Source: Candidatus Krumholzibacteriota bacterium
Lineage (GTDB): Bacteria > Krumholzibacteriota > Krumholzibacteriia > JAJRXK01
Assembly: GCA_963727455.1 (NCBI GenBank)
Contig: CAVSGG010000009.1
Span: forward strand, 64,001-128,000
Length of the DNA stretch: 64,000 bases
Direction of reading: 5' to 3'
Position numbers and translations under genes: made by a program. Every line of letters begins with the position of its first letter. The stretch's first letter is position 1. This document shows positions 1-64,000 of the stretch, piece after piece. Under the pieces are notes generated by a model that was given only the letters and a program-made list of their open reading frames with translations, searched no databases and was not told where the DNA came from.

Positions 1-2192
1 GGTCCGCGCGAGTGAATCAGGCCAGCGTCGCCACCGCTCTGCAGCTCAGCCGTGAATCCAGTCAGAGTTTGCGGTCCCTGGGCTTCATTGAGAGCGAGCC
101 GGCTCTCCCGATAGCTCAGAAGCCGGCGCGTCTGGAGTCCGACACGAAGTCCGATTCCAGGATGGCGCATGTGGAAGCCCAGCTGCAGGCCCAGCCCCTG
201 CTCTTGAATCACCAATCGGTCCACGCGCGTCCCGCGCTGGTAGAGCCAGGGCCGGTCGCGCGCCCAGTCCAGGCTGGTCGTCAGGGAGAATTGTCCGCCG
301 GGAGGGATACCCTGCTGCAGACGGAACGAGCCCGCCGCCTTGCGTTCGCTGTAGCGATAGCTGAGAGCGGCCTCACCCCCGCCCAGCGGCAGACGCGCCT
401 GGTGGAGTCGGGCCAGGATGGCGGCGTCATCGTCGGTGATCACGTGGCCCGCGAGTTCCAGACGAGGCCTGTGGCGCAACTCGAGATGGGGCCGCAGCTG
501 CACCGCGGTGGGCGAGCTGTCAGGCGCGGCGGCAGACGCGGCGGCAGACGTGGTGCCCGGCGCAGCGCCCGGCGCGGCGGCAGGCGCGACGGCAGACGTG
601 GTGCCAGGCGCAGCGGCAGTCGCGGCGGACGCGTGGCCCCCAACGCGCTCGACATCGATCCAGGCGCTCTGGACCGCGGGACTGTGTTCGAGGGAGTTGA
701 AGCGCCGGTAGACTTCGCGCAGCGGCAATTCATCGCCCACTTCGATCCCCAGCCGGCGACGCAGTTCCGCCACGCCGATGCCATCACCATCTGCGAGCTC
801 CAGATCGTCCACTCGAATCCGCGGCCCCGTTTCGGCAATGCTTGGGCGCGATTCAACTCGCTGCGCGGGACCGACTTGCTGCTCGTCGTCAACTCGCTGC
901 GCGGCGCTGACTCGCTGCGCGGGACCGACTTGCTGCTCGTCGTCAACTCGCTGCGCGGCGCTGGTAGGGGAAGACTGGGAGTTGGCAGAATGCCGCGCCG
1001 GATTCCGCAGGCTGCGCAGGGTATCCCGGCGCTGCGCGGCGAAGTCGTACCCGGTGCGGACGATTTCCTCGATTCGTCCAAAGTTCAAGCTCCTGTAGTT
1101 CTGCAACGGAATGTGCAGAACGACTTCCCCCGGCGCCGGCTCCACCAGATTACTCGGGTACTCCTGCAGCTCCATCGTGCGAATCCACATCTGGTACAGA
1201 TCTCCCGGACTCTTTCGATCTGGCAGCTGAGTGTTGCTGACGTCGATCACGAGGGAGTGGCGAAAGCCCAGGGCGCGCGCGAGTTCCACCGGATTGTTGA
1301 TCCTGAACCCGCCATCGACGAGCTCGCGGCCCTTCATGTGGATCGGTGGCAAGAGCAAGGGAATCGTCCCGCTGGCCTGCACCGCGCGCGCCAGTGAACC
1401 GCTGCGCAGAACCACGATCTGTGCGCTATTCAAGTCCACCGCCACCGCACGGAAGGGAATGGGAAGCCGATCGAAATCGTTATCGGCATAGAGAAGAGCA
1501 TCCGCGCTGAGCGATCCAATGAGTTGGGTGATCTTCCGCCCTCCCGATAGATTCCGCGGGGGAAGCGGCGGGAGGCGATCGAGCAAGAGGCTGAGCTGCG
1601 CCTCGGGCAGCTCGCGCCATCCTCCTTGAAGCTGTGCGGGAGCGAGCCGAGCATCGCTGAACAGCGAAAACCAGTCCTGCGATCGCACCATTTCATCGAG
1701 CTGGTCCGCCGTGTAGCCACAGGCGTAGAGCGCCCCCAGTACCGCCCCCATGCTACAGCCAACGATGAGCCCGGGGCGCAGGCCTTCCTCCTCCAGCACC
1801 TGCAGGACCCCGATCTCGGCGAAGCCGCGTGCTCCTCCTCCACCCAGAACGAGCGCGAAGGAGGTCGTGTCCGCCCTCGTCCAGTCGTGGATGGCCGCGA
1901 TCTCCGCGTGGACGGAAGCCGGCCCCGGAGCGCACAGGAGTACGGGGGGGCTTGAATCTTCGGAGGTACTGGAGGCGGAGGGGGAACTGGAGGCGGAGGG
2001 GGTGCTGGAGGCGGAGGGGGTACTGGAGCTCTGGGCGGCCGCCGGCGCGGCATGAGCCGAGGGAGAGATCGCCGCGCTGAACAAGACCGAAAGACAGATC
2101 GTCACGCTGAACAAGACCGACCCCAAGATCCGGCCGCGCGAACGGCTCCCCGCTCGGCCGGCACTCCTGAGATCACAAACCAGTTCGGGCAT
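1..2192 (-). CDS. Patatin-like phospholipase with long C-terminal extension (PlpD-like, probably POTRA/outer-membrane barrel); runs off the left edge
   Basis: Absent from the ORF track because it is open-ended. Manual translation from ATG 2192 gives a signal-peptide-like N-terminus, then FALVLGGGGARG (about 1859-1824), GCSMG nucleophile elbow and LVDGG catalytic motif. The barrel is inferred from family architecture. Confidence 0.85.
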   Translation of the reverse strand, partial: MPELVCDLRSAGRAGSRSRGRILGSVLFSVTICLSVLFSAAISPSAHAAPAAAQSSSTPSASSTPSASSSPSASSTSEDSSPPVLLCAPGPASVHAEIAAIHDWTRADTTSFALVLGGGGARGFAEIGVLQVLEEEGLRPGLIVGCSMGAVLGALYACGYTADQLDEMVRSQDWFSLFSDARLAPAQLQGGWRELPEAQLSLLLDRLPPLPPRNLSGGRKITQLIGSLSADALLYADNDFDRLPIPFRAVAVDLNSAQIVVLRSGSLARAVQASGTIPLLLPPIHMKGRELVDGGFRINNPVELARALGFRHSLVIDVSNTQLPDRKSPGDLYQMWIRTMELQEYPSNLVEPAPGEVVLHIPLQNYRSLNFGRIEEIVRTGYDFAAQRRDTLRSLRNPARHSANSQSSPTSAAQRVDDEQQVGPAQRVSAAQRVDDEQQVGPAQRVESRPSIAETGPRIRVDDLELADGDGIGVAELRRRLGIEVGDELPLREVYRRFNSLEHSPAVQSAWIDVERVGGHASAATAAAPGTTSAVAPAAAPGAAPGTTSAAASAAAPDSSPTAVQLRPHLELRHRPRLELAGHVITDDDAAILARLHQARLPLGGGEAALSYRYSERKAAGSFRLQQGIPPGGQFSLTTSLDWARDRPWLYQRGTRVDRLVIQEQGLGLQLGFHMRHPGIGLRVGLQTRRLLSYRESRLALNEAQGPQTLTGFTAELQSGGDAGLIHSRG
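856..964. repeat. 54-bp in-frame tandem duplication inside the patatin gene
   Basis: ACTCGCTGCGCGGGACCGACTTGCTGCTCGTCGTCAACTCGCTGCGCGGCGCTG occurs twice; encodes AAQRVDDEQQVGPAQRV x2 in the patatin frame. Confidence 0.9.
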
Positions 2193-2200
2193 TCGGTGCC

Positions 2201-3039
2201 TTAGGCCGGTCCTTGTCGGAGCAAGCGCTCGAGACGCCGGCGGATTTGCTCGGCGTCACTCGCCTCGGGCCGCATGGTGAGGTAATCTTCCAGGTCGGCA
2301 ATGGCGGCCATGCGCAGACCGCTCAGGCCGTACAGGATGCCCGATCCCGCCGCTCCTCGGCCGACTCGGGATGGAGCAGGACGATGCGCTCCACCACCGA
2401 GAGGGTGCGCGAGACATCGCGGCGGCGCGCGTAGAGCAGCTTCAAGTTGGAGAGCAGACGAATCATGACGCGGCGCGAACTCATGCGTCGCAGATGTTGT
2501 TCCTCCAGGATCACATCCTTGGAGCGCGCCCGCTGCCTGAGTCTTCCCTGCAACTCTTGCCGCAGGAGCACGCGACCTTTGTGAAATGGATCCAGATACA
2601 AACTGCCGCCATCCGGATCGTCGTGCGCCAGGAGAAAATGACCGGGAAAGTCGACTCCTGAAAGGATGACTCCCGTCGCGCGCCGCAGAACTTCCATGGT
2701 CAAGATGCCCAGGCTGATGGGAATGCCCTTCCGGCGGGAGAGCACCTTGTTCAGCATGGAGTTGTCCGGGTCGTCGTAGTGAGCCGCGTTGCCCGAAAAT
2801 CCCATCTCCACGAAAAGGAGTTGCTTGAGCGCATAGGCGATGTTGTGGAAACCCGAGCCGGCGTCGACGTGACAAGCGAGTTTGTCGGCGATGCGCTCGA
2901 CCTGATCGACGCACTCCTCGACAGAGAACTCCGGATACTCCTCTTGCGCGATCAGAAGAGAAGCTACGAGGAGATCGATTTCCGCTTCGTCACTCTTCAC
3001 CAGAGCGGTGAAGCGCTCCCGCGCGTGACTCTTGTACAT
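2201..3039 (-). CDS. SirB1/YchA-like transglutaminase-like + TPR protein, frameshifted near 2340
   Basis: Motifs GFSGNAAHYDDPDNSMLNKVLSRRKGIPISL and GVDFPGHFLL. The C-terminus GILYG...AIADLEDYL...PEASDAEQIR is in another frame; one extra G in GATCGGGCATC (minus strand) restores ERRDRGILY. Confidence 0.85.
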
Positions 3040-3130
3040 GACGACCTCATGGCTCGGGGTCCTCAATCAATCATATACTGCCCACGCCCCCCTGACGACC
3101 CCGACTTGGGCCGAAAGGCGGAAGGCGTGC

Positions 3131-3159
3131 TTGCCGCCGCCGCAAACCCCCTCTAGGAT
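3131..3159 (+). promoter_or_regulatory. sigma70-like promoter, probably giving a leaderless mRNA
   Basis: TTGCCG-N17-TAGGAT with ATG 7 nt downstream and no SD. Confidence 0.5.
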
Positions 3160-3166
3160 TGCGACT

Positions 3167-4993
3167 ATGGGAATTCGCTACGTAGATGGGAAGCGTTTTC
3201 GACGCGCGGTGATCGCGGGCGCCGAATGGGTGCGCCACATGCGCGAGCACCTCAACAAGATCAACGTCTTCCCCGTTCCCGACGGCGACACGGGCACGAA
3301 CATGGCCCTCAGCCTGTCCGCTTCGGCGGAAGCGGCCCAAAAGAGCGAGGACGACGATATCGCGCAGGCTTCGCAGGACATCGCCGAAGCCAGCATTCTC
3401 GGCGCGAAGGGCAACAGCGGCCTGATCATGGCCCACTGGTTCCTGGGATTTTCCAAAGCCCTCGGCAAGAAGGCACGGATCGGAGCCGAGGATCTGGCGC
3501 AAGCCTTGGGACGCGCCACCCTTCAGGTGTACGAAGCCATCGACAAGCCCAAGGAGGGAACGATCCTCACCGTGATGCGCGAGGGCAGCGACGCGGCGGC
3601 GCGCGCGGCCGAGAAGGGGCAGGACGTGGGCGGGATCATGGACGAATTCCTCGATGCCGCCCGTGCCGCTTTGAAACGAACCCCCGAAATGCTCGCCATC
3701 CTGAAGGAATCGAAAGTGGTGGATGCCGGCGGCCAGGGCTTCGTGCACTTCGTCGAAGGGGTCAAGCGCACTCTGGAAGGTGCGCCGCCACCGGTCGCGC
3801 GCGAGGAAGATCTGCACGCCGACACGGCGCACCTCGCGATCAGCGAGGGGGATTTGGACGGGCGCTACTGCACCGAGGTCGTGGTGCGGGGACGAAACTT
3901 CGATCCGAACTTGCTGAAGGCGCGCTTCCGCCATCTCGGATCGTCGATGCTCCTGGCGACGACCGGCGAAGTGTTCAAACTCCACATTCACACCGATCAT
4001 CCCGACGAGGTCTTCCACCTGGCACAGCGTTGGGGCAGCATCGAGGAACGCAAGGTCGACGACATGCTGCGCCAGAACGAGGAGCGGCAAACCCGCAAGC
4101 AGGAGCCACTGGTCCCCCTCGCTCAGCAACCCGCGAGCGTGGCCATCCTCTGCGATTCCACTTGTGATCTGGATGCCGAAACGCGGCGTATGCACGGAAT
4201 CGAGATGGCGCCGCTCTCGATTCTCTTCGGCGATGATGTCTACCGGGATCAGGTCGATCTGAGCACGGAACAGTTCTACCAGCAGTTGCAATCAAATCCA
4301 CACCATCCCACCACCAGTCAACCGCCACCGCGCGAGTTCGTGGACGCTCTAGAACGCGTCCGCAATGACCGTGAAGTCATCATCATCACCCTGGCCAAGA
4401 AGCTCTCGGGAACCTATCGCTCCGCGCTGAGTGCGGCCAAACTGGTGGATCATCCGCGGGTGGAGGTCTTCGACTCCAATTCCGCCAGCGTCACCCTTGG
4501 CATGCAGGTGATTTGCGCGGCGCGCCTCGCGCAGAAGGGGGCGAGCGTCGACGAGATTCTGGGCTGGCTGAAGCGATGGCGCGATCGCGGCGGGATTCTC
4601 TTTACCGTAGCCACCCTCGACTACCTCAAGCGGGGCGGCCGGATCGGCACCGCCGCGCATTTGATCGGCAGCCTCTTGCGCATGCGGCCCGTGCTCACCT
4701 TCGTCAACGGAGAGGTAAAGCCTCTCACCAAAGCGCGCGGCGACGACGAGGCCTTCGAGAAAGTACTGAGTTCGTTCAATGAAATCGTTCCCGCCGGCAA
4801 GAAGGTGCGGCTGGGAATCCTGGATTCGACGGGAAGTTCCCGGCTGGAGCAGGCAGAAGATCGAGTTCGCGGGCGCAACGAAGTCATCGAGATCTTCCGC
4901 GGAAACATTACCGGCGTCGTCGGTACGCACGTGGGGCCGGGCGCCTGGGGACTGTTCTATCAAATCGTGGAGGAGGATGATCCATTGCTTTAG
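3167..4993 (+). CDS. DAK2 (FakA-like) + DegV (FakB-like) fusion fatty acid kinase
   Basis: LNKINVFPVPDGDTGTNM, GAKGNSG, VVDAGGQG, YCTE..HIHTD..KVDDM, followed by DegV motifs DSTCD, PTTSQP, LSGTY, YLKRGGRIG, THVGPG. Confidence 0.92.
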   Translation: MGIRYVDGKRFRRAVIAGAEWVRHMREHLNKINVFPVPDGDTGTNMALSLSASAEAAQKSEDDDIAQASQDIAEASILGAKGNSGLIMAHWFLGFSKALGKKARIGAEDLAQALGRATLQVYEAIDKPKEGTILTVMREGSDAAARAAEKGQDVGGIMDEFLDAARAALKRTPEMLAILKESKVVDAGGQGFVHFVEGVKRTLEGAPPPVAREEDLHADTAHLAISEGDLDGRYCTEVVVRGRNFDPNLLKARFRHLGSSMLLATTGEVFKLHIHTDHPDEVFHLAQRWGSIEERKVDDMLRQNEERQTRKQEPLVPLAQQPASVAILCDSTCDLDAETRRMHGIEMAPLSILFGDDVYRDQVDLSTEQFYQQLQSNPHHPTTSQPPPREFVDALERVRNDREVIIITLAKKLSGTYRSALSAAKLVDHPRVEVFDSNSASVTLGMQVICAARLAQKGASVDEILGWLKRWRDRGGILFTVATLDYLKRGGRIGTAAHLIGSLLRMRPVLTFVNGEVKPLTKARGDDEAFEKVLSSFNEIVPAGKKVRLGILDSTGSSRLEQAEDRVRGRNEVIEIFRGNITGVVGTHVGPGAWGLFYQIVEEDDPLL

Positions 4994-5096
4994 ACTCGCC
5001 GAGACTGACCGGGCTCCCAGCTAGAGCTTGCGGTATCTCGCCGCGCCCGTGGCGTGGAGAATTCGCAAGGCACTCTGACGCAGGGAGTCTCTCGGG

Positions 5097-5573
5097 ATGA
5101 AACGAAGTCGTGCACCGGTCCCTCTTTGTCTCCGCATTATCCGCATTATCCGCATTCTCTGTATTCTCTGTATTCTCTGTATTCTCTCTCCCCTTCCCAC
5201 TTTCAGTACACCCACTGCCGGGGCCGGCCAAGATCTGCATGACATCGTCCTCGAGCGCGGCCAGGCACTCCATGCCATCGTCCTCGAGCCCGAGCTCGTC
5301 ATAGAAAGCGATGAGGACGAAAGTGAATTCCTGATCGGCCGCGTGAGCAGCGTGGTCGTGGACTCTCACGGGACGATCTACGTCGGAGACAGCCAACTGG
5401 TCTCGGTTCTGAAGTTCTCTGATTCAGGGGAGTATCTGGGAAAATTCGGCTCGGAGGGGCCGGGCCCCGGGGAAATCATGAAGCATTTCACGATGGGGAT
5501 CGATGACGATGATCGCCTGGCCTTCGCCGGGGTGGGCGGGAGGATCACCCGCTACCGCATGCGCCTCGAGTAG
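5097..5573 (+). pseudogene. Secreted 6-bladed beta-propeller/NHL-repeat protein, apparently truncated
   Basis: Signal peptide, then VVVDSHGTIYVGDSQ...KFSDSGEYLGKFGSEGPGPGE; stops after about 2 blades (158 aa), just before the HNH locus. Confidence 0.6.
5132..5186. repeat. 9-bp microsatellite in signal-peptide codons
   Basis: CCGCATTAT x2, then CCGCATTCT and CTGTATTCT x3, encoding IIRIIRILCILCILCIL. Confidence 0.85.
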
Positions 5574-5685
5574 AGAGCCAGGGAACACTGGCGCAGAACT
5601 GCAACAAGTTGTTTGTCTGGACGACCGCAAGGCAACCCTTCTCCTGTCCTACGGTGCAAGTTCTGCCCGCGCGGGCGGCCCGTTT

Positions 5686-5700
5686 TCTACCCGGGTACAC
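5686..5700. repeat. Palindromic motif copy downstream of the HNH gene
   Basis: TCTACCCGGGTACAC, identical to copies at 7402-7416 and 7526-7540. Confidence 0.9.
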
Positions 5701-5725
5701 AGTGCGCGTCATCTTCCTCGGGACC

Positions 5726-5809
5726 TCTCCCCTCTCGTGACTCTTCCCCTCCCGTGACCCTTCCCCACTCGTGTTTCCTCCTCTCTCGAGTCATCTCCCC
5801 TTTCGTGTC
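5726..5809. repeat. Degenerate 16-17-bp tandem repeat x5 overlapping the HNH stop codon
   Basis: Units tctcccctctcgtgac / tcttcccctcccgtgac / ccttccccactcgtgtt / tcctcctctctcgagtc / atctcccctttcgtgtc. Confidence 0.75.
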
Positions 5810-7182
5810 ACCGGCTGGAGAAGCTCCCGCTGCTTCGCATCGCTCAGCGCATGCAGGGCACGATGACACGCGGCACACAGGGTGATCAGATTTGCGAGCT
5901 CGTGCTTTCCCCCGTCTTTTCTGGCAACGATGTGATGGACTGCCAGGAACTGCCGGTGTCCGCATCCCGGCATCCGGCAGCGATGTCGGTCGCGTTCCAG
6001 CGCCTTCCTTCGCAGGCGCGGGGGGAGACTCGAACGCGTACGCTGACCGGAGCGCTTCAGCTTCGCGTCGCAGAGCGCAGCTTCCAGTGTTCCACGGTCG
6101 ATGGACTGATCACCTCGGCTGGTTGCGACCGTCGCTGACGCGCAGCGCGGGCAATGCTGGATGTGGACCTGATACGGCGACGCCGCCACGCGGCTCGTAG
6201 TCGTGGTCGCGATCGCATGGCGCCCTTGCGGCCGCCCACGCCGGTCGTTCGTCCTCTCCGCCGTCTCCGAATCCTCCAGCAGACACTCGAGAGCCGCGAG
6301 CAGCAATTCGCCTTTCGCCTCGCGGTGACCACGCCGGCGCAGCTGCGCCAACAGCGCCTCGTAGCGAGCAAGCTGCTCGGCCGTGAGAGTGATGCTGAGA
6401 CTGAGGGGAATCTCCGCGGAGCGCTCTCGCGCAGCCTGTACTTCCTGCGCTGACTGTTCCTCCTGCGCTGACTGTTCCTCCTGCGCGGAATTTCCCATCT
6501 GCTTGGACTTGCCCAGCTTGGCGGATTGTCCCTCTTGGCCCGGCCGCGTCTTCGAGGCTGCCTCGTCCTTGTCCTTGTCCTTGTCCTTCTCCTTGTCCTT
6601 GGCCTTCTCCACCAGACCGGCCGAAGACCCCAGGGCCAACTGACCAACCGGAATCGTGCGTGCGGCGCGAATCCGCCGCCTGGTGCGGTCGATCTCGCGT
6701 TCCAGCTCGCGCCGACTCGAAGTCTGCGCCCTCTGCAGCCACTCTTTCTGAGTCTTCGTGGTGGCGACGCTCGCCACCGCTCGCGCCTTGGTCCAACCCA
6801 AATCGCCTGAGGCCACTGCTTTGCGCACGGCCGGCAGATTCTTCAGGCGCTCTGCCAACTTCAGAAATTGATACGAGCGGGCCCGTGAAAATCCGAGCGC
6901 CTCTGACGCATACAGGTGAATGCTGCCGTAGCCGAGCTTGGCATAGAGTCGACGCCGGTGGAGTTCAGCAAACCAGAGCACCACGCAGCGTTCGGCGGAA
7001 CGCCAATTCTGCACTGCGCTCTTGAGTTCGCGATCGACCTGCGCCGCGCTGAGACCGGGACGGAAGGCGTGCGGATTGGAATCGGCACCCTCGCCCCGGA
7101 CAGTCCCACAGGACCGCCTCGCCCTGGAAGCCTCCCCGCGGGCGCGCGGGCTGGCGCTGGATCGGGACAAATTGGCTGACAT
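5791..7182 (-). CDS. HNH endonuclease with DUF222/ParB-HTH-like N-terminal domain
   Basis: C-terminal RDRHRCRMPGC...VHHIVARKDGGKHELANLITLCAACHRALH; extra HCPRC; helical N-terminal YASEALGFSRARSYQFLKLAERLKNLPAVRKAVASGDLGWTKARAVA; strong SD (AGGAGG) before ATG. Confidence 0.9.
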   Translation of the reverse strand: MSANLSRSSASPRARGEASRARRSCGTVRGEGADSNPHAFRPGLSAAQVDRELKSAVQNWRSAERCVVLWFAELHRRRLYAKLGYGSIHLYASEALGFSRARSYQFLKLAERLKNLPAVRKAVASGDLGWTKARAVASVATTKTQKEWLQRAQTSSRRELEREIDRTRRRIRAARTIPVGQLALGSSAGLVEKAKDKEKDKDKDKDEAASKTRPGQEGQSAKLGKSKQMGNSAQEEQSAQEEQSAQEVQAARERSAEIPLSLSITLTAEQLARYEALLAQLRRRGHREAKGELLLAALECLLEDSETAERTNDRRGRPQGRHAIATTTTSRVAASPYQVHIQHCPRCASATVATSRGDQSIDRGTLEAALCDAKLKRSGQRTRSSLPPRLRRKALERDRHRCRMPGCGHRQFLAVHHIVARKDGGKHELANLITLCAACHRALHALSDAKQRELLQPVTRKGR

Positions 7183-7250
7183 GATGACCTCCTCCTACCG
7201 CGCGATTGGCGGTGGGACCGGGACCTGATCAATGGGAGGCTAATACAAAC

Positions 7251-7279
7251 ATAGTAGTGGTCTTATTGGGGGCACGCAA
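7251..7279 (-). promoter_or_regulatory. sigma70-like promoter of the HNH gene
   Basis: Minus strand TTGCGT-N17-TACTAT within an AT-rich island (about 7230-7375). Confidence 0.65.
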
Positions 7280-7401
7280 GAGGGTCATTCCATATTTATG
7301 AGCTGTTTTGCCGGATTACTGTGCTTTTGCACCAATTCGGTAAAATTCGTATGCGCTTAATTTTCGTATCTCTTGTGCGGACCATCGCCACGCGCTGAGA
7401 G

Positions 7402-7540
7402 TCTACCCGGGTACACGGCGGCGAGCCCCACAAGGCCGCGCGTGGCCAGAAAATTCTCCCCGGGTACAACTGTTGAATGCCGTCCCGCGGCCAGCGCCGG
7501 CCAGCGCAGCGTGCCGCGGGAAAAGTCTACCCGGGTACAC
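7402..7540. repeat. Three spaced copies of the palindromic motif upstream of the HNH gene
   Basis: TCTACCCGGGTACAC 7402-7416, TCTCCCCGGGTACAA 7455-7469, TCTACCCGGGTACAC 7526-7540; unrelated spacers of 38 and 56 bp. Confidence 0.9.
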
Positions 7541-7834
7541 AACACGCGCCGCCGCAGAGCGCGGCCGCGGACCGAAACCACGGCCGCCCGCGAAGCGAAG
7601 CTACAAGCAGGAGCGAAGCCACGAGCGGGCGCGGAGCCAAGAGGCAGCGGTTCCAGATCATAGCCGTGGCAGAGACTGTCCGAAACGAACCAGCCTTCAG
7701 GCTCAAGCTCGCAGCTGCGAAGTGGAGCTGGCCGGCGAATCGGGACTCGTGCATTATCCGAATGGGAACGTCGCTCCGCAGGCGCGAGCAAAGCGGCCCT
7801 GGCGGTTCCATAACGCTGTACGAGAGGACTTGGC

Positions 7835-9147
7835 ATGAGCAAATCCGAGAGCGGCGGTCTCGGCTTTTTTGAACTCGCCTCGATTGGCGTGGGCGGCATG
7901 GTTGGCGGCGGGATCTTTGCCGTCCTCGGTCTGTCCGTCAAGTTGACCGGAGGCGGAGCGCCCCTGGCCTTTGCCATCGCGGGAATCGTGGCGCTTCTCA
8001 CTTCCTACTCCTACGCGCGACTTTCCGTCCACCTTCCCAGTCAGGGTGGAACGGTGACCTTCTTGGATCACGCCTTCGGTTCGGGGCTTTTGACCGGCGG
8101 CGCCAACATCCTGCTCTGGATGAGCTACATCGTCATGCTCTCCCTGTACGCCTACGCCTTCGGCAGCTATGGAGCATCTTTTTTCCGGAAGCGACGCGCG
8201 CTCTCTGGAAGCACGTCCTGATCACCTCCAGCGTGCTCGGGATCACCGGACTGAATCTCCTGAAGGCCAAACTGATCGGCGAGGCCGAAGACTGGATCGT
8301 CCTGTTCAAACTCCTGATCCTCGCCCTCTTCATCGCAGTAGGGATTTGGGGTGTCGATGGCGCGCGACTGGCACCCTCCGCGTGGGCCTCCCCCATGAGC
8401 CTCGTGGCGGGTGGAATGATCATCTTCCTCGCCTACGAGGGCTTCGAACTGATCGCCAACGCTGCTGAAGATGTGCGGGATGCGCGCAAGACCCTACCGC
8501 GCGCGTTCTACGCCAGCGTCGGCTTCGTGATCGTGCTCTACGTGCTCGTGGCCATCGTCACGGTCGGCTCGCTCCCGGTGGCCAAGATCGTGGGCGCCGA
8601 GGATTACGCTCTCGCCGAGGCGGCGCGACCCTCTCTGGGGCAGGCCGGGTTCCTCCTGATCGCCATCGCCGCCATGCTCTCCACTGCCTCGGCCATCAAT
8701 GCCACGGTCTACGGGGCCGCCCGGCTGAGCTACGTCATCGCGAAGGACGGCGAACTACCGAAGGCTCTGGAGAAGAAGGCGTGGGGCAGGCCGCTCGAGG
8801 GCCTCCTCATCACCTCCGGCCTCACGGTTTTGGTCGCCAACCTGGCGGACCTGTCGAGCATGTCGACCATCGGCAGCGCCGGCTTCCTCCTGATCTTCGC
8901 GGCGGTCAATCTGGCGAACGTGAAATTGGCCTCCACGACCCAGAGTCGCCGGGCAATTTCTCTGACGGGGGCCGTATTCTGTTTGGCCGCGCTGGGCTGT
9001 TTGATCTGGCACACCGCGAGCAGCGCTCCCCAGGAGCTATGGTTTCTGGTGCTGATGGTCAGCGTGGCGTTCTTCGTCGAGGTCGCCTTCCGCGTCGTTT
9101 CCGGGCGCAGAATGCATCTGCGCAAGAAGAAGCACGACGCGGCTTGA
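7835..9147 (+). CDS. APC family amino acid permease, frameshifted near 8185
   Basis: GVGGMVGGGIF in the first ORF; IFLAYEGFELIAN in the second. One added base in TCTTTTTTCCGG gives SFFPEATRALWKHVLI. Confidence 0.88.
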
Positions 9148-9161
9148 GCTTTTCCTTGCGG

Positions 9162-9243
9162 CTCTACCTTGCTCGGCTCGAGGCTCCCTTCGCGCCTCTA
9201 CCTTGCTCGGCTCAAGGCTCCCTTCGCGCCTCTCGCTTGCTCG
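9162..9243. repeat. 34-bp tandem repeat x2 plus partial third copy
   Basis: CTCTACCTTGCTCGGCTCRAGGCTCCCTTCGCGC at 9162 and 9196. Confidence 0.9.
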
Positions 9244-9282
9244 AATTTCGATCCGATCCGTATTCTGCATTGGGAGTCGCTC

Positions 9283-9624
9283 GTGGCATTCATCCAGATC
9301 AGACGGAACTTGCTCGCACTGTCCCTCGTCTTGGCCGCCTGCGCCAGCCAACAGCAAAGCTTCAGCTTGCAACAACTCGAGGGTAGCTGGTGGTCGGACC
9401 CGGATTCTCCCACCGCCGCCTTCGCCATCCACGACGGACAAATTTGGCTCGATTCGAACAGTCAGTTCCACGCACTGAAGCTCGAGCGAGGCTCCGTGCT
9501 CGTGTATGACCCCGGGTTCGGGGAAATCCGACGCACCATCGTCGAGTGCTCGCGCCGGCGGCTCGTACTCGAAGACGAGCGAGGCGCCAAGACTACTTAC
9601 ATTCGGCGCGCGTCGATACCCTAG
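9283..9624 (+). CDS. Hypothetical lipoprotein
   Basis: GTG with upstream GGGAG; RRNLLALSLVLAAC lipobox; lipocalin-like LEGSW. Confidence 0.6.
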   Translation: MAFIQIRRNLLALSLVLAACASQQQSFSLQQLEGSWWSDPDSPTAAFAIHDGQIWLDSNSQFHALKLERGSVLVYDPGFGEIRRTIVECSRRRLVLEDERGAKTTYIRRASIP

Positions 9625-9787
9625 CCCAATGCGAGCCGGAGGCCATGGCACAGCGGAGCTCGGGGCTCTGAGAGGCTGCAAGCCGCCTCGGGGCCCTGGC
9701 GCGCGCGAGCCCCTTCGACTCGCCCCATTCCCCTCACGGCGCTATTCTCTCTGAGTCGTCTCGCCGAATCGATTCATGGAGGGAAGC

Positions 9788-10042
9788 ATGATTGCCACCG
9801 ACGCACTCCAGACCATTCCGAGCGTGGGACCCAGTATCGCGGCCGAGCTGCGTTCTCTCGGCTATGAGCAGGTGGAAGACCTGCGCGATGAGAGCCCCGA
9901 GGAGATGTTCGCCACGCTCTGCGAGCTGCGCGGGGAGAAGATCGATCGCTGCGTGCTCTACACCTTTCGCTGCGCGGTCTACTTCGCGAGCAACAGCCGA
10001 CACGAACCGCAATTACTCAAATGGTGGAACTGGAAGGACTGA
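9788..10042 (+). CDS. Helix-hairpin-helix protein (Cdd1/pathogenicity-locus family)
   Basis: LQTIPSVGPSIAAEL...DRCVLYTFRCAVYFA...LLKWWNWKD. Confidence 0.85.
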   Translation: MIATDALQTIPSVGPSIAAELRSLGYEQVEDLRDESPEEMFATLCELRGEKIDRCVLYTFRCAVYFASNSRHEPQLLKWWNWKD

Positions 10043-10120
10043 GCTCGTGGCTCGCGAGAGCACTCAGCCGTCAGGAACTCGATGAGCTCAAGCCCACCGC
10101 AATCTGCAGAAAGGAAGGCC

Positions 10121-10840
10121 ATGCAGCGGATGAGCCTCGCCGTCCTACTCCTCATCAGCATGATGCTCGGCGCGCAAGCGACGATTTACGCGGCCGAGCC
10201 CAGCTCAGCGCAAAGCTCCCCGACAAACGGGAACTGGCAGAGTGAGTTTCAGCTCGACCAGCGCGCCTTCGTCACCCGGGGCGCCAACCGCTACTTCGCC
10301 CTGATCCCCCATTTCTGCCTCGTGCTCGAAGCTCCCGGCGCCAAACTGACGATCACGGTGCTCGACGATACGCTCTCGATCGACGGCGTGATGACCCGGG
10401 TTGTCGAAGAACGCGAATGGGAAGAGGGCGAGCTCAGCGAGGTGTCGCGAAACTACTATGCGATGGACCGCGCGACCCGAGACATCTTCTACTTCGGCGA
10501 GGACGTGATCATTTATGAGGACGGCAAGCCACAGCCGGGCAAGGATTCCTGGCACGCCGGTGAGAAGGATGCGCGCGCGGGCCTCATGATGCCTGGAACT
10601 CCGAAGCTGGGCTTGAAGTACTATCAGGAACTCGCCCCAAGAGTCGCGCTCGATCGCGCGGAGGTCACTTCACTCGACGACACCCTGAAAACCCCGGCCG
10701 GAAGCTACCAGAACTGTCTACGCATCCGTGAGGGCTCAGGCCTGAACCCCGAGGAACACGAATTCAAGACCTACGCTCCGGATATTGGACTGGTGCAGGA
10801 CGAGAACCTGCTCCTCACCCGCTACGGATTCAGTAAATGA
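10121..10840 (+). CDS. Conserved secreted hypothetical protein
   Basis: Signal peptide; TRVVEEREWEEGELSEVSRNYYA, YFGEDV, KTPAGSY, KTYAPDIGLV. Confidence 0.75.
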   Translation: MQRMSLAVLLLISMMLGAQATIYAAEPSSAQSSPTNGNWQSEFQLDQRAFVTRGANRYFALIPHFCLVLEAPGAKLTITVLDDTLSIDGVMTRVVEEREWEEGELSEVSRNYYAMDRATRDIFYFGEDVIIYEDGKPQPGKDSWHAGEKDARAGLMMPGTPKLGLKYYQELAPRVALDRAEVTSLDDTLKTPAGSYQNCLRIREGSGLNPEEHEFKTYAPDIGLVQDENLLLTRYGFSK

Positions 10841-10859
10841 TGAAGAAACGGTGATACCG

Positions 10860-11576
10860 ATGAAGAGGCAGCACAAGCTTTCCCGGAAGATCCAGGCGAG
10901 AAACTGTGCCATTTGTGGCAACTCCTTCCCTCCGCACATGCTCGTCCCGGGAGAATTGATCCGACCGGAGATCGCGCAGGAAATTCAAAAGATCAACCCC
11001 GAGTGGTCCAACGAAAGCTCCATCTGCCGCGAGGACCTGAGCAAAGTTCGCGGGAACTATGTTCATTCCCTGCTGGAATCGGAGAAAGGGGAACTCTCCG
11101 GCCTGGAACACGAAGTGTTGCGAAGCCTAAGGGAGCATGAGCTCTTGTCTTCGAACGTCGATGCGGAATTCGAGCAAGAGTGGTCCTACGGTGAACGACT
11201 CGCCGACAAGATCGCGAGCTTTGGCGGGAGTTGGGCGTTCTTGATCTGTTTCGGCGTCTTCCTTGTGCTTTGGATCGGCATGAATTCCCTGGTCTTGCTT
11301 TGGCGTCCGCCCGACCCCTATCCCTACATATTTTTGAACCTCGTACTTTCCTGCCTCGCCGCGGTACAGGCTCCGATCATCATGATGAGCCAGAATCGCC
11401 AAGAAGCTAAGGACCGGGTGCGGTCGCAACATGACTATCAGGTGAATCTGAAAGCCGAACTCGAGATTCGGCATCTCCATGAAAAAGTCGATCACCTCAT
11501 CTCCCATCAGTGGCAACGACTGGTGGAGATCCAAGAACTCCAACTCGAGCTTCTCACGGATCTCGAGAACAAGTGA
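10860..11576 (+). CDS. DUF1003 family membrane protein
   Basis: GERLADKIASFGGSW, DPYPYIFLNLVLSCLAAVQAPIIMMSQNRQ, NLKAELEI. Confidence 0.9.
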   Translation: MKRQHKLSRKIQARNCAICGNSFPPHMLVPGELIRPEIAQEIQKINPEWSNESSICREDLSKVRGNYVHSLLESEKGELSGLEHEVLRSLREHELLSSNVDAEFEQEWSYGERLADKIASFGGSWAFLICFGVFLVLWIGMNSLVLLWRPPDPYPYIFLNLVLSCLAAVQAPIIMMSQNRQEAKDRVRSQHDYQVNLKAELEIRHLHEKVDHLISHQWQRLVEIQELQLELLTDLENK

Positions 11577-11646
11577 TTCCCCAGGATGTGCCTCGGCTTC
11601 CCGATCCCCCGCCTGGGACCGCGGCAAACTCATGAAAGGATGAGCC

Positions 11647-11952
11647 ATGCGCATGCTTCTCCATGTCCGCATTCCCAACGAGTCTTTCAACGATGCGGTC
11701 AGAGATGGTACTGTCGGTCAAAAGATCCAGAAAGTTCTCGAAGAGATCAAACCGGAGGCCGTGTACTTCACGGAGTACGAGGGCTATCGGGGTGCACTGC
11801 TGATCATCGATGTGAGTGACCCGGCCCAGGTCCCTCACTACGCGGAACCGTTCTACCTTTTGTTCGACGCCGAATGCGAATTCAGAGTGGTGATGACGCC
11901 AGAGGACCTCGGCCGCGCCGGTCTGGAGTCGATGGGAGAAAAGTGGCGCTAG
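11647..11952 (+). CDS. Small conserved hypothetical protein (GYD/DUF3303-like)
   Basis: SD-led 101-aa ORF; KPEAVYFTEYEGYRG...AEPFYL...VMTPEDL. Confidence 0.75.
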   Translation: MRMLLHVRIPNESFNDAVRDGTVGQKIQKVLEEIKPEAVYFTEYEGYRGALLIIDVSDPAQVPHYAEPFYLLFDAECEFRVVMTPEDLGRAGLESMGEKWR

Positions 11953-11974
11953 GCACAAGCCACGGCGAAGGACG

Positions 11975-12844
11975 ATGACTTCAGATTTGACACTCGCAAC
12001 TGCCTACTGGGATGACCCAGCATCTCGCGCGGCCTTCAAGCGTTTCATGCTCGAGATCTTCGGTTTGGATTTCTCCGAGTGGGAGTCCGCTGGCTACTGG
12101 GACGCGAGCTACCGGCCCTTCTCCTACTTTCGCAAGGGTGAGGTCGTGGCCAACGTCTGCGTGTACCTCCTCGATGCGATCATCGACGGCAGGGAAACGC
12201 GTCTCGCCCAGATCTCAGCGGTCGGCACCCTCCCCCACTGGCGCGCCCAGGGATTGAACCGCCGTCTGCTGGAGGCAGGACTGGAGTGGGCGCGCGGCAA
12301 ACACGAGGGAGTCTTCCTCTTCGGCACCGAGGGGGCCATTCCTTTCTACGAGCGCTGCGGATTCAGGGCCCATCCGGAGTTCATCGAGCAGATGCCTTCC
12401 CCGGGGACCGCGCGTCGCCCCGGATTGCGCAAACTCGACTGCACGCGCTTGGAGGATCGCGAGACGATCTACGAGTGTGCCCGGCGGCGCGCGCCGATCT
12501 CGCGCCGCTTCGCCGTTCTGAATGCGAAGCTGCTCATGTTCCATGCCCTGCACGCTCTGCGAGATCACGTCTACGAAATTCCCGAGCTGGAGTGCGTCGT
12601 GTTCTACAAGCGGGAGAAGAGGTGTCTCCAAGTTCTGGACCTCGTGGCAGCGCGAGTTTTGACCCTGGACCAGCTCTACCCCTACCTCGCTGCGGAAGAC
12701 GACCAGCTGGTCGAATTCCACTTCAGCAGCGACAGGATGGGAGTGGAAGGAACGCGCCTGGTGCCATGGCCTCAGGACAACTGCTTCGTCAAGGGGAGCT
12801 TCCCTTTGGAGAGGCCCGTCTTTCCCTTTACCGCCAAGGCCTGA
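11975..12844 (+). CDS. GNAT family N-acetyltransferase
   Basis: ISAVGTLPHWRAQGL (motif A) and PFYERCGF (motif B). Confidence 0.88.
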   Translation: MTSDLTLATAYWDDPASRAAFKRFMLEIFGLDFSEWESAGYWDASYRPFSYFRKGEVVANVCVYLLDAIIDGRETRLAQISAVGTLPHWRAQGLNRRLLEAGLEWARGKHEGVFLFGTEGAIPFYERCGFRAHPEFIEQMPSPGTARRPGLRKLDCTRLEDRETIYECARRRAPISRRFAVLNAKLLMFHALHALRDHVYEIPELECVVFYKREKRCLQVLDLVAARVLTLDQLYPYLAAEDDQLVEFHFSSDRMGVEGTRLVPWPQDNCFVKGSFPLERPVFPFTAKA

Positions 12845-12910
12845 ACGAACCGCCTTTCCCTTTACCGCCAAGGCCTGAACGAACCGCCTTTTCCCTCGCT
12901 GCCAAAGCCC
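12821..12910. repeat. 34-bp perfect tandem duplication of the GNAT gene 3' end plus degenerate third copy
   Basis: TTTCCCTTTACCGCCAAGGCCTGAACGAACCGCC at 12821 and 12855. Confidence 0.92.
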
Positions 12911-12997
12911 GCGAAACCGAAATGCGGTGAAAACTGTTCCCATCGCGGCGCGATGGTGTAGCTTCGATCTCACCGAACCCAAGCCAGGAGGCGCAGG

Positions 12998-13459
12998 ATG
13001 GACATGCCGCAGCTCAGCCCCGGTCACAAACGCTTTCAAGAACTCGCCGGAAAGTGGGAAGGGAAGGAAACGATGTACCCTTCGCACTGGGATCCCAACG
13101 GCGGCACGTGCAAGGGCCGCAACATGAACACGGTGGCGTTAGGCGGTTTCGCGCTGGTCAGTGACTACGAGCAGCAGCGTGACGGCGTCGTCACCTTTCG
13201 CGGCCATGGTGTCTACACCTACGACCCGCAGACGGGGCTCTACTCGCTCTACTGGGTCGACTCCATCGGCTCTCACCCCGAACTGTTCACCGGAAACTTC
13301 GAGGGGAAGGTGCTGACCCTCGGGCACGATCGTCAGCCCATGCAGGTTCGACTCGTCTACGATCTCTCCAAGCCCAATCTCATGGCCTCGAGCATGGAGA
13401 TGTCTCAGGACGGCGAGAAGTGGCAGAAGCTCTTCGACGCGGAGTACGCGAAGGCCTGA
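12998..13459 (+). CDS. DUF1579 family protein
   Basis: PGHKRFQELAGKWEG...LGGFALV...GHGVYTYDP...WVDSIG; SD AGGAGG. Confidence 0.8.
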   Translation: MDMPQLSPGHKRFQELAGKWEGKETMYPSHWDPNGGTCKGRNMNTVALGGFALVSDYEQQRDGVVTFRGHGVYTYDPQTGLYSLYWVDSIGSHPELFTGNFEGKVLTLGHDRQPMQVRLVYDLSKPNLMASSMEMSQDGEKWQKLFDAEYAKA

Positions 13460-13477
13460 GTGCGCGGCCGATCGCTC

Positions 13478-14782
13478 CTAGCGCCAGTTCAGGAGCAGCG
13501 TCTTCTGGATCTGGTCGCGCCAGTCGGGATCGACACCGGCCTCATCCGCGTAGTTGCGCCAGCGCGAGAAAACCGCCACGACCTCGTCCAGAATCGTCTC
13601 GGCGCGCCCGCGTTTCATGGAGGCGGTCCTGGCGCATTCCTTGAAATCCTCGCGGCTGAATTCCTCGCGCTTACCGTTCAGGCTCATCTGGTGGCGGGCG
13701 GTCCAGCGGCCCGAGGGATTGAAGCTGTAGGTCATGTCGAAGGCCGGAGAGAGCGACCACTGCCCGGAGCGATCCATGAGGAATGCGATGTTCTTGACGT
13801 GGTCGTCCTGATTGCGTCCCACGATGTTGAAGGCCATGCGGCGGAACTGCTCTTCGATGCTGCTCATGGATAGCTCGAGCTGCCGCATCACCATCAGAGC
13901 TTGTTCGTAGGAATACGCTCCCGCCAGGTGGTAGTCGAAGTGCGCCATGGCCCCGAGGGATTGCATGTGCAGCTTCTCCCCTCCCCGCAGGCGATCGAAA
14001 CGCCGCATCATGAAGTGCCGCCGGCCGTTTTCCTCGAAAAGCCGGCAGTCGTTGATGGCGATGCCGCAGTCACGGGCCATCTGTGAATAGGCATATTCGA
14101 TCGCGCCGTATCCTTGTGGATCCTCCAGCTCCCGGTCCTTGTTTCCCTTCACTCCATCGAATTTCAGTATCCAGTATTCGAACTCGTCCTCGGCCGGTAC
14201 CTGCCCCGAGCGAACCTCGTTGGTACGGGGATTCCACGCGATCACTGCCTTGGCGCGCGCCCCCCCGGCGGAGGTGCCCACCCTCAAGATGTCCCCCAAC
14301 GCCCGTCCCTTGCTCTCTTCGGCGAAGGAAACGCTGAGTTCGCTGCGGTGGCTCAGGATCTCCGATGCCAACTCGACCAACTTGTCGATCTCGATCTGCT
14401 TGGCGCTCTTGGCCCGAGGTCCCAGAGATGGATGGAATTCCAGCGCTCCCATGCCGCGGCTTCCCGTGTAGCAGAGGCGCTCGATGGCATTGAAGGAGTC
14501 GGGGGTGCGTCCCTGACTGGCCAACCAGGCGTCGATGAGTGCATTCCCGAATCGGTCGGGAAGCGAGTCGGCCAAGAGTCCCGGCAGCCCGTGGAAGGAG
14601 ACCCGCGACAACTCCGGGAAGGAGTACACGCGTCGGGAGAGGGGCATGGTCAGCGGAGCGACTTCGATCCCGCTCTGCGCGAAACGCGGTTCGTATTCGA
14701 AACTCGCAACCTCGCTGTCTTCGCTCAAGGAGACGGCGCCGATGGTGGAGCCCCAGAGTTTGACCTCGGCCACGCGATTCAT
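13478..14782 (-). CDS. hipA: HipA family serine/threonine kinase toxin
   Basis: N-terminal Couple_hipA-like region LLADSLPDRFG, P-loop GTSAGGARAK, WILKFD, RNQDDHVKNIAF, LSPAFD. Confidence 0.95.
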   Translation of the reverse strand: MNRVAEVKLWGSTIGAVSLSEDSEVASFEYEPRFAQSGIEVAPLTMPLSRRVYSFPELSRVSFHGLPGLLADSLPDRFGNALIDAWLASQGRTPDSFNAIERLCYTGSRGMGALEFHPSLGPRAKSAKQIEIDKLVELASEILSHRSELSVSFAEESKGRALGDILRVGTSAGGARAKAVIAWNPRTNEVRSGQVPAEDEFEYWILKFDGVKGNKDRELEDPQGYGAIEYAYSQMARDCGIAINDCRLFEENGRRHFMMRRFDRLRGGEKLHMQSLGAMAHFDYHLAGAYSYEQALMVMRQLELSMSSIEEQFRRMAFNIVGRNQDDHVKNIAFLMDRSGQWSLSPAFDMTYSFNPSGRWTARHQMSLNGKREEFSREDFKECARTASMKRGRAETILDEVVAVFSRWRNYADEAGVDPDWRDQIQKTLLLNWR

Positions 14783-15153
14783 TGCTCGTCCTCCCAGGTC
14801 CAGCTGGAGGACTTTTTCTTGGATTTCTTGGGAGAGTCTTTGCTGGATTTCTCGCGACTGGACGCGCGCTGCCGCCGTTTCCCCTGTCGCCGCAGAAGCT
14901 CCATCGGACGCGGAACGAGTTCGGGCAGAACCAGATCGAGGCGGGGAAGCAACTCGAGTACGCGCAGCATCCGCACCAGGCTGGAAAGCTGGCCCGACTC
15001 TCCGTTCTCGATGCGCTCCACCGTTCTCTTGCCCAGACCGGCCCGCTCGGCGAGTGCCGCTTGGGTCAGCCCCAAGTCGATTCTGCGCCGCGCGAGCCGC
15101 TGTCCCAGCTCTTCCAGAATGGCTGCGTCCGGTGCTTCATCGTAAAAACTCAT
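14779..15153 (-). CDS. XRE/HipB-like HTH antitoxin
   Basis: LTQAALAERAGLGKRTVERIENG; ATGA overlap with hipA. Confidence 0.9.
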   Translation of the reverse strand: MSFYDEAPDAAILEELGQRLARRRIDLGLTQAALAERAGLGKRTVERIENGESGQLSSLVRMLRVLELLPRLDLVLPELVPRPMELLRRQGKRRQRASSREKSSKDSPKKSKKKSSSWTWEDEQ

Positions 15154-15259
15154 AGTCGTTACCTTTGACGACTTATTATATAAAATACGTTCTACTCGTC
15201 AAGTTTTACGAATTCAAGCTATGGAGAATTGCCTCATTAAGTCGTCATTTCCGACGATT
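15154..15259 (-). promoter_or_regulatory. hipBA promoter with three palindromic operators
   Basis: Minus strand TTGACG-N16-TATAAT; TCGT-N8-ACGA boxes at 15154-15173, 15194-15213 and 15240-15259. Confidence 0.8.
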
Positions 15260-15356
15260 TACATGGAAAAGTATGGGATCCGGCCACAGCTTCCTCCCGC
15301 CGAGCTCCCCCGAGCTTGCGCAGGCAGGCCCGAACGGTCCCTTTCTCCACACCTCG

Positions 15357-16754
15357 CTACCCTTCCTCGCGGGGAGCTTCCTGCCCCTCCTCCTGCGACT
15401 CGCTTCGTTCCAGAGCGCTCCCCTCGAAGACCGGGCGCCGCACCAGTCCGCCGTGGGGATGAATTCCCAGCGCGCGCAGCGCCCGCACACGAATCGAAGG
15501 TAGGCGCGGCGCGGGTGCGCGCGGCATGAAGCGTCCGGCGGTGAGCGCGGCCAAAAGTCGCGCTGCCGCGCTGATGGCAAACAGGCCGCGATAGTCGCCT
15601 CCGATCAAAGGAAGGAGCCATGCGGCGAGCACCCCGGCCCCGAGCTGCGCCCAACCCACGAGCAGACTGTGGGCGGCGAAGAGCGTGGGCCGCGTGCCGC
15701 GGGTACTGGATTCCAAAAGCAGAGTGAAGTAGCCCAGCTCGAAGGCCGACCAGCAGATGCCCGAAAACAGCTGGGCGAGCAGGATCACCATGAAGGTTCT
15801 GGCGAAGACCCACGGCAGCGGCACGATCGCGACCACGAAAAGGGCCAGGATCCAGATTCCCCGCGCGCCGTAGCGATCGATGGCGTCGCCCCAAGCGGAA
15901 GTCATCAGCGACTTGATGATGATCATCGCCACCGTCGCGATCATGTACTCCAGATAGCTGAAGCGTAAGCTCTCCAGCATGAATGCCCCGTAGTAGGGGG
16001 CGCTGGTATACACCGCGAAGTGGAAGAGAGCGACGAGTCCCAGCAGCCAGAAAGCGCGGGTGCCACGACCGCTGCGCAGGAATCTCCGCGCTTGCTCCGC
16101 TCGCGCCAGTCCAGCGAAACCCGGTTCGGAAGAGAGTGCGAGCAGGATGGCCGAGGCGATGCGAAAGAGCGCAGCGAGCAGGAACGCGAGCTCGAATCCC
16201 AAACCGCCGATCGCCGGCGAGCTGGCGCCCGCGGCGGCCGGTTCCAACCACTGCAGGATGAGTCCCCCGCACACCAGTCCCGCGCAGGTGCCGGCATACA
16301 CTCCTCGATTGCGCCGCCCGAAGTACCGTCCGCGAACTGCGGCCGGGACCAAATCACCGATCCAGGACGACCAGGCCGTGCCGGCCCCCTGCCCCATGAT
16401 CTGATACAGGCACACCATCAAGATCAAGCGCGCCGGTGTCGAGGCTCCGAAGTGTTCGACCACGCTCAGGGCCACCAACACCAGAGCTTGGGCCAGGGCG
16501 CTGAACATCACGAGCGGCTTGCGGCGAATGCGCCGGCCCAACAACGCGACGACGGTCCAGGGGCCGGCTCCGGCGAGAGCCAAGGGAAGGGTGATGGTCA
16601 GGGCGAGCTCGAGGGCGCTCGCGTGCAGTCGAACTGCATCGGCGATGAAGTAGGTTTCTCCCAGGCCCACCATCACCGCCCACGCTGTCCCCTCCCACAC
16701 GGACAGGCGCATCGTGCGTTCGACTTGTTCTTTCGTGAGAGTCATCGAGCTCAC
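15357..16754 (-). CDS. MFS transporter
   Basis: About 12 hydrophobic segments; WIGDLVPAAVRGRYFG and WGDAIDRYGAR motifs. Confidence 0.88.
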   Translation of the reverse strand: MSSMTLTKEQVERTMRLSVWEGTAWAVMVGLGETYFIADAVRLHASALELALTITLPLALAGAGPWTVVALLGRRIRRKPLVMFSALAQALVLVALSVVEHFGASTPARLILMVCLYQIMGQGAGTAWSSWIGDLVPAAVRGRYFGRRNRGVYAGTCAGLVCGGLILQWLEPAAAGASSPAIGGLGFELAFLLAALFRIASAILLALSSEPGFAGLARAEQARRFLRSGRGTRAFWLLGLVALFHFAVYTSAPYYGAFMLESLRFSYLEYMIATVAMIIIKSLMTSAWGDAIDRYGARGIWILALFVVAIVPLPWVFARTFMVILLAQLFSGICWSAFELGYFTLLLESSTRGTRPTLFAAHSLLVGWAQLGAGVLAAWLLPLIGGDYRGLFAISAAARLLAALTAGRFMPRAPAPRLPSIRVRALRALGIHPHGGLVRRPVFEGSALERSESQEEGQEAPREEG

Positions 16755-17633
16755 CTATCCCAAAGCTCCACCCCTATCACCGAAACCAGGATGAGCAAAG
16801 CGCCCATCTGTCCGATGAAGGGAAGCACTTCGCCCAGCATCAGGTAGGCGAAGAGGGTGGCGAACACCGGCTCCATGGAGAAGATGAGCGCGGTCCGTTG
16901 AGGAGTGGTCCGTCCCTGGTAGTTGGTCTGCAGCCAGGTGGTGCCTCCGGTGGCGAAGGTGGCAGTGAACAAGAGAGCCACCCAGGCCATTTTACTGAAG
17001 TGCACCGGACCGGGATGCGAGAGTGGTAGGAAGACGCCGGCGAGGGCAGCGATTCCCACGATCTGCACGAAGGCCAGCGCCGTCGAGTTGGGTTGCCGTC
17101 GTAAGTAAATTTGCAGCACGTGGATGTAGACGGCGTAAATCGCCGCGCAGGCCAGAACGAAGAGGTCCCCGCGCGTGATTCCACCGGCCCGCGGATTGGT
17201 GAGCAGAAAGAGACCCAGGGTGGCAGTGAGCGCGGCCAGAATTTCGATGCGTTTGGGACGGCCGCGCCCGGAAGACGGGAGAAAGAAGGGGGACCAGGAT
17301 GACGCTCAAACCGGTGATGAAGGCCGCTCGGCCCGCGCCGACGGTGGTCAGTCCCAGGGTCTGGGTGATGTAGCCGCCTCCAGCCAAGGCCCCCAAGATC
17401 AAGCCGGGCACTGCGGCGGCACGGAGGCCGCTCCTCGCCTTGGCATTGAAGAGGACCAGCGGCAAGAACACGAGGAGGGCCAGAGAGAAACGAAACCCGA
17501 CGAAAACCAGCGGCTCCAGGGTGCTCACTGCGGAACGAATGAGAGGGAAGGTGAGCCCCCAGAAGAGGGTCACGAGCAGCATGGCCAGATCGGCGCGGTG
17601 CTTGGAGTCAGAGAAGAGCGAGCGCAGGGCCAC
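16751..17633 (-). CDS. DMT/EamA transporter, frameshifted near 17270
   Basis: LFWGLTF, QTLGL..AGRAAFITGLSV in the first ORF; ALIFSMEPVFA in the second. Removing one C gives VFGRGRPKRIEILAA. Confidence 0.85.
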
Positions 17634-17637
17634 TCCT

Positions 17638-18144
17638 TCAGCGCGCCTCTTCGTGTGGCGCGATCGTTACCAGCGGAGCGTCGGGCAAGACCAGCTCCTC
17701 GGCTTCGGCGTGAATGGTCTCCACCGTTCCCGCGACCGTCGCGGGCAGCTCCACTTCCATCTTCATCGCCTCCACGCGCACCACCGCCTGTCCGACTTCG
17801 ACTTCCTGACCCTCCTCCACCAGCAAGGCCAGGACTTTGCCGGGCATGGGCGCGCGTACCACCGGGCTACCCACCGTGGCGTCGAGCTCGTCTTCGTCCT
17901 CTTCATCCAGAAGCTTGAAGCTCGAGACTCTGGCCCCCACCTGAACCCAGAGCTGGTGCCCGTTGCGCGCGTAACGCGCCCGCACCAGCTCGTCTCCCAC
18001 CCGCAAAAGGATTGCATTCTCGTCCAGCGCCGCGATCTCACACAGTAGGCTCTCGCCCTCTTCGAGCTCCAGGCGCAGGGACTGGCCTTCTGGTTGAAGG
18101 CGCACCGAGTGCCTCCTGCCCTTCTCTTGCAGATGCAGGTCCAT
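17638..18144 (-). CDS. Biotin carboxyl carrier subunit (BT linker + BCCP)
   Basis: VRAPMPGKV and EAMKME biotinylation motif. Confidence 0.92.
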   Translation of the reverse strand: MDLHLQEKGRRHSVRLQPEGQSLRLELEEGESLLCEIAALDENAILLRVGDELVRARYARNGHQLWVQVGARVSSFKLLDEEDEDELDATVGSPVVRAPMPGKVLALLVEEGQEVEVGQAVVRVEAMKMEVELPATVAGTVETIHAEAEELVLPDAPLVTIAPHEEAR

Positions 18145-19673
18145 CACTCTCCCCCTCCCAATCGCAGAGCGGAGAGCTGGGACCAGGGACCGGGAATCTC
18201 CTGTCCCACCGCGGCTTGAACACCCGGCAGCGCAGCGCCGGGAGCTCGGCTCAAAATGGCGGCGGCAACGGCCAGCGATGCAAAATCCTCGCCCGGTGCG
18301 CAGCCGCTTTCCGACTTCCAGTTCTTGAAGTGCTGCGGCAAGAAGCCGGTGTGGGTGTGGCCCTGAGCGAACTGCGGATGCGCGAGGATCGCGTGCAGGT
18401 AGGAGAGGTTGCTCCCTACTCCCAAGAGGACGGTCTCGCGCAGGGCTTGCAGCATGCGGCGCCTGGCGCCGTCACGATCTTCCGCCCAGGTGGACAGTTT
18501 CGCGATGAGAGGATCGTAGTAGAGGGAAACCTCGGCTCCGGTGGTGATTCCCGTGTCCACCCGGACTCCCGGTCCGGCGGGAGCCTCGAAGAGCAGCACT
18601 CTGCCGGTTCGCGGCATGAAGCCCTCTGAGGGATCCTCGGCGTAGAGGCGCGCCTCGATGCTGTGCCCGCGCGAGCTGATCTCATCCTGTTCCAGTGTGA
18701 TCGCTTCACCCTGGGCAACGCGGATCTGCTGCGCCACGAGGTCGACTCCGGTCACCCATTCGGTGATGGGATGCTCCACCTGCAGGCGGGTATTCATTTC
18801 CAAAAAGAAGAACTCGCCGCTCTCGTCCAGCAGCATTTCCACCGTGCCCGCGCCGGTGTAGGACACGGCGCGCGCCGCTTTGACCGCGGTCTCGTGCATG
18901 CGAGCGCGCAGAGTATCGTCCAGCAATGGCGCCGGCGACTCCTCGATGATCTTCTGGTGACGGCGCTGAATGGAACACTCGCGTTCCATCAAATGCAGCA
19001 CCTTCCCGTGCGTATCGCCCAACACCTGCACCTCGACGTGGCGCGGGCGGGTGAGCAGTCGCTCCAGATAGACTTCCTCGTTGCCGAAGGCGGAGAGCGC
19101 TTCGCGGCGCGCCGCGGCCACCGCATCCTTCAGGTCCTCGGGCGCCTGAACCGCGCGCATTCCCTTGCCACCACCACCGGCCGAGGCCTTCACGAGCAGA
19201 GGGAAGCCCACGCTCTGGGCGGTTTTCATCATCGCCGAGGCGGATGCTCCGGATTCGAGCAGGGCGCCGGGAACCACGGGAACATTCGCCTGTTCCATGC
19301 GCGCCCGCGCGCGCGTCTTCAGCCCCATCTCCTCGATGACGCGAGGCGTGGGCCCGATGAAGATCAGGCCGGCGTCGGCGCAGGCTGCTGCGAATTCCGC
19401 GTTCTCCGCCAAGAATCCGTAGCCCGGGTGGACGGCATCGCAGCCGGTGCGGCGCGCCGCGTCCAGAATTTTCTCCACCACGAGGTAGCTCTTGCTCGCT
19501 TCGGCCTCGCCGATGTCCACCACTTCGTTCGCCAACTGTGCGTGCAGCGAGAAGCGATCCGCCTCGCTGGCCACCGCCACGCACGAAATGCCGAGTTCGT
19601 GGCAGGCCCGCATCACCCGCACCGCGATTTCGCCGCGGTTGGCCACCAGAATGCGCCGGATGGGCTGACTCAT
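18144..19673 (-). CDS. Biotin carboxylase subunit of an acyl-CoA (methylcrotonyl/geranyl-CoA type) carboxylase
   Basis: ILVANRGEIA, HPGYGFLAEN, GGGGKGMR, ERECSIQRRHQK, EMNTRLQVEHP. Confidence 0.95.
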   Translation of the reverse strand: MSQPIRRILVANRGEIAVRVMRACHELGISCVAVASEADRFSLHAQLANEVVDIGEAEASKSYLVVEKILDAARRTGCDAVHPGYGFLAENAEFAAACADAGLIFIGPTPRVIEEMGLKTRARARMEQANVPVVPGALLESGASASAMMKTAQSVGFPLLVKASAGGGGKGMRAVQAPEDLKDAVAAARREALSAFGNEEVYLERLLTRPRHVEVQVLGDTHGKVLHLMERECSIQRRHQKIIEESPAPLLDDTLRARMHETAVKAARAVSYTGAGTVEMLLDESGEFFFLEMNTRLQVEHPITEWVTGVDLVAQQIRVAQGEAITLEQDEISSRGHSIEARLYAEDPSEGFMPRTGRVLLFEAPAGPGVRVDTGITTGAEVSLYYDPLIAKLSTWAEDRDGARRRMLQALRETVLLGVGSNLSYLHAILAHPQFAQGHTHTGFLPQHFKNWKSESGCAPGEDFASLAVAAAILSRAPGAALPGVQAAVGQEIPGPWSQLSALRLGGGE

Positions 19674-20467
19674 CCTTCCTCCTCGAACGCGTCCACCCAC
19701 TTGGTGGGACGTTTCTCGAAGTACGCGGCAAAGCCTTCCTTGGCTTCCGCGGTTGCACGTTGGCTGGCAATGTACTCGGGGGTGCGCTTGCACGCCTCGG
19801 CCAGCGGCAAACTCCCGATTTCGTCCAGGAGTCGCTTGCACGCGGCCTGGGCCAAGGGACCACCCAGACTCAATTCCTTCAACATGACATCGACTTCGGC
19901 GTCCAGCTCTTCCGGTGCCGCCACCTCGTCCACCAGTCCCAAACGCTGCGCCTTCTCCGTGGTGAAGATCTGCGTGCTCAAGAAGAGCGTACGGCAGGCC
20001 CCGGGTCCCAGGCGCCGCAGCACGAAAGGAGCGATCACCGCCGGCAGGATCCCCAGACGCGCTTCGGTCAGCCCAAACTTGGTTCCTTCCGCCGCCACCA
20101 CCAGATCCGCGGCCGCGACAAGCCCCAATCCACCGCCGATCGCGGCGCCCTGCACTCTGGCCACCACCGGCTTGCTGCAAGCGGAGATGCTCTCGTAGAG
20201 GCCGCTCAAGAGGCGCGCGTCGGCCAGGTTGTCCTGGTGGTCGTACTCGGCCAGACGGCGCATGTAATTGATGTCCGCCCCGGCGCAGAAGCTCTTGCCC
20301 TCCCCGCTCAGAAGGACGAAGCGCACCGCCGTATCGTCCGCCGCGGCGCGCACGGCTGCGGTGAGTTCCTGGATGAGTTCCTCGTCCAGGGCGTTGCGAA
20401 TCTCGGGCCGGTTCAGTCGCAACTCGCGAGTACTGCCCTTGTCGAGTCGGATCAGCTTGTCACTCAT
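19670..20467 (-). CDS. Enoyl-CoA hydratase (methylglutaconyl-CoA hydratase LiuC/AtuE type)
   Basis: LNRPEIRNA, FCAGAD, AIGGGLGLVAAAD, FGLTEARLGILPAVIAPFV. Confidence 0.9.
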   Translation of the reverse strand: MSDKLIRLDKGSTRELRLNRPEIRNALDEELIQELTAAVRAAADDTAVRFVLLSGEGKSFCAGADINYMRRLAEYDHQDNLADARLLSGLYESISACSKPVVARVQGAAIGGGLGLVAAADLVVAAEGTKFGLTEARLGILPAVIAPFVLRRLGPGACRTLFLSTQIFTTEKAQRLGLVDEVAAPEELDAEVDVMLKELSLGGPLAQAACKRLLDEIGSLPLAEACKRTPEYIASQRATAEAKEGFAAYFEKRPTKWVDAFEEEG

Positions 20468-20476
20468 GCTACCTCT

Positions 20477-22270
20477 CTATCGGCTCGTGTCCGCCGCTTT
20501 CACCAGTGCCTCGTCCACTTCGAACTCCATGGCCAAGAGCGCATGCGAGTAGGTCTTGCCCTGCGCGTCGATGTGCAAGGAGAAGGTTCCCCCGCCACCC
20601 AGAGATTCGTGGAGCAGGAAATTCAAGGCATGCAGGTTGGGAACCTCGTAGCGCTCCACCTTGCCGTGACAGATTCCCGTGAACCTCTTCTTCACCGTCT
20701 CGGCGCTGAGCGTCTCTTTCAGCCAGGGATAGATGCTCGGGTGGCGCGCGATGACTCCGATGTTGCTCGTGTCGCCCTTGTCGCCGCTGCGTCCGTGGGC
20801 CAGTCGGTTCAGAGGCACTTTCACGAGCTTCCCACTCGGCTTTGGCGCTTCGGCCTTCGGGTCCTCCACTTTCGCCTCACAGCGCCCGTCCCCTTTACCC
20901 ACGCCGAAGGGCACTTCGAGAGACTCGGTTCCTTCGGGTCCGGAGACTTCCACCACCGCCTTACAGAGGCTGCGTTGGATCAGGCAGGGCCAGTAACCCA
21001 CGACCTCCTGCACTCGCGGCCTTCCGCCGGTCACTGCGACACCGGGGGGGCCGGAGAGAATCAGGGCCGCGAGCATCTTGGAAAATGCGGTGACCTTCTC
21101 GTGGCTCTCGTCGCGCACCCCCAGGCGCAGATAGATCTCGCTGGCATCGTGCGTGGGGGACATGGGACCCCAGGTGGAATCGGCGCCCACGAACTCGGCC
21201 AGGTGCTCCTGGTACGCAGGCAGTCGATTCCAGAGAATGTCCGCGAAGGTCTCCCCCTTGGATCGCGCCTCGGGGCCACAGATGATGACCGCTCCGCTGG
21301 CCTTGTATCCCTCATGGAGGCTGGCGGAGATCTTGAGAGTATCGGTGGGGGGCGCGCCCTTGATCCCCCATACCCGCACGCGATCCTTGCCCGCCTGCTC
21401 CAGTCGAATCGAGCTGAATGCGGCCACCACGTCCGGCGTGATGTAGGAATTCGGATCGCCCATTTCGTAGACGAGCTGTTCCTTGACCGTCTCCACGCTC
21501 ACCAGGCCACCGGTGCCTTCGTGTTTGGTCACGATGAACGAGCCATCGGGATTCATTTCGACGATGGGGTATCCGATCTCGTGGTAGCTCGGCACCCTGC
21601 GCCAGTCGGTGAAATTGCCGCCCGTGCTCTGGGCGCCGCATTCCAGAATGTGCCCGGCCACGATTCCGGCCGCGAGCTGGTCGTAGTCGTCCCACTTCCA
21701 ACCGAAGCGGTGGATCATCGGCGCCAAGGAGATGCCGGTATCGGTGACGCGGCCGGTGACGATGACCTGGGCATCGAGCTTCAAGGCCTCCACCACCGGA
21801 GCGGCCCCGAAGTAGACGTTCGCGCTGGTGAACTTCCCCACGGCCTGCGAGAAGGCCCGCCCGTCGTCCATGTTGGAGAGGGGCTCGCCCTGCTGGTGCC
21901 AAGCCGACATCTGGGCCAGCACTTCGTCGCCCGCCACGAGCCCGACCTTGAGCGTGCTGTTGCCCTCCTGGGCGATACGCAGCAGTTCATCGCGGCAGGA
22001 GAAGGGATTCACTCCGCCCGCATTGGTGATGATCCTGGTCCCCTTCTGGTCCAAGAGAGGCAGGATTTCACGTACCTGATCCACGAAGTCGCGCGCATAG
22101 CCCAGCTCCAAGTTGCGGCTGCGCTGCTTCTGGAGGATGGACATCGTAATCTCGGCCAGATAGTCGATGGTGATGACGTCCAGCGGCCCGCCTTCGAGCT
22201 GTCGTTTCAACACACTGAGATCGTCACCCCAGTAGCCGCCGGCGTTGGCAATACGTATGGCTTGCGTCAC
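20477..22270 (-). CDS. atuA: Acyclic terpene utilization AtuA family protein
   Basis: IRIANAGGYWGD, DYLAEITMSIL, GHILECGAQSTGGNF, EQLVYEMGDP, RSGDKGD, DAQGKTY. Confidence 0.92.
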   Translation of the reverse strand: MTQAIRIANAGGYWGDDLSVLKRQLEGGPLDVITIDYLAEITMSILQKQRSRNLELGYARDFVDQVREILPLLDQKGTRIITNAGGVNPFSCRDELLRIAQEGNSTLKVGLVAGDEVLAQMSAWHQQGEPLSNMDDGRAFSQAVGKFTSANVYFGAAPVVEALKLDAQVIVTGRVTDTGISLAPMIHRFGWKWDDYDQLAAGIVAGHILECGAQSTGGNFTDWRRVPSYHEIGYPIVEMNPDGSFIVTKHEGTGGLVSVETVKEQLVYEMGDPNSYITPDVVAAFSSIRLEQAGKDRVRVWGIKGAPPTDTLKISASLHEGYKASGAVIICGPEARSKGETFADILWNRLPAYQEHLAEFVGADSTWGPMSPTHDASEIYLRLGVRDESHEKVTAFSKMLAALILSGPPGVAVTGGRPRVQEVVGYWPCLIQRSLCKAVVEVSGPEGTESLEVPFGVGKGDGRCEAKVEDPKAEAPKPSGKLVKVPLNRLAHGRSGDKGDTSNIGVIARHPSIYPWLKETLSAETVKKRFTGICHGKVERYEVPNLHALNFLLHESLGGGGTFSLHIDAQGKTYSHALLAMEFEVDEALVKAADTSR

Positions 22271-22462
22271 CTTGAAGTTCCTTTGCGCGAATTGAGGCTC
22301 AGAATGGGCACTCGTGCCCTTCCCGGCACCGGACGAAGCGGCGGGGACGGAAATGGGAGTATAGGGGCCACCTCGAAACTCGTCCACCAGACCCCTGGCC
22401 CAATCGCAACTTGGCTGCTAGGCTGGACTCGTATACACCGACGCAATGAGACGGGAGGAACC

Positions 22463-23878
22463 ATGGACCTGAAGAAGCTGCAGAACCGCGTGGATCAAAC
22501 TTGGGAAGAGGAAATTCTGCCTACCATCGCCGAGTATATCGCCATTCCCAACAAATCTCCGATGTTCGACCCGGAATGGGAGGACCACGGCCACATGGAG
22601 AAGGCGGTGCAGCTTCTGAGCTCTTGGGCCAAGGAGCGCAAGCTCGAGGGGATGAAACTCGAGGTGGTCCGCCTGAAGGGGCGCACCCCCCTCATCTTCG
22701 CGGAGATTCCCGGCGACGGTGATGAAACGGTTTTGCTCTACGGGCACCTCGACAAGCAGCCGGAGATGGTCGGCTGGGACGAGGGCAAGGGACCATGGAC
22801 CCCGGTGATGCAGGACGGAAAGCTCTACGGCCGCGGTGGAGCGGACGACGGCTACGCCATCTTCGCGGCCCTGACCGCCATCGAGAAGGTGCAAGAACAG
22901 GGGCTGAAGCACGCTCGCTGCGTGGTGGTGATCGAGGCCTGCGAGGAGAGTGGCAGCCCCGATCTGCCCGCCTACATCGAACACCTCTCCGACCGCATCG
23001 GCACCCCGAGCCTCGTGGTCTGTCTCGACTCGGGCTGTGGCAACTACGAACAGCTCTGGAGCACCACCAGCTTGCGCGGCAACGTCACCGGCAAGCTGAC
23101 GATCAAGCTACTCACCGAAGGAGTGCATTCGGGAGATGGCAGTGGGGTCGTCGCCGAGAGTTTTCGGGTGGCGAGGGCTCTGCTGAGCCGCATCGAGGAC
23201 CAGGAGACCGGCGAGATCTTGCTTCCCGAACTCAACATCGACATCCCAAAAGAGAGAATCGAACAGGCCAAGGTCGTCGCGGACATCTTGGGCGACAATG
23301 TCTACGAGCAGTTCCCCTTGAATCCGGGAACAAAGCCGACTACCAGCGACAAGACCGAATTGGTCCTGCGGCGCACCTGGCGTCCGACTCTCTGCGTTAC
23401 CGGAGCCGATGGATTCCCCAGCGTACGCAACGCGGGCAACGTGTTGCGCCCGGAGACGATCTTCAAGCTGTCCTTCCGCTTGCCGCCTACCGCCGACCCC
23501 AAGCTGGCGGCGAATCGTCTGAAAGAGGTCTTCGAAACCAACCCGCCGTATGATGCGCGGATCGAATTTGAATTCGATTCGCCCGCGGCGGGCTGGGACG
23601 CCCCCCCTCTCGCAAGGTGGCTGGAGGAGTCTCTGGAAGACGCGTCGAAGGCCTTCTTCGGCAAACCCGCGTGTTACATGGGCGAGGGCGGGAGCATTCC
23701 CTTCATGTCCATGCTGGGCAAACGCTATCCCAAAGCTCAGTTTCTGATCACCGGGGTTTTGGGACCCTCATCCAACGCGCACGGCCCGAACGAGTTTCTG
23801 CACGTGGCGACCGCGAAAAGAGTGACGGCTTGCGTAGCGAAACTTCTTTCCGATCACCACGACGCGTTCGCGAAGTAG
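22463..23878 (+). CDS. M20/M25/M40 family metallopeptidase
   Basis: YGHLDKQP, LYGRGGADDG, EACEESGS, GEGGSIP, NAHGPNE; SD GGAGG before ATG 22463. Confidence 0.93.
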   Translation: MDLKKLQNRVDQTWEEEILPTIAEYIAIPNKSPMFDPEWEDHGHMEKAVQLLSSWAKERKLEGMKLEVVRLKGRTPLIFAEIPGDGDETVLLYGHLDKQPEMVGWDEGKGPWTPVMQDGKLYGRGGADDGYAIFAALTAIEKVQEQGLKHARCVVVIEACEESGSPDLPAYIEHLSDRIGTPSLVVCLDSGCGNYEQLWSTTSLRGNVTGKLTIKLLTEGVHSGDGSGVVAESFRVARALLSRIEDQETGEILLPELNIDIPKERIEQAKVVADILGDNVYEQFPLNPGTKPTTSDKTELVLRRTWRPTLCVTGADGFPSVRNAGNVLRPETIFKLSFRLPPTADPKLAANRLKEVFETNPPYDARIEFEFDSPAAGWDAPPLARWLEESLEDASKAFFGKPACYMGEGGSIPFMSMLGKRYPKAQFLITGVLGPSSNAHGPNEFLHVATAKRVTACVAKLLSDHHDAFAK

Positions 23879-23970
23879 CCGGTTTTCAGTTCCGGCCGGG
23901 CAACTAGCCGGTACTCGGGACCGGCGCGGCAACTAGCCGGTATTCAAGCCCAGCGCGCGAACTAGCCGCG
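23873..23970. repeat. 29-bp-period degenerate array between convergent genes
   Basis: AA(G/C)TAGCCG starts at 23873, 23902, 23931 and 23960. Confidence 0.85.
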
Positions 23971-25308
23971 ATGCCCGGGAACGCTTCCACGCGAGAGGTC
24001 TTCGCGACCGTTCTCGGTGCAGAGGATGTCGTCCTCGATGCGCGCCCCTCCGCAGAGCAACAGCTCGTCGATCAGCTTCCAGTTGAACGCGGAGGAGTGC
24101 TCGCCCTGGCGGAACGGCTCCAGCAACATCGCGATGAAATAAATTCCCGGCTCGATGGTGAGAACCTGGCCCGCCGCCATCGCGCGTGTGGTCCGCAGGT
24201 AAGCGTGGCGCGCCGGAGGACTCAGAGTGCCCCCTTGGGGAGACTCCTGCCGCCCTCCCACATCGTGCACCTGAAGCCCGAGATGGTGTCCCAGTCCGTG
24301 GGGGAAAAAGGGATCGGTGAGACCCTTTTCGAAGGCCTCGTCCGGCTTCACTTTGAGGATCGAGAGTTCGCAGAGAATCTTGGCCACGCCACGGTGTGCG
24401 GTTTCGTGGAGCTCCAGATAGGAGCGCCCCGGTCCCACTCCCTGCACCAGCTCTCGCTGCAAGAGATCGAGATGGTTGACGAGTTCCCGAAACTCCCGGT
24501 GCGCCGCGGCTTGCGGGTAAGTACGGGTGATGTCACTCGCGTACCCGTAGACGGAAGCCCCCGCATCTACCAGCAGGTTCAAGGTCGCTGACGGCGCTTG
24601 AATCTGTTTGCTCTGATAGTGAAGCACCGCCGAGTGCTCGTTCCAGGCGATGATGTTGGTGTAGGGAACTTCGTTCTCCAGATGTTCGGTCGCGGCGAGA
24701 TAGCCCGCGTGCATGGTACGCTCGGAACGACCTTGCTCCGCATCGCTACGAACCACCGCGTGTCCGCGAGCGGCCCTTCGCACCGCGCCGCGGATACACT
24801 CCACTTCATACGCGGTTTTCAACCCTCGATCCCAATCCAGCCGCGCCATCAGCTCCTCAGGTTCGACCTTCTCCTTTTCGATGCCGAGTGCGCGCGCCGT
24901 TCCGCGATCCGGGCCGACGTAGGCCATCCCCGAAAGATCTCCGGCCGCGTTGACCGCCGCTTTGGCATCGGCCACCGTCTCCACGCAGAGGCTCGTCATG
25001 TAGGGATGCTCCGGGTCGGGCGGTGTTTCGTACCAGTAGTCTCTCGGAACCACCTTCACCAGGGTGGGCAACTCGCCGGGACGAAAAATGAGCAGATGAT
25101 CCGGCCCGTTCAGCGGGGCCCAGCGCGCGAAGTGGAAACTGGGCTTGAAGGGGACGGGTTGATCGTCCGCGTGGTAGAGAAGATCTCCGCCTGCCGCGAA
25201 TACGATCCCGCGAAATTCTGTGCCCTCGCTTGCCAGCTCCTTCAGAATCGCCGAGTTGCGCTTTGATAGCTCTTCCACGTGCTCTCGGTAACTCGCTTTC
25301 AGATCCAT
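23962..25308 (-). CDS. pepQ: Xaa-Pro dipeptidase (prolidase)
   Basis: LLVDAGA..YASDITRT, FFPHGLGHHLGLQVHDVGG, TIEPGIYFI, GGARIEDD. Confidence 0.92.
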   Translation of the reverse strand: MDLKASYREHVEELSKRNSAILKELASEGTEFRGIVFAAGGDLLYHADDQPVPFKPSFHFARWAPLNGPDHLLIFRPGELPTLVKVVPRDYWYETPPDPEHPYMTSLCVETVADAKAAVNAAGDLSGMAYVGPDRGTARALGIEKEKVEPEELMARLDWDRGLKTAYEVECIRGAVRRAARGHAVVRSDAEQGRSERTMHAGYLAATEHLENEVPYTNIIAWNEHSAVLHYQSKQIQAPSATLNLLVDAGASVYGYASDITRTYPQAAAHREFRELVNHLDLLQRELVQGVGPGRSYLELHETAHRGVAKILCELSILKVKPDEAFEKGLTDPFFPHGLGHHLGLQVHDVGGRQESPQGGTLSPPARHAYLRTTRAMAAGQVLTIEPGIYFIAMLLEPFRQGEHSSAFNWKLIDELLLCGGARIEDDILCTENGREDLSRGSVPGHRG

Positions 25309-25400
25309 GCATCTCCTCCAATGCTGCAAGGCAGCGATGCTCACGGTCACGGGCCCGCGGGGCAGTGTTTGTCGAGGGGCGCGCTAGAGTCGCGTGAGGG

Positions 25401-27008
25401 CTAGAAACGAAATACGCCGTAATCCGTTTTCTGCAAGGGCGCGTTGAATGACATCTCCAGGGATAGACCCAGAAGGTCACGCGTTTGCAGAGGGTCGATG
25501 ATTCCGTCGTCCCAAAGCCGCGCCGTCGAGTAATAGGGGGAGCTCTCCTGCGCATACTTGTCGAGAATGGGCTGCTTGAAAGCGTCTACCTCTTCCTGGG
25601 ACATGGACTCACCCTTGCGCGCGAGCTGCTCCTGTTTGACCGTGGCCAATACCCCCGCCGCCTGCTCACCACCCATGACACTGATACGGCTGCCGGGCCA
25701 CATGAAGAGGAGGCGCGGCTGGTACGCTCGCCCGCACATGCCGTAGTTTCCCGCCCCGTGACTGCCGCCGATGATGATGGTGAATTTGGGTACGGCGGCA
25801 TTGGCCACCGCGTTGACCATCTTGGCTCCGTCTTTGGCGATTCCGCCCTGCTCGTACTTCTTGCCGACCATGTAGCCGGTGATGTTCTGCAGAAAGAGGA
25901 GCGGGATTCCACGTGCGCAGCACAGTTGCACGAAGTGAGTGACCTTCAGCGCGCTCTCGCTGAAAAGAACTCCGTTGTTGGCGACGATCCCGAGTTCGTA
26001 ACCGTGCAAGCGGGCGAAACCGGTGACCACCGTCGTGCCGTAACGTTCCTTGAATTCGTGGAAACGCGAACCGTCGACCAGGCGCGCGATGACTTCGCGC
26101 ACTTCGAAGGGACGGCGCGGGTCCTCGGGCAGGATCCCCAATAGCTCTTCGGGGTCGAAATGCGGATCCTCGGGAGCTTGCCGCGGAACTGCCGCCTTCT
26201 TCACGGTGGCCAGGTTCTCCACCATGTTGCGAACGATACTCAGCGCGTGCGCATCATCGTTGGCGAGAGTGTCCGCTACCCCACTGATGCGCGTGTGTAC
26301 GTCTCCCCCACCGAGTTCCTCAGCGCTGACCTCCTCTCCGGTCGCGGCTTTGACCAGGGGGGGACCACCCAGGAAAATGGTGCCCTGCTCCTTCACGATC
26401 ACGACTTCGTCGCTCATGGCGGGGACGTAGGCTCCGCCGGCGGTGCACGAACCCAGGACGGCGGAAATCTGGGGAATGCCCCGGGCACTCATCTGCGCCT
26501 GATTGTAGAAAATGCGACCGAAGTGTTCACGATCGGGAAAAACCTCGGCCTGCAGCGGCAAAAAAGCGCCGCCGCTGTCCACCAGATAGACGCAGGGAAG
26601 GTGATTCTCCAGCGCAATCTCCTGGGCGCGCAGGTGTTTCTTGACGGTGAGCGGGTGATAGGTTCCCCCCTTCACCGTGGCATCGTTGGCGACGATCATC
26701 ACCTGACGTCCATGCAGGTTGCCGATGCCGGTCACGATCCCCGCGGCAGGGACCGGCGAGCGATACACTTGGTGCGCGGCCAGGGGCGACAATTCCAAGA
26801 AGGGGCTACCCTGATCCAGAAGAGCGTCGATCCGGTCGCGTACCAGCAGCTTTCCGCGGCTCTGATGGAGTTCTCGCGCCTTTTGGCTTCCGCCGAGCCG
26901 GACCTGGGCCAGAGCTTCCTTCAGCTCCTTGGCGCGGGCGCGGTTGACCTCTTGATTGCGCTTGAAGTCCGGCGAGTTGGGAAGAACGGCACTCGAGAGC
27001 CTGCGCAC
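25401..27008 (-). CDS. Carboxyltransferase subunit (methylcrotonyl-CoA carboxylase beta type)
   Basis: [55 protein letters not shown]; GTG 27008 with GGAGG. Confidence 0.95.
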
Positions 27009-27247
27009 GGCGAGCCTCCGGCTGAGGGGGTGAAAGTGGGTCCGCCATCGGCTCGCTTCGCCTTGCCGCCAGCGACCGCAAAGAAGCAGTGTAGAAGCCC
27101 TGCGGGCGCGCGTAAAGAGCCGCGAGGGACAGCCAGGAGGCTTCGTGATAGGCTGACGGTGTGCCCTGTGCGGCGAAAGGTACGAAACCGACATTGCGCT
27201 GGCGCGTATGGGTTCAGGAGCGCGCCGTTTTGCCTTGGGGAGGATCC

Positions 27248-29245
27248 GTGATCGACCGCGAAGAGGAAATGCCCTTCACCGGCGAGTACCTCGACTTTGC
27301 TCATGCGAGCACGGACGATCTGCAGACGCGCATTTTCGAGCTGCTCACCCTCGTGGAAACCAGCCGAGAGCTGCTGCGTGCCCACGACGCGGACGACGTG
27401 GCGCGCCGGGTTCTGCTGTCGGTGATCGGAGTGCTGGGCGCCTCCTCCGCCAGTGTCCTCCGCCGAGATCCCATCGGTGAGCGCATGGAACTCTTGGTGC
27501 ACGCGGGACTGGACATCGAGGAAAGGCTCGAATTCCATCTTCAAAGCGCGATGGTGGAGGCTTTCGAACAAAAGAGCGATGGACGACCCTTCCGCGTCGA
27601 CCGGGACCTCGTCCAGGGGCCGGCTCGCGATTTCCTGCACTCCTACGACACGGTGTTGGAAACTCTCGACGCGGCGGTGGTGTGCCCTCTCATCGGGCGT
27701 CAGGGGCTTTTCGGTTTCCTCCTCTTGGGACGCCGCCTCTTGAGCGAGGGATACTCCTCCAACGATCTGGAGGTCTTCGCGAGCTTGGCCGAGCTCTACA
27801 CCCTGGCGCTGGAACGCGGCGCCGGACCCGCCCCTATCCTGGGACGCGCGCCCGCGGAAGTACCGCGCGAAGTCTCTCTGGCGCTGCGCGAACTGCGCGA
27901 ATTGTATCCTCCGCTGCGAGGAATCCTCGGCGAGAGCGAGGCCATCCTCCAGCTCTTCCGTGACATGGTGCAACTCGCGCCGAGCCGCGCCACCGTTCTC
28001 ATTCAGGGAGAGAGCGGCACGGGAAAGGAGGTGGTGGCGCGCGCCATCCACGAACTCTCGGCCCGGCAGGGAGGCCCACTGGAGATCGTCGACTGTTCGT
28101 CGATCCCGCGCGAGCTCATCGAGAGCGAGCTCTTCGGGCACGTACGCGGCGCCTTCACCGGCGCGGTGCGCGATCGGCGCGGCGCCTTCGAGTTGGCGCA
28201 CCGCGGAACCCTGTTCCTGGACGAAATCGGAGACATGAGCCTTGCTTCGCAGACGCGTCTCTTGCGCGCGCTGCAGGAGGGGCGCTTCCGTCCGGTGGGC
28301 GGGGAGAAGACGAGATCGGTGGACGTTCGGGTGATCGCGGCCACCAACGTCGATCTGAGAGAAGCCGTCGCGCGCGGGGAATTCCGCAAGGACCTCTTCT
28401 ATCGGATTCAGGTCTATCCCCTCAGGCTGCCCCCCCTGCGCGAGCGGGTGGGTGACATCGCCATCTTGAGCCGCGCCTTCCTCAAGCGCTTCTACGCGGA
28501 CTTCGGGTTGAGGGAACCCGTGGTCGATCCGGAAGTCATCACAGCCTTGCAGGCCCATCTCTTTCCGGGAAACGTACGCGAACTCCAGAACATGGTCGAA
28601 GCTCTGGCCATCAGAAGCCGTGACGAGCGCCACGTGCGACTCGAACATCTGCGGCGCGTATTCGCGAGTCAGCAATTGACCCAGCGCCCTCTCGCGGATG
28701 CGCGCCCCGAGGAGAAATCGGCGGGCTCCTTAGCGAAAGAAGCCGCCGAAAGTGAAAGGGCCGGGCGGAAATTCCCCGTGGGTGACGCGGCGGGCGAGGC
28801 CGTGGCGCGCGCGCAGGAACTCACTCCCCTCAGTGACGACGCCGGTGAGGCCGTGGCGCGGCAGATCCTCGACGCCTGGCGCCAGACCGGCTTCAATCTG
28901 CTGGAAGCCAGTCGCCGTTTGAAATCGCTCCGGGCGCAGGGGGAGAACGTGTCCATCGTGGATCGAGTCCAAATGAACCACTACCTCGACGGGGAAACTC
29001 TCAAGGCCTTCGCGGCCAGTGGATCCACTGCGGATGTCGTCGCGATGCTGAGCTCGGGCTCCGAGCCACGTCACCGCGTCGCCCGCCGCACTTCCCGCCT
29101 GTTGCAACAGGCCCTGCAAGCTCTACGGGAAGATTCGTTGCACGAAACTTTCCAGCGCCTGCCGGCTCAGTACGAACCCGTTTTGCGCAAGCTGCAGAGC
29201 AAGGGCGCCGCCTGGATGCAGAAGCATCTGCAGACGGACTCCTGA
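27248..29245 (+). CDS. sigma54-dependent enhancer-binding protein (GAF + AAA+)
   Basis: N-terminal GAF-like region, [36 protein letters not shown]; long atypical C-terminus. Confidence 0.93.
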
Positions 29246-29307
29246 ACTGTGGCTCCCGAAGTGGAGCTCCTGGACTGTCGCTACCGAGCTGTAGCTCCTG
29301 CACTTTG
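29238..29307. repeat. Degenerate 14-bp tandem repeat x5 starting at the activator stop codon
   Basis: actcctgaactgtg / gctcccgaagtgga / gctcctggactgtc / gctaccgagctgta / gctcctgcactttg. Confidence 0.75.
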
Positions 29308-29310
29308 AGG

Positions 29311-29356
29311 CAAAGAAAAGCGGGGCGCCCTCCCTGAAAGGGACGCCCCGCTTTTC
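29311..29356 (-). terminator. Intrinsic terminator, likely bidirectional, longer U-tract on the minus strand
   Basis: GAAAAGCGGGGCG...CGCCCCGCTTTTC; minus strand ends CCCCGCTTTTCTTT. Confidence 0.85.
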
Positions 29357-29701
29357 GGGACTGGCGACGGGACCAATTCGGTCGGGCACGATACTCCCTC
29401 GCCAAGAGCACCGGCCACTTCGTCGTCAGCTCGGGGTTCGCCGATGCCGGGCGGCATCTTGCGGGAGTTCTCGCCAACTCCCTGGAACCCATTCTCAGCA
29501 ACGGAACCTTCGATTCGCTCCAGCGCGATCCCCCATGGGGAACGCCGGTCGAGTGGGGTCGTGGGGTGACCGGCGTCGCGCTGCCTTGTCGAGCTCCCTT
29601 TGGGGCTCCGTCTCCTCTCCTTCCACACTTCTCACGCCCTTCTCCCGCGGGCTTGCCGCGGAGTCCAGGGTCGTGAGTCAGAGGTGTCCGTGTGGCATCG
29701 C
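29311..29701 (-). ncRNA. Candidate sigma54-dependent structured non-coding RNA, about 390 nt
   Basis: Bounded by a -24/-12 promoter and a terminator; at least five internal hairpins; no credible ORF. Confidence 0.6.
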
Positions 29702-29710
29702 CCTCTCCCT

Positions 29711-29728
29711 AAGCAGGGCCGATGCCAA
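29711..29728 (-). promoter_or_regulatory. sigma54 (-24/-12) promoter
   Basis: Minus strand TTGGCATCGGCCCTGCTT, i.e. GG-N10-GC. Confidence 0.7.
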
Positions 29729-29749
29729 CTTTTCTCCTCTTTGGACAAC

Positions 29750-29896
29750 AAAGATCAAGCCATTGAAATACAATGACTTAGTGGTATAGCTCCTTCGGAA
29801 CCCCTCTGAATGTTGTTGTGAATTCCCAGCCGGTTCTCTGCAGTTTTTGTTGTTGCATGTTGTGACACATCAAAATTGAACAACATAAATGATGTC
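29750..29896. promoter_or_regulatory. AT-rich upstream region with IHF-like site and TGT..ACA UAS-like elements
   Basis: GATCAAGCCATTG (about 29753-29765) resembles WATCAA-N4-TTR; TGTTG-rich segments and TGTTGCATGTTGTGACACA lie about 110-190 bp upstream of the predicted start. Confidence 0.55.
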
Positions 29897-29970
29897 AAAG
29901 CTGCTAGCCGACTGCAAGAGACGTATTTGCGGGCTTTCTTGGGGCTTGGGGTACTGCTACTCTGGGAAGC

Positions 29971-31350
29971 ATGAGCAAGGCCTCCACACTCTGGCACGGC
30001 ATCGATACCCTGGTCTGCATGGACGCCCCGCGGCGGGTACTGCACGGCGCCTGGATCCGCAGCGAGGGTCCGCGCGTGCTGGAGCTGGGCGAAGGGAAGC
30101 CAGAGCCACGAGAGGGCGAAAGCGCGGTGGATTTGGGCGGGGGAATCGTGATCCCGGGCCTGGTGAACGTCCACCACCACCTCTGCCAGAACCTGACGCG
30201 CGCCTACGGACCCGCGGCCGACGCCGAGCTCTTCCAGTGGCTCACCACGCTCTATCCGATTTGGGCCGGCTTCACGCCGGAAAATCTGGATCTCGCGGCC
30301 CGTGTGGGATTCGCCGAGCTGTTGCTTTCGGGCTGCACCACCACGAGCGACCACCACTACCTCTTCCCGCGCGCGGGCGCATCCGAACTCTTGGATGCCT
30401 CCTTTCACGCCGCGCAGAGGCTGCGCATCCGCTTTCATGGCACTCGCGGATCGATGAGCGTGGACGAATCGCAGGGCGGTCTACCTCCGCGTTCGTGCAC
30501 CCAGGATGAGAGCATGATCCTGCTCGACAGCGAGCGCGTCATCAAACGCTGGCACGACAGGGCGCGCTACTCGATGCACCAGGTCGGGCTGGCCCCCTGT
30601 GCCCCCTTCTCGGTGAGTCAGGATCTCATGCGCGAAACCGCGCGTCTGGCGCGCGCGGAGGGAGTCCGCCTGCACACCCATCTCGCGGAAACCCGAGACG
30701 AAACGGCGTACTGTTTGGAACACTTCTCCTGTCGTCCGCTGGACTTCCTCGAGGAAGTGGAATGGGTCGGCGACGACGTTTGGCTGGCACACGGTATCTG
30801 GTTCGAGGAGAGCGAAATCGACCGCCTGGGAAAGGCGGCAGTGGGGATCGCCCACTGCCCCACCTCCAACATGCGCCTGGGTTCGGGAGTCTGTCCGGTT
30901 CCCGAATTGCGCGCGGCCGGAGTCGCGGTCGGTTTGGGAGTGGATGGGAGCGCGAGCAACGACACGGCGCACATGCTCAACGAGGCGCGGATGGCCCTGT
31001 ACCTGCGCCGACTGGAAAGTGGTGCGGCAGCCATGACCGCAATGGAGGCGCTCGAGCTGGCCACGCTGGGCGGTGCTCAGTGCCTGGGACGAGAGGAGCT
31101 GGGCTGGCTCGGAAAGGACTCCGCCTGCGATTTCGCGCACTATGATCTCGACGGGGAGATCGCGGCCAGCGGCGCCCACGATCCCCTGGCCGCGCTTCTC
31201 TTTTGCGGTCCCCTGCGCGCCAAGTCCGTCGTGGTCAATGGAGATCAGGTGGTGAGGGAGGGCCGCGTCCTCAGCGAGGATCTGGAGACGCTACTGCCAG
31301 CGCATCGCGAGGCGGCGCGGCAGCTGGTGCAGGCCGCGCGCAGCTCCTGA
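29971..31350 (+). CDS. 8-oxoguanine deaminase-like amidohydrolase
   Basis: PGLVNVHHHLCQNLTRA, LAPCAPFSV, LHTHLAET, HCPTSNMRLGSG, GVDGSASND. Confidence 0.88.
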   Translation: MSKASTLWHGIDTLVCMDAPRRVLHGAWIRSEGPRVLELGEGKPEPREGESAVDLGGGIVIPGLVNVHHHLCQNLTRAYGPAADAELFQWLTTLYPIWAGFTPENLDLAARVGFAELLLSGCTTTSDHHYLFPRAGASELLDASFHAAQRLRIRFHGTRGSMSVDESQGGLPPRSCTQDESMILLDSERVIKRWHDRARYSMHQVGLAPCAPFSVSQDLMRETARLARAEGVRLHTHLAETRDETAYCLEHFSCRPLDFLEEVEWVGDDVWLAHGIWFEESEIDRLGKAAVGIAHCPTSNMRLGSGVCPVPELRAAGVAVGLGVDGSASNDTAHMLNEARMALYLRRLESGAAAMTAMEALELATLGGAQCLGREELGWLGKDSACDFAHYDLDGEIAASGAHDPLAALLFCGPLRAKSVVVNGDQVVREGRVLSEDLETLLPAHREAARQLVQAARSS

Positions 31351-31370
31351 AGCGGCTCGTCTCGAGCGAG

Positions 31371-32450
31371 CTACCGCAAGAGCGGATGCGCGAGCAGGCT
31401 CGCGACCGCCGACTGAATCGTGAAACTCTGATCGACGAGACGGCGACCGCTCTCCCCGCGGCGCTCGGCTTCTTGCGGATCATCCAGAGCTTCCCGCATG
31501 GCCACGCACAGTCCTTCGACATCATCCACCTCGGTGAGCCAGCCGGTCTGTCCCGCCTGCACCACCTCGACGATCCCACCGGTGCGGGTGGCCACGACCG
31601 GCCGGGCGAGAGCCAGCGCTTCGAGCACCGTGTTGGGCAACGCTTCCCAACGCGAGGCCTGCACTACGAGGTCGGCGCGCTGCATGAGGGCGGGTACGTC
31701 GTCCCTGCGTCCCAGGAGACGGCAGGGGAGTTCGAGGTCCGCCGCGAGCGCCCGCAATGAGGCCTCGCAGGGACCGACACCCGCCAGCCAGACTTCGAGC
31801 GCACCCCTTTCGAGGCGCGCCGCGGCCCGTAGCACGAGTTCCTGCCCCTTGTTGTGGTCGAGCCGTCCCACGCTGAGAATGACCTTGGCCGCGCTCGCGG
31901 GCACCGCGAGATCGTCGGCGGCGCGACGTCGAAATTCCTCGGCATCGATCCCGTTGGGAACCACTCGCATCCTCGCCCTCCTCACACGCAGATAGCGGCG
32001 CGCATACTCCCGCACGTACTCGGATACCGGCAGGACCGCGTCGAAGCGCCGGTAACTCCACAGCGCCAGTGCACGATAAGCGAGACGCCGCGCGGGCTGC
32101 GGAACTTCACGGTCGAACATGTTGTGGATGGTGCTAAAACGCAGATAAGGCGCGCGCGCTCCCTGCATGGCCAGAAGCGCGTCCGCGCGCAGCATGTGGC
32201 TGTGCACGAGCCGGGGAGCGAAGCTCCCGAGCGCCTTGCGAAGTTCCTGGCGCGCCGCAGCCAGCGGACCGCGCACCGGAAGCCGCCGCGTCTGGACGCC
32301 GGCGAGAGCGTCGAAGCGATCGGTGAAGGGTCCCTCGGGCGAGATCAGCAGAACTTCGTGACCCAGGCGGGCCAGCTCGCGGGCCGTGAGCGCGGTGTTC
32401 TCCTCCGCTCCTCCCAGCGAGGCCGAGTCGATCAATTCGACGATTCGCAT
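31371..32450 (-). CDS. GT4 family glycosyltransferase
   Basis: GGAE, VVPNGID, VGRLDHNKGQ, SRWEALPNTVLEA. Confidence 0.92.
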   Translation of the reverse strand: MRIVELIDSASLGGAEENTALTARELARLGHEVLLISPEGPFTDRFDALAGVQTRRLPVRGPLAAARQELRKALGSFAPRLVHSHMLRADALLAMQGARAPYLRFSTIHNMFDREVPQPARRLAYRALALWSYRRFDAVLPVSEYVREYARRYLRVRRARMRVVPNGIDAEEFRRRAADDLAVPASAAKVILSVGRLDHNKGQELVLRAAARLERGALEVWLAGVGPCEASLRALAADLELPCRLLGRRDDVPALMQRADLVVQASRWEALPNTVLEALALARPVVATRTGGIVEVVQAGQTGWLTEVDDVEGLCVAMREALDDPQEAERRGESGRRLVDQSFTIQSAVASLLAHPLLR

Positions 32451-32493
32451 GTGCGCCAGACTAGCATGCCGGCAGGCCGGCCGCGAGATCGAG

Positions 32494-33120
32494 TCAATCC
32501 CGCCCTTGCTCAGCCGGGCAACCGAGCGCGCGCGTGATGAAGGTGATGGCGTCGTCGGCGGAGGACTCCAGCCGATAGTTGCGTTCGCTCAAGACCCAGT
32601 TGGTCGCCAGTTCGTCCAGGACCCCGAAGACCATCTTGGCCAGTTCCCGCGCGGAAAGATCGGCCAGAAAGACCCCCTCCTCTTGTCCGCGCTGAAGGAT
32701 GGAGCTCAGGGTGTCGAGATAAGCCTGCAAGAGCCCCAGGCTGAGCTCCTGCAAGAAGGGGATGCTCTTGCGCAGATCGACCTGAAACACCACGGCAAGT
32801 TCGCGATCCTCGCCGACGCATTCCAGATGAAGGCGGATGAAGCGTTCCAGCTGGGGGCGGGGCTCGAACTCCTCTGCGAGCACGAGCCGTCCGCGGCTGA
32901 GGAAGCGCCCCATGGCCCTCTCGTAGACCGCGCGCAGCAGTTCCTCTTTCCCGTCGAAATAGAGGTAGATGGTGCCGTCGGCGACTCCGGCCGCCTTGGC
33001 CACCTCGCTCACTCGGGCACGATGGAAGCCCCTGGCCGCGATCACGCGCACCGCGCCGTCCAGGATCAACTCCCGTTTTTCGTCGCGAATCCTGTCCTTG
33101 CGCGGGCCCATCGAGGCCAC
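32494..33120 (-). CDS. fadR: TetR family fatty-acid degradation repressor (YsiA/FadR type)
   Basis: VSEVAKAAGVADGTIYLYF HTH; VFQVDLRKS and GVLDELATNWVL; divergent from the fad operon. Confidence 0.82.
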   Translation of the reverse strand: MASMGPRKDRIRDEKRELILDGAVRVIAARGFHRARVSEVAKAAGVADGTIYLYFDGKEELLRAVYERAMGRFLSRGRLVLAEEFEPRPQLERFIRLHLECVGEDRELAVVFQVDLRKSIPFLQELSLGLLQAYLDTLSSILQRGQEEGVFLADLSARELAKMVFGVLDELATNWVLSERNYRLESSADDAITFITRALGCPAEQGRD

Positions 33121-33151
33121 CCTCCGGGCTGGCTTGAGGGAATTTTGAGAA

Positions 33152-33305
33152 TGAATATATATTCAGTAGTCGCCGCCAGGCGACGGACTCGGCCCTAATC
33201 CTGCATGCGAATCAGGGGCCAATTTTGCCCAGAAAACGCATGAATCCGGCAGAATCCGCCCGCTGGGGATCCCCGCCGCCTTCGTAAGGAGTGAATCGTG
33301 ATTCA
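33152..33305. promoter_or_regulatory. Two TGAAT-N4-ATTCA palindromes, candidate FadR operators
   Basis: TGAATATATATTCA 33152-33165 and TGAATCGTGATTCA 33292-33305; the second overlaps the fadN start codon. Confidence 0.7.
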
Positions 33306-35727
33306 GAATGAACCTCCGCGGAGAGTCCCGGTCTTGCGCCGGGTGGCGGTGCTCGGGGCGGGCACCATGGGAGCTGCGATCGCCGCGCATCTGGCCAACG
33401 CGGGACTTCAGGTTCTGCTGCTGGACCTCCCCCCGCGTGAACTGAGCGAGGAGGAGAGAGCACGGGGCGTGGATCCCGCCAGTAGTCAGCATCGCAACCG
33501 TCTGGCGCTGGCGGCCATCGCCGCGCTTGGCAAGCACCGTCCGGCTCCCCTCTTCACGCGTGAATTCGCCTCACGCATCGAAGCGGGAAACTTCGAGGAC
33601 CAGCTGGACCGCCTGGCCGAAATGGACTGGGTCATCGAAGTAGTGGTGGAGCGTCTGGACATCAAGCAGAGCCTGCTTGCGAAAGTGGAGAAGGCCGCGG
33701 GAGAAGGCACCATCATCTCCTCCAACACCAGCGGCATCCCCATCGCCTCTCTGTGCGAGGGACATTCGGAGAGTTTTCAGCGCCGTTTCCTGGGCACCCA
33801 TTTCTTCAACCCGCCGCGTTACATGCACCTGCTGGAGATCATTCCAGGGCCCGTGACCGATCCCGCCCTGGTCGAAACGCTGCGTGCCTTCGCCGACGAA
33901 CGTCTGGGCAAAGGGGTCGTCATCGCGAAGGACCGACCCAACTTCGTGGCCAACCGCATCGGTTGCTACGGAATGATGCGTACCGCCACGCTGATGCTCG
34001 AACACGAACTCGATGTCGATGCGGTGGATGCCCTCACCGGTCCGTTCCTGGGCCGGCCCAAGAGCGCGACCTTCCGCACCGCCGACCTGGTGGGCCTGGA
34101 CGTGCTCTTGCACGTGGCCGAAAACGTCGCTCTGAGCGCGCCGGAGGATCCGGAACTGGAGGTTTTCACTCCCATCCCCGAGCTGAAGCGCATGGTCGAG
34201 GAGGGCATGCTCGGCGAGAAGAGCGGCAAGGGCTTCTTCCGCAAGCAGACCGTCGATGGCAAGCGAGTGATCCAGACTCTGGACCTGAAGAGCTTCGAGT
34301 ACCGCGATCGCCAGAAACCTCACTTTCCCGAGATCGACATGCTCAAGAGCAACGACGAGCTGCAGCAGAGATTGCGCGGCATCTTCAAGGCCAAGGGAAA
34401 GGGAGCGGACTTCTGCTGGGCCGTGTTGCGCGACACTCTGCGCTACGCGGCGGAGGTGGCCGCGGAAATCGCCGACGATCTGCCCTCGATCGATCGCGCT
34501 CTACGCTGGGGTTTCGGCTGGCAGCTGGGTCCCTTCGAGCTCTGGGATGCGATGGGCTTTGCTGATGTCATCCAGCGCATGGAAAAGGACGGACGGCCCG
34601 CTCCGCAGTGGGTGAAGGCGCTCGCCGAGAGCGGAGCCTCGGGCTTCTATCAACGCGGCGAGAGCGGGGCGCACGAAGTCGCCTCCCTCGACGGCAGCGG
34701 CTTTGGCCCCTTGCACGAATTGCCCGGAGTTCTCGACCTCACTCTGCCCAGCCGTGGCCTCGCCAAGATCTCCGAGAACAGCGGCGCCAGTCTGTGGGAT
34801 CTCGGCGATGGGATCCTCGGTTTGGAATTCCACTCGAAGATGAACTCCATCGGCGGCGAGATTCTCTCGATGACCGCGCAGGCCGTCGATCGAGCCACGA
34901 GGGAAGCTCGCGGGCTGGTGGTGGGCAACCAGGGCCAAAACTTCTCGGTCGGGGCCAACCTCGCGCTTTTGTTGATGGCGGCGATCGAGGGTGAATACGA
35001 AGAGATCGATCTCATCGTACGCCAATTCCAGCGCACGACCATGAGCCTGAAGACCTGTCCGCGCCCGGTGGTGGTCGCACCCTTCGGACTCACTCTGGGT
35101 GGCGGATGCGAGTACACCTTGCACGGCGCGCGCGTCCACGCCTCGGCCGAACTCTATCTGGGCTTGGTGGAAGGCGGAGTGGGGCTCATCCCCGCCGGCG
35201 GCGGCAGCAAAGAATTCTACCTGCGCATGCTGGAAGCGCTGGGTCCAGAGGCCGATCCCATGGAGGCGGCGCGCCGCGCCTTCGAAACCATCGGCATGGC
35301 CAGAGTTTCCACCAGCGCGGTGGAAGCGAAGCAGCTCGGCTTTTTGCGCGCCAGTGACAGCCTGGCCATGAATCCCGACCGGCTCATCGCCGGAGCGAAG
35401 GCCGAGGCCATCGCTCTGGCCGAAGCGGGCTACGTGGCGCCCCAGCCACGCGAGGACATTCCGGTCTCCGGAGCGGACGGTCGCGCCCTGCTGGAGGTCG
35501 GGCTCTACAACATGCTCACCGCTGGCTACATCTCCCGGCACGACCAGCTCATCGGGAAAAAGCTGGCGCGGATTCTCACCGGAGGAGACGCCCCGGCCCA
35601 AAGCAAGCTCAGCGAGCAGCATCTACTCGATCTCGAGCGCGAGGCCTTCCTCTCGCTCTGTGGCGAACGAAAGTCTCTGGAACGTATCCAATACATGCTC
35701 AAGAAGGGCAAACCCCTGCGCAATTAG
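33298..35727 (+). CDS. fadN: 3-hydroxyacyl-CoA dehydrogenase/enoyl-CoA hydratase (FadN type)
   Basis: VLGAGTMGAAIAAH, SNTSGIP, GTHFFNPPRYM, FHSKMN, GGGCE, C-terminal GKPLRN. Confidence 0.93.
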   Translation: MIQNEPPRRVPVLRRVAVLGAGTMGAAIAAHLANAGLQVLLLDLPPRELSEEERARGVDPASSQHRNRLALAAIAALGKHRPAPLFTREFASRIEAGNFEDQLDRLAEMDWVIEVVVERLDIKQSLLAKVEKAAGEGTIISSNTSGIPIASLCEGHSESFQRRFLGTHFFNPPRYMHLLEIIPGPVTDPALVETLRAFADERLGKGVVIAKDRPNFVANRIGCYGMMRTATLMLEHELDVDAVDALTGPFLGRPKSATFRTADLVGLDVLLHVAENVALSAPEDPELEVFTPIPELKRMVEEGMLGEKSGKGFFRKQTVDGKRVIQTLDLKSFEYRDRQKPHFPEIDMLKSNDELQQRLRGIFKAKGKGADFCWAVLRDTLRYAAEVAAEIADDLPSIDRALRWGFGWQLGPFELWDAMGFADVIQRMEKDGRPAPQWVKALAESGASGFYQRGESGAHEVASLDGSGFGPLHELPGVLDLTLPSRGLAKISENSGASLWDLGDGILGLEFHSKMNSIGGEILSMTAQAVDRATREARGLVVGNQGQNFSVGANLALLLMAAIEGEYEEIDLIVRQFQRTTMSLKTCPRPVVVAPFGLTLGGGCEYTLHGARVHASAELYLGLVEGGVGLIPAGGGSKEFYLRMLEALGPEADPMEAARRAFETIGMARVSTSAVEAKQLGFLRASDSLAMNPDRLIAGAKAEAIALAEAGYVAPQPREDIPVSGADGRALLEVGLYNMLTAGYISRHDQLIGKKLARILTGGDAPAQSKLSEQHLLDLEREAFLSLCGERKSLERIQYMLKKGKPLRN

Positions 35728-35743
35728 TCCCGGGAGGAGATCG

Positions 35744-36883
35744 ATGACAGCCTACATCCTCGACGCGGTTCGTTCGCCGATGGGGCGCGCGCACAAGGGC
35801 AAGCTGGCGCCAGTTCGTCCCGACGATTTGGCGGCGCAACTGGTTCAGGCTCTTCTCGCACGCCATGAACAACTCGATCCCGCGACCATCGACGACCTGA
35901 TCGGAGCCACCGCCATGCCGGAGGCGGAACAGGGCATGAACCTGGGGCGCATCGTGGCCCAGCGCGCGCAGCTCCCCGACAGCGTCCCCGGGATGACGCT
36001 CAACCGCTTCTGCGCTTCCAGCTTGGAGGCGCTCGCGCTCGCGGTGGCGAAAATTCAGAGCGGAATGGCCGAAGTCGTGCTGGCTTTCGGCGTGGAGAGC
36101 ATGAGTCGCATCCCCATGGGGGGCCTGAAGCTCTCCCCCAATCCCTGGCTGGCCGAACACCGGCCCGGCAACTACCTGGGGATGGGGTTGACCGCGGAGA
36201 ATCTGGTGAAGCGTTACTCGATCTCCCGCGAGGATCAGGACGCCTTCGCCCTGAAGAGCCACCAGCGAACCACCGCCGCCGAAAAACAGGGTCTGTGGAA
36301 GGAGGAGCGTATCCCCTACTCCATCGAAGACGAGATCGTCTTGGATCATGACGAGTGTCCGCGCGCCGATACCAGCCTGGAGATTCTCGGCCAGCTCAAG
36401 CCCTCCTTCGCCCAGGACGGCACCGTCACCGCAGGCAACAGCAGTCCCCTGACCGACGGCGCGAGCGCCGTCCTGGTGGTGAGCGAGAGGGTCCTCAAGG
36501 AACTCAAGGAGGAGCCCTTGGGAAGACTCGTCAGCTATGCGGTGGCCGGAGTCGATCCGGAGATCATGGGAATCGCGCCGGTAGAGGCAGTGCCCAGGGC
36601 TCTGGCGAAGGCGGGTTGGAAACTGTCGGAGATCGAGCGAGTAGAACTGAACGAGGCCTTTGCCGCGCAGTCGCTGGCCGTGATCCGCGAACTGGGTTTG
36701 GACCCCGAACTCACCAATCCGCAGGGTGGGGCCATCGCCCTGGGACATCCTCTGGGCATGAGTGGCGCGCGGATTGCGGGGACCCTGCTGCACGCCATGA
36801 AGCGTTCCGGCGAGCGTAAGGGACTCGCCACTCTCTGTATCGGAGGCGGCATGGGAGCCGCCGCCGCCTTCGAGCGCGCTTGA
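35744..36883 (+). CDS. fadA: Acetyl-CoA C-acyltransferase (thiolase)
   Basis: [30 protein letters not shown]. Confidence 0.95.
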
Positions 36884-36909
36884 GTCGCGCCTGCACTGGA
36901 GATGCGAAC

Positions 36910-38688
36910 ATGAATCAGAAGACACTACGACGCGGCGGGAGCTTCCTGATCGAGGAGACCCCGTTCCAGGAAATTCAAACCCCCGAGGACTTCAGCCAGG
37001 AAACCCAGCTCTTGGCGCAGACCTGCCGCGACTTCGTGAACCAAGAGGTGCTTCCGGTGATGGACCGTCTGGAAGCTCAGGAGGAAGGTCTCATGCCCGC
37101 CCTCCTGAAGAAGGCGGGCGAGATCGGCCTTCTGGCGGTGGACATTCCCGAGGCCTACGGCGGGCTCAATGCGCCCAAGACCCAGAGCATGGTGGTGGCA
37201 GAGTCCATCGCCGCCGGCGGCAGCTTCCCGGTGGCGCACGGCGCGCAGACCGGCATTGGAACTCTGCCCATCGTCTACTTTGGAACCGCGGAGCAGAAGC
37301 AAGAGTGGTTGCCCAAGCTGGCCACCGGCGAGCTCATCACCGCGTACGCTCTCACCGAGGCTGGCAGCGGAAGCGATGCACTGGCCGCCAAGAGCACGGC
37401 CGTCCTGGACGGCGAAGAGTGGGTCCTCAACGGCGAGAAGATGTACATCACCAACGGTAGTTTCGCCGATGTGGTGATCGTCTTCGCCAAGGTGGACGGC
37501 GAACACTTCTCCGCCTTCATCGTTCCCATGGATACGCCGGGCGTCAGCCCCGGGGCCGAAGAACACAAGATGGGCATCAAGGGCAGTTCCACCACCAGCA
37601 TCGTGATGCAGGACGCCCGCATTCCCAAAGCCAACCTCTTGGGTGAAGTGGGCAAGGGTCACATCATCGCCTTCAACATCCTCAACGTAGGACGATTCAA
37701 GCTGGGCGCCGCGGTGACAGGCGCCGCGAAAGAGGCCATCGAAAAGACCATCGCCTACGTGAGCGAGCGCAAACAATTCAAGAAGACCCTCAGCGAGTTT
37801 CCGCTCACCCAGAACAAATTGGGAACGATGGCGGCGCGCATCTTTGCCGCCGAGAGCGCGGTCTATCGCACCGCGGGATATTTCGACGAAGCGATCAGCG
37901 CGCTCGACAAGAGTGACGCGAACTACGACCGCGAGGTGATCGGCGCCATCGACGACTACTCGATCGAGTGCAGCATCATCAAAGTCTTTGCTTCGGAAGT
38001 CCTGGACTACGTGGTGGACGAAATGGTGCAACTCTACGGCGGTTATGGTTTCGTGGAGGACTACCCCGCCGCTCGCTACTACCGTGACTCGCGCATCAAT
38101 CGCATCTTCGAAGGCACGAACGAAATCAATCGCATGTTGATTCCGGGCATGATTCTCAAGCGCGCGATGAAGGGAGAGCTGCCGCTCTTGGCGGCGGCCA
38201 AGGGCATCCAGGACGAATTGCTTTCGATCCCCTCTCTCGGTGAAGAGGGAGAGAGGGAGGCCTTCGCGGCCGAGCTCGAACAAGTCGGAAAGCTCAAGAA
38301 GGCGGTCCTGCTGGTGGCGGGTGTCGCCGCGCAGAAACTGGGTCCCAAGCTGCAGGAGGAACAGGAAGTTCTCGTGCACGCCGCGGACATGATCATGGAG
38401 ACCTATGCCCTGGAGAGCGCGGTGCTGCGCGCCCAGAAGATGCTGGCTTCGGGCAAGCCGATCCCGGCGGTACGGGCCATGATCACGGTTCTGGTCACCG
38501 AAGCGGTCGAGCGCGTGGGACGTGCCGGCCGCGCCGCGCTGACTCACGTGGCGCAAGGGGACGAGCTGGGCATGATGCTCGTGGGGCTCAAGCGCTTCAC
38601 GAAGGTGCCGCAGCTCGACACCGTCGCCGCGGCGCGCGTGGCCGCCAAGGCCCTGCTGGAACACGGGAGCTACCGGGTGCCAGCGTAG
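36910..38688 (+). CDS. fadE: Acyl-CoA dehydrogenase (FadE type)
   Basis: [52 protein letters not shown]. Confidence 0.95.
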
Positions 38689-38830
38689 AAGCGAAAGTGA
38701 GCCCGGTACCGTCCGCTGTCTCCGTCGTCCTTCCCGCCTCCCATTGAAGAAGAACGATGAAGACAGCCCCCGACGAAACCGGGCTCGCCGCGTTCTTCTT
38801 GCAGGCTGGATGCCAAGCGGGAAGCATCGC

Positions 38831-38874
38831 AAAAAAGCAGCTCCAAGCCCCCTTCAGACAAGAGCTTGGAGCTG
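38831..38874 (-). terminator. Intrinsic terminator downstream of the C25 peptidase gene
   Basis: CAGCTCCAAGC...GCTTGGAGCTG stem followed by CTTTTTT on the minus strand. Confidence 0.75.
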
Positions 38875-38956
38875 AACCCTCCACCGGTCTTCGCGCTCCA
38901 CTCGCCGCCACCCGCTGTCCGGCGTTCGACAGCCCGGACAGCGGGGCAGCGACTCC

Positions 38957-41364
38957 TCAACGCACCTTGACCACGCGCGTGCTGATCTGACGACCTTCGG
39001 TGAGCAGTTTGACGAAGTAGACTCCGCTGGACACGCTGCTTCCGTGATCGTCGCGGCCGTTCCAGCCGATGTGATCCTCGCCGGGACCCACCTGCAGCGC
39101 GCGCACCTGGCGGCCGCGGGCATCGAAGATCCGCAGGCGGCCACCCTGGTCCAACCTGCGGTTCAACTGGAACACGGTGCGCTGGGCCATCACCGAGGGA
39201 GTGGCGCGCAGGAGCAGCTTGCTGGTCTGCAGCGAGGGCGCGGGCGTACCGGCGATCACGGGGACCGATCCCACGAAGACGTTGCCGTCCAGATCGCGAA
39301 CCACGACCTCCATCTCTCCCTCCGTGCTGGGAGTGACCGACAGGCTGGCCGCTCCTCCTGCATCGGTGTAGGTGTTGGTGAAGACCTCGTCGCCGCTGGC
39401 GAGCTTGCCGTTGTTGGCGCGCTTCCAGACCGAGACCAGCGCCTCTTTCACGGCCAGTCCTTCGGGATCGTAGACCTCGACGGTCAGGCCACAGCCATCG
39501 GGGCAGACCTGAATCGCCTCGGGCATGATCACCGTCCAGTCCAGGGCGCCCAGGCGCTTGATCTTCATCTCCGGATCGCCCAGCAGCATGTACATCCAGG
39601 CGTTGTCACCGTCATAAGCGCTGGTCATCTGGTCCTCTGCAGCAGAGATTGCCTGCGCGTGTCCGGTGATGCCGTCCTCGAACACTGCCTTGAAGAGACC
39701 ACGGTCCAGTTCGTGGTTGGGAGTCGTCCAGCTGGGCACGGTGGCCCCATAGTGCGCGACCGCACCATCGTTGGTCTCCTCCATCCAGTTTTCACCGACG
39801 CAGTCCGCCACCCGGATGTCGTTGTTGTTACATGCGATGGACCAAACCACCGGCGTGCGCGGAGCGTTCGCCAGGCCGCTGATGTCGGAAGAGCCGAAGC
39901 TTTGGGAACTGGTGTTCCAGCCGGTCCATGCGCCAGTGCTACCGTGTCCGCGATAGCAGATGATCCCCGCTCCGTTGTCGATCAGGTCCCTCACGTCGCT
40001 ATTCGTCGTTCCGGCACTGCCGTAGAGAGTGACGAAATTCGGCGTCACGGAGTAGCTCGCGGTGCGCACGGACTCCTGGGCGCCCTCGTATTTGTTGGGT
40101 GCGTTCTGCTTGTGCGCGGCCAATCCCACCGTGGTATAGGGCCAGGTGAAATCGCGGCCGTTCTCGTAATTGAGGATCTTCGCCACCTGGTTGCTGAGGT
40201 CGTCCGCGTCATCCACCGACAGGCGTCCTACCCAGACTTCCTCGTTCAAGTCGTCGCCGTTCATGGAACCGTAAAGATCGTCAGTGGGAACCACCCCGGC
40301 GTTGTTGGTTTGGGGAGAGGAACACAGCGGAATGAACGTATCATCTCCCACGAGCAACACATAGTGGTCGTAGAGAGGCGATGAGCTTTGATACCAATTC
40401 TGGATGGCATCGCGGATTTCGCCGCAGGTAGTGCCCACCGATTCCAGGGTCAACTCGGTCACTTTGAAGCCGCGGGACTTCTTTTGATCGATCAGAGGCT
40501 GGATCTGCGGCTGCAGGTATTCGCGATATAGGAAGAGGTAGTGACCTTCGTAGTATTCTCCATTGCTGAGGAAGTAATCCGCGCCACTTTCCAGTTGTCA
40601 TAGATGGTCGCGGCCAGGTGCGCCTCCTCGATCGTTCCTTGCCCGAACGAGAGTAATGCCCCCTGATGGCCCAACAACAACCGCATCTGGTCATAGACCT
40701 GAAGCTCGCCGGTCGCGGGATCCCACTTGCATGGCCACGCCTCGAAGTTTGCGCGGGGAATCCAGCGGTCAGCGGCTTCGACGGGCCGGCCCCGCGGCCC
40801 GAAATCGGTGGGCCAGGGTCCGCTGCTCGCATAGAGCTGCTCGTCGATCTGAAAGATCTCAGGGTCCCCCTCGGGATGATCGCGCTCGGGAATGGGCTGC
40901 GGGTAGATCTGCATGTTCGAGAAGCTGCGCGTGTTGAGGATCTCCACGCGATCCAGGGTGACACCCTCGGCGCTGGTGGGTACGGCCAGACACATCTGGA
41001 CCGCGGGCAGAAGCGGGGCGCCGGTTTGACCCATAATGCCAAGGCCGGGAAAGCTCAGGCGCTGGTAGCTGTGTTGATCGGCGCCCAGGACATCTTCCAT
41101 CCAGAACCCGTGGATGACCACGTCGATCACGGTCTGTTGGTCGTCTGATCCGGAGACGAGTTTGACCTCGGCCGGGGTCCCCTCCGGAGTGTGATCCAGA
41201 TGGACCCACTGCTGGGCATGGGCGGCGCCGGCCAGGAGAATGGTGCCGAAGCTCAAAAGGAGAACCAGCCAGTTCAGCGAACGCGCCCGAGCCTTCGGTT
41301 GAAGGGATCGAGCCGAGGGCTCAGGCCAGGCTCGGCTCTGAATGGGTTGACCGCGCAAGCGCAT
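38957..41364 (-). CDS. Gingipain-like C25 cysteine peptidase (propeptide + catalytic + FlgD-Ig/CTD tail), frameshifted near 40580
   Basis: Signal peptide and propeptide (GAPLLP, VYDQM); YVLLVGD, VGRLSV, catalytic YRGHG and SIAC, LLGDP; tail IFDARGRQVR..WNGRDDHG..SSGVYF. Confidence 0.88.
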
Positions 41365-41586
41365 GGAGTGCCTCCTTGTGGCAATTGCCGTGATGGGACG
41401 GATTGGTGGTTCTCACGGGCCTTCAGCCATGGGCGAAGCCCGCGGCGGACGTGACCACTTCCCGCCGCAACCTCATCGATTCTTGGGTTGCTCTCATTCC
41501 TTCAAACGAGAATCCGGCGCGAAAGCGGACATGCACCGGTTGACGACACTTCGACGGGTGAGGACCATGCGATGGAGGTGTCAGAG

Positions 41587-42135
41587 ATGACGAGAAAGGT
41601 CCAGATCGCTCTGTTGCGCGGCATCAACGTCGCGGGCCACAACAAGTTGCCCATGCGCGAGCTTCGCTCGCTCTGCGAGGAGTTGGGCTGGCAGGAAGTC
41701 CAATCCTATATCCAAAGCGGAAATCTGGTCTTTCGATCGGCCTCCCCCGCGCCGCGTTTGGAGCTTGCGCTGGAGAAAGCCCTCGAGTGGCGCTTCGGAT
41801 TTTCGATCAGCGTTCTGATCCGATCCGCAAAGGACTGGTCCTTCTTTCTCGAGGGCAATCCCTTTCCCAGGGAGTCCGAGTCGGAGCCCCATCGAGTGAT
41901 GATTCTGCTCTCCAAGAAAACTCCCGCAAGAAGCGCGCTGCGCGAGCTGAGCCCCTACGCGAAAAACGGCGAGCGGCTGCTGCGGGTAAAACACGCGTTG
42001 TGGATCCATTACCCTGAAGGCGCCGGAAAGTCGAAGTTGACTCCGTCCGTGCTGGAGCGCTGCGTGGGCTCGCCGGTGACGGCACGCAACTGGCGCACCG
42101 CACTCAAACTGGAGGAAATCGCGCGATCGACCTAA
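41587..42135 (+). CDS. DUF1697 family protein
   Basis: IALLRGINVAGHN, SYIQSGNLVF, TARNWRT. Confidence 0.92.
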   Translation: MTRKVQIALLRGINVAGHNKLPMRELRSLCEELGWQEVQSYIQSGNLVFRSASPAPRLELALEKALEWRFGFSISVLIRSAKDWSFFLEGNPFPRESESEPHRVMILLSKKTPARSALRELSPYAKNGERLLRVKHALWIHYPEGAGKSKLTPSVLERCVGSPVTARNWRTALKLEEIARST

Positions 42136-42171
42136 ACTTCCCCTGGCTTCCCCGCTCTGGAGGAGATCTTC

Positions 42172-43203
42172 GTGAAACGACTTTCCGGGACGATCGCGGT
42201 CCTCGCGCTTCTGCTCTGTACCGCCAGCGCGTGCTTCTCAGCTCCCACCCTCAAGGAATATTTCGACAACTCGGGCAAGGACGACGTGCTCAGCGGCGGC
42301 GTCCGCATGATTCCCATCAGCACGCCCAAGGGCGAGTTTCAGGTCTGGACCAAACGGACCGGCAACAACCCCACGATCAAAGTGCTCTTGCTGCACGGCG
42401 GACCGGGCATGACCCACGAGTATCTCGAGGCCTTCGACAGCTATTTCCCGGGCGCGGGGATCGAGTACTACTACTACGACCAGCTGGGCTCCTTCTTCAG
42501 CGATCAGCCCGACGATCCCGATCTCTGGACGATCCCGCGTTTCGTCGAGGAGGTCGAACAGGTTCGCAAGGCACTCGGACTCACCAAGGACAACTTCTAT
42601 CTTTACGGCCACTCCTGGGGCGGCATCCTGGCGCTGGAGTACGCCCTCAAGTACCAGCAGCATCTGAAAGGCCTGATCATTTCGAACATGATGGCCTCAA
42701 CTCCTGCCTACAACGACTACGCGCATGAGGTGCTGATGCCGCAGATGGATCAGGCGGCTCTGAAGAAAATCGAGCAGCTGGAAGCCGAGGGGAAGACGGA
42801 CGACCCCCAGTACATGGGACTCCTGATGCCCAACTGGTACACGAAGCACATTCTGCGCATGCCGCCCGAGCAGTGGCCGAATCCGGTGAATCGCGCCATC
42901 CAGTACCTCAATCCGAAGATCTACGTGCTGATGCAGGGACCGAGCGAGATGGGGCTCTCCGGGAGACTCGCCAACTGGGACCGCACGGCCGATCTATCCA
43001 AGATCGCCGTGCCCACACTGACCATCGGGGCGAAGTACGGCACCATGGATCCCGATCACATGAAAATGATGGCCCAGAAGGTGCAGAAGGGGCGTTTCCT
43101 CTTCTGCCCCAAGGGAAGCCACTTGGCGATGTACGACGACCAAAAGACCTACATGAAGGGCGTTATTGAGTTCCTGAAGGACGTCGACGCCGGTCGTTTT
43201 TGA
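42172..43203 (+). CDS. pip: Proline iminopeptidase (S33, alpha/beta hydrolase), probably exported
   Basis: LLHGGPG, YDQLGS, GHSWGG nucleophile, GSHLAMYD. Confidence 0.9.
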   Translation: MKRLSGTIAVLALLLCTASACFSAPTLKEYFDNSGKDDVLSGGVRMIPISTPKGEFQVWTKRTGNNPTIKVLLLHGGPGMTHEYLEAFDSYFPGAGIEYYYYDQLGSFFSDQPDDPDLWTIPRFVEEVEQVRKALGLTKDNFYLYGHSWGGILALEYALKYQQHLKGLIISNMMASTPAYNDYAHEVLMPQMDQAALKKIEQLEAEGKTDDPQYMGLLMPNWYTKHILRMPPEQWPNPVNRAIQYLNPKIYVLMQGPSEMGLSGRLANWDRTADLSKIAVPTLTIGAKYGTMDPDHMKMMAQKVQKGRFLFCPKGSHLAMYDDQKTYMKGVIEFLKDVDAGRF

Positions 43204-43271
43204 ACCCTAGGCGAGACTGCCGACCAGGAGCAGGAAGGAAGCGATCGGCGCACCGGGCCCAATGCCATGGC

Positions 43272-43820
43272 TCAGGGACCGGCAACGAGTTCGGCACCGG
43301 ACTGCAAGCCCAGTTGACCCATGCTCGAAGCGTAGAAACGCAGACCGATGTGGGTGGCGCCAGTATCGCGCAGCGCCGCCACGAAAGCCGTCACGTCGAG
43401 CTTGAAATCCTTGCGTTCAGCGACATCCAAATCATACACGCCGAGGTAGAGCCCCGCATTGTAGTCACTGGCGTTCGCCAGGCCATTGCCCGCGTAAACC
43501 GCGACTTTGAAGGTGCCCGCTGTATCATTGGGACCGTAGCTGAGGTCGCTGACCGACGCGTCGACTTCAACGTGATCGGTGACGGGAAAATCGAGGGCGA
43601 ACTCGAGCATCGCCTGGTCCTGTGACAGATCGAAAATACCCGGGATTCCAATGGGGTTGATCGTGGATCCGTTGCGCACCGCGAACTCCACGGCGGGAGA
43701 CCTCGTGTAGGTCGGGGGGACCGCGACTGGATCATTACTTTTGCAGCCGTTTCCAAGAGCGAGAAACGCGAGGCATCCGCAGACGAGACCGACGCGAGAG
43801 AGTCTTCGCACACGGGGCAT
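43272..43820 (-). CDS. Hypothetical lipoprotein
   Basis: Basic N-terminus, hydrophobic stretch, LGNGC, then beta-rich domain. Confidence 0.65.
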   Translation of the reverse strand: MPRVRRLSRVGLVCGCLAFLALGNGCKSNDPVAVPPTYTRSPAVEFAVRNGSTINPIGIPGIFDLSQDQAMLEFALDFPVTDHVEVDASVSDLSYGPNDTAGTFKVAVYAGNGLANASDYNAGLYLGVYDLDVAERKDFKLDVTAFVAALRDTGATHIGLRFYASSMGQLGLQSGAELVAGP

Positions 43821-43927
43821 GACACGCCTCCTCATCTTGGCATTGTAGGAACTCCATCGGCGAGGGTTTGACAATAGAAGACGGAGAGCGCTTTCGGCAA
43901 GTCAATCTACGAATTAAAAGGCGAGCT

Positions 43928-44581
43928 TCAGACCAACAACTCGATGAGTTCGGCGAAGGAGTCGAGGAGTACATCCGGATTCGCGGCGCGCAGATCCTGC
44001 ACGTCTCCGATGCCGTAAGCGAGCGCGATGGAAACACAGCCCACCGCGTGCGCGGCTTTGACGTCGTTCTTGGAATCGCCCACCATCCAGGCTTCCTTCG
44101 CGTCCACCTTCAGTTCGTCCAGCACCAATTGCAGAAGATCGGGGGCCGGCTTCACCGGTACTCCTCTGCGCGCTCCCACGATCGCGTCGAAATACTGCGC
44201 CAGTCCCACACCCGCGACCACCTTCGTCGTGAATTCGTCGGGCTTGTTGCTCACCACGCCCATGCGGATCCCGCGCGTTTGCAGGGCCGTCAGCGTTTCC
44301 TTTACGCCGGGGTAAGTCTTGGTGTGATCGAGAAGGTGATCCGCGTAGATCTCACGGAAGCGCAGGAGAGCGCCGTCGACCTCCGTCGGAGATTCTCCGA
44401 GGGCGCGGGCGACGAGCATGCGCGCGCCATCCCCGATGTAGCCGCGCACGGTCTCCTCGCGCAGAGGCGCCAGGCCCCGCTCCCGGAGCATCAGATTGCA
44501 GGCCACGGTGAGATCACCGACGGAATCGACGAGGGTGCCGTCGAGATCGAAGCAGATTGCCCGGGGTGCGGTGAAGTTCAT
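43928..44581 (-). CDS. gph: HAD-IA hydrolase, phosphoglycolate phosphatase-like
   Basis: FDLDGTLVDS, VSNKP, KPAP, MVGDSKND. Confidence 0.88.
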   Translation of the reverse strand: MNFTAPRAICFDLDGTLVDSVGDLTVACNLMLRERGLAPLREETVRGYIGDGARMLVARALGESPTEVDGALLRFREIYADHLLDHTKTYPGVKETLTALQTRGIRMGVVSNKPDEFTTKVVAGVGLAQYFDAIVGARRGVPVKPAPDLLQLVLDELKVDAKEAWMVGDSKNDVKAAHAVGCVSIALAYGIGDVQDLRAANPDVLLDSFAELIELLV

Positions 44582-44688
44582 GCTGGGAAAGCTACCTCCC
44601 AGGGTAGTCCTGCGCAAGAAAGGCGTACCAGAGACGAAAGCACGGTGCAAACGGCGCGAAATCCGCTCCTGATTCTTGTGAGCATGAC

Positions 44689-44718
44689 TTGAAAAGGCCC
44701 GGAATCAGGGGCTATACT
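44689..44718 (+). promoter_or_regulatory. sigma70-like promoter preceding an unannotated 270-bp region
   Basis: TTGAAA-N18-TATACT. Confidence 0.5.
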
Positions 44719-45113
44719 CGCCACAGCTCCATGAGCCGGGTGCACCCCTGAACGCCAACGAGTTGGCGGACTTGCTCGGCTCGAACTGGGGAAGCGATCT
44801 CGCCAACGGTGCCCTCGTCGAGGGCCGGTTCGACACCACCGACTGCGGGATCGTCGGCCGGGGGGTTGCGAGCACCGACATCTGCTCGACGACCGGATGC
44901 CCATGCGATGCAGAGACCGGACCACGGATTCTGACTCGCATTCGCCGTGGCCCCGCCACATTGGCACCTTTGCTCTGCAGCCGCTTTTGACATGGCGACC
45001 CTTCGGCTTCCCCAGGAGTTTTTTGACCCAAGGCCTCTTCCTTCTTGACGATCGCGCGGGCTCCCTCTAAGGAGAGGGAGCCCCGTTCGTTTCCCTTCGG
45101 GAGGTTCTACAAG

Positions 45114-45761
45114 ATGGCACGCGAAGACACCCCAGATCGCCGTCCCCTGCTCTACGGCATCGCAGCCCTTCTCATCTTGTGCGCCGCGCTCTTCCTCTTC
45201 TGGCCGCGGGGGCCCAAGAACGAGCTCAGCACGATGACTCTCACTCCGCCGAGCGCGGAGAACCAGGTCCAGGCCGGGCAAGTGAACCCCGAGGACTCGG
45301 CCACCGCCACCTCCGATGAGCTGGCAAAGCCCGAGGAGACGCCGCAGGAGAGTCTCTCGACGGAAGATCAGCCACAGCAGGCCGTGGCGCCCAAGCAGAG
45401 TCAGCCCGAGCCGAGTCCCACCAAGGCCGTGACCCCGGCACAGACGGCAAGCTCGTCGCCGGCCCCGCTGAGCCACGAGAAGACGGCGCAGAAGCTCAAC
45501 ACCTCTCTGGTACAACCGACTTCCAGCGGCCGCTATCTGCTCAATCTGGGTTCCTTCGGGAGTCACTCCAACGCCCAGCGGCGGGTGGACGAGCTGCGCG
45601 CGAACGGGGTGCCAGCCGACGTGGCCCAGGGAACCAAGCCCGACGGCAGTCCGATCTACCGGGTGCGTGTGGCGTACTTCGAGGGGCATAGCCTGGCCAA
45701 GGCCTATGGCGAAGACCTGAAGCGGCGGCTGGGTCTGGATTACTGGATCTCCGAGCGCTGA
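45114..45761 (+). CDS. SPOR domain membrane protein
   Basis: Single TM, P/Q/S/T-rich linker, YLLNLGSFGSHSNAQR...YRVRV. Confidence 0.85.
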   Translation: MAREDTPDRRPLLYGIAALLILCAALFLFWPRGPKNELSTMTLTPPSAENQVQAGQVNPEDSATATSDELAKPEETPQESLSTEDQPQQAVAPKQSQPEPSPTKAVTPAQTASSSPAPLSHEKTAQKLNTSLVQPTSSGRYLLNLGSFGSHSNAQRRVDELRANGVPADVAQGTKPDGSPIYRVRVAYFEGHSLAKAYGEDLKRRLGLDYWISER

Positions 45762-45883
45762 GGGTCGATCCAGCCCCGGATTTCTGAGTTCCGAAGGCAC
45801 TCTTTCGGCCCCCGCCGGTCCGCGATATACTGATCTTTGGACTTCCGATCTCCCTTGCCTTTAATTTTCGCCTGAGGTACGCC

Positions 45884-48034
45884 TTGCCGACGAAGCGGAA
45901 TCCCAAACAAGCACCCCTGAAGGACTTGGACCGTTCCGCCCTGCTTGCCGCCTACCGGACGATGGTCAGCGCGCGGGCGGTGGACGACGAGGAGATCAAG
46001 CTCAAGCGGAAGAATCAGATCTACTTCCAGATCTCTGGCGCCGGTCACGAGGCGGTGCTCACGGCCGCCGGCATGGTCCTGCGGCCGGCCTACGACTACT
46101 TCCTGCCCTACTACCGCGACCGCGCGCTCTGCATGCAGCTGGGCATGACCCCCTATGAGATGTTCCTGCAGGGCGTGGGCGCCGAGGACGACCCCAACAG
46201 CGGTGGGCGGCAGATGCCGGCTCACTGGGGGCACGCTGCCCTGAACATCGTGTCCAAGAGTTCCTGCACCGGCATGCAGACCCTGCATGCGGTGGGCGTC
46301 GCCGAAGCGGGCCGCTATCTGGAGAGCTTCGAGGAAGCGCGCGCCGGAGCGAGTGAATTCCACGCGGACGAAGTCGTGTATATGTCGGTGGGAGACGGCT
46401 CGATCAGCGAGGGCGAGTTTTGGGAAGGACTCAACAGTGCCTGCAATCTGAAGCTGCCCGTCCTCATTCTGGTCGAGGACAACGGCTACGCCATCTCCAC
46501 TCCCAACACGGTTCAGACCGCCGGGATCCCCATCCACGAGCTGGTGGCCTCGCATCCCCATCTCGGGGTGTGGAACGTGGATGGCACCGATTTCCGCGCC
46601 TCGTACGAGGTTCTCAAGGCGGCCGCCGCGCACTGCCGCGAGAGGAAGGGCCCCGCCCTGGTCCGCGCGACCACTGTTCGCCCCTACTCCCACTCGATGA
46701 GCGACGATCAGAGGCTCTACCGCGGCGAGAAGGAACTCGAAGAAGAAACGCACCTGGATCCCCTGCGCCGTATGCGCCGCGATCTCATCGAAAACGAGGG
46801 AGTGAAGGCCGAGGACCTGGACGCGCTGGAGGCCGAGTGCCGCGCCGACGCCAAGGAGGCCTCTCTCAGGGCGCAGTCCGCGAAGCGGCACCCACCTGAG
46901 AACGCTTTGCTCTACCTCTACAGCGAGAAGAGAGATGCCACCGGGCCCGAGTTCGACCATCCGCAAGAGAGCGCGCAGTCGAAGGGCGGCAACGGCACCG
47001 GCGCTGAGAAATCGATTTCCATGCTGGAGGCGATCAACCGCACCCTGCACGACGAAATGGCGCACGACGCGCGGATGCTCGTCTTCGGAGAGGACGTGGC
47101 CGACGCCACCAAGGAAGAGGTCTTGGGCGAGTGCAAGGGTAAGGGTGGTGTCTTCAAGGCCACGGCCGGGCTCCAGCGCGCCTTCGGGCCCCAGCGCGTG
47201 TTCAACTCTCCACTCGCCGAAGCCAACATCGTCGGCCGCGCGGTGGGAATGGCAACGCGCGGACTCAAGCCGGTCGTGGAGATTCAGTTCCTGGACTACA
47301 TCTGGCCCGCCTACATGCAGATCAAGAACGAGCTAGCCACCATGCGCTGGCGCTCCTACGACAGCTGGAAAGCGCCGGTCGTGGTGCGTGTCGCGGCCGG
47401 AGGATACCTCCAGGGTGGCGCGATGTATCACAGCCAGAGCGGCGTGAACCTCTTCGCCAGCATTCCCGGCCTGCGAGTGGTCATGCCAAGTGAAGCGCGG
47501 GATGCCGTCGGACTCTTGCGAACCGCGATCCGCTGCGATGATCCGGTGATCTTCCTCGAACACAAACATCTCTACCGTCAGCCCTACGGAAAGTCGATCT
47601 ATCCCGGTTCGGATTTCATGATTCCCTTCGGCAAAGCGCGGCTGCATCAGGAAGGAAGCGATGTCACCATCGTGACCTACGGCGCTCTCGTGCATCGCAG
47701 TGAACTGGCGGCCAAACAACTGCAGAAGGAGACGGGTCTCTCGGTGGAGATCCTGGACCTGCGGTCTTTGAGCCCCTGGGATCACGAGGCGGTGGCCGAG
47801 AGCGTACGGAAAACCAATCGCTGCGTGGTGGTCTACGAGGATCCCAGAAGCCTGGGTTACGGCGCCGAGATCGCGGCCTGGATCGCCGACGAACTCTTCG
47901 AATATCTCGACGCTCCGGTACGGCGCGTCGCGGCGCTGGATACTCACATCGCCTACGAGCCCAAGACAGAACGGGCGACGCTCCCTCAAACCGAAGACGT
48001 CGCCCGGGCTCTGCAAGAAATCGCGCGCTACTAG
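45884..48034 (+). CDS. 2-oxoacid (branched-chain type) dehydrogenase E1 alpha-beta fusion
   Basis: [10 protein letters not shown], ThDP motif [48 protein letters not shown]. Confidence 0.93.
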
Positions 48035-48076
48035 AGTCTCAGCTCAAAGCCAGGCTGAGAAGCACCCCCTGCCGAA

Positions 48077-49441
48077 CTAGGATTCGCCCACCAAAATGGT
48101 GGTCGTGTGCTCGCTCATCTTCACCGGCTCGGCTTCCTCGTCCGGAATTCCCAAATAGCCCGCGACGGCCTGCGGCACCCTCGCATACCACACCGTGGCG
48201 GTCACCTGCACCGTTCCAGCCGCGATCTCCTCGGGGAGGGTCCAGCGGAAGGATTCGTTGACGGCCTTGAGCGGGGCGAGACGGTAGTCGGGTCCGAATC
48301 CAGCCGTGTTCCACTGGGCGATCGTCATGCGGCCCTGAGGATCGAGATAGGGCATCCGGAAGATGCGGTCGCCCGCGGGAACCGGTGCATCCCGAAGCAG
48401 CCCAGCGAATTCGTCGAGATCCTGGATGTCCCCGATGTCCTGGTACGCCATTGCGCTGGCCGATGCCACCGTCCATTCCTCGCCTTCGAATCCCTTCAAC
48501 TCGACCGGCAAGTGATAGATCTTCCCCGCCGCATCCACGGCTCTCACGTCGAGCCACACCATTCTTTCCTCAGCCGATCCCGAAGGAATCATGTGCGCGG
48601 CCTTAGCGTTCACCACCGTCGCGGTGAATTGCGTCTCGTCCCCCGCCTGCGCCTGCGCACGGAGGGGGTGAATGCGAACTTCCACCGCTCCGGCCAGCTT
48701 GCCCAGGTCGTGCGCGCCATGGAAGAGATGTTGACGTACATCGGGATGGTCCAAGCCACCGGCGTCGGGGGCAGAGTTCCCTGCCGCGGGCGGCATGTGG
48801 CAATCCTGGCACACGATCCCGGCCTTGGCCTGGGGACTGTCCTTCCATTCGAGATGCGTGGCCTTCACCCACTGACCCCACGGGTCCTTTTCGTTGTGAC
48901 AGGTGCCGCAGAATTCGGCGCTCATGAGGAAGGGGTTGGCTTGAATCGCATGGACCGGGCTCTCGGTTCCCTCACGCACACCCTGCTTGGCTGGGCCCGG
49001 CTGTACGATGTAGTTGAAGTTGAACGGCACATCGCCCGCAAAGCCGGTGATGGAGTGACAGAGATCGCAACTCACTCCCTCGTTGGCGCGCGTTCCTTCC
49101 GCGGGACGGCCGGGGGGAATGTCGCCGGCAAGAAACGCCAGAGGTGCGTGACATCCGTTGCACCCCGCCTTGACTCCCGCCACCTTCGCGAACTTCTCCG
49201 CGTGCGGTAACGCCAGCTTGAAGTATTCGATTTCGTCCCAGTGGTGAGTGAAGCTCTGTGACATCAGTGACTGTTCATATTGGGGCACGATGTTCACGTG
49301 ACACTCGAGACAGGTCTGATTGGTCTCGAAATCGTCATAGCTCCTCGTGCCCAGTGCGGCGTCGCCCGCGGGCGCGTCGGCGTGAGCAACCCATGGCAAA
49401 ACACAGAAAAGAGTGAATAGAGCGAACACGGTCGACTTCAT
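48077..49441 (-). CDS. Exported multiheme c-type cytochrome (5 CxxCH)
   Basis: Signal peptide; CLECH, CNGCH, CDLCH, CGTCH, CQDCH. Confidence 0.92.
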   Translation of the reverse strand: MKSTVFALFTLFCVLPWVAHADAPAGDAALGTRSYDDFETNQTCLECHVNIVPQYEQSLMSQSFTHHWDEIEYFKLALPHAEKFAKVAGVKAGCNGCHAPLAFLAGDIPPGRPAEGTRANEGVSCDLCHSITGFAGDVPFNFNYIVQPGPAKQGVREGTESPVHAIQANPFLMSAEFCGTCHNEKDPWGQWVKATHLEWKDSPQAKAGIVCQDCHMPPAAGNSAPDAGGLDHPDVRQHLFHGAHDLGKLAGAVEVRIHPLRAQAQAGDETQFTATVVNAKAAHMIPSGSAEERMVWLDVRAVDAAGKIYHLPVELKGFEGEEWTVASASAMAYQDIGDIQDLDEFAGLLRDAPVPAGDRIFRMPYLDPQGRMTIAQWNTAGFGPDYRLAPLKAVNESFRWTLPEEIAAGTVQVTATVWYARVPQAVAGYLGIPDEEAEPVKMSEHTTTILVGES

Positions 49442-49717
49442 GGGTTTCCTCCTTGGCACTTGGGATCCATGGGAACTGCCGCGAAGATAGAACTTCGTCG
49501 CGGGAGATCCTAGCCTGCCGCTTCGCACGAGACTTCGACTTTCGACTGTCCTGATTTCGCTGAGGAAAGCCCCCCGTTGCGAGGGGCGGCCCGAGTCCAG
49601 GGGCGCATGCGTTTACTGTCCGTATACATTCGAATTTCGCTCGGCCCGAGTCCTCGTGATGGAGCCGTAGACTCGGATTGGAGTTCGACGGCGTTCGCGC
49701 CGCCAAAACACTCGGGC

Positions 49718-50137
49718 CTAGCGCGGCGAAGCGGCGCGGCGAGCGAAGAAGAAGTAGAGCGCCGCCCACACGAAATCACCCGCAGCGAGAAGACAATAGG
49801 CCAAGGCTCCTTGGGGGCGATGCCAGAAGACGATTCCCAAAATTCCCAAGGCTCCGGTCACGCGCATCGCGATGGAGAGATCGACCAAGGGTGGGCAGCG
49901 ACGGGCGGTCTCTGCCGCGGTCAGATAGACCAAGGGGAGCACGAGCAGGGGCAAAGTCGCCAAACGGAACAGAAAGGGCGAGCACGGCGCAGGATGCGAG
50001 AAGAGCGAGAAGAGCCATGTCGGCATGGCCAAGAGCAAGATGAACCAGAGCCAGTCGTAGAGCGCACTCAAACGCAAGATGAGAATCAGAGGACGCAGGG
50101 AGCTCGGTTGGATTTTGGGTGATTCCACAAGTCTCAC
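49718..50137 (-). CDS. Hypothetical membrane protein (about 4 TM)
   Basis: Hydrophobic 139-aa ORF co-oriented with neighbours. Confidence 0.65.
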   Translation of the reverse strand: MRLVESPKIQPSSLRPLILILRLSALYDWLWFILLLAMPTWLFSLFSHPAPCSPFLFRLATLPLLVLPLVYLTAAETARRCPPLVDLSIAMRVTGALGILGIVFWHRPQGALAYCLLAAGDFVWAALYFFFARRAASPR

Positions 50138-50161
50138 TCTCCCGTCGTTTCCGTTCGACCG

Positions 50162-50875
50162 CTAGATGCTGAAGAGGGTCTCTACCGTTCCTCCCAGAGC
50201 GTCTTCGCTCAGAAGGGCCTCGGCCATCCCCACGTGTAGTCGAGACCCCATGGCGCGTCTCTGGGCGAGCAGGATGTCCAGGATCGACTGCGGACCGCGA
50301 CCGATGGGCATCTGACTCGCGTAGGCCTGAATGGCGCGCGTGAGCGTCTCTTCATGTTCGGAGACATCCACGACAAAACTGGGGTGCACGGTTTCGGGCA
50401 GCATGTAGTAGAAGAGCCGCTTCACCTGGTGAGGTTCTCCCTGGGGTAGAGCCTTGCGCAGGCGTGCCAGCTTGCAGCCATCGCGAGCCAAGAGACCCGC
50501 GGCGAGATGATCCACGTTGGCTCTTCCGTCGAGGTGGCTGGCTCGATTGTCGGGATAGGGCGCCAGGACCAGTGTGGGTCGGAGTTCTCGCAGGAGCTGC
50601 GCGATGCGCACTCGACTCTCTCGATCGTTTTCGACACCCGTGTCCTTGAAGTCGAGGATTCGGTGTTCACAGCCCAGAATTCGCGCCGCTTCCGCCGCTT
50701 CGCGCGCGCGCCCTTCAGGCGATCCCCAGCTGCCCGCCTCTCCGGCGGTGAGAGCGACAATCATGATTCGGCGCCCCGCCGCGCTCATGGCGGCCACGAT
50801 TCCGCCAATCGCCATTTCCGCGTCGTCGGGATGTGCGCCAATCACGAGCGCGTCGAGAGAATCTTGCTTGGACAT
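50162..50875 (-). CDS. PIG-L family deacetylase (BshB1-like)
   Basis: IGAHPDDAE, LTAGEAG, VDH, VVDVS, AYASQ. Confidence 0.88.
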   Translation of the reverse strand: MSKQDSLDALVIGAHPDDAEMAIGGIVAAMSAAGRRIMIVALTAGEAGSWGSPEGRAREAAEAARILGCEHRILDFKDTGVENDRESRVRIAQLLRELRPTLVLAPYPDNRASHLDGRANVDHLAAGLLARDGCKLARLRKALPQGEPHQVKRLFYYMLPETVHPSFVVDVSEHEETLTRAIQAYASQMPIGRGPQSILDILLAQRRAMGSRLHVGMAEALLSEDALGGTVETLFSI

Positions 50876-51042
50876 GTCGTGATGGTATCCACAGGCCTCG
50901 CAGGGCACAAGCTCTTCCCCTCTCACGCCTGCGCTGATGCCCCAAATGCACTGAGGCTTGCGCTTTAGCGCGACCCCGATAAACTAGGGGCTCCTTGGGA
51001 AAGCAGAAAATCCATTCGAACGGAGCGAAAAGGAGACTTTCC

Positions 51043-52065
51043 GTGAGACTACTTGCGACCCTCATGAGCATCCTTCTGTTGGGCCCGCTTCTTGGCAGTG
51101 GAGTCTCCCGGGCGGAGGACGAAGTGACGCCGGGACCGTGGCAATTCGAAATGCTCGCGGGGCTCAACCTCAACCAGAGCGCGTTCTCGAACAACTGGAG
51201 CGGCGGAGACCGAGGGTCCTACGCCTGGGCCATCAAGTCCGATCTGCGCGCGGAACGTCAATTCACGCAGGCCTTCAACTGGACGAACACCCTGAGCCTG
51301 GCCTACGGCCTCACCGCCAAGCAGGTGCCCAAGCCCGACAAGCCGCAAGAGAAGGTCTGGGATCACCCCCAGAAGAGCGACGACCAGATCCTGCTGGAAT
51401 CGACGGCCCGTTGGGGCCAGACCTCGCTCAACCCCTACCTCCAGTTCCGCTTCGAGACGCAGTTCCTGGACAAGAGCGATCCACGCGGAGCTTTCAACTT
51501 CAATCCGCTACGCTTCAACGAAGTGGCCGGTATCACCAAGGTGTTTGAGAAGACCGAAAAGCGGGAAATCCTCACCCGACTCGGGTTCAGCCTGCGCGAG
51601 AACGTCGCCAGAACTTTTCAAGACCTGGCCGGCGATCAGACCACGACAAGCAGCACGATGGACGGTGGATTGGAATGGCAGAGCATCGCGGGCTTTCCCT
51701 TTTCCAAGGAACGTTTCACTTTGAACTCGCGTCTGGTTCTCTTTCTTCCCGTTTTCTACTCGGCCAAGAGTGATTTGGAAGCATTCGACCAGGACAGGAT
51801 CGATGCGGGAATTCCAGGCGACGCCGTCGCCGACTACTGGAAAGTGCCGAGCGCTGACTGGCAGAACACTCTCACGGCCAAGATCACCGACCTCATGTCG
51901 GTGAACCTGTTTTTTCAGCTCGTCTACGAGAAATTCGACTCGAGCACCAACCTGAATCCCGACTTGCCGCTGGACGTGCGCACGGCCAATGCCGACGTGG
52001 GTATCCGCAAGGCGGCGCAATGGAAACAGACTCTGGCCCTGAGCTTGAGTTACCGCTTCTTCTAG
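51043..52065 (+). CDS. DUF3078-like outer-membrane beta-barrel protein
   Basis: Signal peptide; LNLNQSAFSNNWSGG, WTNTLSLAYG, KSDDQI; C-terminal LSYRFF. Confidence 0.8.
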   Translation: MRLLATLMSILLLGPLLGSGVSRAEDEVTPGPWQFEMLAGLNLNQSAFSNNWSGGDRGSYAWAIKSDLRAERQFTQAFNWTNTLSLAYGLTAKQVPKPDKPQEKVWDHPQKSDDQILLESTARWGQTSLNPYLQFRFETQFLDKSDPRGAFNFNPLRFNEVAGITKVFEKTEKREILTRLGFSLRENVARTFQDLAGDQTTTSSTMDGGLEWQSIAGFPFSKERFTLNSRLVLFLPVFYSAKSDLEAFDQDRIDAGIPGDAVADYWKVPSADWQNTLTAKITDLMSVNLFFQLVYEKFDSSTNLNPDLPLDVRTANADVGIRKAAQWKQTLALSLSYRFF

Positions 52066-52111
52066 TCCGCGAGCTTCAACGACAATTTCCCCGTTCAAGG
52101 AACGTTTCGAC

Positions 52112-52945
52112 ATGGACAGCCAATCCGTACAGGGCCTCTACCTCACCATTCAAGACCTTGCCGTTGCCTACGGTGGACGCATTCTCGGCGCCATCGCCAT
52201 TCTCATCCTGGGGAGAATTGCCGCGGGGATCATCTCCAGGGGCGTTCACCGGGGCTTGAACAAAGCGAAGGTCGACACCGCGCTGGGTAACTTCGTGGCC
52301 AAGCTGGCCTATTTCGGCGTCTGGATCTTCGCACTCCTCGCGTCGCTGGAAGCCTTCGGCGTGAAGACGACCTCCTTCGTTGCCGTACTGGGTGCCGCCG
52401 GTTTGGCAGTGGGTTTGGCTCTGCAGGGCTCGCTCTCGAATTTCGCCGCGGGGGTGATGATCCTGCTCTTCCGGCCCTTCCGCATCGGTGACTTCATCGA
52501 AGCAGCGGGCGTGAGAGGGAAAGTCGTCGAGATCAGCGTCTTCACCACCATCCTCCACACTCCCGACAACCAGAAGATGATCGTGCCCAACAGCGGGATC
52601 ATGGGCGGCAACATCATCAACGTCACCGCCCTGGATACCCGCAGAGTCGATATCACGGCGGGCATCGCCTATGACGACGACATCGACAAGGCCAAGCGGG
52701 TCTTCCTGGAACTCTGTACCAACCACCCGAAGGTCCTGCAAGATCCGGCGCCGGTGGTCAAGTTGTCATCACTGGGGGATTCCTCGGTGAACTTCTCGAT
52801 CCGGCCGTGGTCGAAGACGGAAGACTATTGGGACGTCTACTTCGACCTGAACGAACAGATCAAGAAGGCCTGCGACGAGAACGGTTTGAGCATTCCGTTC
52901 CCCCAGCGGGACGTGCATCTCTTCCAGGCGTCCAGCGGAACCTAG
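52112..52945 (+). CDS. mscS: Small-conductance mechanosensitive channel
   Basis: GAAGLAVGLALQGSLSNFAAG, RPFRIGD, IPFPQRDVH. Confidence 0.95.
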   Translation: MDSQSVQGLYLTIQDLAVAYGGRILGAIAILILGRIAAGIISRGVHRGLNKAKVDTALGNFVAKLAYFGVWIFALLASLEAFGVKTTSFVAVLGAAGLAVGLALQGSLSNFAAGVMILLFRPFRIGDFIEAAGVRGKVVEISVFTTILHTPDNQKMIVPNSGIMGGNIINVTALDTRRVDITAGIAYDDDIDKAKRVFLELCTNHPKVLQDPAPVVKLSSLGDSSVNFSIRPWSKTEDYWDVYFDLNEQIKKACDENGLSIPFPQRDVHLFQASSGT

Positions 52946-53147
52946 CCGCGGGCTCTCTTCGCCGGCCGGTTCCTGGCGAGCGATCCGCCCTCATTGGGCG
53001 TGCTATTGATCGCGGGGGACCCATTACTTAGCTTGGGAGGAAGGATCCGCGCAATTCGCGGGTCCTTTCGGTCTTGAAGCCCCCGATTGCCGGCGCTTCC
53101 GTACGGAGAGAACTTCCGCGGAGTTCGCCAGGGAGACAGAGTACCAG

Positions 53148-54416
53148 ATGCAGCTTCATGCCCCATGGAGGCCACTTGGAGTGTTGGGGGTCTCCCTGCT
53201 CTGCTGCTGCCTCTTTGCTTGCAGCAATTCCTCGACCGAACCGGTCCCGGATCAGGCCCCCGATACCAGCATCGTTTCGGCGCCCAGAAGTGACATCCCC
53301 AACTCCTACCGCGTCTCGATCGCGTGGCTCGGCAACGACCCGGATGGGCAGGTCGCATCCTTCCAGTGGCGCATGAGCGATGACGGCGCCGACGGAGTCG
53401 TCGATCCCCAGGACACTCTGGGACTCGCCTGGCACTCCACCGCGATCAGCGACTCCACTTTCGATACTTCGGCAGAGTTGGATTCTTTCGCCGCCGATGT
53501 CGCCAACCCCGCCATCACCGACCCCATCGATTTCAGGAACTGGCAGGTTCACACATTTTTCGTGCGCGCGGTCGATCAACACGGAAACATCGATCCGACC
53601 CCGGCCTCGGTCACCTTCACCGTCACCACCGTTCTGCCCCAAGTGGAGTTCGATCTGCCCACGCTGAGCGAGGATGTCTGCCAGGCCACGAACACCACGG
53701 TTGGACTCGGAATCGAAACCAGCGACGAGGATGATCCTTTGAAGATCGCCAGCGAATTCCGCTACGCCTGGGTGCCCGTGCAAGACCTCGACCCCTCGCT
53801 TTTCGACGGCACCGGAGTGAGTCCCCCGCAGGCGGGAGACTGCCTCACGCGCGCGCAGTACGAAATGCTCGACTCGACCCGGTTGTTCACGGAGAGCGAC
53901 TGGTCCTCCTGGATGCCCTTCGAGATCACCAGCCAACCCGAGGTAGACTTGAGCCGCTCCACGCTCTCGCCGGGCAGCTCCTGGTTTCTCGCGGTGCAGG
54001 CGCGCGATCGGGCGAAGGCCGTCACGACGACCTTTCGCTGGAACCGCAATCTCTTCCACTTCCACGTGGACGGAGGCTTCTTCCCCGCGCTTCACGTGAC
54101 CGATCCCAGCGCCGGAGAGAGGGACTTCGAGGGTGAGGCCACGACTGCCGTCAACCTGGGAGCCTACGGCGATTCCACTCTCACCTTCAGCTGGACCGCC
54201 AGCGCGGAGAGCTACGCGGGAGTGATCTCGGACTACCGTTATGCCTTCGATGCGGCCGATCCCCTCAACGTCGAAGAGTCCGAATGGGATACCCCCTGGG
54301 CCAATGCCAGCTCCACGAGTGTCCAGCTGGATTCTGGCGCCCACAATTTGGCCATCGCGGTCCGGGACAATTCCGGAGCCATCACCAGGGCCGTCTATCT
54401 CTTCAGCGTCAACTAG
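53148..54416 (+). CDS. Hypothetical lipoprotein with Ig/Fn3-like repeats
   Basis: LFAC lipobox; APDTSI, WLGNDPDGQV, HTFFVRAVDQHGNIDPTPA. Confidence 0.75.
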   Translation: MQLHAPWRPLGVLGVSLLCCCLFACSNSSTEPVPDQAPDTSIVSAPRSDIPNSYRVSIAWLGNDPDGQVASFQWRMSDDGADGVVDPQDTLGLAWHSTAISDSTFDTSAELDSFAADVANPAITDPIDFRNWQVHTFFVRAVDQHGNIDPTPASVTFTVTTVLPQVEFDLPTLSEDVCQATNTTVGLGIETSDEDDPLKIASEFRYAWVPVQDLDPSLFDGTGVSPPQAGDCLTRAQYEMLDSTRLFTESDWSSWMPFEITSQPEVDLSRSTLSPGSSWFLAVQARDRAKAVTTTFRWNRNLFHFHVDGGFFPALHVTDPSAGERDFEGEATTAVNLGAYGDSTLTFSWTASAESYAGVISDYRYAFDAADPLNVEESEWDTPWANASSTSVQLDSGAHNLAIAVRDNSGAITRAVYLFSVN

Positions 54417-54520
54417 AATCCAGGTTCTCCTTCCCTGCCGCCAGCTGGCGACTACAATTGGGTGCGAGAGGTTGCCGTTCGGCAGCAAGGGCCGGCTCCC
54501 GTCTGGCGAGGAGGAGTACC

Positions 54521-55033
54521 ATGGACGAAGCCAAGAAGCAGCGCATGATCGAGATCCTGAAGGAAGCGGTCATGACCGAGATCAAGGGCCACCAGCTCTA
54601 TTCTCACGCAGCGGAGACCACCGAGGATAACGCCGCCAAAGCCATGTTCGAGGACATGGCCAAGGACGAAGAGCAACACGTACGTATCCTCCAGACCCAG
54701 CTCGAGAACTACACCAACGAAGGCCGGCTCAAGTTGGACGAGATCCATCCCGCCGCGGTGGATCACGGCGCCGCGCACATCATCGACGACAGCTTTCGCA
54801 AATCGCTGCGCCGGGGAGCGTTCGAGATGGCGGTGATCGGAATTGGTGTCGATTTGGAGAACCGCGCGATCTCCTATTACAAGGAACAGGCCGAGAAGTC
54901 GGATGATCCGGAGCTGCGGAAGCTCTTCACCTGGTTGAGCGAATGGGAAGTCGGCCACTTGAACGCGCTGATGGATCTGCAGAAATTCACGCAGGACGAA
55001 TACTGGTCGCAGCAGGGCTTCGCGCCCATGTAG
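54521..55033 (+). CDS. Ferritin-like/rubrerythrin family di-iron protein
   Basis: Duplicated E..G..Y / EEQH and E..A..YY / EVGH pattern; SD GAGGAG. Confidence 0.88.
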   Translation: MDEAKKQRMIEILKEAVMTEIKGHQLYSHAAETTEDNAAKAMFEDMAKDEEQHVRILQTQLENYTNEGRLKLDEIHPAAVDHGAAHIIDDSFRKSLRRGAFEMAVIGIGVDLENRAISYYKEQAEKSDDPELRKLFTWLSEWEVGHLNALMDLQKFTQDEYWSQQGFAPM

Positions 55034-55064
55034 GCCGCTCGCCCGGCGCCATCAAGAGAAAAAC

Positions 55065-55331
55065 TCAGAGGTGGAGGATGAGTTCGCCTCCCCAACGGCT
55101 GACCCGGCGGATCTCCCGCAAGGGAACGATCTGATCCACCTTCTCCATGGACTTGCGCTTGGGAGCCTCGTAGCCCAGGCGCAGGTAGTCATCTCCCACC
55201 TCGGTGATGGTCGCGAGATAGGTCTCGAGCTGCACGGTATCGCGCATGACCGACTCGGAGAAGCTGCGCGGATTGACCACGGTCACGTCCTTGTCGACCC
55301 AAGTGAGCAAAATGTCACGCAAGCAAGCCAT
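55065..55331 (-). CDS. Small hypothetical protein (possible Sm-like fold)
   Basis: 88 aa with SD GAGG; KDVTVV...ATITEVGDDYLRL...IVPLREIRRV. Confidence 0.65.
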   Translation of the reverse strand: MACLRDILLTWVDKDVTVVNPRSFSESVMRDTVQLETYLATITEVGDDYLRLGYEAPKRKSMEKVDQIVPLREIRRVSRWGGELILHL

Positions 55332-55475
55332 GGGCACCTCTGGGCTGCAGGGATTGTGGACCCCTGGATTGTAGACCCAGTGGGGAGCTCTCTCCAAGCC
55401 CCGGCTTGGCTTGCGCGGGAAGCGGGAGGCGGTATTCTCCTCACGGCCTTCTAGCTCTCGCCCGGGAGTCAGCGC

Positions 55476-56858
55476 GTGGAAGAGAAGAATTCCGAATTGA
55501 TCGAATCCGTGAGCCGTATGCTGCGGGAAGTGCTGGCCGACTCAGAAGAGCATCCAGTTCTACCGTCTGTACCCCCCGAAGAGCTTGCGGCCCGGCTCGA
55601 TCTCGAGCTCGGCCGCGAAGGCCGGAGCCTGAGCCAGGTGGTCGACGATCTCGTCACCCTGGCGGCCAACACCCCCAGGACCAGTTCGCGACACTTCTTC
55701 AATCAGCTCTTCGGCGGTCGCGAGAGCGCTGCCGTCGTGGCGGAGACTTTGAGCGCGGTTCTCAACAATTCGATGTACACCTACAAGGCCGCGGGATCTC
55801 AGATCTTGCTCGAAAGTGAACTGCTGCGGCACATGGCCCATCTGGTGGACATGCCAAAGGCCGAGGGCTCGCTGCAGGCGGGGGGAAGCCTCTCCAACCT
55901 GCTCGGGCTCCTGCTGGCGCGCAATCGCGCCTTTCCCCAGTGGCGCGAGAAGGGACCGGCCGGGCAGAGACCCGTGCTCTACACTTCGAGCGAGTCGCAC
56001 TACTCCCTGCCGAAGGCGGCCGGCATTTTGGGCATCGGGCGGGAAAACCTGCGCCGCATCGCGGTGGACGAAAGAGGCAGGATGCTCCCGGAGGAGTTGG
56101 AGCGGCAGATTCTCGCCGATGAGCGCGCGGGCCGAACCCCCTTCTTCGTAAACGCGACCGCCGGCACCACCGTGCGCGGCGCCTTCGATCCTCTGAGCGA
56201 GCTGGCGCGGATCACCAGGCCACGCGGCCTCTGGTTGCACGTCGACGGCGCTTTCGGCGCCTCGGTCGCCCTCTCGCCGCGACGAAAGGGCCTTTTGAAG
56301 GGGATCGAGTTCGCGGACTCTCTCGCCTGGGACCCCCACAAGATGATGGGCGTACCCCTGCCCTGCTCGGTGCTGCTGACGCAGGAGCGAGGACTCTTGC
56401 GCGCGAGCCTCAGCGAGCGAGCGGACTATCTCTTCCAGGAGAACGACGAGGACGTGAACCCCGGCGATCGCAATCTCCACTGCGGAAGGCGAAACGATGC
56501 GCTCAAACTCTGGGCGGCCTGGCGTTACTTCGGGGATTCGGGATGGGAGCGGCGCATCGAGCGCCAGTTTGCGCTGGCGGGCTACGCGGCGCGGCGGATC
56601 GCGGAAATCGAGGAGCTGCGGCTCGTGGAGGATCCGCCCTGCATCACGGTGTGCTTCGAGGTGCCCGGCAAGAGTAGCGAAGCGGTGTGTCGCGAACTCG
56701 CCGAGCGGGGGCTGGCCAAGATCGGCTACGGGAAGGTGCGCGAGCGTAATGTGATCCGCCTGGTCACGGTGAATGCCGAGCTGAGCGAGAGCGATCTGGA
56801 GACGCTTCTGGCGCAGATTCTGGCGGTGTCCAGAACGCTCCCGCCCCTGGCGGGATGA
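55476..56858 (+). CDS. Group II PLP-dependent decarboxylase (GAD/CSAD-like)
   Basis: FFNQLFGG, GGSLSN, SHYS, ATAGTTVRGAFD, HVDGAFG, WDPHKMM. Confidence 0.92.
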   Translation: MEEKNSELIESVSRMLREVLADSEEHPVLPSVPPEELAARLDLELGREGRSLSQVVDDLVTLAANTPRTSSRHFFNQLFGGRESAAVVAETLSAVLNNSMYTYKAAGSQILLESELLRHMAHLVDMPKAEGSLQAGGSLSNLLGLLLARNRAFPQWREKGPAGQRPVLYTSSESHYSLPKAAGILGIGRENLRRIAVDERGRMLPEELERQILADERAGRTPFFVNATAGTTVRGAFDPLSELARITRPRGLWLHVDGAFGASVALSPRRKGLLKGIEFADSLAWDPHKMMGVPLPCSVLLTQERGLLRASLSERADYLFQENDEDVNPGDRNLHCGRRNDALKLWAAWRYFGDSGWERRIERQFALAGYAARRIAEIEELRLVEDPPCITVCFEVPGKSSEAVCRELAERGLAKIGYGKVRERNVIRLVTVNAELSESDLETLLAQILAVSRTLPPLAG

Positions 56859-57029
56859 GTCGGGCCGGCGCCGCCGGCGGGCGAGGCGAGCTTTGCGGCA
56901 GGGCTCGGTTGACGATGTCCTGGCGACGCGATAGCCTCCCCCATTCGAACTCGCGTTTCCTTCAGAGACAGGTCCGGCGGAAACGCGGCCGCAGCTCGCG
57001 CCGCTCCACGGACCCCAGGGATGAGACTC

Positions 57030-58007
57030 ATGCGAATTTTGTCGGGCGTCCAACCCACGGGAAAGCTCCATCTGGGCAACTATTTCGGCGCCATTCGACA
57101 GCATCTCGAATTGCAGGATGAGCCCGGCAATCAGTGCTTTTACTTCATCGCGGACTATCATGCCCTGACCACCGTGCATCAGCCCGAAGTCCTGCGGGAG
57201 AACATCCGCGAGGTCGCGCTCACCTATCTCGCGCTGGGACTCGATCCGAAGCGAACCGTCTTCTACCGTCAGAGTGATCTGCCGGAGGTCACCGAACTCA
57301 CCTGGATGCTCGCGAGCGTTACCGGCATGGGGCTCATCGAACGCGCGCATTCCTACAAGGACAAGGTCGGCCGCGGCATCAAGCCCAGCCTGGGCCTGTT
57401 CTACTACCCGGTGCTGATGGCGGCAGACATCCTCATCGTCAAAGGCGAGGTAGTTCCCGTCGGACAGGATCAGGTGCAGCATTTGGAGATGGCCCAGGAC
57501 ATGGCCGGCTACTTCAACAGCAGCTTCGGGACCGAAGCACTGGTGCGCCCGGAGTGGCGATTGAGCGCAACCCCCAAGGTGCCCGGCACCGACGGCCACA
57601 AGATGTCCAAGAGCTACGACAACACCATCTCGATCTTCTCCGAGGGGAAGGCCCTGAAGAAATCGGTCATGGGGATCGTGACGAAACCCATCGACCTGGG
57701 ACAGCCTCTTCCCACCGAAGACGACAACGTGCTCGGTCTGTACAGCTTGTTCGCGAAGCCGGAAGAGATCCAGCAGATGGAAGCCGACTACCGCGCCGGT
57801 TCCATCGGCTATGGCGAAGCGAAAAAGAGACTCTTGCAAAAGATCGACAGCCACTTCGCCCCAGCGCGTGAGCGCCGCCGTGAACTCTCGAAACAGCCCT
57901 CCTACCTCGAAGACGTGCTGGCAGACGGCGCCAAGCGGGCGCGGGAAGTGGCGGAACGAACCATGCAAGAATGCCGCGAAGCCTGTGGTCTCTCGCGCTC
58001 GATCTGA
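57030..58007 (+). CDS. trpS: Tryptophan--tRNA ligase
   Basis: SGVQPTGKLHLGNY, YPVLMAADIL, VPVGQDQVQHLE, KMSKS. Confidence 0.97.
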   Translation: MRILSGVQPTGKLHLGNYFGAIRQHLELQDEPGNQCFYFIADYHALTTVHQPEVLRENIREVALTYLALGLDPKRTVFYRQSDLPEVTELTWMLASVTGMGLIERAHSYKDKVGRGIKPSLGLFYYPVLMAADILIVKGEVVPVGQDQVQHLEMAQDMAGYFNSSFGTEALVRPEWRLSATPKVPGTDGHKMSKSYDNTISIFSEGKALKKSVMGIVTKPIDLGQPLPTEDDNVLGLYSLFAKPEEIQQMEADYRAGSIGYGEAKKRLLQKIDSHFAPARERRRELSKQPSYLEDVLADGAKRAREVAERTMQECREACGLSRSI

Positions 58008-58105
58008 GCCGAATTCGGCCCCCAATTGGCCCTTCTTGCGCCTTTTTTGCAGTTTCGGCAACTTATCCACCACACCGGTCTATAAAGACAAGGATGGAAA
58101 TCAGG

Positions 58106-59830
58106 ATGAGCAGACAAGCGCGAATTGAATCTCCCGCGTCGCAGGGCGCCAGGGTCTCAGAGGCACCTTCCCTTGCCGGCGCCCTCATTCTGGGCGCTGC
58201 TTCCTTGCTCGTCCTCCTCTCGCTACTCCTTGCTCTCCCTTCGGCCGCGGTGGCGCAAGACTCCACTTCGACCAGCGTCGCCCCCATGGACTCCACGGGG
58301 GATCAGATCCCGGCCGATTCGGCCCTGCGAATCATGGAGCTGCAGGATCGGATCAAGAAGGATCCCTACGACGGAGAGGCGCACACCGAGCTGGGCATTC
58401 TTTACACGAACGAGAAGATGTTCGACGAGGCCCGCAACCAGTTCATCGCAGCCATTCAGTGCGCGCCAGGGGAGCCGCTCACCCACCTCAATCTCGCAGT
58501 AGCTCTGATGAAGATGAAGGCCTGGAAAGAAGCAATCCAGCCCTTGACCGCCTTCAGCAACCTCGCTCCCGACGACGGACGCGGATACATCCTGCTGGGA
58601 GACACCTACAGTCAGCTCGACAAGACCGATAAGGCTCGCGAGAACTGGGAAGCGGGTCTGCGGATGCTCGGCGTGAAGTCGAGTGACAAGGCCGAGATGC
58701 TCAGACGACTCGTCCAGAGCTACGAGGACGAGGAGGATCCGGCCGGTGCGGTGGCCGAAATGGACAAGCACCAGACTCTTCTCGTCGGCGGCGATTTTGC
58801 CGACCTCCGCGAACGCAGAGTGGGCCTCATGATGAAACTGGCCAAGGAAGCCCAGGAGGCGGGAAAGGACGATGACGCGCTGCACTGGATGGCCCGCGCG
58901 CGCAAGTCCAAGTCGGCCCCGGCCACTGCGTGGACCGCGGCAGCCGAAATTCTGTTGCAGCGGGATCTTCCAGATTCCGTCACGGCACTCGCCACGGAAA
59001 ACCCCAACGCCCCCGCCGGCACCAACGCCTTTTTGCGCGGGCGAGTCGCCGAACAGCAAGGAGACCTACAGACCGCTGCACGCTACTACAAGGAGGCACT
59101 CTCGGCCGATCCGGACTACCCGGGTGCGAGCGCTTTCCTGGGCGGCGTCCTGGCGCGCCTGGGAGACACCCATGGTGCACAGAAGGCGCTGGCCCGGGCA
59201 AGCTCCCGCGGAGAGGGCGGCGTCGCGACCAAATACAATCAGGCCGTCGTGCGTTCGAAGGCGGGCGACTACCGCGGCGCCATCCCCCTGCTCAAGGAAG
59301 TGATCCAGAAGGATCCCTCTCTCAAGGATGCCTACCGGGCTCTCGCCGCCGCCTACCGCAAGACGGATCAGTACGAGGAAGCGGCCAAGACCTCGCAGGA
59401 GTTCCTGGACAAGTTCGGCCCCTCCGCCGGAGAGATCTACCAACTCGCCTACGCGCAATACAAGAGCGGAAACTACTCCGATGCGGCGGAGAACTACGAG
59501 ATCGTCACCGCCATGGAGCCGGAAAATTTCAACGCTTACTACGGTCGCGGCCAGAGCCTGATGAAGTTGGGGCGCTACGACGACGCCGCCGCGTCGTTTT
59601 CTCAGGCCACGAAGTTGCGGCCGGACAACGAAATTGCCGTCTTCAACCTGGCTTTCGCCTATCAGAAGGCCGGCAAGTACGAGGAGGCGATCGACTCCTA
59701 TCTCGACGCGAGTGATCTCAAGGAGACCATTCGGTCCTACACCAACATTGCCATCTGCTACCGGAAGCTCGGCGACAAGGATGCGGCGGACGAGTATTAT
59801 GAGAAAGTCAACGCCATGAAGAAGAAGTAA
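58106..59830 (+). CDS. Exported TPR-repeat protein
   Basis: Signal peptide plus many TPR helices (e.g. AYYGRGQSLMKLGRYDDAAASFSQA). Confidence 0.88.
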   Translation: MSRQARIESPASQGARVSEAPSLAGALILGAASLLVLLSLLLALPSAAVAQDSTSTSVAPMDSTGDQIPADSALRIMELQDRIKKDPYDGEAHTELGILYTNEKMFDEARNQFIAAIQCAPGEPLTHLNLAVALMKMKAWKEAIQPLTAFSNLAPDDGRGYILLGDTYSQLDKTDKARENWEAGLRMLGVKSSDKAEMLRRLVQSYEDEEDPAGAVAEMDKHQTLLVGGDFADLRERRVGLMMKLAKEAQEAGKDDDALHWMARARKSKSAPATAWTAAAEILLQRDLPDSVTALATENPNAPAGTNAFLRGRVAEQQGDLQTAARYYKEALSADPDYPGASAFLGGVLARLGDTHGAQKALARASSRGEGGVATKYNQAVVRSKAGDYRGAIPLLKEVIQKDPSLKDAYRALAAAYRKTDQYEEAAKTSQEFLDKFGPSAGEIYQLAYAQYKSGNYSDAAENYEIVTAMEPENFNAYYGRGQSLMKLGRYDDAAASFSQATKLRPDNEIAVFNLAFAYQKAGKYEEAIDSYLDASDLKETIRSYTNIAICYRKLGDKDAADEYYEKVNAMKKK

Positions 59831-59843
59831 CCGGAAGCAGAAG

Positions 59844-62800
59844 ATGGGCCGAATCCTCACCGCAGCTGGCGCTTTCGCAGTGGAAGAGCTCCTGCTGGCG
59901 AAAGTGGACGAGGACCAGGCGTCCGTTGCGACCGACCCTGCTCTCCTTCGCAAGCCACTGCGCATCGTCGTTCCCTCGCGGACTCTTCAGGCCCATCTCT
60001 CTTGGCGCATCTGCGCGCGCCGCGGCGGAGTGGCCGGACTCCTCGTACAGACTCATCTGCAGCTCGCGTTCGAACTCTTCGGAACGGACCCGCGCAACTC
60101 CACAAAAACTCACGACTCCCTGTTCGCGCTGCTTCTGCGGCGCGAAGCGGAAGAGCACCCGCTCTTGCGCGAGGTCCTGAGCGAGCTGGTGCAGGGAACG
60201 AAAGCCGTGGTCTCCTCGGCGGACGATCTCTGTCACGCGCAAATCTCCCCCGAACTGAGCGAGGCTCTCCTGGACTCGCTGGACGAAATGGAGAGGAACG
60301 AGGCCTCACTCCGCGCGCGCGCCGTCCTGGAGTCGACTTTCGCGGCGCAGTCCAAGTTCGAGAATCTGCAGCTTCTCTCGCGAGACGGACTTTTGGCGCG
60401 GGTGAGCTCGTCGCTCAGAGACCGGGATACTCTGCGCGACTGCGCGCGGGGCATTCTGATCCACGGATACGCAGACGCGACCGGAGTAGTGACGGGCTTT
60501 TTGGAGGAGCTTTTGCACCACCCGAACTCCGCCGCCTTCCTGGACCGTCCAGCCGATCCCGCCAAGAGAGACGTGTTCGATCTGGGGATCGAGTTTTCGC
60601 GGCCCTTCGGATTGAGACTGGGCGAGAGCTTGAAGCTCCCCGAAATCGGCGCGGGCGCACCGCAGCTTTCCGCCTTCTGCGCCCCGGGCGCCAGTGGCGA
60701 AGCACGTGAGATTGCCCGCAGACTTCGATCCCTCCTGGACGAAGAAGATCCCCCCGCCCCGGAGAGCGTGGCCATCGTCGCCCGCGCTCTCCCTGTCCAC
60801 TTCCTGGACCTCACAGAGGCGCTCGATGACTATGGAGTGCCTTGGCGTGCGCCCCAAGCCCCGGGCTGCGTCGACGCCGCGGGACACAAGTTGGTAGCTC
60901 TGCTCCAGCTCCTGCACCTCGATTCGGCCTTCCCGGTGGATCGATGGCTCGAACTTCGTGAGTACGACGAGAAATTCTTGAAGCTGCGACTCGCGGCGGC
61001 AACTCTGGGCGCGGGAAGACTGAGACAGCTCTCCTCTCTTACGGACGGGGAGATCGCGGCGCATTCTCCCGCCTTGAAATTGCCCATTCGAGACGGACTG
61101 AAACCACGCGCCACGGGGGATTCGTCTCCAGGCGACGAGGACTCGTTGCACCTCATCGGGCAGAAGGAGCTGCGCGCGCTGCGGGACGACGCGCGCGCGC
61201 TCGTGCAGCGCCTGAGCTCCTGGCCTTCACGGCAGAGTCTTCCCCGGCACGCCGACACGCTGCGCGGCCTGGTGCTGAGCTGCCTGGATTGGACGCAAAC
61301 GAATGGCAGCGCGGAGGCCTTGCGGCGTCTCGAGAAGCTCCTCGGCAGCTACGACATCCCGCTGGAGCTGAGCAGGGCGGAATTCCTCGCGCTTCTGGAT
61401 GAGCGGATCGAGGAACTGATCCGCGTGCAGGAGGACGGAAACGGCGGTGGAGTGCAGATTCTGGACGTCACGAAGGCGCGCGGCCTCACTTTCTCGCGGC
61501 TTTTCCTGATTGGTCTCAACCGCGGAGCTTTCCCCTCCAGCGCGAAGGAAGATCCTCTGCTTCCCGATCGAATCCGCACCCGGCTTCGTCAAGTCCTCCC
61601 CGACTTGAAGAGCAAGCGCGAGCGCGGCCGAGAAGAGCGCTTCCTCTTCGCACAACTCTTGTCATCCGCTCCTCAGGTGACGCTCTCGTGGTGGACGAGC
61701 GACGATGACGGACGTCCTCTGCCTCCCTCGTCCTTCGTGCAGCGTCTGGGTTTGAGGATGAGCGAGGATTCGTCCCCCCTGGTCGCGAGCGAGGAGGAGT
61801 CGGAGAGAGTTCGTCCGCGCCCGCTGCGAGAACACCTTCTCCAGGCCGCTCTGCGCGACGACGAGGAATGCTTCGTACGGCTCTTGGCTCCGGCGCTCGC
61901 GGAGTCGGATTGTGCCGCTATCCTTCCTTCTCATCCGGAGGCCTGGGCCGAGGCGACTCGTGCGGTGTTGAAGGAAAAGGACCTGTGGCCGGGAACCGCC
62001 CCCGACCTGGGTCCCTGGATGGAGGGCCCCGGAGCCTCGGCCGGGCTTTGGCCCGATCTGCAATCGGACTCGGCCTTCGTCACCAAACTGGAAGCCCTGG
62101 CCCGCTGTCCCTGGGCCTACTTCCTCGAAAGAGTGCTGCGCCTTCAGCCGCTTCCCGATCCGCTCGCTTCGCTTCCCCTTCTGGATCGTCGGCGCGTGGG
62201 AAGCGTGGTTCACAAGACCCTCGAGCGCATCGTGGAGAGGGTGATCGGCAAACCGCCCCGCGCCGGGCTTCAGGCGATCGTCGAGCAAACCGCCGTCGAA
62301 GTTCCCTGGCCCGATGACCCTCTGCTCGCTCGTACGAGCGAGGATGCGGCCTTGGAAGTGCTCCGTGAAGAGGGCCTGGCCCTGCCTGGATTGGCGCGCG
62401 CACTGGCCACCTGTGCGCGGCCCTATCTGGAGGTGTGCCGGCAGGAGCTCTTCTCCCCCTCGCCGCCCAAAGTCGTGGCCGCGGAAGTCTCCGGGGCCGT
62501 CGAACTCACCCAACCCGAAGGGCCCGCCCTGCGGCTCCGCTTCCGGGCCGATATGGCGCAGCGCCGGCAGGAAGAACTCCATCTCATCGACTTCAAGTCC
62601 TCGGCGCCTTTCATCACCACCATCAAGGACGCTTCGCGCAGAAGACACCTCTTGAACGCCCTCCACTCGGGAACCCGACTGCAGGGCATGAGCTACGCTC
62701 TGTCCGTGCAGCAAATGACGCAGGAAACCGGTTGGGGTTCGTATCTGCATCTCAAGCCCGATGCGAGCGGACTTTCTTCGTGGATCGATTTTCGAGGCGA

Positions 62801-63089
62801 TGATCGCGAGGCGTCCGACGCGCTCCGTGAGGTCGTGAAGATCCTGCACGATGCGCGCCGGCGCGGCAGCTTGTTCCCCCGCGTGGTGGATCCAACGGGA
62901 CAGAAAGAACCGGATGCCTGCAAATATTGCGAAGTCTCCGCAGCTTGCGTTCGGGGCGACAGTCAAAGTCGGCAACGGGAGGCCGAATTTTTCCTGAAGT
63001 TGCGCGCACGCCAAGCCGAAAACGAGAAGCTCACGGAGCAACAAGAGCTTCTCCTCGCCCTGTGGGAACTCCCGGGAGCGAAGTCGTGA
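59844..63089 (+). CDS. addB: AddB-like subunit with C-terminal PD-(D/E)XK nuclease
   Basis: ARGLTFSRLFLIGLNRGAFP, RCPWAYFL, FRADM..LIDFKS, QGMSY, CKYCEVSAAC Fe-S cysteines. Confidence 0.8.
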   Translation: MGRILTAAGAFAVEELLLAKVDEDQASVATDPALLRKPLRIVVPSRTLQAHLSWRICARRGGVAGLLVQTHLQLAFELFGTDPRNSTKTHDSLFALLLRREAEEHPLLREVLSELVQGTKAVVSSADDLCHAQISPELSEALLDSLDEMERNEASLRARAVLESTFAAQSKFENLQLLSRDGLLARVSSSLRDRDTLRDCARGILIHGYADATGVVTGFLEELLHHPNSAAFLDRPADPAKRDVFDLGIEFSRPFGLRLGESLKLPEIGAGAPQLSAFCAPGASGEAREIARRLRSLLDEEDPPAPESVAIVARALPVHFLDLTEALDDYGVPWRAPQAPGCVDAAGHKLVALLQLLHLDSAFPVDRWLELREYDEKFLKLRLAAATLGAGRLRQLSSLTDGEIAAHSPALKLPIRDGLKPRATGDSSPGDEDSLHLIGQKELRALRDDARALVQRLSSWPSRQSLPRHADTLRGLVLSCLDWTQTNGSAEALRRLEKLLGSYDIPLELSRAEFLALLDERIEELIRVQEDGNGGGVQILDVTKARGLTFSRLFLIGLNRGAFPSSAKEDPLLPDRIRTRLRQVLPDLKSKRERGREERFLFAQLLSSAPQVTLSWWTSDDDGRPLPPSSFVQRLGLRMSEDSSPLVASEEESERVRPRPLREHLLQAALRDDEECFVRLLAPALAESDCAAILPSHPEAWAEATRAVLKEKDLWPGTAPDLGPWMEGPGASAGLWPDLQSDSAFVTKLEALARCPWAYFLERVLRLQPLPDPLASLPLLDRRRVGSVVHKTLERIVERVIGKPPRAGLQAIVEQTAVEVPWPDDPLLARTSEDAALEVLREEGLALPGLARALATCARPYLEVCRQELFSPSPPKVVAAEVSGAVELTQPEGPALRLRFRADMAQRRQEELHLIDFKSSAPFITTIKDASRRRHLLNALHSGTRLQGMSYALSVQQMTQETGWGSYLHLKPDASGLSSWIDFRGDDREASDALREVVKILHDARRRGSLFPRVVDPTGQKEPDACKYCEVSAACVRGDSQSRQREAEFFLKLRARQAENEKLTEQQELLLALWELPGAKS

Positions 63090-64000
63090 ATCGAGAAGCG
63101 GATCGCAGGAACGAATCGAGCGCGGAAGCTTCTCGCACCGCCGACGCCCTGGCACGCCGCGAGGCCCAGAGCAGCTTCGATTTGCCCTTCGTCCTGGAGG
63201 CCGGGGCCGGAACGGGGAAGACCACGGCGCTGATCGCGCGAATCATCTCCTGGATCATGGGTCCAGGCTGGGATAAGAGCCGCGCGCGCCTCGACAAAGG
63301 AAATTCCGACACTTCCGAGGAAGATCTCGCCGCGTCGGTGTTGGACGGCGTGGTCGCCATCACCTTCACCGAGGCGGCGGCGGCCGAAATGGAGACACGA
63401 ACGGGACAGGTCTTAGCGAGTCTGTCCCGCGGGGAGACCCCGCACTTTCTCGTGCCGGACCAGCTTCCCGAGCAAAGCGAGGACCGAGCGAGCCGCGCGG
63501 CCCAGCTGCTGACCAATCTGGATCATCTCCAGGTGCACACCATCCACGCCTGGTGCTCGCGCATCCTGGCGCGCTTTCCCCTGGAGGCGGGGCTGCACCC
63601 CGATTTCCAGGTCGACGCCGACGGGTCCCTCAGGCGCGAGGCCGCCCAGGATATCGTGGAGGAACACCTGCATTCCGCGTACCGGGGCGATTTGGATCCT
63701 GCTCTGAGCGCCCTGGCGCAAGACGGCAAGGGCCCGAAGGACCTGGCGGACGCCCTCACCACTCTGGTCGAACTCGATGTGCGCTCTGACGAGTTGCAGA
63801 ACTCGCCCTTCGCCGAGGAAGAGCTGCGGAACTTCAGCGCAAGGGTACTCGAGATTTTGGCTCAGCTTCCCCAGGAGTTACTCCTTTCCCTCGAGAAGAT
63901 CCCACGCAACAAGAACACGGGCTGCTTCAGCCGCTGGACGATCGCTGCGAGGACCGCGCTCGACACCGAAGCGCCGCGATCCCGTGCCGATTTGGAACGC
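63086..64000 (+). CDS. addA: AddA-like UvrD helicase, runs off the right edge
   Basis: Manual translation from GTG 63086 (GTGA overlap): VLEAGAGTGKTT, VAITFTEAAAAEM, VHTIHAWC. Confidence 0.88.
   Translation, partial: MNREADRRNESSAEASRTADALARREAQSSFDLPFVLEAGAGTGKTTALIARIISWIMGPGWDKSRARLDKGNSDTSEEDLAASVLDGVVAITFTEAAAAEMETRTGQVLASLSRGETPHFLVPDQLPEQSEDRASRAAQLLTNLDHLQVHTIHAWCSRILARFPLEAGLHPDFQVDADGSLRREAAQDIVEEHLHSAYRGDLDPALSALAQDGKGPKDLADALTTLVELDVRSDELQNSPFAEEELRNFSARVLEILAQLPQELLLSLEKIPRNKNTGCFSRWTIAARTALDTEAPRSRADLER

Follow-up and report, generated by a model that had tools for sequence, protein, structure and literature searches.

A sigma-54-type promoter, an enhancer and an adjacent activator gene accompany a predicted structured non-coding RNA in Krumholzibacteriota

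To our knowledge, nearly all sigma-54 activators described with a small RNA as their dedicated output come from Proteobacteria and Myxococcota, the examples being CrcZ, GlmY, Qrr and Pxr. GlmY is a protein decoy and Qrr acts by base pairing in a Hfq-dependent manner; both are short, proteobacterial and represented in Rfam. CrcZ is about 400 nt long and has around six motifs. The RNAs CsrB, RsmY and RsmZ are not sigma-54 dependent, and in small RNAs of the RsaE/RoxS type C-rich loops serve as seeds. The part of the source drawn on here describes CrcZ and CrcY as RNAs with an RpoN (sigma-54) promoter activated by an enhancer-binding protein (EBP), with genes beside the EBP gene and with repeated motifs that sequester an RNA-binding protein (PMC5113210). 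For Pxr, the cited portion of the source reports an intergenic position beside the sigma-54 regulator gene nla19, a predicted sigma-54 promoter and enhancer of its own, several stem-loops and a conserved adjacency (PMC5568312). Searches of the literature with the phylum name Krumholzibacteriota found no small-RNA work besides a study of CsrA variation, and none at all in combination with sigma-54. The locus described here would place the same EBP/small RNA design in this uncultured, FCB-related phylum.

Within the window (the whole 64-kb stretch of DNA that was analysed), the sequence comparisons support a predicted sigma-54-driven, structured non-coding RNA (ncRNA) of about 390 nt that is paired with its own EBP and lies outside known RNA families (Table 1). 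Fourteen distinct versions of the RNA were found, in four genera of one Krumholzibacteriota family, in a second co-binned copy and on four metagenome contigs, and all 14 keep the -24/-12 promoter, the hexamer enhancer, a structured RNA of 326-403 nt and a convergent EBP orthologue. A novel sigma-54 ncRNA with its own EBP had been proposed in a sequence-only reading of the same DNA, and every feature named there lies on the minus strand where it had been placed. The comparison of loci beside activator orthologues bears the proposal out, with promoter, covarying structure and EBP adjacency conserved in 14/14 homologues and rpoN present in the genome. That no known RNA family had been recognised agrees with the Rfam scan, which had no match at a family's gathering score, either in the 64-kb window or in 15 related loci; the best match at E up to 10 within 29200-30000 was a microRNA model lying on the terminator (E 0.26). 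It is very probable that the region specifies a stand-alone, non-coding structured RNA of about 390 nt with a sigma-54 promoter and a 3' end at the hairpin that it has in common with the convergent EBP gene. This ncRNA is probably a regulatory RNA.

Like CrcZ/CrcY of Pseudomonas, which are controlled by CbrB, the RNA has a sigma-54 promoter, lies next to an EBP gene, is long, carries a repeated motif and is found in a catabolic setting. Its motif, however, is GGCGA(G/A) in hairpin loops, whereas that of CrcZ is the A-rich AAnAAnAA bound by Hfq/Crc, and Hfq was detected in 0/10 family genomes. The RNA is convergent on the EBP gene, whereas CrcZ follows its EBP gene on the same strand. CbrB is a response regulator, whereas the EBP here is probably a one-component sensor of the GAF type. 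No similarity to CrcZ was seen in sequence or in Rfam, and the A-rich motif was not recovered. With Pxr of Myxococcus the locus shares the position beside a sigma-54 regulator gene, a promoter and enhancer of its own, multiple hairpins and neighbours that otherwise change. Pxr comes from an unrelated phylum, shows no similarity to the present RNA and is shorter (about 108 nt with three stem-loops, downstream of nla19, compared with about 390 nt, a convergent orientation and repeated loop motifs). Similar to GlmY (under GlrR) and Qrr (under LuxO), a sigma-54 promoter and a dedicated EBP would lead to a regulatory small RNA, but the one described here is much longer and has no Rfam match to either.

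Table 1. Positions of the predicted elements of the locus, numbered from the first letter of the window.
Feature	Position	Strand	Remarks
Sigma-54 (-24/-12) promoter TTGGCATCGGCCCTGCTT	29727-29710	minus	GG at 29725-24, GC at 29713-12
Upstream activating sequence (UAS), cluster of TGTTGT/ACAACA-type hexamers	29745-29863		AT-rich; five exact hexamers in span
EBP gene	27248-29245	plus	Pfam Sigma54_activat 1.5e-67, AAA_lid_14 7.4e-18
Variable 5' domain	29500-29701	minus	purine-rich tract and hairpin 29576-29542; in predicted folds
Hairpins	29661-29645, 29607-29591, 29576-29542, 29482-29463, 29458-29443	minus	all in minimum-energy fold
Conserved 3' domain	29312-29499	minus	covariance model R1, 196.5 bits
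P1	29490-85/29439-34	minus	closes three-way junction with H1 and H2
H1	29482-63	minus	inside P1 junction
GGCGAG, H1 apical loop	29470-29475	minus	GGCGA invariant in 14/14
H2	29458-43	minus	inside P1 junction
P3, long-range helix	29429-21/29369-61	minus	encloses H3 and H4
H3, third motif hairpin	29414-29388	minus	within P3
GGCGAG, H3 apical loop	29398-29403	minus	GGCGAG invariant in 14/14
H4	29382-72	minus	within P3
3' terminal hairpin	29318-29353	minus	U-run to ~29311; between RNA and EBP gene

The -24/-12 element TGGCATCGGCCCTGCT (29727-29712) is of the TGGCAC-N5-TTGC type with fixed spacing, GG at -24 and GC at -12, and its position predicts the +1 of the RNA at about 29700-29701. This confirms on the minus strand the promoter of the sequence-only reading and its start near 29701. 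The 64-kb window has two sites of the form TGGCAY-N5-BTGCW where 0.31 would be expected, and two sites were reached in 4/100 shuffles; therefore, a single promoter site alone is only mildly unusual, and the case for the promoter rests on conservation rather than on rarity. TGGCA[CT]-N5-NTGC precedes the 3' domain by 169-245 nt in 14/14 homologues, and among close relatives sequence conservation starts at the predicted transcription start. The genome itself encodes rpoN (Sigma54_DBD 217.8 bits, contig C8). The region upstream of the promoter (29728-29900), described earlier as AT-rich, indeed has a G+C content of 39% compared with 63% for the window. The TGTTGT/ACAACA-type hexamers clustered there are presumed to be EBP binding sites, and theirs is the only cluster of at least four hexamers in the genome that adjoins a sigma-54-like site. 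With a broader hexamer set, the homologues contain 2-8 hexamers in the upstream region and 0-1 within the body of the RNA, recurring at fixed positions near -118, -150, -160, -172, -183 and -193 (overall -118 to -195). The locus thus has the promoter spacing, the rpoN gene, the Sigma54_activat EBP and the upstream sites about 100-200 bp away that are looked for in a sigma-54 unit. The enhancer hexamers (29745-29863) had gone unremarked when the sequence was first inspected.

The EBP gene likely starts with GTG at 27248, with GGAGGA just ahead of it, and both start and Shine-Dalgarno sequence are kept in 9/9 orthologues. The N-terminus of the protein is probably GAF-like, as suggested by a GAF_2 score of 25.3 bits, under the 28.6 cut-off. 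Its C-terminal domain (about 135 aa) is unusual and arginine-rich, with no significant Pfam or PDB sequence match, and no NCBIfam equivalog was found for the EBP at cut-off. When the full-length protein was used as a query on the genome contigs, it recovered 80 loci from many phyla through the AAA+ core only, which was useless for finding orthologues, and the C-terminal domain was used as the query instead. The orthologue is convergent on the RNA in 10/10 genome loci and 6/6 metagenome loci, which extends to the family the convergence seen earlier in this single sequence. Of the nine other family genomes, the same eight have both the RNA and the C-terminal domain of the EBP, and in G003 neither was found. 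A paralogue of the EBP in G005 has no such RNA downstream. A link to the surrounding amino-acid/fatty-acid catabolism, raised earlier as a possibility, found no support: the EBP is the only conserved neighbour, and an amidohydrolase gene is adjacent in just 6/10 loci.

The convergent layout, with one shared hairpin in 16/16 loci, would also suit an action in cis on the EBP gene, in which convergent transcription or pairing at the shared terminator feeds back on the 3' end of the EBP mRNA. We consider this very unlikely, given that the RNA body is the conserved part while the 65-nt spacer by the EBP stop is 44.6% identical between the co-binned copies, that the hairpin parts the two transcripts and that some 340 nt of covarying structure would be unneeded for interference.

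The earlier statement that the region holds no convincing ORF stands, although two ORFs on the minus strand overlap it, one of 115 codons (29281-29628) and one of 166 codons (29001-29501); their frames are not conserved. Were the region the mRNA of a small protein, it would use one of these frames or a 6-codon AUG frame at the 5' end, where AUGCCACACGGACACCUCUGA is identical among the four closest sequences. However, the long frames read through the terminator and are both without a Pfam match, the 115-codon frame is cut in two by a 1-nt deletion in the co-binned copy, none of the frames persists from genus to genus, and the short 5' frame is missing in G004 and in the other genera. Indels between homologues are not multiples of three and break every frame. 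Substitutions in the RNA show no third-position bias (15/16/18 by position), compared with 52/30/224 in the EBP gene and 30/21/155 in the other flanking gene. Between the co-binned copies, the RNA is 87.4% identical, compared with 84.4% and 84.9% for the flanking CDSs and 44.6% for the adjacent spacer. A small-protein mRNA is thus scarcely credible.

The minimum-energy fold of the predicted RNA reaches -195.5 kcal/mol, compared with -165.1 ± 5.5 for shuffled sequences (z = -5.55; none of 100 shuffles was as good). It contains all five hairpins listed in the sequence-only reading, the last two of which, together with the 3' hairpin, are also part of the comparative structure. In the 3' domain, across an alignment of 14 sequences that was fitted to the model and so favours the structure, 92.2% of cells are paired and 33/53 pairs show changes on both sides. 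The observed covariation was reached by 0/500 shuffles on any of five measures, and slid controls gave 6-18 pairs with 44-52% of cells paired. Covariation among homologues beside activator orthologues had been named beforehand as a check on the proposal, and these values speak for it. P1 was found in 14/14 sequences, with compensatory variants, and the apex of H2 (CC-GCYN-GG) is nearly invariant. The H3, P1 and P3 elements and the repeated GGCGAG loop motif are additions to what had been described for this sequence.

The 3' terminal hairpin corresponds to helix 8 of the comparative structure (95% of cells paired, 8/15 pairs changed on both sides). The strong terminator reported here earlier is accordingly real as a covarying hairpin with a U-run, and it probably terminates both the RNA and the convergent EBP transcript. 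A simple terminator scan did not list it, likely because the U-run pairs with an upstream A-run. Matches to the R1 covariance model in other families were marginal (22-25 bits) and were treated as chance or terminator-only. The 5' domain is 85.6% identical to that of the co-binned copy. Its hairpin at 29576-29542 has a 9-bp stem and a large loop, ACCCCACGACCCCACUC, which carries a C-rich motif, CACCCCAC, duplicated in this copy; CC[CU]CA[CU] occurs in the equivalent hairpin region of 13/14 RNAs.

A repeated element, GGCGA(G/A), marks hairpin loops of the RNA. It is present in the orthologous 3'-domain loops of H1 (14/14), H3 (14/14) and the terminator (10/14), with 2-6 copies per RNA and 57 in total, 45 of them in predicted apical loops. 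Shuffled sequences have about 0.5 copies per RNA and the antisense strand 0-1. Thirteen columns of the 3' domain are invariant and unpaired, 11 of which fall in the H1 and H3 loops, and the stems around them covary. Copy number differs by lineage, whereas the motif itself is constant. The raw counts, however, are no evidence: GGCGAR occurs genome-wide at 1.3 per kb per strand, with 321 clusters of at least three within 250 nt, because GGC-GAG/GAA codons are frequent, and the three copies in the RNA of the window (two of them in loops) are therefore not exceptional alone. Elsewhere in the genome, UGGCGAG hairpins make up 75 of 963 cases (7.8%), which is no enrichment over six scrambled controls (6.2-9.2%), and no set of target mRNAs bearing the motif was found in the genome. 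Spurious long ORFs cover almost all of this GC-rich genome, and ORF cover cannot mark intergenic copies of the motif. Pairing of the loops with tRNA 3' ends (UGGCG/CGCCA) was considered and rejected as too weak, with 5 bp at most in the Ser and Asp tRNAs.

The strand specificity of the motif (57 copies in total in the sense direction, 0-1 per RNA in antisense) also bears on whether there is a functional transcript at all. Conservation could in principle reflect DNA-level elements only, such as protein sites and the terminator, but, were there no RNA, it would be difficult to account for this motif, for one-stranded compensatory base-pair changes and for a promoter that lies exactly where conservation ends. 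We give this explanation almost no credence.

A series of hairpins, each with one short loop motif and in copy numbers that differ from lineage to lineage, is also the design of CsrB, RsmY and RsmZ. The RNA could accordingly be taken for a sponge of this type for CsrA, all the more as CsrA is frequent in the phylum (at cut-off in 120/208 genomes, with the family's three other genera among them). About a dozen GGA triplets had been pointed out in the sequence with modest enrichment; the excess is found again (13 compared with 9.3 ± 2.6 in shuffles), but GGA is not the conserved feature, the invariant loops being GGCGA(G/A) without GGA. There is no Rfam match to CsrB or Rsm. In the recommended check for csrA and hfq, Hfq was detected in none of the ten family genomes, and CsrA, common as it is in the phylum, was not found in this genus. 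No CsrA match was obtained at E <= 0.001 in the genome of the window (88.85% complete), and none above cut-off in the five genomes of the genus (89-98% complete), yet 4/5 of these keep the RNA. This genus thus appears to have lost CsrA, and a CsrA sponge is highly improbable. For the phylum, the part of the source cited here states that CsrA homologues with predicted functionality occur at low frequency (PMC13443453).

The repeated motif, the size of 326-403 nt and the sigma-54/EBP control parallel CrcZ, and we tentatively favour a CrcZ-like multivalent decoy that would bind an RNA-binding protein through its GGCGA(G/A) loops. The EBP would sense a small-molecule signal, occupy the TGTTGT/ACAACA enhancer between -118 and -195 and switch on transcription of the RNA, which appears to be its main, perhaps only, output. 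Acting in trans, the RNA would titrate the protein with its 2-6 hairpin loops and thereby relieve or impose the control of that protein over its mRNA targets, as CrcZ does under CbrB. The partner would be neither Hfq nor ProQ (the latter was not found in the genome of the window), nor CsrA in this genus, and the only candidates that can be named are two RRM proteins, encoded at C9:505106-505315 and C14:14687-14896. Speculatively, the loops could be the sites of a global RNA-binding protein, with the RNA as its sigma-54-controlled antagonist in a switch of the Csr/Crc kind; the same joint and rather doubtful reading has as its input a metabolite-sensing EBP with a DNA-binding domain of an undescribed type. 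In a bolder variant, the loops may bind the arginine-rich C-terminal region of the EBP and so feed back on it. If the decoy is real, it would define a new RNA-binding protein system. The locus adds an RNA family absent from databases, a new motif repeated in the loops of that RNA and an activator whose C-terminal domain is unrecognised. Since promoter, enhancer, activator and RNA form a compact conserved module, it could be rebuilt in a heterologous host, where the RNA might serve as bait for the partner protein or targets and offer a route into the post-transcriptional control of the phylum.

The complex conserved architecture, with a three-way junction, a long-range helix and 7-8 helices, might instead point to another structured role, that of a ribonucleoprotein scaffold or a ligand-binding or catalytic RNA in which the GGCGAR loops are tertiary-contact modules. 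The nearly invariant H2 apex would suit this, and the GCGA inside the motif fits the GNRA pattern. A dedicated EBP and a tight on/off promoter, however, suit a regulator more than an RNA with housekeeping duties; the alignments examined showed neither a conserved receptor for the loops nor a conserved element complementary to them, and a variable number of motif hairpins (2-6) is unusual for a fixed tertiary fold. Such a role is unlikely.

The main alternative to the decoy, with which it may coexist, is base pairing, a possible though doubtful mode of action. In the 5' domain, the C-rich apical loop (CACCCCAC..., with GGACGUCAC often coming next) would be a seed for G-rich sites in mRNAs, and the GGCGAR loops could be extra seeds or structural parts. 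CC[CU]CA[CU] is mostly unpaired in the folds of the 13 RNAs that have it, and Shine-Dalgarno sequences are used in the family, such as the GGAGGA before the EBP start. In this the RNA resembles the RsaE/RoxS type, whose unpaired C-rich apical-loop motifs could pair with G-rich ribosome-binding regions; it differs in having one or two C-rich loops, another promoter type, a far larger size and no Rfam match. Against base pairing, conservation is lower in the C-rich loop than in the GGCGAR loops, and no conserved complementary site was found among the few leaders examined: the EBP ribosome-binding region matches in some genomes only, and the double UUGGGG of the amidohydrolase leader is missing in G001. 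A length of 326-403 nt is also great for such a small RNA. Neither Hfq nor ProQ was found, as noted, although neither is required in many lineages. Duplex prediction between the C-rich loop and either the leaders nearby or the EBP ribosome-binding site gave long, uninformative duplexes. The G-run is not conserved, and this pairing was set aside.

In a second family (f3), a related module comes with a different RNA; this RNA likewise carries C-rich motifs, which is in favour of base pairing. Its homology to the RNA described here (f1) is unproven: model R1 gives only 7-14 bits on the f3 loci, and the consensus fold of the five sequences, with a covariation term of +4.12, gains no net support from covariation. 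Promoter, enhancer, terminator and sequence are nevertheless conserved in 5/5 f3 loci, and the RNAs share UCCCCAC(A/G)CAGG (5/5), CUCCCCUCG (5/5) and a third run of at least five C of variable sequence.

The candidate RNA, a minus-strand element of about 390 nt (~29701-29311), lies between the gene of a sigma-54 enhancer-binding protein (EBP) and an amidohydrolase gene. The stretch upstream of its -24/-12 element is AT-rich (39% G+C, against 63% for the whole window), whereas the ~390 nt 3' of the promoter are GC-rich and fold to -195.5 kcal/mol, compared with -165.1 +/- 5.5 kcal/mol for shuffled sequences (z = -5.55). Every hairpin named in the sequence-only reading was found. The hairpin at the 3' end was not listed by a simple terminator scan of the window, likely because its U-run pairs with an A-run. 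Two copies of the promoter pattern lie in the 64-kb window where 0.31 are expected, a result only suggestive by itself; rpoN is encoded in the genome. A second sigma-54-like site lies just past a terminator-like hairpin behind a C25 peptidase gene and points at the 3' end of an acyl-CoA dehydrogenase gene, with no terminator downstream of it.

Coordinates of the RNA locus, the second promoter-like site and the related loci
Feature	Position	Strand	Remarks
Sequence element TGCTAGGCT/TGCTAGCCT before the EBP start	about 27180-27247		
EBP C-terminal domain	28823-29245	plus	~135 aa, conserved, alignment A6
Intergenic region	between EBP end 29245 and amidohydrolase start 29971		725 bp; RNA on minus, both flanking genes on plus
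Long hairpin and U-run, 3' end of the RNA region	29353-29311	minus	
-24/-12 element TTGGCATCGGCCCTGCTT	29727-29710	minus	
Amidohydrolase gene, divergent neighbour	29971-31350	plus	
Second sigma-54-like site TGGCATCCAGCCTGCA	38800-38815	minus	within intergenic region 38689-38956
Loci of the second family, f3	L124-L128		genomes G041, G026, G016, G011, G031
Additional diverged EBP C-terminal domain (L162)	C26:19867-23262		genome G005

The bin containing the window, which is C9:64001-128000 (bin of 18 contigs, 3.46 Mb, 88.85% complete, 6.68% contamination), holds a second version of this region: C9:12-228961, which includes the window, is syntenic from contig end to contig end with C8:260690-498684 (85.8% identity, ~216 kb aligned). 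Because the length of the region matches the contamination estimate, we take the C8 copy to come from a relative that was binned along with the window's genome, and treated it as an orthologue; the two versions probably represent two related populations binned together rather than a duplication. Identity between these copies is 87.4% for the RNA, 84.4% and 84.9% for the flanking coding sequences, 68.6% for the enhancer region and 44.6% for the spacer after the EBP stop codon. Substitutions by position number 15/16/18 in the RNA, against 52/30/224 and 30/21/155 in the flanking genes, and indels of 1 and 2 nt fall inside its candidate reading frames. The earlier view that there is no convincing ORF holds, as the long frames cross the terminator and shift frame between homologues. 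Judged from sequence, the element is an RNA and not a gene.

By BLAST, the element was found in 6 of 61 related genomes, the window's own included. A covariance model of its 3' domain (R1; 29312-29499), applied to 151 genomes from the class, gave strong matches (67-199 bits) in eight of the nine other genomes of the same family (f1), spanning four genera, and only 22-25-bit matches outside it. A metagenome scan was blind to the RNA, because its query was the EBP C-terminal domain only; it returned 10 loci, and in all 6 with an f1-type EBP the RNA lies just downstream on the opposite strand (R1, 47.6-198.7 bits). Two of these six duplicate known genomes, and the distinct RNA sequences number 14. 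The predicted sigma-54 promoter is conserved at the homologues, with TGGCA[CT]-N5-NTGC lying 169-245 nt before the 3' domain in 14/14, and in close relatives sequence identity begins at the predicted +1. Upstream regions carry 2-8 hexamers of a broader set (TGTTG[TC], [GA]CAACA, TGGT and ACCA variants), against 0-1 per RNA body; positions at about -118, -150, -160, -172, -183 and -193 recur, spaced by roughly one helical turn. Clusters of at least four exact TGTTGT/ACAACA copies beside a sigma-54-like site occur in the window's genome at the RNA's upstream region alone.

With the 14 sequences aligned to R1, an alignment fitted to the model and so biased toward the structure, 92.2% of cells in the 3' domain are paired. 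In the covariation test that had been proposed for regions next to EBP orthologues, both partners change in 33 of 53 pairs. Not one of 500 shuffles reached the observed pairing or covariation on any of five measures, and slid-partner controls gave 44-52% paired and 6-18 both-sided pairs. An independent MAFFT/RNAalifold analysis of seven sequences recovered the same helices. A three-way junction is closed by one further helix, P1 (GGGUUCC/GGAACCC, with five compensatory variants), which all 14 sequences have.

Convergence of the RNA on its activator gene is likewise borne out, since tblastn places an EBP orthologue, 55-86% identical across some 480 residues, facing the RNA hairpin in 10/10 genome loci. 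The EBP combines a sigma-54 AAA+ core with a probable GAF domain (25.3 bits against a cut-off of 28.6), and matches no NCBIfam equivalog at cut-off. A recognisable HTH_8 is absent; in its place stands a C-terminal domain for which neither Pfam nor PDB yields a sequence match, and whose conserved pattern includes DR.Q..HYLDGE...RHR..RR...FPRLP..Y. This domain was found in 14 of 208 genomes of the phylum, namely 9/10 of f1 (own genome included) and 5/7 of a second family, f3; G003 has neither the domain nor the RNA. Upstream of the EBP starts (L141-L147 and the window), five of nine orthologues carry a conserved TGCTAGGCT/TGCTAGCCT element ~40-60 nt before the start, resembling an extended -10 promoter; the start codon is GTG or TTG, with GGAGGA ahead in most of them. 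The amidohydrolase (8-oxoguanine deaminase NCBIfam, 620 bits against a cut-off of 532) adjoins the RNA in only 6/10 genome loci, in two of the four genera.

Neither the window nor any of 15 related loci matched an Rfam family, in agreement with the initial impression that no known RNA family is present. We consider it very probable that this sRNA family is real and new and that it has an activator of its own; its transcription, signal, partner and targets we infer. CrcZ/CbrB (PMC5113210) and Pxr/Nla19 (PMC5568312) share the design of this module but differ from it in RNA motif, size, orientation and lineage.

The motif GGCGA(G/A) occurs 2-6 times per RNA, against about 0.5 per shuffled RNA and 0-1 on the antisense strand, and 45 of its 57 occurrences fall within predicted apical loops. 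It occupies the loops of hairpins H1 and H3 in 14/14 RNAs and that of the terminator in 10/14, and the H1 and H3 loops account for 11 of the 13 unpaired columns that do not vary. The hexamer itself is common across the window's genome, where motif hairpins elsewhere show no enrichment. Tentatively, the most likely mechanism is that the RNA would act as a protein decoy. Of 208 genomes from the phylum, 120 gave a CsrA match at cut-off; none of the five from the window's genus did, which suggests loss in that genus, and four of these five keep the RNA. One source (PMC13443453) reports predicted-functional CsrA homologues at low frequency in Krumholzibacteriota. Two RRM proteins are present. Ranked next, and rather doubtful, is a base-pairing sRNA: the 5' domain carries a C-rich loop, the second conserved unpaired element (13/14 RNAs), while Hfq was found in 0/10 f1 genomes and ProQ was not found in the window's own.

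In f3, distant EBP orthologues (C-terminal domain 27-33% identical) are followed by a convergent unit in 5/5 loci, each with a sigma-54-like promoter (TGG[CT]NC-N5-NTGC[AT]) and a predicted RNA of ~235 nt that carries C-rich motifs and is closed by a terminator. The f3 enhancer is a different one from that of f1; it is palindromic and of TGATGAATCATC type. The 5' hairpin has a GAGGAU loop in 3/5, the fold of the five sequences lacks covariation support, and the f3 and f1 RNAs are at most putative homologues. Downstream of the additional, diverged C-terminal domain copy in G005 (72 bits) there is no RNA of the window's kind; the convergent gene there encodes numerous ~11-residue tandem repeats (APKQIASL-like).
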